20,000 bases of DNA from an uncultured virus (IMG/VR IMGVR_UViG_3300008113_006701) (lineage: Duplodnaviria; Heunggongvirae; Uroviricota; Caudoviricetes). The translations under genes were made by a program, and so were the position numbers. Below the pieces are notes generated by a model. It worked only from the letters and a program-made list of their open reading frames with translations, was not told the origin of the DNA and did not search any database. Within the stretch, counting starts at the first letter, position 1; the number at the start of each line of letters is the position of its first letter. Of this stretch, positions 1 through 20,000 are shown in pieces. The DNA lies in IMG/VR virus record IMGVR_UViG_3300008113_006701. One strand, given 5' to 3'.

Positions 1-699
1 CCTGTTGGGTTAGGTGTTGTTAAAGAATATGATTCAATTTTTGTTAATGCAGATTTATTGGATGGTTCAATAGATATGCTAACATCTATTGCTGTTCCAT
101 ATCATTTGATAACAGGAAATTCTGATACTTTAGTTAATCCTAGTACTGCTTTAAGAATATTAGATACTAAAGTAGTCTCTTGGTCTGGGCACAACTTTCC
201 TAAAATTAACGAAAGATGTTTACAAATACCTATGGGATTTACTGAATTGGGTCCACAAAGGCCTAATAGTTTTTTTGAGTATATAGAATTACCAGAAAAC
301 AAAATGATACCTATTATTATTACTCCATATGGGGCAACGCATAATAGTAGATCAGATTTAAGTAATTTATATGGTGATGGTATCTTAAATTTAAAAGGTA
401 GAATAGATTATAGTAATTTTTTGACTCTATTGTCTATATCTAAATATTCTTGCTGTCCTAGAGGCAATGCTTTGGACTCTCATAGATTTGTAGAATCAAT
501 TGCATGCAATAGTATTCCTATAGTAATGACATCTGATTTAGATCCTTTGTATCATGAAATGGGTGCTATTATTGTGACAGATTGGAATGTATGTAAGGAT
601 GTTAATTCTTTACCTGTCCCTAAATTAAATCGTGATGTAGTAACTTTAGAATATTGGCAAGAAAGAATAAAGACACACCAAAAACAATTTGAAAGATGA
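1..699 (+). CDS. Exostosin/GT47-like glycosyltransferase-family protein (5'-partial)
   Basis: Frame is open from base 1. Motif SKYSCCPRGNALDSHRFVESIACNSIPIV resembles the exostosin-like P-x-G-N-x-x-D-[TS]-H-R-x-x-E motif. Confidence 0.6.
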   Translation, partial: PVGLGVVKEYDSIFVNADLLDGSIDMLTSIAVPYHLITGNSDTLVNPSTALRILDTKVVSWSGHNFPKINERCLQIPMGFTELGPQRPNSFFEYIELPENKMIPIIITPYGATHNSRSDLSNLYGDGILNLKGRIDYSNFLTLLSISKYSCCPRGNALDSHRFVESIACNSIPIVMTSDLDPLYHEMGAIIVTDWNVCKDVNSLPVPKLNRDVVTLEYWQERIKTHQKQFER

Positions 700-992
700 T
701 TATGATTGAATACAAATATAATGAGGATAATTTATTGAATGAACTAAAAGAATATGTAGATAAGACATACGGAGAACATTATTCATTAAATAAATTCCAA
801 GCGACAGAATTCATTATTGATAGCGGACACGGCATAGGGTTCACTGTCGGTAACGTAATGAAGTATGCCCAAAGATACGGAAAGAAAGCCGGAAGGAATA
901 GACAAGACGTACTAAAGGTGTTACACTATGCATTGATGATGTTATATGTGCATGATATTGAAACCAAGGAGCTAGATAATGCAAATAAGTAA
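696..992 (+). CDS. Conserved T4-like phage protein, DUF3310-like
   Basis: TYGEHYS...GFTVGNVMKYAQRYGKK...KVLHYA pattern. Sits just before the sliding clamp, as in many environmental T4-like phages. Confidence 0.6.
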   Translation: MIMIEYKYNEDNLLNELKEYVDKTYGEHYSLNKFQATEFIIDSGHGIGFTVGNVMKYAQRYGKKAGRNRQDVLKVLHYALMMLYVHDIETKELDNANK

Positions 993-1635
993 AGAGACGA
1001 TTGATATCCTAAAGAACTTTGCTGGAGTTAACAGCAATATTCTTATTCGCAAAGGTAAGACTTTAGCAACAATTAGTACAGCAAAAAACATTTTTGCGAA
1101 GGCTGATGTAGCAGAAGACTTTCCCGAGGAAGTAGCAGTTTATGATTTGAATTCGTTGTTGGCTTTGCTGACACTTATGGAAAATCAGAATGTAGAGTTT
1201 GGTGATAAAAGCCTAACAATTTCTAAAGACAATGGTAAGTTTGAATACTTCTATTCTAGTCCTTCGGTTATTGTTGCAGCACCAGATAAAAGCATTGAAG
1301 TAGATAATCACTATCAGTTTAAATTGACAGCTGAAGATGTTAACATGGTTATGAAGGCAGCAGGTATTACCGGTGCACCTACAATCACAATCTCATCCGA
1401 CGGAACAACTGTTACATTGACTATCGGCGATAAAAAGAATGACACAGCAAATACTTATAAGAAAGTAATTGGTACAAGTGAGCATACTTTTGATTGTCAC
1501 ATGGCAGTTGAAAACTTTAAAGTTATTCCCGATTCTTATACAGTAACAATCTCGAAAAAGAAAGCATTCCACTTTAAACATGAAACAAAGGCATTGGAAT
1601 ACTTTATCGCAATGGAACCTGATTCCAAAGTATAA
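979..1635 (+). CDS. 45: DNA polymerase sliding clamp (gp45)
   Basis: N-terminus ISKETIDILKNFAGVNSNILI, YDLNSLL, C-terminal YFIAMEPDS; 218 aa; RBS AAGGAG; synteny with gp44/gp62. Confidence 0.95.
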   Translation: MQISKETIDILKNFAGVNSNILIRKGKTLATISTAKNIFAKADVAEDFPEEVAVYDLNSLLALLTLMENQNVEFGDKSLTISKDNGKFEYFYSSPSVIVAAPDKSIEVDNHYQFKLTAEDVNMVMKAAGITGAPTITISSDGTTVTLTIGDKKNDTANTYKKVIGTSEHTFDCHMAVENFKVIPDSYTVTISKKKAFHFKHETKALEYFIAMEPDSKV

Positions 1636-1718
1636 TGAGTATATTAAAACCAAATTGGTTTAATCGTAAAATGATTGAACTAGTTTTTGGTTGGATTTGG
1701 ATTGACGGAAAACTTTAA
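1635..1718 (+). CDS. Possible 27-aa microprotein MSILKPNWFNRKMIELVFGWIWIDGKL
   Basis: ATG overlaps the gp45 stop (TAATG) and the ORF fills most of the gp45-gp44 gap. Confidence 0.4.
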   Translation: MSILKPNWFNRKMIELVFGWIWIDGKL

Positions 1719-1736
1719 ATATATTATGGAGTTGTT

Positions 1737-2426
1737 ATGGATTATCGTGAAGATGAGTTTTTATGGGTTGAAAAGTATCGGCCCCGCAAACTAGATGATT
1801 GTATTCTTCCTGCAGATCAAAAGAAGATCTTTCAGGAAATGCTCTTAAAAAATGAGATACAAAATATGCTACTTTGCGGTGGCGCAGGTATGGGCAAGAC
1901 TACTGTTGCCCGAGCATTGTGTGAAGAATTAGAAACAGATTATATTATCATTAACGGTTCAGAAGAATCGGGTATTGATGTTCTTCGTACTAAGATTAAA
2001 CAGTTTGCTTCTACTGTATCATTCAGCGGAAAGCCAAAGGTTGTTATTCTAGACGAAGCAGATTATTTGAATCCTAATTCTACACAACCTGCTCTCAGAG
2101 CATTTATGGAAGAGTTCTCAAATAATTGTAGGTTCATTTTAACTTGTAACTTTAAGAATAGAATTATTCCTCCGCTTCATTCTCGAACTGCGGTTATCGA
2201 ATTTAAATTACCTAAGACTGAGAAGCCAAAGATTGCTGCACTATTCTTTAAGCGCGTAACCGAGATTCTTTCAATTGAAAGTGTTACTGCAGATAGTAAA
2301 GTAATTGCAAAGGTTATCGAAAAGCATTTCCCTGATTATCGTCGTATTCTAAATGAACTGCAACGATAAGAAATTAATTTGGTTGCGTGTTTAACTGAGA
2401 TTATGGCAGCAGTGGAGTTTAAATGA
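1737..2426 (+). CDS. 44: Clamp loader large subunit (gp44, AAA+), interrupted by an apparent in-frame internal deletion at ~2368
   Basis: WVEKYRP, Walker A GGAGMGKT, Walker B ILDEAD, LHSR. TAA at 2367-2369 is followed in the same frame by the typical C-terminus EINLVACLTEIMAAVEFK*, which ends in an ATGA overlap with the next ORF. Confidence 0.92.
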
Positions 2427-2698
2427 ATAATATTAGAGTTGCGGGAATAGATTACGAAATTCAATATCTATCTTCTGAGGAAATGAACGGTAACATTGGT
2501 CTTGCAGATTTTAATAATCAAAAAATTATGATAAACACCGGCATTACAGAACAAACAAAACGTATTGCCTTGATGCATGAGACATTACATATCCTTGATA
2601 AAGCATATAATCTAAAATTATCTGAAGACCAGGTTACATATACTGCGCATGCACTAGTTGCACTTGCTGTAGATAACCCTAATTCAGGTGTATTATGA
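2423..2698 (+). CDS. Small HExxH metallopeptidase-like protein (ImmA/IrrE-like)
   Basis: GLADFNNQKIMIN...ALMHETLH motif; ATGA overlaps on both sides. Confidence 0.6.
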   Translation: MNNIRVAGIDYEIQYLSSEEMNGNIGLADFNNQKIMINTGITEQTKRIALMHETLHILDKAYNLKLSEDQVTYTAHALVALAVDNPNSGVL

Positions 2699-2982
2699 AT
2701 ACTATAATTTTAGATATATTTAAATGGATTAAAGATGACTATCGTTCTAATCGCATTCGTTTTGCTGTTGAGTTGTTGGCTTGGGCTATTAGTATTGGCT
2801 GCTCAATCACCATGGCACTCACAGTCCCAAATCCTCCTCTTCTTGCTCTTTATCCTGTGTGGATTGGTGGTTGTGCCATGTATGCTTGGGCTAGTTATAC
2901 TCGGAAATCATTTGGGATGCTTGCTAACTATATACTGTTAACAACTATTGACACAGTTGGATTAGTGAGGATGTTAACATGA
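2695..2982 (+). CDS. Small membrane protein, about 3 TM helices
   Basis: Three hydrophobic segments; ATGA coupling to both neighbours. Confidence 0.7.
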   Translation: MNTIILDIFKWIKDDYRSNRIRFAVELLAWAISIGCSITMALTVPNPPLLALYPVWIGGCAMYAWASYTRKSFGMLANYILLTTIDTVGLVRMLT

Positions 2983-3422
2983 GTTTAGACTTTTTGGGTG
3001 GACCTGTAGCAAAACCCGAGGCAATTCCGTATAAAGCCCCATCTATTTCCCCTTTCGATTTTATCAATGCTATACACCATAGCAAAGAAAAACTAATTGT
3101 GGACGATTGGTCTGAGAAACAGTATAACCCCTACATCATTAATAAAGGACTTTCCTATGGGCCAGATACAGTAATTCCTGCGAACGAAATGAATTCTAGA
3201 CCCCATTTGCCGAAGATTCTACAATTTGATTTTCTTATAAATATTATTAGGCCCCGGAAAAGATTCAATAAATGGATCAAGGCTGAGAAGGTCGCTGATT
3301 TGGAAGTTATCAAAGAATACTATGGCTATAGCACAGAAAAAGCCAAACAAGTACTCCCACTTCTAAATTCTTCGACTATTGAAGAAATGAAAAAAAGAAT
3401 AACAAAAGGTGGGTGGAAGTAA
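2979..3422 (+). CDS. 62: Clamp loader small subunit (gp62)
   Basis: PFDFINAI, YNPYIINKGLS, ANEMN, RPRKRFNKW, IKEYYGYSTEKA, KGG; directly precedes regA. Confidence 0.93.
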   Translation: MSLDFLGGPVAKPEAIPYKAPSISPFDFINAIHHSKEKLIVDDWSEKQYNPYIINKGLSYGPDTVIPANEMNSRPHLPKILQFDFLINIIRPRKRFNKWIKAEKVADLEVIKEYYGYSTEKAKQVLPLLNSSTIEEMKKRITKGGWK

Positions 3423-3856
3423 TGAGTACTGACATAATCAATATAGATTTTCCAGGGTATCATCCTCTAGAAGTAATTTTATCTGAACCAGATGATTTTT
3501 TAAAAGTAAGAGAAACATTAACAAGAATTGGTGTTGCTTCTAGAAAAGATAAAACCCTATATCAATCATGCCATATACTACATAAGCAGGGCAGATATTT
3601 TATAGTTCATTTTAAAGAACTATTTGCATTAGATGGTAAAACCGCAGATCTATCTGAAAATGATTTGCAGCGTAGAAATACAATTTCAAAGTTATTAGTA
3701 GATTGGGGATTGGTTAAAGTTAACAATCCTGAATTCTTCCAAGACTATGCTCCTTTATCTCAGATCAAAGTTATCTCGCACAGAGAAAAAGATGATTGGA
3801 AATTGGAAACAAAGTATAACATTGGCAAGAAAAAGTTAACAACTAGTAATAAATAA
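3422..3856 (+). CDS. regA: Translational repressor RegA
   Basis: DDFLKVRETLTRIGVAS...LYQSCHILHKQGRYFIVHFKELFALDG signature. The ATG at 3422 overlaps the gp62 stop. Confidence 0.97.
   Translation: MSTDIINIDFPGYHPLEVILSEPDDFLKVRETLTRIGVASRKDKTLYQSCHILHKQGRYFIVHFKELFALDGKTADLSENDLQRRNTISKLLVDWGLVKVNNPEFFQDYAPLSQIKVISHREKDDWKLETKYNIGKKKLTTSNK
3848..3855 (+). promoter_or_regulatory. Putative T4-type late promoter (AATAAATA)
   Basis: NATAAATA at the end of regA, immediately before a structured leader. Confidence 0.5.
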
Positions 3857-3860
3857 TTAT

Positions 3861-3965
3861 GTTCCCAGGGATGGGAAACGGAGTTGACGGATCTCAATAA
3901 AACCGTCAGAGCTTATGCCTTCGGGGTAAGCATTTTAATACTCGCTTTTTAAGGAGAAATTTATG
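3861..3965 (+). promoter_or_regulatory. Structured 5' leader with ROSE-like RNA thermometer hairpin
   Basis: Hairpins TTCCCA-GGGA-TGGGAA, TGACGG/CCGTCA, GCTTATGCC-TTCG-GGGTAAGC, and CTCGCTT-TTT-AAGGAG which pairs the SD opposite a bulged G. Confidence 0.65.
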
Positions 3966-4202
3966 AGTACATTTTACGCAGATATGGCTATTGATACTAT
4001 TCAAAACGCCAAACTAGAATTCCTTCGTCACACCATGAAGGACGACACAATCAAAAAACCCCTAGAAGAATTCGTTGAAGCACAACGCAAATTTACAAAA
4101 CAGATTGCTAAATCTGGATGTGATTTGATTACCGTTGGCACAGAGTCTATGACTCGCTTTATCTTTGGTTCCAACAAAACCGAAAAAACCGAATCTAAGT
4201 AA
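3963..4202 (+). CDS. Hypothetical amphipathic helical protein (79 aa)
   Basis: Strong SD AAGGAG; first gene of the apparent hsp20 operon. Confidence 0.75.
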   Translation: MSTFYADMAIDTIQNAKLEFLRHTMKDDTIKKPLEEFVEAQRKFTKQIAKSGCDLITVGTESMTRFIFGSNKTEKTESK

Positions 4203-4215
4203 TAGGGAGTAACAA

Positions 4216-4707
4216 ATGACGCTAATAACAATGCCTCGTTTCGACACAAATATGTTCAAAGAAATGGACAAATATTTTATTGGGTTTGATGAACAGTTTA
4301 ATCGTCTTACAAAAATGCATGACGATATAACAAAAAACATTCCTAATTATCCTCCGTACAATGTTAAGAAAACCGGCGACAATACTTATGTAATTGAAAT
4401 TGCTGCTGCTGGTTTTGCTAAACAAGATATTGAAATTGAATTAGCTGATAACAAGATGATTGTTAAAGGTAACATTCAAACTGCAGATAATGATGAAAAT
4501 TTCCTATTTAAGGGAATTGCCAATAGAGCATTTACTCGCAACTTTGCTTTGGACGACCAGATTGAAGTTAAAGATGCAGAGATGTTAAATGGTATGCTAA
4601 GAATTTTCTTGGAACGTATTATCCCTGAGCATAAGAAGCCTAAGAAAATTGAGGTTAAAGAACCTACAGGCAAAACTAAAAAATTAACTACGGATAGTTC
4701 ATTATGA
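4216..4707 (+). CDS. hsp20: Small heat-shock protein (Hsp20/IbpA-like)
   Basis: NYPPYNV, IEIAAAGF, FLFKGIANRAFTRNFAL, NGMLRIFLERIIPEHKKPKKIEV. Confidence 0.96.
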   Translation: MTLITMPRFDTNMFKEMDKYFIGFDEQFNRLTKMHDDITKNIPNYPPYNVKKTGDNTYVIEIAAAGFAKQDIEIELADNKMIVKGNIQTADNDENFLFKGIANRAFTRNFALDDQIEVKDAEMLNGMLRIFLERIIPEHKKPKKIEVKEPTGKTKKLTTDSSL

Positions 4708-4799
4708 AAAAGCTATTGACGGATATTAAATACTATTTTATAATGTGGATTGAAGTGACGCAATCCGCGCGAAATCAAAATATACGTTATTGGCATTAA
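4704..4799 (+). CDS. Possible 31-aa microprotein MKKLLTDIKYYFIMWIEVTQSARNQNIRYWH
   Basis: ATGA overlap with the hsp20 stop; ends just before the RBS of the next gene. Confidence 0.4.
   Translation: MKKLLTDIKYYFIMWIEVTQSARNQNIRYWH
4716..4744 (+). promoter_or_regulatory. Sigma70-type promoter
   Basis: TTGACG-N17-TATAAT. Confidence 0.65.
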
Positions 4800-4809
4800 A
4801 GGAAATAAA

Positions 4810-5133
4810 ATGATTAAAGTAATTAAACTTATTACAGGCGAAGAAGTTGTGGGTGAAGTAAGCTATGATGGCACTACTGTTATTGTAGATAAACCATGCG
4901 CTGTTATGTTGGTGTCGGCTAAGTCTACTCCAGATCAACACTCAATGGCATTGATTCCATATGCAGCTTACACTAATGGTCACACCATTAAGATTAAAGA
5001 ATCTTCTATTATTTGGGAAGCAGACTTGCAAGAAGATGTTTACAACCAATACAATATGTTGTTTGGTACAGGCATTCAAATCTTGACAGGAAAGAATCCT
5101 AATACTTCTTCTTTGAATATTGTAGGAAATTAA
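4810..5133 (+). CDS. Conserved T4-like phage protein (possible Sm-like fold)
   Basis: IKVIKLITGEEVVGEV N-terminus is typical of a family found near hsp20/gp43; SD AAGGA. Confidence 0.6.
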   Translation: MIKVIKLITGEEVVGEVSYDGTTVIVDKPCAVMLVSAKSTPDQHSMALIPYAAYTNGHTIKIKESSIIWEADLQEDVYNQYNMLFGTGIQILTGKNPNTSSLNIVGN

Positions 5134-5447
5134 TTACTTCTTTCTTTGACTTGTTCCTGAATCACTTTCGGACAAACGGCATTTTTATAAAAGTAAGTTT
5201 TGTAGATGTGTTGTTTGTCCGATCCTCCGCAAGCATAATCACATACTTTTAACCCGTCGTTAGTTACGAAGGATTTTTCTAAGGTACAGCTCTTAGTTAC
5301 AATATTATATTGTTTTTCTTTTTTAGATACCTGAGCCTCAATTTTTATAGGTACAGATACGCTGATATTAACTGAGTCCGGAATAAAAGGCGAGGCTATT
5401 GTAACAGCAGTACTAATGCCGATGATTGTTTTTTTAAATGGACTCAT
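5130..5447 (-). CDS. Hypothetical exported Cys-containing protein
   Basis: ATG at 5447 (MSPFKKTIIGISTAVTIASP) with a hydrophobic N-terminus and four Cys in the C-terminal half. Confidence 0.6.
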   Translation of the reverse strand: MSPFKKTIIGISTAVTIASPFIPDSVNISVSVPIKIEAQVSKKEKQYNIVTKSCTLEKSFVTNDGLKVCDYACGGSDKQHIYKTYFYKNAVCPKVIQEQVKERSN

Positions 5448-5448
5448 A

Positions 5449-5589
5449 TTAGTGTTTGGTGTATAACCAAACAAACCCTAATATTCCTGTGCACAATAAT
5501 AATAGAAATAGATAAAATAATAAAATAAATTTAGCAAATCCAACATTGTCAAATACCCATTCTAAAAATGTGTACTTATTTTTTGCCAT
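5449..5589 (-). CDS. 46-aa single-pass membrane protein (not in ORF track)
   Basis: MAKNKYTFLEWVFDNVGFAKFILLFYLFLLLLCTGILGFVWLYTKH*; overlaps the end of the upstream gene and abuts the next ATG. Confidence 0.6.
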   Translation of the reverse strand: MAKNKYTFLEWVFDNVGFAKFILLFYLFLLLLCTGILGFVWLYTKH

Positions 5590-6382
5590 CTTGGTAATTC
5601 TGTTCGTCTAATATTTTTAGCGCCTGTCTAAATTTTTCTATATCGTATTTTTTAGCGTCTTCTAATCTTTGTTTATATGATCCGGGTTCACCTAGCTCAG
5701 GCCATCTTTGTTTACGATCATATGATAACCAGGTAAAGAACCCGGCCATTAATAATATTAGTAATAATATTCCGCCAGCTAAAGAAAGTTCTAATGCGAG
5801 ATTTTCCATTCTTCTTTGGCGCTTTGCTCTTTTAATTGCATCTTCTTTTTCTTTTACTTTTCTTGCAACTTTTTGTTCATCTATAATTTGAACACGCATA
5901 TCTTGAAAGCGAGTCCACAAGTCTTTTAAGTCTGCAGGAACATTATAGATCATCTGTTCGCGTAATTCAACTTCCATTTGTTCAAGTCTGGAACGAATCA
6001 ATACTCTTTGCAATGCTCTTCGACTTAGTGAGACATCGCCAGTATATACTTCTTTAGATTTTTGTTCTTCATCATAAAACAATTCTTCAATCTTGTCCAT
6101 TGCATCGAAGAATGTTCCTAATTGGTCTCCGATGATAGAGATAACATCATTGGGATCTTTTAGAATATTTTCTTTTACTTCTTTTTTCTTTTGCTCAAAC
6201 TGCTGCCGTTGTTCTTTAGTTGCCGGTTTGTTTTCGTGTTGCTTATTGAATTGCTTATCCAAGTCATCCAACACGCCCTTTACGTCACCCGCAGCGCTCT
6301 TAATATCTTTATAAAGCTGACAACCTTTTTTAACCGCAGCAACGGCCCCGTTAGCCAATGCTAGGAGTGTTAACGGATCCAT
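5576..6382 (-). CDS. Coiled-coil membrane-anchored hypothetical protein
   Basis: 268-aa ORF with long charged helical segments and one TM segment (LSLAGGILLLILLMAGFFTWL). Confidence 0.75.
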   Translation of the reverse strand: MDPLTLLALANGAVAAVKKGCQLYKDIKSAAGDVKGVLDDLDKQFNKQHENKPATKEQRQQFEQKKKEVKENILKDPNDVISIIGDQLGTFFDAMDKIEELFYDEEQKSKEVYTGDVSLSRRALQRVLIRSRLEQMEVELREQMIYNVPADLKDLWTRFQDMRVQIIDEQKVARKVKEKEDAIKRAKRQRRMENLALELSLAGGILLLILLMAGFFTWLSYDRKQRWPELGEPGSYKQRLEDAKKYDIEKFRQALKILDEQNYQDGKK

Positions 6383-6430
6383 GTTATGTCATGGTCCGGC
6401 TCCATTCTAAATCATTCATCACTTGCATTA

Positions 6431-7468
6431 TTAGTTTACATTATATACTACACCGGCTTCGCCAGTATTAGTGTTTGGAAATTTTCTTATGGCTCCTGGC
6501 CATATAATTCGAACTGCTCCAGGAGAATCTGTAATACCATATGCATTAGGTACTCGTATACCGCCGCCATATAAATGAGACATTCCTCCAGAACCCGCAC
6601 CACCTGGACTTAATACATTTGCTGATAAATTTGTACCACTTCCACCCTCTCCGCTATCACCTTGTCCGTATAATCCTGTGCCGCCGCCGAATGCTACAAT
6701 AGTTGCCAACGGAGCTGGAAGATGAGTAAATGCTGGACTGTTTGCTGGGTTCACGTTGTCATAGCCACCGCCGGCACCTCCGCCACCACCTCCAAAGCCC
6801 GGTTGACCGTACCCTACGTTTGCGCCTTCCCAGTAATTAAAGTCAGCTCGACCACCATCTCCACCTTTTCCTGTATATCCTCCAGCACCGCCCCCACCTT
6901 GGTAGAAACCATAGTACCCATGTGGCGGACTAAGCCCATCAATATCTGGATCGCCGAATATTCCACTCCGTCCCCCAAGTCCACCACCTTCACCCACAAT
7001 AAAGTTACTATGTCTATAACTATTAAGAGGAGCCCCAGCTAATATATCAGCTCCGCCTGCAGCTACAGCATATCTTGCGCCACCGTTCGAATAATTTTCT
7101 ATTCGAAATGCAGAACCGGACATTGGTGGGTCAAAATTTCCAGGACCTCTATATTTATAATTGAATGTTCCATTGTAAACATAATATACATTGCCCGGTG
7201 TTACTGGTATATTATTTTTCCATGCTAGCGCGCCACCGCTTCCTGCCCCGCCACCGATGGAAGGGGTGTAACCGTTGCCGCCATTTGGGCTGTTCATTGC
7301 AACTCCGTCCGGGGCAACTGCACCTGGGCCTATACAAACAACTGATACGCTATAAACTTCAGGTGGGCATACCCAAGTATATGTTCCTGTTGTTGTATAT
7401 ACGGATTCCCCAACAACTGGGCGATTGGTTATTGTTACGTTGGATAATCTTATATTTCGTATTTTCAT
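6431..7468 (-). CDS. Glycine-rich virion/adhesin-like protein (paralogue 2)
   Basis: Multiple poly-Gly motifs, YTTTGTYTWVCP, GGALAWKNNIPVTPG, C-terminal GAVRIIWPG; SD AAGGA. Confidence 0.7.
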   Translation of the reverse strand: MKIRNIRLSNVTITNRPVVGESVYTTTGTYTWVCPPEVYSVSVVCIGPGAVAPDGVAMNSPNGGNGYTPSIGGGAGSGGALAWKNNIPVTPGNVYYVYNGTFNYKYRGPGNFDPPMSGSAFRIENYSNGGARYAVAAGGADILAGAPLNSYRHSNFIVGEGGGLGGRSGIFGDPDIDGLSPPHGYYGFYQGGGGAGGYTGKGGDGGRADFNYWEGANVGYGQPGFGGGGGGAGGGYDNVNPANSPAFTHLPAPLATIVAFGGGTGLYGQGDSGEGGSGTNLSANVLSPGGAGSGGMSHLYGGGIRVPNAYGITDSPGAVRIIWPGAIRKFPNTNTGEAGVVYNVN

Positions 7469-7476
7469 TTTATTCC

Positions 7477-8550
7477 TTATGGTATAACAGGTAAATCTAA
7501 AATATTCACATTTGGGAATTGTCTATCCACACCTGGCCATACGATTCTTACAGCCCCGCCGCTAGCAGCATTTGCACCTGCAATAGATGCACCTCCACCG
7601 CCCTTGCCATATACATCAAAAGTTGTAGGAACTACACCTTGACCAAATACACCAGATCCTGCTCCTTGCCGTCCTCTAAATCTTCTAGGCGGTGCGGGGT
7701 TGCCGGGTGACCCGTTAGGACCATTACCAGTATATTTACCTGCACTGCCACCACCCCCGCCACCAATAGTCAAATTATTTTGCACACCATTTGTCATTCC
7801 GCCTGCTGGATTTCCACCTGACCCAGCACTACCGCCAGATCCACCTCCGCTAAATGCTGTGCCTCCAGCAAGTCCAACAGTTGATGCAAAAGGTGCTTGT
7901 GCTGCAGTTGATGGTGTAGGGTTAATATAATTATATGATGCTTGAAACGGTTCAGAGCCCCCACCATAAGTACTACCGCCATATCCTGTACCTGCACCCT
8001 CGTGTCCTCCACCTGCACTTAGTATAGTAACGGGACCAAATCTAATAGAAGATGAGCCGCCGCCCTGGGTTAAGGTTGCGTTCGAAAAAGGACCATTGGG
8101 GGATGTAGTATTCCAATTTTTTCTTCCACTTACACCCGCAGTCCCGACTGTTATATTATATGTGTTTCCTGGAAGTACAGGATAATTATTCATATATGCA
8201 AGAGCACCTCCGCCCCCACCCGGCCAGCCGCCGCTTGGCCAATCCGATAATACTACAGCTGTACCTGGCCAAGGAGTTGCCGGAAAAGCAGATGACCATG
8301 CGGTTCCTCCTCCACCCCCACCTATTGCAACTGCCGAAATACTTGTAGTTGTAGGAGGGGCAGTCCAAGTACCTGGAGATGTAAATAAAGATTGCCCCTG
8401 CGCTACCGGAGCAGGGGTTGGTGGCGGCGGCGAAGGCGAAGGCGGCGGCGAAGGGCTCGGAGCCGGCGCAGGTTCAGGTGGCGCATTAGGGGGAGGCGGT
8501 ATTATTCGTATACCTTGCTCTAAAATCAAATCATTAATTTTTACTGACAT
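7477..8550 (-). CDS. Glycine-rich virion/adhesin-like protein with Pro-rich linker (paralogue 1)
   Basis: FTSPGTWTAP, GGALAYMNNYPVLPG, C-terminal GAVRIVWPG; N-terminal Pro/Ser linker. Confidence 0.7.
   Translation of the reverse strand: MSVKINDLILEQGIRIIPPPPNAPPEPAPAPSPSPPPSPSPPPPTPAPVAQGQSLFTSPGTWTAPPTTTSISAVAIGGGGGGTAWSSAFPATPWPGTAVVLSDWPSGGWPGGGGGALAYMNNYPVLPGNTYNITVGTAGVSGRKNWNTTSPNGPFSNATLTQGGGSSSIRFGPVTILSAGGGHEGAGTGYGGSTYGGGSEPFQASYNYINPTPSTAAQAPFASTVGLAGGTAFSGGGSGGSAGSGGNPAGGMTNGVQNNLTIGGGGGGSAGKYTGNGPNGSPGNPAPPRRFRGRQGAGSGVFGQGVVPTTFDVYGKGGGGASIAGANAASGGAVRIVWPGVDRQFPNVNILDLPVIP
8423..8458. repeat. Imperfect 18-bp tandem repeat encoding the (SPSPPP)2 linker
   Basis: ggcggcggcgaaggcgaa / ggcggcggcgaagggctc, a GC-rich patch in an AT-rich genome. 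Confidence 0.6.
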
Positions 8551-8554
8551 ATTA

Positions 8555-9097
8555 TTAAATTACTATAGGAAGCCACAACCAAACAGCTTGGCTCATTAAA
8601 AACATAGCAACGGCACCTACGCCAATGCTGGCCCAGTACAATCTCATATTAACAGCTAAAATACTAGCAGTTAATAGTACAATTGCAATTTGAAATAAAG
8701 ACCCTGCGTATGTATACCAGGGTGATCTTGCTTTAGCGACACTTCGATCTTCTTCAAGTTTACGAGCTTTAGCCATTAGATCTTTCTTACCTTCTTTAGG
8801 TTCATTTTCATATCGATCTATTTTGGCTTGTAGTGCTTCTACCTTTTTAGTATCCTTTACACGAGCAGCATCATCTAATGCCATTTCAGCTAGTGTTTGT
8901 TTGATAGATTTTGCTTGGTAAAAAGCCCATGTATTATTTGCATCTATGGTATTATTTAAAACCTTACTAGAATTGCTACCACCCATAAGAGTATTAATGG
9001 CCAGCAAAGCAGCCAGTACGGTAATAAGCCATCCTGCTTTGTCTTTGATTTGTGCTTCTCTTTCGCTTCTTGATAATTGTTTGGGTGCGTCAGCCAT
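8555..9097 (-). CDS. DUF4337-like membrane protein
   Basis: N-terminal TM, WAFYQAKSIKQTL motif, coiled coil, two C-terminal TMs; SD AAGGAG. Confidence 0.7.
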   Translation of the reverse strand: MADAPKQLSRSEREAQIKDKAGWLITVLAALLAINTLMGGSNSSKVLNNTIDANNTWAFYQAKSIKQTLAEMALDDAARVKDTKKVEALQAKIDRYENEPKEGKKDLMAKARKLEEDRSVAKARSPWYTYAGSLFQIAIVLLTASILAVNMRLYWASIGVGAVAMFLMSQAVWLWLPIVI

Positions 9098-9115
9098 AGA
9101 TTTCTCCTTATTCTA

Positions 9116-9144
9116 TTGATTTACTACATGATATATAATATAAT
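9116..9144 (+). promoter_or_regulatory. Sigma70-type promoter for gp43
   Basis: TTGATT-N17-TATAAT. Confidence 0.6.
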
Positions 9145-9151
9145 GCTATAT

Positions 9152-9159
9152 TATTTATG
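9152..9159 (-). promoter_or_regulatory. Putative late promoter (CATAAATA) for the minus-strand island
   Basis: NATAAATA on the minus strand about 55 nt upstream of the DUF4337-like start. Confidence 0.5.
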
Positions 9160-9176
9160 TCCCAAAGGTTTTCACA

Positions 9177-11434
9177 ATGAAATTTTATACTAGCGTAAAT
9201 CAGTATGGTAACAATATTCTAGTACGGGGTGTGAACAACGGCAAAAAAGTACAAGATCGAGTCAACTTTAAACCCTCACTTTTCTTCAAATCTAAAAAAG
9301 AATCCGGTTATAAATCTCTTTTTGGTGATAATCTAGAGGAATTGAAATTTGAAAGTATCAGCGAAGCTCGAGATTATGTCTCCAGATATAAAGAAGTTGA
9401 GAACTTTCCGATCTTTGGAAACACCAATTATACCTATCAGTATATCACAAAAACATTCCCCGATAATATAGAGTTTGATATAACTCAAATTAAGATATGG
9501 TCTTTGGATATTGAAACATCTGCAGATTTAGGATTCCCCGATGTTGCAAATCCAAACGAAAAAGTATTGATTATCACCATGCAAGATTATGGAACAAAGG
9601 AATTAGTTTCCTTTGGATTAAATCCGTTTAAAGTAACATCTGACAGACACACTTATATTGAGTGTAAAGATGAAGTAACACTACTAAGAAAGTTCTTAGA
9701 ATATATTTCCGAAGATCATCCTCATATTATTACAGGATGGAATGTGGAGTTCTTTGATATTCCATATCTATGTAATCGTATTACTAAAGTTCTTGGCGAA
9801 GATGAACTTAAAAAGATGTCGCCCTGGAAAGTAGTTAACGAGAAACGTATTTTCAAATTAAAGAAAGAGAACATTTCTTTTGAGGTGTTGGGTATTGCAA
9901 TTCTAGATTATTTAGATCTCTACAAAAAATTTACATATTCAAATCAAGAATCTTATAAATTAGATCACATTGCCAAAGTAGAATTGGGTAAAGAGAAATT
10001 AAACTATGATGAGTTTGATTCATTCTCCGCATTCTGGAAAGGTAATTGGCAAAAATTTGTAGACTATAACATTCGAGACGTAGAACTTGTCGACGAACTT
10101 GAAGAGAAGATGAAATTAATTGAACTTATTCTTACAATGGCNNNNNNNNNNNNNNNNNNNNNNNNNNNNNNAAAGATTTAACTGTAAACAAACTTGTTTC
10201 TAAAAGCGTCAATCTTGATGACTTGAAGGATGAAGATTATTGTATGACGGCAAATGGATATTGTTTCACAAGAAAGAAACAAGGCATCTTTCCTGAGATT
10301 GTTCAGAAGCTATTCAATGATCGTAAACAGTATAAGAATCTGATGCTTGAGGCACAGACACAATACGAAGAAACAAAAGATAAGAAATGGCAGAAAGAAA
10401 TATCTAAGTACAATAATTTTCAGATGGCTCGAAAGATTCAAATGAATTCTTTATTTGGTGCAATGGCAAATGAATATTTTAGATTCTATGATGACCGTAT
10501 TGCTGAGGGTATTACTTTAACAGGCCAATTCATTATTCAATATATTGGTAAATGTTTAAATGAGTATTTGAACAAGGTATGCGGGACAAAAGATTATGTT
10601 TATTCTTTTTATTCCGACACTGATGCCTGTTATATTACATTAGATCCGTTGGTTAAAAAATTCTATAAAGATTTATCTGGAGATAAAGTAGTAGGTATAT
10701 TGGATAAAATTTGTAAAGATAAAATTGAAGAATTCCTAATGCAATGTAGTAATGAAATTGCAGATTACAGTAATGCGTTTGAGAACAAAGTTTATTTCAA
10801 ACGAGAGGTTATTGCAGATAGAGGTATTTGGGTTGCAAAGAAACGATATGCTTTGAATGTATATAATAACGAAGGTGTTCAATATGCTGAACCAAAGCTA
10901 AAGGTGATGGGATTAGAAATTGTCAGATCATCTACACCTGAACCTATTAGAGATGGTTTGCGAAAAGCGGTTAAAATGGCACTAACAGATACCGAAGAAA
11001 ACCTGCAAGAATATATTCGTAATTTTGAAGAACAGTATCGTAAATTACCCCCGGAAGATATATCTTTTCCTAGAGGCGTTAACGGGTTAAATAAATATAC
11101 TGACAGAGCAAATATATATAAACAGGCGACCCCGATGCATGTCAGGGGAGCACTTCTTTATAATTTCTATCTTGAAAAAATGGGATTAGATAAAAGATAT
11201 GAAAAGATTAAAGAAGGTGATAAAATTAAATTTATATATTTAAAAGAGCCCAATACTATTGGTGAGAACTGTATAGCATTTAATACTGTTATACCGCCCG
11301 AATTAGATTTGAAAAAATTTGCAGACTACGAAACAATGTTTGATAAATCTTTTCTAGAACCCATGAATACAATATTGAACGGTATTGGTTGGTCGGCAAA
11401 GCCGCAAGCAACCTTAGAAGGATTATTCGGATGA
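9177..11434 (+). CDS. 43: Family B DNA polymerase (gp43), spanning a scaffold gap
   Basis: Exo motifs LDIET, GWNVEFFDIPY, ESYKLDHIA, YNIRDV; pol motifs KIQMNSLFGA, YSDTD, KKRYALN. The 3' frame is open from 10172. Motif A (DxxSLYP) is absent and would fall in the gap. Confidence 0.96.
10142..10171. other. Assembly gap (30 N)
   Basis: Run of Ns. The true gap is probably several hundred nt, judging from the missing polymerase motif A region. Confidence 0.98.
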
Positions 11435-12198
11435 AAAAATTATTACTAGCAATATTACTATTACCTTTAGCTTTACTCGCTAATCCTATAGATGATAATT
11501 GCCCTCAATTCGTATTACATGGTGCACCTGTAAGTAAAATAACAAACAGTCAATATTTGTGCAAGACAAATTATGCAATACATTATAGATATGATACAAA
11601 GACTGCAGAATATGTTGTAGAACATCTTACTGTAGAAGCGATCAAAGGACCTGCAAAAAGAAAAGATGATTTTCGACCAGACCCAGCAATTGCAAAAGAA
11701 CATCAATCACAATTAGCTGACTATGCGGGTAAGCCATATGACCGAGGACATTTGTCACCCGGTGCAAACAATACTCAGAATGAAATTATTATGAGTGAGT
11801 CATTCTTTTTGTCCAACATGGTTCCTCAAGTACCAAATCATAATAGAGGTATTTGGAAACAGTTAGAAACGTATGTTCGTAATTGGGCAATTGAAGGTAA
11901 AGACATATATGTTATAACCGGCACAATTTATGATACAGACAAGTCATTAACTATTGGACAAAATAAAGTAGGTGTACCTGCAAGCTTATGGAAAGTAATT
12001 GTTGATAAAAATACATCCAAGGGAATTGGATTTATTCTACCTAACAAACCTTTGCCTGTAGCAGACCTTTCCAAATATGCTACATCTATTGATGAAGTAG
12101 AGAAAGCAACAGGACTAGATTTCCATCCTGCTTCAAAAGAATTTGAAGAAATGGAATCAGCCAAACCTAACCTATCAGAATGGTCTGGTTTAAAATAA
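11431..12198 (+). CDS. DNA/RNA non-specific endonuclease (Serratia NucA/EndoG family) with signal peptide
   Basis: YDRGHLSP active-site motif, ESFFLSNMVPQ, NRGIWKQLE; N-terminus MKKLLLAILLLPLALLA; ATGA overlap with the gp43 stop. Confidence 0.92.
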   Translation: MKKLLLAILLLPLALLANPIDDNCPQFVLHGAPVSKITNSQYLCKTNYAIHYRYDTKTAEYVVEHLTVEAIKGPAKRKDDFRPDPAIAKEHQSQLADYAGKPYDRGHLSPGANNTQNEIIMSESFFLSNMVPQVPNHNRGIWKQLETYVRNWAIEGKDIYVITGTIYDTDKSLTIGQNKVGVPASLWKVIVDKNTSKGIGFILPNKPLPVADLSKYATSIDEVEKATGLDFHPASKEFEEMESAKPNLSEWSGLK

Positions 12199-12200
12199 TA

Positions 12201-12229
12201 TAGACAAACTACACAATACATATTATAAT
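12201..12229 (+). promoter_or_regulatory. Sigma70-type promoter for uvsX
   Basis: TAGACA-N17-TATAAT followed by SD AAGGAG. Confidence 0.65.
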
Positions 12230-12253
12230 ATACAATATACTTAAGGAGTTATT

Positions 12254-13312
12254 ATGTCGTTACTTGACAAATTGAAAAAGAATTCTACAATCAAAGAAAC
12301 AGAAGTTCTAAACAAATCTAAATTCTTTAACAAAAAGGATATGATTCAAACTTCAGTTCCAATGGTTAATGTTGCCCTATCGGGTAGTTTAGAAGGTGGG
12401 TTGACCCCAGGGTTAACAGTATTCGCAGGCCCTTCTAAACATTTTAAGACTGCGTTTTCCCTTTTACTTGCTAAATCTTATCTGGACAAATATGAAGATG
12501 CTATTGTTTTATTTTATGACTCTGAGTTTGGTAGCCCTCAATCTTATTTTGATTCCTTTGGGATTGATACCGCCAGAGTATTACACACACCTATCACCGA
12601 TATAGAACAACTAAAATTTGACGTTATGTCTCAGATCAATAATATTGAACGAGGCGATCATGTTATTATTGTAGTTGACTCTGTAGGTAACCTTGCTTCT
12701 AAGAAAGAAGTTGATGATGCGCTTGAAGGTAAGTCTGTTGCAGACATGACCAGAGCAAAGCAAATGAAATCTTTGTTTAGAATGATTACACCTCATTTGA
12801 CAATCAAAGATATCCCTGCAGTTGTTGTCAACCATACATATTCTGAAATTGGATTGTATCCTAAACAGATTGTTTCTGGCGGTACAGGTATTTACTATTC
12901 TGCAGATAATATTTTTATTATTGGTCGCCAACAAGAAAAAGATGGCTCAGATGTTGTAGGCTATAACTTTATTATCAATGTAGAAAAATCTAGATTCGTA
13001 AGAGAAAAATCTAAGATTCCGGTTGAAGTATTGTTTGATGGAGGCATCAGCAAATGGTCTGGTCTTTTAGATGTAGCAATGGAAGGTGGTTTCGTATTTA
13101 AACCATCGAATGGTTGGTATTCTAAAAAGGGCGAAGAGCAAAAATATAGACAAAAGGATACCTACACTAAAGAGTTTTGGATGCCGATATTGACAGACAA
13201 AGCCTTTAGAGATTATATTGAGTCTAGATATAAAATGTCTACAGGCGATCTAATGATGGCCTCGGACGATGTTTCAATAGAAGAGGAGTTCGAAAATGCA
13301 AGTGAAGTATGA
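12254..13312 (+). CDS. uvsX: RecA-like recombinase UvsX
   Basis: AGPSKHFKT Walker A, FYDSEFG, DSVGNLASKKE, DMTRAK, GGTGIYYSAD. Confidence 0.97.
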   Translation: MSLLDKLKKNSTIKETEVLNKSKFFNKKDMIQTSVPMVNVALSGSLEGGLTPGLTVFAGPSKHFKTAFSLLLAKSYLDKYEDAIVLFYDSEFGSPQSYFDSFGIDTARVLHTPITDIEQLKFDVMSQINNIERGDHVIIVVDSVGNLASKKEVDDALEGKSVADMTRAKQMKSLFRMITPHLTIKDIPAVVVNHTYSEIGLYPKQIVSGGTGIYYSADNIFIIGRQQEKDGSDVVGYNFIINVEKSRFVREKSKIPVEVLFDGGISKWSGLLDVAMEGGFVFKPSNGWYSKKGEEQKYRQKDTYTKEFWMPILTDKAFRDYIESRYKMSTGDLMMASDDVSIEEEFENASEV

Positions 13313-13598
13313 ACCATGGAAAATGGTTAAAGAAGATATTGAAATCTGGGGTGTAAAAATTCTAGATGGAGAATTTGAAGGTACTGCTTTAAGTATCAAT
13401 GAACTTGAAACAGGTGAAAATGATGATGGTCTAGTATTAGACTATACGATAGTAAAATATCCTGAGGGTAAAGAAAAAGACAAAGACTTTGGCCCAGAGT
13501 TTGATAAGGTTCTCAATTTTATTATAGAAGATATTTTAAAGAAGGCAATGGATGAGTACGAAAATCGAAACCGTAATTCTGCAGAATCTAGCGAATGA
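13296..13598 (+). CDS. Acidic 100-aa protein, positional equivalent of gp40
   Basis: Lies between uvsX and gp41 and overlaps both, as T4 gene 40 does; SD GAGGAG. Sequence identity to gp40 not established. Confidence 0.5.
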   Translation: MQVKYEPWKMVKEDIEIWGVKILDGEFEGTALSINELETGENDDGLVLDYTIVKYPEGKEKDKDFGPEFDKVLNFIIEDILKKAMDEYENRNRNSAESSE

Positions 13599-14897
13599 CG
13601 ATGAGTACATGAGAAAAGTAGTCCCGTTTTTAAAGCGGGATTATTTTTTAGAGAATAATGATAAAATTGTTTATGATAAGATTACTAATTTCATAGATCA
13701 ATATAATGCAATCCCTAGTAAGGATGCCTTGATTATTGCTATTCAAAATGATAAAAGTTTAAATGAAGAACAGTATAAAGAAGTTGCTGAATATGTACAA
13801 CAATTAGATAGCACAGATCATAATAAAGAATGGTTGTATAAAGAGACAGAAAAATTCTGTAAAGACAAGGCAATTTATAATGCAATCCTTTCATCTATTG
13901 CAATCATTGATGGAAGAGACAAAGCAAGGACCGAGGACGGCATCCCACAATTACTACAAGAAGCACTAGGTGTTTGTTTCGACAATAATGTTGGACATGA
14001 TTATATTGAAAGTGCAGATAAACGATATGAATTTTATCACCGAGTAGAATCTCGTATACCCTTTGATCTAGATTATTTTAATAAGATTACTAACGGCGGT
14101 ATGCCTAACAAGACTTTGAATGTTTGTTTGGCAGGTACAGGTGTTGGTAAGTCTTTGTTCATGTGTCATGTGGCTGCATCTGTTTTATCGCAGGGCAAAA
14201 ATGTTCTGTATATAACTTTGGAAATGGCTGAAGAAAGAATTGCGGAACGTATTGACGCAAATCTTATGAACATTACTATGGATCAGTTAAAGGACTTGCC
14301 TAAGTCTTTATTTGATAGTCGTATTGAAAAAATTAGAAACAAGACTGAAGGCACTCTAATCATTAAAGAGTATCCTACTGCTGGAGCACACTCTGGACAC
14401 TTTAAATCTTTGTTGAATGAATTGCAACTAAAGAAACAGTTTAGACCAGATTTGATTGTTATTGACTATTTGAATATTTGTGCCTCATCTAGATTCTTGA
14501 AGAGAATGTTCCTATTCTAAGTGCCACACAGACAACTCGAGGTGGGTATGGAAACACGGATGTTGAATTGACTGATACTTCAGAATCTTTTGGTTTGCCT
14601 GCGACTGTTGACTTTATGTTTGCTTTGATATCCACAGAAGAAATGGAAAATCTAAATCAGCTAATGGTAAAGCAGTTGAAGAACAGGTACAATGATCCGA
14701 CAATAAATAAAAGGTTCGTCATCGGTGTAGATAGAGCAAAGATGAAGTTGTACGACCTTGAGCAATCAGCACAAAAAGGTTTGACTGATTCTAATATTAG
14801 ACATGATGCTCCTAAGAAATCTGGCGCAGATCCTGCATTCGATGGTATTTTTAGTAATCTTTCTCAAAAGAGAGATTTTTCAAAGATAAGAGTTTAA
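13552..14897 (+). CDS. 41: Replicative helicase (gp41, DnaB-like), frameshifted at ~14497 by an apparent deletion
   Basis: AGTGVGKS, YITLEMAEERIAERIDAN, IKEYPT, IDYLNICASSR. Continues in another frame as EENVPILSATQTTRGG...TDTSESFGLPATVD...KQLKNRY. Confidence 0.95.
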
Positions 14898-15124
14898 TGC
14901 TAAAATTAAGCAAAACGAGATTATCTGATACATCTTTAAAAGTTGGTACAGATTCGCAATTGGTTTATATCGATTCTGTTATACCTTTAGATATCAAAGA
15001 ATTGAAATTGAACCAGGGACTTAAATCGGAACAAACATTTGAAGGACTAGCTTTGATTGGTTCTAAAAGAGATCATTCAAATATAGATCTTACCAAAACA
15101 TTATTTGATGAGTTATATGAATAA
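14897..15124 (+). CDS. Hypothetical protein (75 aa)
   Basis: TAATG overlap with the gp41 stop. Confidence 0.55.
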   Translation: MLKLSKTRLSDTSLKVGTDSQLVYIDSVIPLDIKELKLNQGLKSEQTFEGLALIGSKRDHSNIDLTKTLFDELYE

Positions 15125-15130
15125 TAAATA
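15123..15130 (+). promoter_or_regulatory. Putative late promoter (AATAAATA)
   Basis: Located just ahead of SD GGAG of the next gene. Confidence 0.45.
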
Positions 15131-15150
15131 ACAAACACCGGAGACACAAA

Positions 15151-15666
15151 ATGCTTGTATCAGTTTTGGGCGCCAAGGATAGAAATTTAACTAAGCTATT
15201 AAAGTTGGCAGCTCGATCATTTGCTGATAAACTTTTGTCTCCGCAGTTAATAAAAAACATCTCAATCAAAGTTGTTATAAAAAATAAAATGCAAGCAGGT
15301 GGATACTGCGACTTTAAAGAAGAAGGGTTGCCCCTGCCTAGAAGTTTCGTTATAGAAATTTGTAGGACCAAAAAGAAAATACATATGTTCTTAGTTCTCG
15401 CACACGAAATGGTTCATTTGAAACAAATGGCTATTGGGGAAATGAAGGACAGATATATTAAAACAAGATACGTAACCGTTTGGAGGGGAGACAAATACGA
15501 AGACGATGTTTCCTATTGGGATCAACCATGGGAGATAGAAGCATACGGTTTGGAAAATAGCTTAGTTGCTAAATTCCTAATAGAGCATAACCAATTTAAA
15601 AATCTGAGACAAAAACAACAGGATTGGTTTGTATATGATGAACCAGAAAATGAATTGACTGATTGA
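15151..15666 (+). CDS. Zinc metallopeptidase-like protein (HExxH...E)
   Basis: LAHEMVHLKQ and YWDQPWEIEAY motifs. Confidence 0.8.
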   Translation: MLVSVLGAKDRNLTKLLKLAARSFADKLLSPQLIKNISIKVVIKNKMQAGGYCDFKEEGLPLPRSFVIEICRTKKKIHMFLVLAHEMVHLKQMAIGEMKDRYIKTRYVTVWRGDKYEDDVSYWDQPWEIEAYGLENSLVAKFLIEHNQFKNLRQKQQDWFVYDEPENELTD

Positions 15667-15709
15667 CAGGAGTACATCATGCGATTCTAATTAATTATAA
15701 GGAGAAGTA

Positions 15710-15892
15710 ATGGAACAATTAACCTTTACATTTTATGATATCGTACAAATAGTTTTAATGTTGACTGCGTGCTATGCGTGTAAAGCATATGGGTATCAAA
15801 AGGGAATATCAGATACTGTGGGATTTTTCGAAGACAAAGGTATCATAGAATTAACAGATGATGACGATATCGTCAAAAAAACCAAAGAGTAA
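15710..15892 (+). CDS. Small membrane protein (60 aa)
   Basis: SD AAGGAG; one hydrophobic segment. Confidence 0.7.
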   Translation: MEQLTFTFYDIVQIVLMLTACYACKAYGYQKGISDTVGFFEDKGIIELTDDDDIVKKTKE

Positions 15893-15911
15893 TAATAAAA
15901 TATTACCGTTC

Positions 15912-15943
15912 AAATACCCTAGCAAGGACTAGGGTATTTTTTT
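15912..15943 (+). terminator. Rho-independent terminator
   Basis: AAATACCCTAG-CAAGGA-CTAGGGTATTT followed by a T run. Confidence 0.85.
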
Positions 15944-15950
15944 GAATTGC

Positions 15951-15979
15951 TTGACTTCTTGTCCGAAAGCACATATAAT
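15951..15979 (+). promoter_or_regulatory. Sigma70-type promoter
   Basis: (TGC)TTGACT-N17-TATAAT. Confidence 0.8.
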
Positions 15980-15996
15980 AATGGAACATTGAGGAA

Positions 15997-16371
15997 ATGT
16001 ATATGAACTTTTCAATAGGTGCTTCAGTAGAACTTACTACAAAATGGAAGTCCAATATTTTGGGCAAGGATCACGACATCAATACCTTTAAGGGTAAAGT
16101 CGTACCTAATCCGAAATGGCTGGACAAAGATTATGTATCGGTTCGAACTGGGAATCCATTGTATCCCATATCGCATATCCACAAGAAGTTTATTGTAGGC
16201 CACACCTTCTCTGAGAATAGAAGCACTGAGCGTATCTTCCAAGTCAAATCAAAAGCGTCAGGCAAGATTTACACCGTGATTTCTGCCGACGGAAATGTGA
16301 CTTGTGATTGCGTTGGTTTCCAATTCCGCAGAATGTGCAAACATACAGCCAAAGTTAAGGCGATGTTGTGA
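15997..16371 (+). CDS. SWIM zinc-finger protein
   Basis: C-terminal CDCVGFQFRRMCKH (CxC...CxH); SD GAGG; the start may be 16003. Confidence 0.8.
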   Translation: MYMNFSIGASVELTTKWKSNILGKDHDINTFKGKVVPNPKWLDKDYVSVRTGNPLYPISHIHKKFIVGHTFSENRSTERIFQVKSKASGKIYTVISADGNVTCDCVGFQFRRMCKHTAKVKAML

Positions 16372-16395
16372 AAGAACAACATCTAAACTTAATGC

Positions 16396-16424
16396 TTGAC
16401 AGGTATGGACAAAGGCTATATAAT
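16396..16424 (+). promoter_or_regulatory. Sigma70-type promoter
   Basis: (TGC)TTGACA-N17-TATAAT, perfect consensus. Confidence 0.85.
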
Positions 16425-16487
16425 AGAGTTTGAGAGCATTAGTTCTCGGTGAATTGAAATTTATATCATTTTTTAAAGGAAAGACAA

Positions 16488-16895
16488 ATGTCTAATTTTA
16501 CAGTTGCAGGTGTTTCTACTCAGCATGGTATCACTAAAGTTCGTTTCGCGAATGATATCGTTTCTCGTACTAAGATCTTGGCCAAGGGCGGACATAGTCC
16601 TCTCGAACTCATTGAGTTGCCCAGGGCAATGACCAAGGCAGAAGCTTGTCAGCATCTTCTAGATACTGGTGGTGTTTTTGCACAATGGTCTAGTCTTATT
16701 GTTGAGACCATGGACAAGAAAGAAAGCAATGCTGTTGCGCCGAAAGCTAAAGCAGTTAAAGCGCCTAAAGCTAAAGTAGCACCTGTTAAGGCATCCAAGC
16801 CTGCAGTTACAAGCAAACCGAAAGTTAATAAGCCTAAGGTTGAAGAAGATCTCGAAGTGACTGAGATCAAAGAAATTGCAGAAGCTTTGATGTAA
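16488..16895 (+). CDS. Hypothetical protein with Lys/Ala/Pro-rich histone-H1-like tail
   Basis: APKAKAVKAPKAKVAPVKASKPAVTSKPKVNKPK; SD AAGGA; has its own promoter. Confidence 0.75.
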   Translation: MSNFTVAGVSTQHGITKVRFANDIVSRTKILAKGGHSPLELIELPRAMTKAEACQHLLDTGGVFAQWSSLIVETMDKKESNAVAPKAKAVKAPKAKVAPVKASKPAVTSKPKVNKPKVEEDLEVTEIKEIAEALM

Positions 16896-16900
16896 TATAT

Positions 16901-16918
16901 GGGGGCTTGCCCCCTTTA
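16901..16918 (+). terminator. Short hairpin, possible weak terminator
   Basis: GGGGG-CTTG-CCCCC followed by TTTA. Confidence 0.4.
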
Positions 16919-16931
16919 CATAAGGATTCGT

Positions 16932-17636
16932 ATGACTAAGATTGGTATAGTTGGTTTAGGTATTGTTGGTGGTGCAATTGCAAATGCTACAAGCTTTATG
17001 AATACCTCGATTGTTATTGTAGATAGTGATCCTAATAAAGGAACTCATACCTACGATGATTTAATGCAATGTGACGGAGTGTTCATATGTACACCAACAC
17101 CTCAAAGTGATGATGGTACTTGTGACGTAAGCATTTTGTTATCAGTATTAGATAAACTAAAAAATTACGATGGTGTAATTATTAGTAAGTCAACTGCTCC
17201 TATTGGAGTGTATACTGAACTAAATGAAAAGTATCCCAATCTAGTTCATTCTCCAGAATTCTTAACCGAAGCAAATGCTTTTCATGATTATGTTCAAGGC
17301 GAGTTTGCCTTTATTGGGGGACGAGTAAAAGCATATCAACGAGAAGCCGAGCGATTGATTCGGTTGACGCAACCGAATCTTAAAGTGGTAACACATTGTT
17401 CGATAGGTGAAGCAGCACTTGCTAAGTATACTATCAATACATTTTTAGCAACTAAAGTATTATTCATGAATGAAATATATGACCTTGCTAAGAAAACAGA
17501 GTGTGATTTCAACCTTGTATCTAAAATGGTTACGCAAACCAGCCCATTATATGCAAGGATTCCTCAGGTAGACACCTACCAGAGGCCTTTGCACGTAATT
17601 ATACATGGAGTATACAAAGGGTTTGATGTAAGATAG
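16932..17636 (+). CDS. ugd: UDP-glucose/GDP-mannose dehydrogenase-like protein, apparently truncated after ~17537
   Basis: GLGIVG Rossmann motif, ICTPTP, KST, SPEFLTEANA, AKYTINTFLATKVLFMNE. The expected DxRIG...GGxCxPKD catalytic segment is replaced by unrelated sequence. Confidence 0.8.
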   Translation: MTKIGIVGLGIVGGAIANATSFMNTSIVIVDSDPNKGTHTYDDLMQCDGVFICTPTPQSDDGTCDVSILLSVLDKLKNYDGVIISKSTAPIGVYTELNEKYPNLVHSPEFLTEANAFHDYVQGEFAFIGGRVKAYQREAERLIRLTQPNLKVVTHCSIGEAALAKYTINTFLATKVLFMNEIYDLAKKTECDFNLVSKMVTQTSPLYARIPQVDTYQRPLHVIIHGVYKGFDVR

Positions 17637-17654
17637 TATTTTTCTAAACTACAA

Positions 17655-17692
17655 GAACCCTCGGTACCCCTAAAGTCCGAGGGTTTCCTTTT
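17655..17692 (+). terminator. Rho-independent terminator-like hairpin
   Basis: GAACCCTCGG / CCGAGGGTTT followed by CCTTTT. Confidence 0.7.
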
Positions 17693-17716
17693 ATAGACTT
17701 TTTAATAACCTTGTGC

Positions 17717-17745
17717 TTGACAGGGTTACTAAAAGGTGTTATAAT
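17717..17745 (+). promoter_or_regulatory. Sigma70 promoter for the tRNA array
   Basis: (TGC)TTGACA-N17-TATAAT with extended -10 TG. Confidence 0.85.
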
Positions 17746-17802
17746 TAGCACATGGATCAAAGAGATCTACAATTGTTCATTAAAAATTTGCGTACCATTT
17801 TT

Positions 17803-17876
17803 CCTCTTGTAGCTCAAAGGTAGAGCACCCGGCTGATAACCGGGAGACGTTGGTTCGATACCATCCGAGAGGACCA
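17803..17876 (+). tRNA. tRNA-Ile(GAT)
   Basis: Acceptor CCTCTTG/CGAGAGG, anticodon arm CCCGG-CTGATAA-CCGGG, TTCGA, encoded CCA. Confidence 0.93.
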
Positions 17877-17879
17877 GAT

Positions 17880-17955
17880 GTCCCGTTCGTCTAGAGGCCT
17901 AGGACGCTGCCCTTTCAAGGCGGAAACACGAGTTCGATTCTCGTACGGGACGCCA
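17880..17955 (+). tRNA. tRNA-Glu(TTC)
   Basis: GTCCCGT/ACGGGAC, CTGCC-CTTTCAA-GGCGG, CCA. Confidence 0.95.
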
Positions 17956-18063
17956 TATTAAAACACATTTCAGGTTGGACAATCTTCCGGAGATTGTTAT
18001 TTGGACTTGTAGACAAGTTTTGATACTTGTCGTAGTTAAGATACGGAGTGTGTTCTAATATGG
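17953..18063 (+). ncRNA. Putative structured RNA with ~19-bp closing stem and three internal hairpins
   Basis: CCATATTAAAACACATTTC pairs with GGAGTGTGTTCTAATATGG; internal ACAATCT/AGATTGT, ACTTG/CAAGT and CGTA-GTTAAGA-TACG. Confidence 0.55.
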
Positions 18064-18067
18064 TAAT

Positions 18068-18145
18068 GTATCGGTGGCAGAGCGGTCCAATGCAAGTGAT
18101 TGCAAATCACTAAAACCGGGGGTTCGAATCCCTCCCGATACTCCA
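18068..18145 (+). tRNA. tRNA-Cys(GCA)
   Basis: GTATCGG/CCGATAC, AGTGA-TTGCAAA-TCACT, U discriminator, CCA. Confidence 0.93.
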
Positions 18146-18154
18146 ATATAATGC

Positions 18155-18182
18155 TTGACATTTATTGTACAGGTGTTATAAT
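18155..18182 (+). promoter_or_regulatory. Internal sigma70 promoter
   Basis: (TGC)TTGACA-N16-TATAAT with extended -10 TG. Confidence 0.75.
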
Positions 18183-18194
18183 AGAAATAAGATA

Positions 18195-18270
18195 GGTCCT
18201 AAAGTGTTCATGGACGCACGCTAGCTTGTCACGCTAGAAGAGTGGGGCTCGATACCCCCTAGGACCGCCA
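18195..18270 (+). tRNA. tRNA-Asp(GTC)
   Basis: GGTCCTA/TAGGACC, CTAGC-TTGTCAC-GCTAG, G discriminator, CCA. Atypical A8 and T-loop CTCGATA. Confidence 0.88.
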
Positions 18271-18282
18271 TATTTTAGAGAT

Positions 18283-18366
18283 GCCCCGGTGGTGGAATGG
18301 TAGACACGTTGGTCTTAGAAGCCAATGTCGAAAGGCGTGAGAGTTCGAGTCTCTCCTGGGGTACCA
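18283..18366 (+). tRNA. tRNA-Leu(TAG)
   Basis: GCCCCGG/CTGGGGT, TTGGT-CTTAGAA-GCCAA, long variable arm, CCA. Confidence 0.95.
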
Positions 18367-18386
18367 TAAATATGTGACAAGATATT

Positions 18387-18461
18387 GGGCTGATAGTGAT
18401 AATGGGAGCACAGGGGCTTTGCAAGCCTTTAGTCGGGGTTCGATCCCCCGTCGGTCCACCA
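18387..18461 (+). tRNA. tRNA-Ala(TGC)
   Basis: GGGCTGA/TCGGTCC with G3:U70, loop TTTGCAA, CCA. Confidence 0.94.
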
Positions 18462-18478
18462 ATAATAATGAGGTTGTC

Positions 18479-18919
18479 ATGTTACATATAATAAAATCTC
18501 TTACAGATAGTTTTTTTAGTTTATTGAATGAGGATCCTGTTAGACCGAACATTCCGACTACGGAACGAGTAGGTGATAACAAAGATATCTTTGTTCTTCG
18601 GGATACAAATGATAAAGTATTAGCAATCACATGCGTAAGTTATCAGAACAATGTTCCAACAAAAGAATCTGAGTTGTTTGAAAAAGTAAACAATCCAGAC
18701 ATTGCGGTATTTTATACGATATGGAGTTATGCACCAGGTGCAGGCAAAACGCTTATATTTGATGCAGTAGCCCACATAGAAAATAATATGCCATACATAA
18801 AAAGGTTTGTTACATTGTCTCCTAAGACAGAAATGGCAAAGCGTTTTCACTTAAAGAACGGTGCTATTGTTTTTAGAGAGAATGAAGAAACCGTTAATTA
18901 TGAATATGTCCGTGTGTAG
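18479..18919 (+). CDS. 146-aa GNAT-fold protein resembling the malonyl-CoA decarboxylase catalytic domain
   Basis: ATG at 18479 with SD GAGG (the ORF-track start overlaps tRNA-Ala). Motifs AVFYTIWS, GAGKTLI, FVTLSP, RFHLKNGA. Confidence 0.65.
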   Translation: MLHIIKSLTDSFFSLLNEDPVRPNIPTTERVGDNKDIFVLRDTNDKVLAITCVSYQNNVPTKESELFEKVNNPDIAVFYTIWSYAPGAGKTLIFDAVAHIENNMPYIKRFVTLSPKTEMAKRFHLKNGAIVFRENEETVNYEYVRV

Positions 18920-18986
18920 CGCAGTCAGGTAGCGCTCCTGGTTTGGGACCAGGCGGTCGGAGGTTCGAATCCTTTCACACGGACCA
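18910..18986 (+). tRNA. tRNA-Pro(TGG)
   Basis: CCGTGTG/CACACGG, CCTGG-TTTGGGA-CCAGG, CCA. Confidence 0.95.
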
Positions 18987-18996
18987 AATTTTTTGC

Positions 18997-19024
18997 TTGA
19001 CTTTTATAGTCAAGTTGTTATAAT
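18997..19024 (+). promoter_or_regulatory. Internal sigma70 promoter with an inverted repeat over the -35
   Basis: (TGC)TTGACT-N16-TATAAT with extended -10 TG; CTTGACT-TTTAT-AGTCAAG inverted repeat. Confidence 0.7.
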
Positions 19025-19031
19025 AAGATAT

Positions 19032-19106
19032 TCCCTAGTAGCTCAGCGGTAGAGTAGATGACTGTTAATCATTTGGTCGGTGGTTCGATCCCACCCTGGG
19101 GAGCCA
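19032..19106 (+). tRNA. tRNA-Asn(GTT)
   Basis: TCCCTAG/CTGGGGA, GATGA-CTGTTAA-TCATT, CCA. Confidence 0.95.
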
Positions 19107-19114
19107 AGTATTTT

Positions 19115-19198
19115 GGAGATGTGGCAGAGTGGTCGATTGCGGCAGACTGTAAATCTGTTCTTAACAGCACGGTGGTTCGAATCCATCCGTCTCCACCA
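19115..19198 (+). tRNA. tRNA-Tyr(GTA)
   Basis: GGAGATG/CGTCTCC, GCAGA-CTGTAAA-TCTGT, long variable region, CCA. Confidence 0.94.
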
Positions 19199-19201
19199 AA
19201 T

Positions 19202-19277
19202 GCATCGTTAACTCAGTTGGTAGAGTTCCTGCCTTACACGCAGGCTGTCGGGAGTTCGAGTCTCTCACGATGCACCA
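19202..19277 (+). tRNA. tRNA-Val(TAC)
   Basis: GCATCGT/ACGATGC, CCTGC-CTTACAC-GCAGG, CCA. Confidence 0.95.
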
Positions 19278-19284
19278 AGTTTTT

Positions 19285-19358
19285 GCCCTGTTAGTTAAAT
19301 GGTAGAACACCTGTTTTGTAATCAGGGGACGGCAGTTCGATTCTGTCACGGGGCACCA
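19285..19358 (+). tRNA. tRNA-Thr(TGT)
   Basis: GCCCTGT/ACGGGGC, CCTGT-TTTGTAA-TCAGG (U:U at 31-39), CCA. Confidence 0.92.
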
Positions 19359-19363
19359 AATTA

Positions 19364-19438
19364 CTGCCGTTCGTTCAATGGATAGGACAGCATTCTTCTA
19401 AAGTGCGAATAGAGGTTCGATTCCTCTACGGCGGACCA
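19364..19438 (+). tRNA. tRNA-Arg(TCT)
   Basis: CTGCCGT/ACGGCGG, GCATT-CTTCTAA-AGTGC, CCA. Confidence 0.94.
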
Positions 19439-19446
19439 AGTTTATA

Positions 19447-19534
19447 GCGTCATAGGATGTAATGGGGTGCGGTTGCCTCAACCTTGAGCACTCAAGGTTT
19501 TCTTGCGTGGGTTCGAATCCCACATGATGCACCA
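19447..19534 (+). ncRNA. tRNA-like RNA 1: G3:U70 acceptor, no canonical anticodon loop
   Basis: GCGTCAT/ATGATGC + ACCA, canonical T arm GTGGG-TTCGAAT-CCCAC, central hairpin AACCTTGA-GCAC-TCAAGGTT. Confidence 0.7.
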
Positions 19535-19541
19535 AGTATAT

Positions 19542-19632
19542 GGACATGATGTGTCAATGACCTGATGCTGGTCTGAAACTTCGTAATAGCATACGAGGAA
19601 GAAGTGGGTTAGATTCCCAATGTTGTCCACCA
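19542..19632 (+). ncRNA. tRNA-like RNA 2 (degenerate D arm, long variable-like arm)
   Basis: GGACA/TGTCC + ACCA, TGGG-TTAGATT-CCCA, GACC-TGATGCT-GGTC, CTTCGTA-ATAGCA-TACGAGG. Confidence 0.6.
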
Positions 19633-19638
19633 AGTTTT

Positions 19639-19721
19639 GTGCGTTTGGTCTAAATGTTAGGGCGTCATGACATGGGGCTAGAAACCTCAAGATGCGGGTT
19701 CGAATCCCGTAACGCACACCA
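19639..19721 (+). ncRNA. tRNA-like RNA 3 (AGA loop, 8-nt insertion after the D arm)
   Basis: GTGCGTT/AACGCAC + ACCA, T arm GCGGG-TTCGAAT-CCCGT, TGGGG-CTAGAAA-CCTCA preceded by an extra GTCATGAC. Confidence 0.7.
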
Positions 19722-19724
19722 AGT

Positions 19725-19937
19725 TTTGTAAGTGTCAGCAAGAGAATGTCACGCTATAAAGGTTTCTTCGAAGGACTGATATAGTAGAAGGAGACGGGTT
19801 CGACTCCCGGCTGATCTTTGGAAGATCGGCGCAGATGGTTGCTATCTGGACTAGTATCCCAAGTGACGTACCGAGTCCCGGCCGGCTTAATTACACGGGT
19901 GAATGGTTCCTATAATGATGGTGGAACTACTTACAAA
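19725..19937 (+). ncRNA. Putative ~210-nt multibranched ncRNA
   Basis: Closing stem TTTGTAAGT/ACTTACAAA plus at least six internal helices, including a T-arm mimic. Confidence 0.6.
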
Positions 19938-20000
19938 TTCATATTGAAACACATTCATCATTGGTTGTTAGGAATACAGGATTGATAATCTTGACCTACA

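Follow-up and report, generated by a model that had tools for sequence, protein, structure and literature searches.

The distal end of the window (the whole 20,000-nt stretch of DNA analysed) carries four non-coding RNA elements, A to D, directly behind a group of tRNA genes. The largest of them, element D, represents a large, widespread and previously undescribed RNA family, found only inside phage tRNA arrays. With somewhat more confidence than doubt, we read positions 19447–20000 as the far end of a polycistronic tRNA operon that is driven by a promoter and belongs to an uncultured, T4-like phage of fresh water; in this reading the stretch holds four non-coding RNA genes, each independent of the others, and the beginning of one more. 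Anatomy, conservation, covariation, array context and independence are shown by the data, whereas we infer processing, charging, dimerization and function. Each of A–D represents a conserved family of its own in uncultured freshwater phages. Comparison across viral records shows that A–D are separately shuffled RNA cassettes and not one co-evolving system. The phage core genes (sliding clamp, clamp loader, split DNA polymerase, UvsX and gp41-type helicase) are of the T4-like type, and UvsX is 60–64% identical to that of Stenotrophomonas and Xanthomonas T4-like phages.

Organization of the tRNA array

The features are listed in Table 1. ARAGORN reports 12 tRNAs in 17803–19438 and makes no tRNA call in 19447–20000. 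The five canonical tRNAs that precede the elements (Rfam tRNA scores of 49.8–65.2 bits) lie downstream of the last promoter-like site, a near-consensus sequence with 11 of 12 consensus matches and a TG ahead of the −10 hexamer; the promoter-plus-spacer motif is repeated at 17717 and 18155, and is also found in relatives (families D15 and D17). No terminator-like site was detected in 17600–20000, where shuffled sequences contain 1.8 ± 1.5. Since all genes lie on one strand, a strong promoter is located upstream and there is no terminator, co-transcription of A–D with the tRNAs, as put forward in the initial annotation, is plausible.

Table 1. Features in the distal part of the window.
Feature	Position	Strand	Description	Basis
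GNAT-fold ORF	18479–18919	+	146 aa; inside the array, outside the RNA set	Pfam, PDB profile, AlphaFold2, Foldseek
Promoter-like site, sigma-70-type	18997–19024	+	TTGACT, 16-nt spacer, TATAAT; heads the transcription unit	
Five canonical tRNAs	19032–19438	+	Asn(gtt), Tyr(gta), Val(tac), Thr(tgt), Arg(tct)	ARAGORN
Element A	19447–19535	+	89 nt; tRNA-shaped RNA without D arm	Fold
Element B	19542–19633	+	92 nt; cloverleaf with extra arm	Covariation-backed fold
Element C	19639–19721	+	83 nt; tRNA-like gene with enlarged D region	Rfam tRNA, 51.3 bits
Element D	19725–19937	+	213 nt; multi-helix RNA	Alignment and RNAalifold consensus
Long-stem hairpin cassette, 5′ half	19941–20000	+	Cut by the window end	Homology to relatives' cassette

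CCA is encoded in all 12 canonical tRNAs and in elements A–C, each of which also has a closing acceptor-type stem and a T arm. The initial annotation described five non-canonical elements behind a promoter and five canonical tRNAs, including three CCA-ended mimics and a structured RNA of about 210 nt. All five are present, and the structured RNA is element D. C, however, is nearer to a true tRNA than the term mimic suggests.

The fifth element is recognised by homology: positions 19942–19984 share 86% identity over 44 nt with the 5′ flank of a cassette that follows ‘Ile(tat)’ in three relatives (L003, L005 and G001). In the relatives the full cassette is a 139-nt hairpin, and the closing stem of the L005 homologue is 20 bp long (z −4.9). 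The window itself has an uncut cassette of this long-stem type at 17956–18066 (z −3.9). A CRISPR-like repeat-spacer arrangement of the cassettes (37-nt junction, 80–85-nt period) was considered and rejected, as the flanks pair and covary across each unit and not within the junction. The block had been placed at the end of the array; past the homologous cassette, the arrays of L003 and L005 continue with Met, Met, Thr, Trp, Gly and more, and it is only the window that stops here.

Gene finding in such arrays calls for caution, as tRNA finders both overlook and mislabel genes: ARAGORN misses genuine tRNAs (Asp in L121 and a Tyr-like gene in L022) and labels one B-like copy ‘tRNA-???’.

We propose that host tRNA-maturation enzymes would excise all of the elements from the precursor. 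RNase P, which excerpts of one paper (PMC11143913) describe as cleaving tmRNA, 4.5S RNA and phage non-tRNA precursors, would cut on the 5′ side of the tRNA-shaped units, with 3′ trimming expected to halt at the encoded CCA. The ends of D would be set by the flanking tRNA-shaped units (‘tRNA punctuation’), and RNase III-type sites would be provided by the long stems of the cassettes. Processing would thus yield stable small RNAs comparable to T4 RNA D and RNA C.

The tRNA-shaped elements A, B and C

Element A folds into a 7-bp acceptor stem (GCGUCAU/AUGAUGC) with a G3-U70 pair, a discriminator A and the encoded CCA. It also has a 5-bp hairpin with a loop of 6–7 nt, an additional hairpin of 8 bp and a T arm of canonical form. 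The length of the acceptor stem, the UUCRANY-type T loop and the 3′ CCA are thus all as in a canonical tRNA. In the anticodon position the window has a 6-nt loop, GCGGUU, where relatives have GCGGUUU or GUGGUUU; this loop carries neither U33 nor a purine at position 37. Element A has no match to the Rfam tRNA model (RF00005) at E≤10, and no ARAGORN call. A 31-mer search identified the family in 12 viral contigs. The nine rows that were aligned contain one compensatory pair, a G:C to A:U change in hairpin 1, and G3-U70 is kept in nine of nine, while the adjacent acceptor pairs drift; among the 12 canonical tRNAs of the window, only tRNA-Ala has this pair.

A G3-U70 pair is sufficient for recognition by AlaRS. 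Element A could therefore be alanylated, as is the tRNA-like domain of tmRNA, and it has a clean signature by which alanine charging in the absence of decoding can be tested. The acceptor end varies across lineages (ACCA, CCCA and CUCA), so that charging of A is not assured.

Element B has an acceptor stem of 4–5 bp, a miniature D arm (3 bp with a 4-nt loop), a 4-bp arm in the anticodon position, a 7-bp extra arm, a T arm and an ACCA end. The anticodon-position loop, UGNNGCU, again has no U33 and no purine at position 37, and the short acceptor stem, together with a T loop of UUAGAUU instead of UUCRANY, sets B apart from canonical tRNAs. No RF00005 match at E≤10 and no ARAGORN call were obtained; Rfam gives only a 14-bit, mascRNA-like match. 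The family comprises seven viral contigs, five found by a 20-mer search and two as BLAST copies (in L116 and G019). Across five sequences, the 24 pairs of the fold are 96.7% paired and 8 of them have changed on both sides, which none of 500 shuffles equalled. The loop at the would-be anticodon varies (UGAUGCU, UGAGGCU and UGCUGCU, corresponding to AUG, AGG and CUG), with the rest of the molecule 92% conserved. With neither a proper D arm nor a canonical anticodon loop, A and B are most likely non-decoding.

Element C is a different case. Its regular 7-nt loop, CUAGAAA, has U33 and A37 and reads AGA; the acceptor stem, T arm and 3′ end (ACCA) are those of a tRNA, and there is no long variable arm. 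The score against RF00005 is well above the gathering threshold of 29 bits, but the alignment requires a 13-nt insertion in the D region, and ARAGORN makes no call. The family was found in eight viral contigs (21-mer search) in four different neighbourhoods, at 97.6–100% identity. Element C is a near-tRNA with an oversized D region, and given its regular loop and its score above the tRNA threshold it may decode.

It could be argued that all three are decoding tRNAs with remodelled bodies, such as nuclease-resistant replacements of host tRNAs, which standard finders overlook. The loop and Rfam score of C, and the failures of ARAGORN noted above, would agree with this, but we consider it unlikely for the set as a whole: the loops of A and B have neither U33 nor purine 37 (and that of A has only six nucleotides in the window), the would-be anticodon of B changes on a constant body, and the AGA anticodon of C corresponds to serine codons, yet the long variable arm is missing. 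The canonical tRNAs of the sibling L003 already serve 18 amino acids; in the near-identical L005, which was read further, Trp and Gly follow, and its array covers all 20.

Element D, an RNA family of phage tRNA arrays

The consensus fold of D, an RNA rich in tertiary structure, was derived with RNAalifold from 29 aligned sequences. It is closed by stem P1 (UUUUGU-AAGU/ACUU-ACAAA) and contains a long-range helix, a T-arm-like hairpin at 19795–19809, a hairpin that is of GNRA type in relatives, and hairpin P8 at 19877–19899, the loop of which opens with the palindrome GCCGGC. In the covariation test 97.1% of cells are paired and 26 of the 54 pairs have changed on both sides; none of 500 shuffles scored as high, and slid controls were 33–47% paired. 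A brute-force screen of D for additional columns that covary, as pseudoknots would, gave output too noisy for use. Of 123 distinct copies, 87 have the T-arm motif, and in one copy (L141) the whole T-arm domain has been replaced.

The family comprises 42 viral contigs and at least 120 metagenome stretches, with 123 distinct full-length copies. All 42 viral loci lie inside a tRNA array in which every tRNA is on the strand of D, and a tRNA ends 4–7 nt upstream in 30 of the 41 loci that could be assessed. Similarly, 74 of 80 metagenome loci have a tRNA within 300 nt, and none has a tRNA on the opposite strand. Searches of 50,697 GenBank phage records by megablast and blastn, with the whole region and with D alone, returned no real match in cultured phages; the only hits were T-arm fragments matching tmRNA genes at E of about 3. 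Among cellular genomes (one for each of 185,579 species), a 21-mer of D occurs in two MAG contigs, both of them probable phage contigs. Apart from T-arm fragments, D matches no family of Rfam 15 at gathering thresholds or at E≤10, and group I intron, RNase P RNA, tmRNA, Y RNA/YrlA, GOLLD, ROOL and 6S RNA were accordingly rejected as identities. A giant or permuted tRNA was rejected as well: D has its T arm in the interior and does not encode a CCA, and one copy has no T arm.

Expression of the elements was assessed in assembled metatranscriptomes. Contigs at least 90% like D were found in all four runs searched, which come from four studies. The single-contig depths reach 1126 (X15), 510 (X16), 412 (X19) and 223 (X20), a weak hint only, as contig depth cannot rank genes, RNA libraries may contain DNA, and assembled contigs do not reveal RNA ends. 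Element C is matched with no differences by contigs in X15 and X16, and B is also matched by RNA-library contigs; most of A and B has little or no contig cover in most runs, which is uninformative either way. One X16 contig joins 19526 to 19719, but its shorter side has only 25 letters, at 90% likeness, which is too weak to serve as evidence. The initial annotation had named lack of conservation, lack of expression and decay as signs that would speak against the elements. These signs were not seen: the families are conserved, B and D covary beyond chance, and RNA-library contigs match D, C and B.

The P8 loop contains a palindromic 6-mer, of seven types, in 120 of the 123 distinct copies, and in register in 112; by comparison, 22.5% of shuffled segments hold any palindromic 6-mer. 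A second loop, that of P7, is palindromic in only 69 of 123 copies. Because the P8 loop opens with a conserved, covarying and self-complementary 6-mer, one D molecule probably pairs with another through this loop, although the self-complementarity could have an explanation other than dimerization. D is very widespread, appears repeatedly in metatranscriptome assemblies and provides a clean and testable signature of RNA-RNA self-pairing.

A more elaborate version is conceivable. D might assemble through P8, and often through the second palindromic loop, into dimers or chains, forming an RNA-only scaffold or sponge, based on T-loop and GNRA motifs, for tRNAs or tRNA-binding host proteins during infection, with A as an alanine-charged, anticodon-less tRNA mimic beside it. 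We regard this as speculative and as unlikely in its entirety; if true, it would give a function to the 50-year-old ‘stable RNAs’ of T4-type tRNA operons.

Alternatively, D and the cassettes might be selfish or mobile RNA genes of little benefit to the phage, which recombine at shared CCAAGUUU-type spacers or spread by homing endonucleases. Near-identical elements do occur in otherwise diverged arrays, the presence of the block varies along with a difference in the Arg(tct) allele (82.7% versus 100%), and such arrays contain endonuclease-like ORFs (below Pfam cut-offs), as T4 contains segB. Mobility, however, does not explain 26 covarying pairs and a conserved self-complementary loop; the records searched have a single copy per genome, and D-like contigs appear in every RNA library searched. 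We think this account of D and the cassettes improbable.

Association of the elements and comparison with known systems

The initial annotation proposed that the five elements act together, possibly with the GNAT-like enzyme encoded nearby, as one RNA-based module of counter-defence or translation control. In such a module they could, for instance, be decoys for anticodon nucleases or for other defences that cut tRNAs. The elements are indeed clustered on one strand behind one promoter, and conserved. Other lineages also have runs of non-canonical elements just 5′ of D (five in L084; four, including A, in L146), and 7 of the 12 loci that carry A have it no more than 400 nt from D. Defences that target tRNAs, and phage tRNAs that evade them, are documented in excerpts of several papers (PMC10264068, PMC11555353, PMC12851939 and PMC13056530).

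When the order and co-occurrence of the elements are followed across related phages, however, the membership of the set is not fixed. A to D occur together in none of 36 large viral records, and only in the window and its sibling L003; the whole block is absent from the near-identical relatives L005, L004 and G001. Most records with D have no A–C, one 100%-complete genome has C without D, B precedes A in another lineage, and what directly precedes D is an ordinary tRNA in the majority of viral loci (30 of 41).

The link to the GNAT-like enzyme has no support either. The ORF itself encodes a real GNAT-fold protein: it matches the Pfam malonyl-CoA decarboxylase (MCD) C-terminal domain (MCD_C) with 26.2 bits against a cut-off of 23.2, has PDB profile matches to malonyl-CoA decarboxylases (7e-6), and is modelled by AlphaFold2 with a pLDDT of 94.3, with the MCD catalytic domain as the first Foldseek match (TMq 0.85), followed by GCN5-type acetyltransferases, AtaT2 and others. 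Co-localization of this ORF with A–D was not found in the records compared. The 13 large records found through the ORF include none with A–C and two with D (G007, and a partial copy in G011); two GNAT-bearing genomes, G004 (96% complete) and G006 (100%), have no match to any of A–D. In the A-bearing jumbo genomes G033, G034 and G039 the ORF is approximately 120–200 kb from A, and from the complete C-bearing genome G036 it is absent. That the five elements and the enzyme form one dedicated module is quite improbable.

The tRNA-shaped elements could also be decaying leftovers of the shuffling of tRNA cassettes, which persist only as they are still processed and harmless. The arrays are heavily rearranged among relatives, and the block is dispensable in close ones. 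This account of the tRNA-shaped elements is nevertheless highly improbable, as compensatory changes preserve the pairing of arms that are not those of a tRNA, G3-U70 of A is retained against the drift of its neighbouring pairs, and each element is found in several lineages with different neighbours, more conserved than the adjacent canonical tRNAs. Across arrays, identities are 88–91% for A, 85–99% for B, 98–99% for C and 76–88% for D, compared with 57–99% (mostly 60–85%) for same-anticodon tRNAs of the same arrays, a comparison with a built-in bias: exact words of the elements served to find the loci, which inflates element identity. High identity could, in addition, reflect recent lateral spread rather than function.

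A and B retain the acceptor stem, T arm and CCA, which together are the half of a tRNA that is read by processing and charging enzymes. Our best, though tentative, guess as to function is that the elements are tRNA-mimic ligands or decoys for host or phage tRNA-binding proteins, with D probably having a separate role that is structural or self-assembling.

Several known systems offer parallels. The tRNA-like domain of tmRNA shares with A the G3-U70 acceptor stem, the T arm, the CCA end and the absence of a D stem and an anticodon. A has neither a tag reading frame nor pseudoknots, and its 89 nt leave no room for a tag. ARAGORN finds no tmRNA, and the Rfam tmRNA model (RF00023) aligns to the T arm of A only, with 18.6 bits, far under the gathering score of 47. 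The nuclease-evading tRNAs of T5-like phages and mycobacteriophages resemble the elements in being array-encoded and tRNA-shaped with altered anticodon loops, as excerpts of two papers describe (PMC10264068, PMC11555353); they are decoding tRNAs with point changes, in contrast with A and B, which have no canonical anticodon loops or D arms.

In tRNA punctuation, described for the t-elements of organelles in part of one paper (PMC1920247) and, for non-tRNA substrates of RNase P, in excerpts of another (PMC11143913), tRNA-shaped units define the ends of other RNAs. D is likewise bracketed by such units within a few nucleotides, and A–C keep the features read by RNase P and by 3′ processing; for D, the setting of the ends is a prediction from the layout of the genes.

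The GOLLD and ROOL RNAs, which are hundreds of nucleotides long and often located near tRNAs, are comparable with D in being phage-borne, tRNA-adjacent and heavily structured, and in bearing a signature of self-association, which for D comes only from the loop palindrome. These large ornate RNAs of phages and prophages form homo-oligomers, according to an excerpt of one study (PMC12286853). D, on the other hand, is only about 213 nt long and has no Rfam match to either.

The best analogue is provided by phage T4, with RNA D (rnaD, species 2, 119 nt) and RNA C (rnaC, species 1, 139 nt), the role of which has, to our knowledge, been unknown since the 1970s; excerpts of two papers also give their function as unknown (PMC3014915, PMC9697503). 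As with A–D, these are small non-tRNA RNAs within a T4-type tRNA cluster, on the tRNA strand and after tRNA-Arg(UCU), in the order tRNA-Arg, rnaD, rnaC. RNA C, with a closing stem, two long hairpins and a canonical T arm, is built similarly to A and B. Neither T4 RNA is in Rfam, and homology searches against the T4 locus (L125) gave no BLAST match for A–C and no nhmmer match for D. The two sets differ in number and size (119 and 139 nt, against 89, 92, 83 and 213 nt), and T4 has no counterpart of the architecture of D or of its palindromic loop. The stable-RNA phenomenon is nonetheless broad: the tRNA operons of uncultured T4-like and jumbo lake phages hold several conserved and covarying families of non-tRNA RNA, and the features of A and D offer concrete experiments on this neglected class of phage RNAs.

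Layout of the phage tRNA array and apparent exchange of the A-D block

The window comes from an uncultured T4-like phage, probably of fresh water. The ORFs upstream encode a sliding clamp, a clamp loader, a split DNA polymerase, UvsX (60-64% identical to that of T4-like phages of Stenotrophomonas and Xanthomonas) and a gp41-type helicase. The polymerase is divided between two adjacent ORFs (9177-10181 and 10223-11434), whose matches are to the N-terminal and C-terminal portions of a single PHROG family. DNA runs containing this stretch are labelled as drinking-water, estuary, lake, freshwater or 'fungus metagenome' samples, and the nearest record, G001, has 75% of sampled 31-mers in common with the window.

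ARAGORN reports 12 tRNAs at 17803-19438 and none over 19447-20000. Three strong sigma-70-type promoter-like sites (17717, 18155 and 18997) all lie on the + strand, and the search for terminator-like sites in 17600-20000 returned none. The promoter at 18997 is followed by tRNAs Asn, Tyr, Val, Thr and Arg(tct), and then by the elements listed below. The initial annotation had described non-canonical elements after the last promoter and five tRNAs, and ARAGORN, Rfam and the folds at 19447-20000 bear this out. They do not mark the end of the array, as had been assumed: more tRNAs follow the homologous hairpin cassette in the related loci L003 and L005.

Non-canonical elements 3' of tRNA-Arg(tct)
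Element	Position	Strand	Features
A	19447-19535	+	closing stem, T arm, encoded CCA
B	19542-19633	+	closing stem, T arm, encoded CCA
C	19639-19721	+	closing stem, T arm, encoded CCA
D	19725-19937	+	folded RNA between C and cassette
Hairpin cassette	3' of D to window end	+	first 60 nt only

The window holds one complete hairpin cassette, at 17956-18066; relatives carry five in tandem with a period of 80-85 nt (L005 6254-6700). The cassettes have variable centres between conserved AU-rich/ACACA flanks, and their closing stems of 15-20 bp are of a length typical for RNase III substrates.

A search with the 146-aa GNAT-fold ORF of the array yielded 92 viral relatives; 80 loci were retained. Across A-D the window is 98-100% identical to L003, where the order is Arg(tct), A, B, C, D, Gln, Lys, Arg(tcg), His, Phe, Ser, Ser, 'Ile(tat)', cassette, and Met onwards; in the window, unlike L003, the cassette lies directly 3' of A-D. 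Upstream, the sequence of L005, L004 and G001 is identical, yet in these Gln directly follows Arg(tct), without A-D. The Arg(tct) beside A-D (window 19364-19438) shares only 82.7% identity with the allele of the block-less relatives (L005 5773-5847), which suggests that the block and its adjoining tRNA-Arg(tct) were swapped as one unit.

The tRNA-shaped elements A, B and C

Like D, elements A, B and C each prove to be a conserved family. The likeness of A, B and C between arrays exceeds that of same-anticodon tRNAs of those arrays, a comparison biased by the loci having been found through exact element words. Neither A nor B matches the Rfam tRNA model at E<=10; only C scores as a tRNA, at 51.3 bits, and its D region carries an insertion of 13 nt.

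Element A, a 31-mer of which matches 12 viral contigs, is without a D stem and a canonical anticodon loop. Over nine aligned rows the acceptor-stem pair G3-U70 is retained while adjoining pairs drift to G-U; the 5-bp hairpin shows one compensatory change, the 8-bp hairpin keeps its stem with an altered loop, and the 3' terminus is ACCA, CCCA or CUCA. Among the 12 canonical tRNAs, G3-U70 occurs in tRNA-Ala only. A is a probable alanine-accepting, non-decoding mimic.

Element B was found in five contigs by a 20-mer and in two others by BLAST. In its five-helix fold, with compensatory changes at 8 of 24 pairs in five distinct sequences, the acceptor stem is weak and the D arm is a mini arm whose loop has 4 nt; next come a 4-bp arm (loop UGNNGCU), an extra arm of 7 bp and a T arm (loop UUAGAUU). 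At the two central positions of UGNNGCU the sequence varies while the body is constant, a pattern at odds with an anticodon role. Element C is present in eight contigs with four distinct neighbourhoods, at 97.6-100% identity, and may be a decoding tRNA of unusual shape; its anticodon would be AGA, and the long arm of serine tRNAs is absent.

Other unusual tRNAs occur in these arrays. The 'tRNA-Ile(tat)' of 90-92 nt called by ARAGORN (L003 7826-7917, L005 7225-7316 and many other loci) is conserved across many arrays; with its short D loop, anticodon loop CUUAUAC and long extra arm it is a class-II-shaped tRNA with a UAU anticodon. ARAGORN overlooked two apparently genuine genes, an Asp(GUC) closely like that of the window (L121 1351-1500) and a long-armed gene of Tyr(GUA) type (L022 1093-1178).

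Element D, a large RNA family

Element D is a real, large RNA family. The exact 21-mer used as a probe, taken from the 5' part of D, matches 42 viral contigs of 4-367 kb, and a degenerate form at least 120 metagenome stretches. Only two MAG contigs matched in a word search over one genome each of 185,579 species; none of the GenBank phages searched carries D, and D matches no Rfam family. When 29 distinct copies are aligned, the consensus fold has ten helices. Over its 54 pairs 97.1% of cells are paired, with both sides changed in 26; none of 500 shuffles reached the observed values, and sliding the partners reduced pairing to 33-47%. The closing stem is built from both ends of the RNA, a long-range helix pairs AUGUCAC with GUGACGU, and the remaining parts include a hairpin with an invariant UUCGAA apex, one with a GGAA or GUAA cap in most copies, a T-arm-like hairpin and two more hairpins. 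The T-arm motif is found in 87 of 123 distinct full-length copies; in one copy (L141) the T-arm domain is wholly replaced.

In all 42 viral loci D lies within a tRNA array, with every tRNA on its strand, and each large record searched has a single copy. An ARAGORN tRNA ends 4-7 nt 5' of D in 30 of 41 assessable viral loci, the neighbours being of diverse kinds. At the metagenome loci a tRNA lies within 300 nt in 74 of 80, with none on the opposite strand; a tRNA ends at most 12 nt upstream in 46 of 78 and starts at most 20 nt downstream in 39 of 69. This context is consistent with a putative release of D through processing of its neighbours (tRNA punctuation). In four loci (L089, L093, L106 and L110) a tRNA with anticodon CTA (ARAGORN 'Pyl'), of the amber-suppressor type, stands about 20 nt 3' of D. 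At L155 (~440-530, oriented), an RNA of about 85 nt after A resembles D in its closing stem and trailer (UUUUGUAUAG ... CUACAAAUUUAAU) and may be a reduced relative of that element.

In 120 of 123 copies a 6-nt palindrome opens the P8 loop of D; among shuffled segments, any palindromic 6-mer occurs in only 22.5%. In the MAFFT alignment the palindrome is in register in 112 of 123 (GCCGGC 50, CUCGAG 22, UCCGGA 21, CCCGGG 14, GUCGAC 4, ACCGGU 1), and its outer two position pairs covary via four and three pair types. Since a 6-mer is unable to fold on itself and a protein site would hold one sequence, the simplest reading is that D would pair with a second D copy through this loop, making it a probable self-pairing RNA. 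A second loop carries a partial signal, being palindromic as ACUAGU (46 copies) or ACCGGU (23) and non-palindromic as ACAAGU (25).

Linkage, transcription and comparison with known RNAs

Co-occurrence of A-D was surveyed in 36 large viral records, 17 of them chosen through D. Matches to D lie in these 17 and four further records; six records match B, three match A and two match C. One lineage (G033 and G034) has A and B with a diverged D about 4 kb off; two further records combine B with D, and one combines C with D. One 100%-complete genome has C but no D, and two near-complete ORF-bearing genomes have none of the four. One lineage has the order Asp, B, A; in 7 of the 12 loci that carry A, it is found within 400 nt of D, and other lineages have different runs of odd elements 5' of D. 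The survey of membership and order in related phages thus reveals a loose tendency to cluster, with neither membership nor order being fixed. The ORF does encode a GNAT-fold protein, whose closest match is the malonyl-CoA decarboxylase catalytic domain; the ORF is missing from the C-bearing genome, is distant from A in jumbo genomes and has no linkage to A-D. The proposal that the elements and the GNAT enzyme form one module is therefore not supported.

At L084, two ORFs on the - strand (404-982 and 1917-2552), with weak HNH_3 and NUMOD3 matches below the Pfam cut-offs, adjoin D and five successive non-canonical RNA elements, recalling segB of the T4 tRNA cluster.

For expression we used assembled contigs of four metatranscriptome runs from four studies, at 90% likeness or more. 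D-family contigs are present in all four; C is covered with no differences in two runs and B in one. Single D-family contigs reach depths of 1126, 510, 412 and 223, and summed depth over 19751-19898 far exceeds the flanks of the same stretch, contig depth being a quantity that sums relatives and is unable to rank genes, from RNA libraries in which DNA can be present. These contigs are a hint, not a measurement, that D-family RNAs are transcribed and abundant.

No description of the A-D families was found in the literature searched; one may exist elsewhere. Defences that target tRNAs, and phage tRNAs that evade them, have been documented (PMC10264068, PMC11555353, PMC12851939, PMC13056530), so that a putative role of A-D as decoys against such defences stays plausible. 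GOLLD, ROOL and OLE are reported to form homo-oligomers (PMC12286853); D is much smaller than these and unrelated by Rfam. RNase P is described as cleaving non-tRNA substrates of several kinds, tmRNA and phage RNAs among them (PMC11143913).

The T4 tRNA cluster ends with tRNA-Arg(UCU), rnaD and rnaC, the fold of rnaC combining a closing stem with a pair of long hairpins and a T arm. Neither rnaC nor rnaD is in Rfam. They are classified as late RNAs, with validation by Northern blot reported (PMC9697503), and their roles are stated as unknown (PMC3014915; PMC9697503). No sequence similarity of A-D to either was found. A-D are analogues of T4 rnaC and rnaD in place and kind, of different families, and would be independent stable RNAs of that kind, processed by the tRNA machinery.
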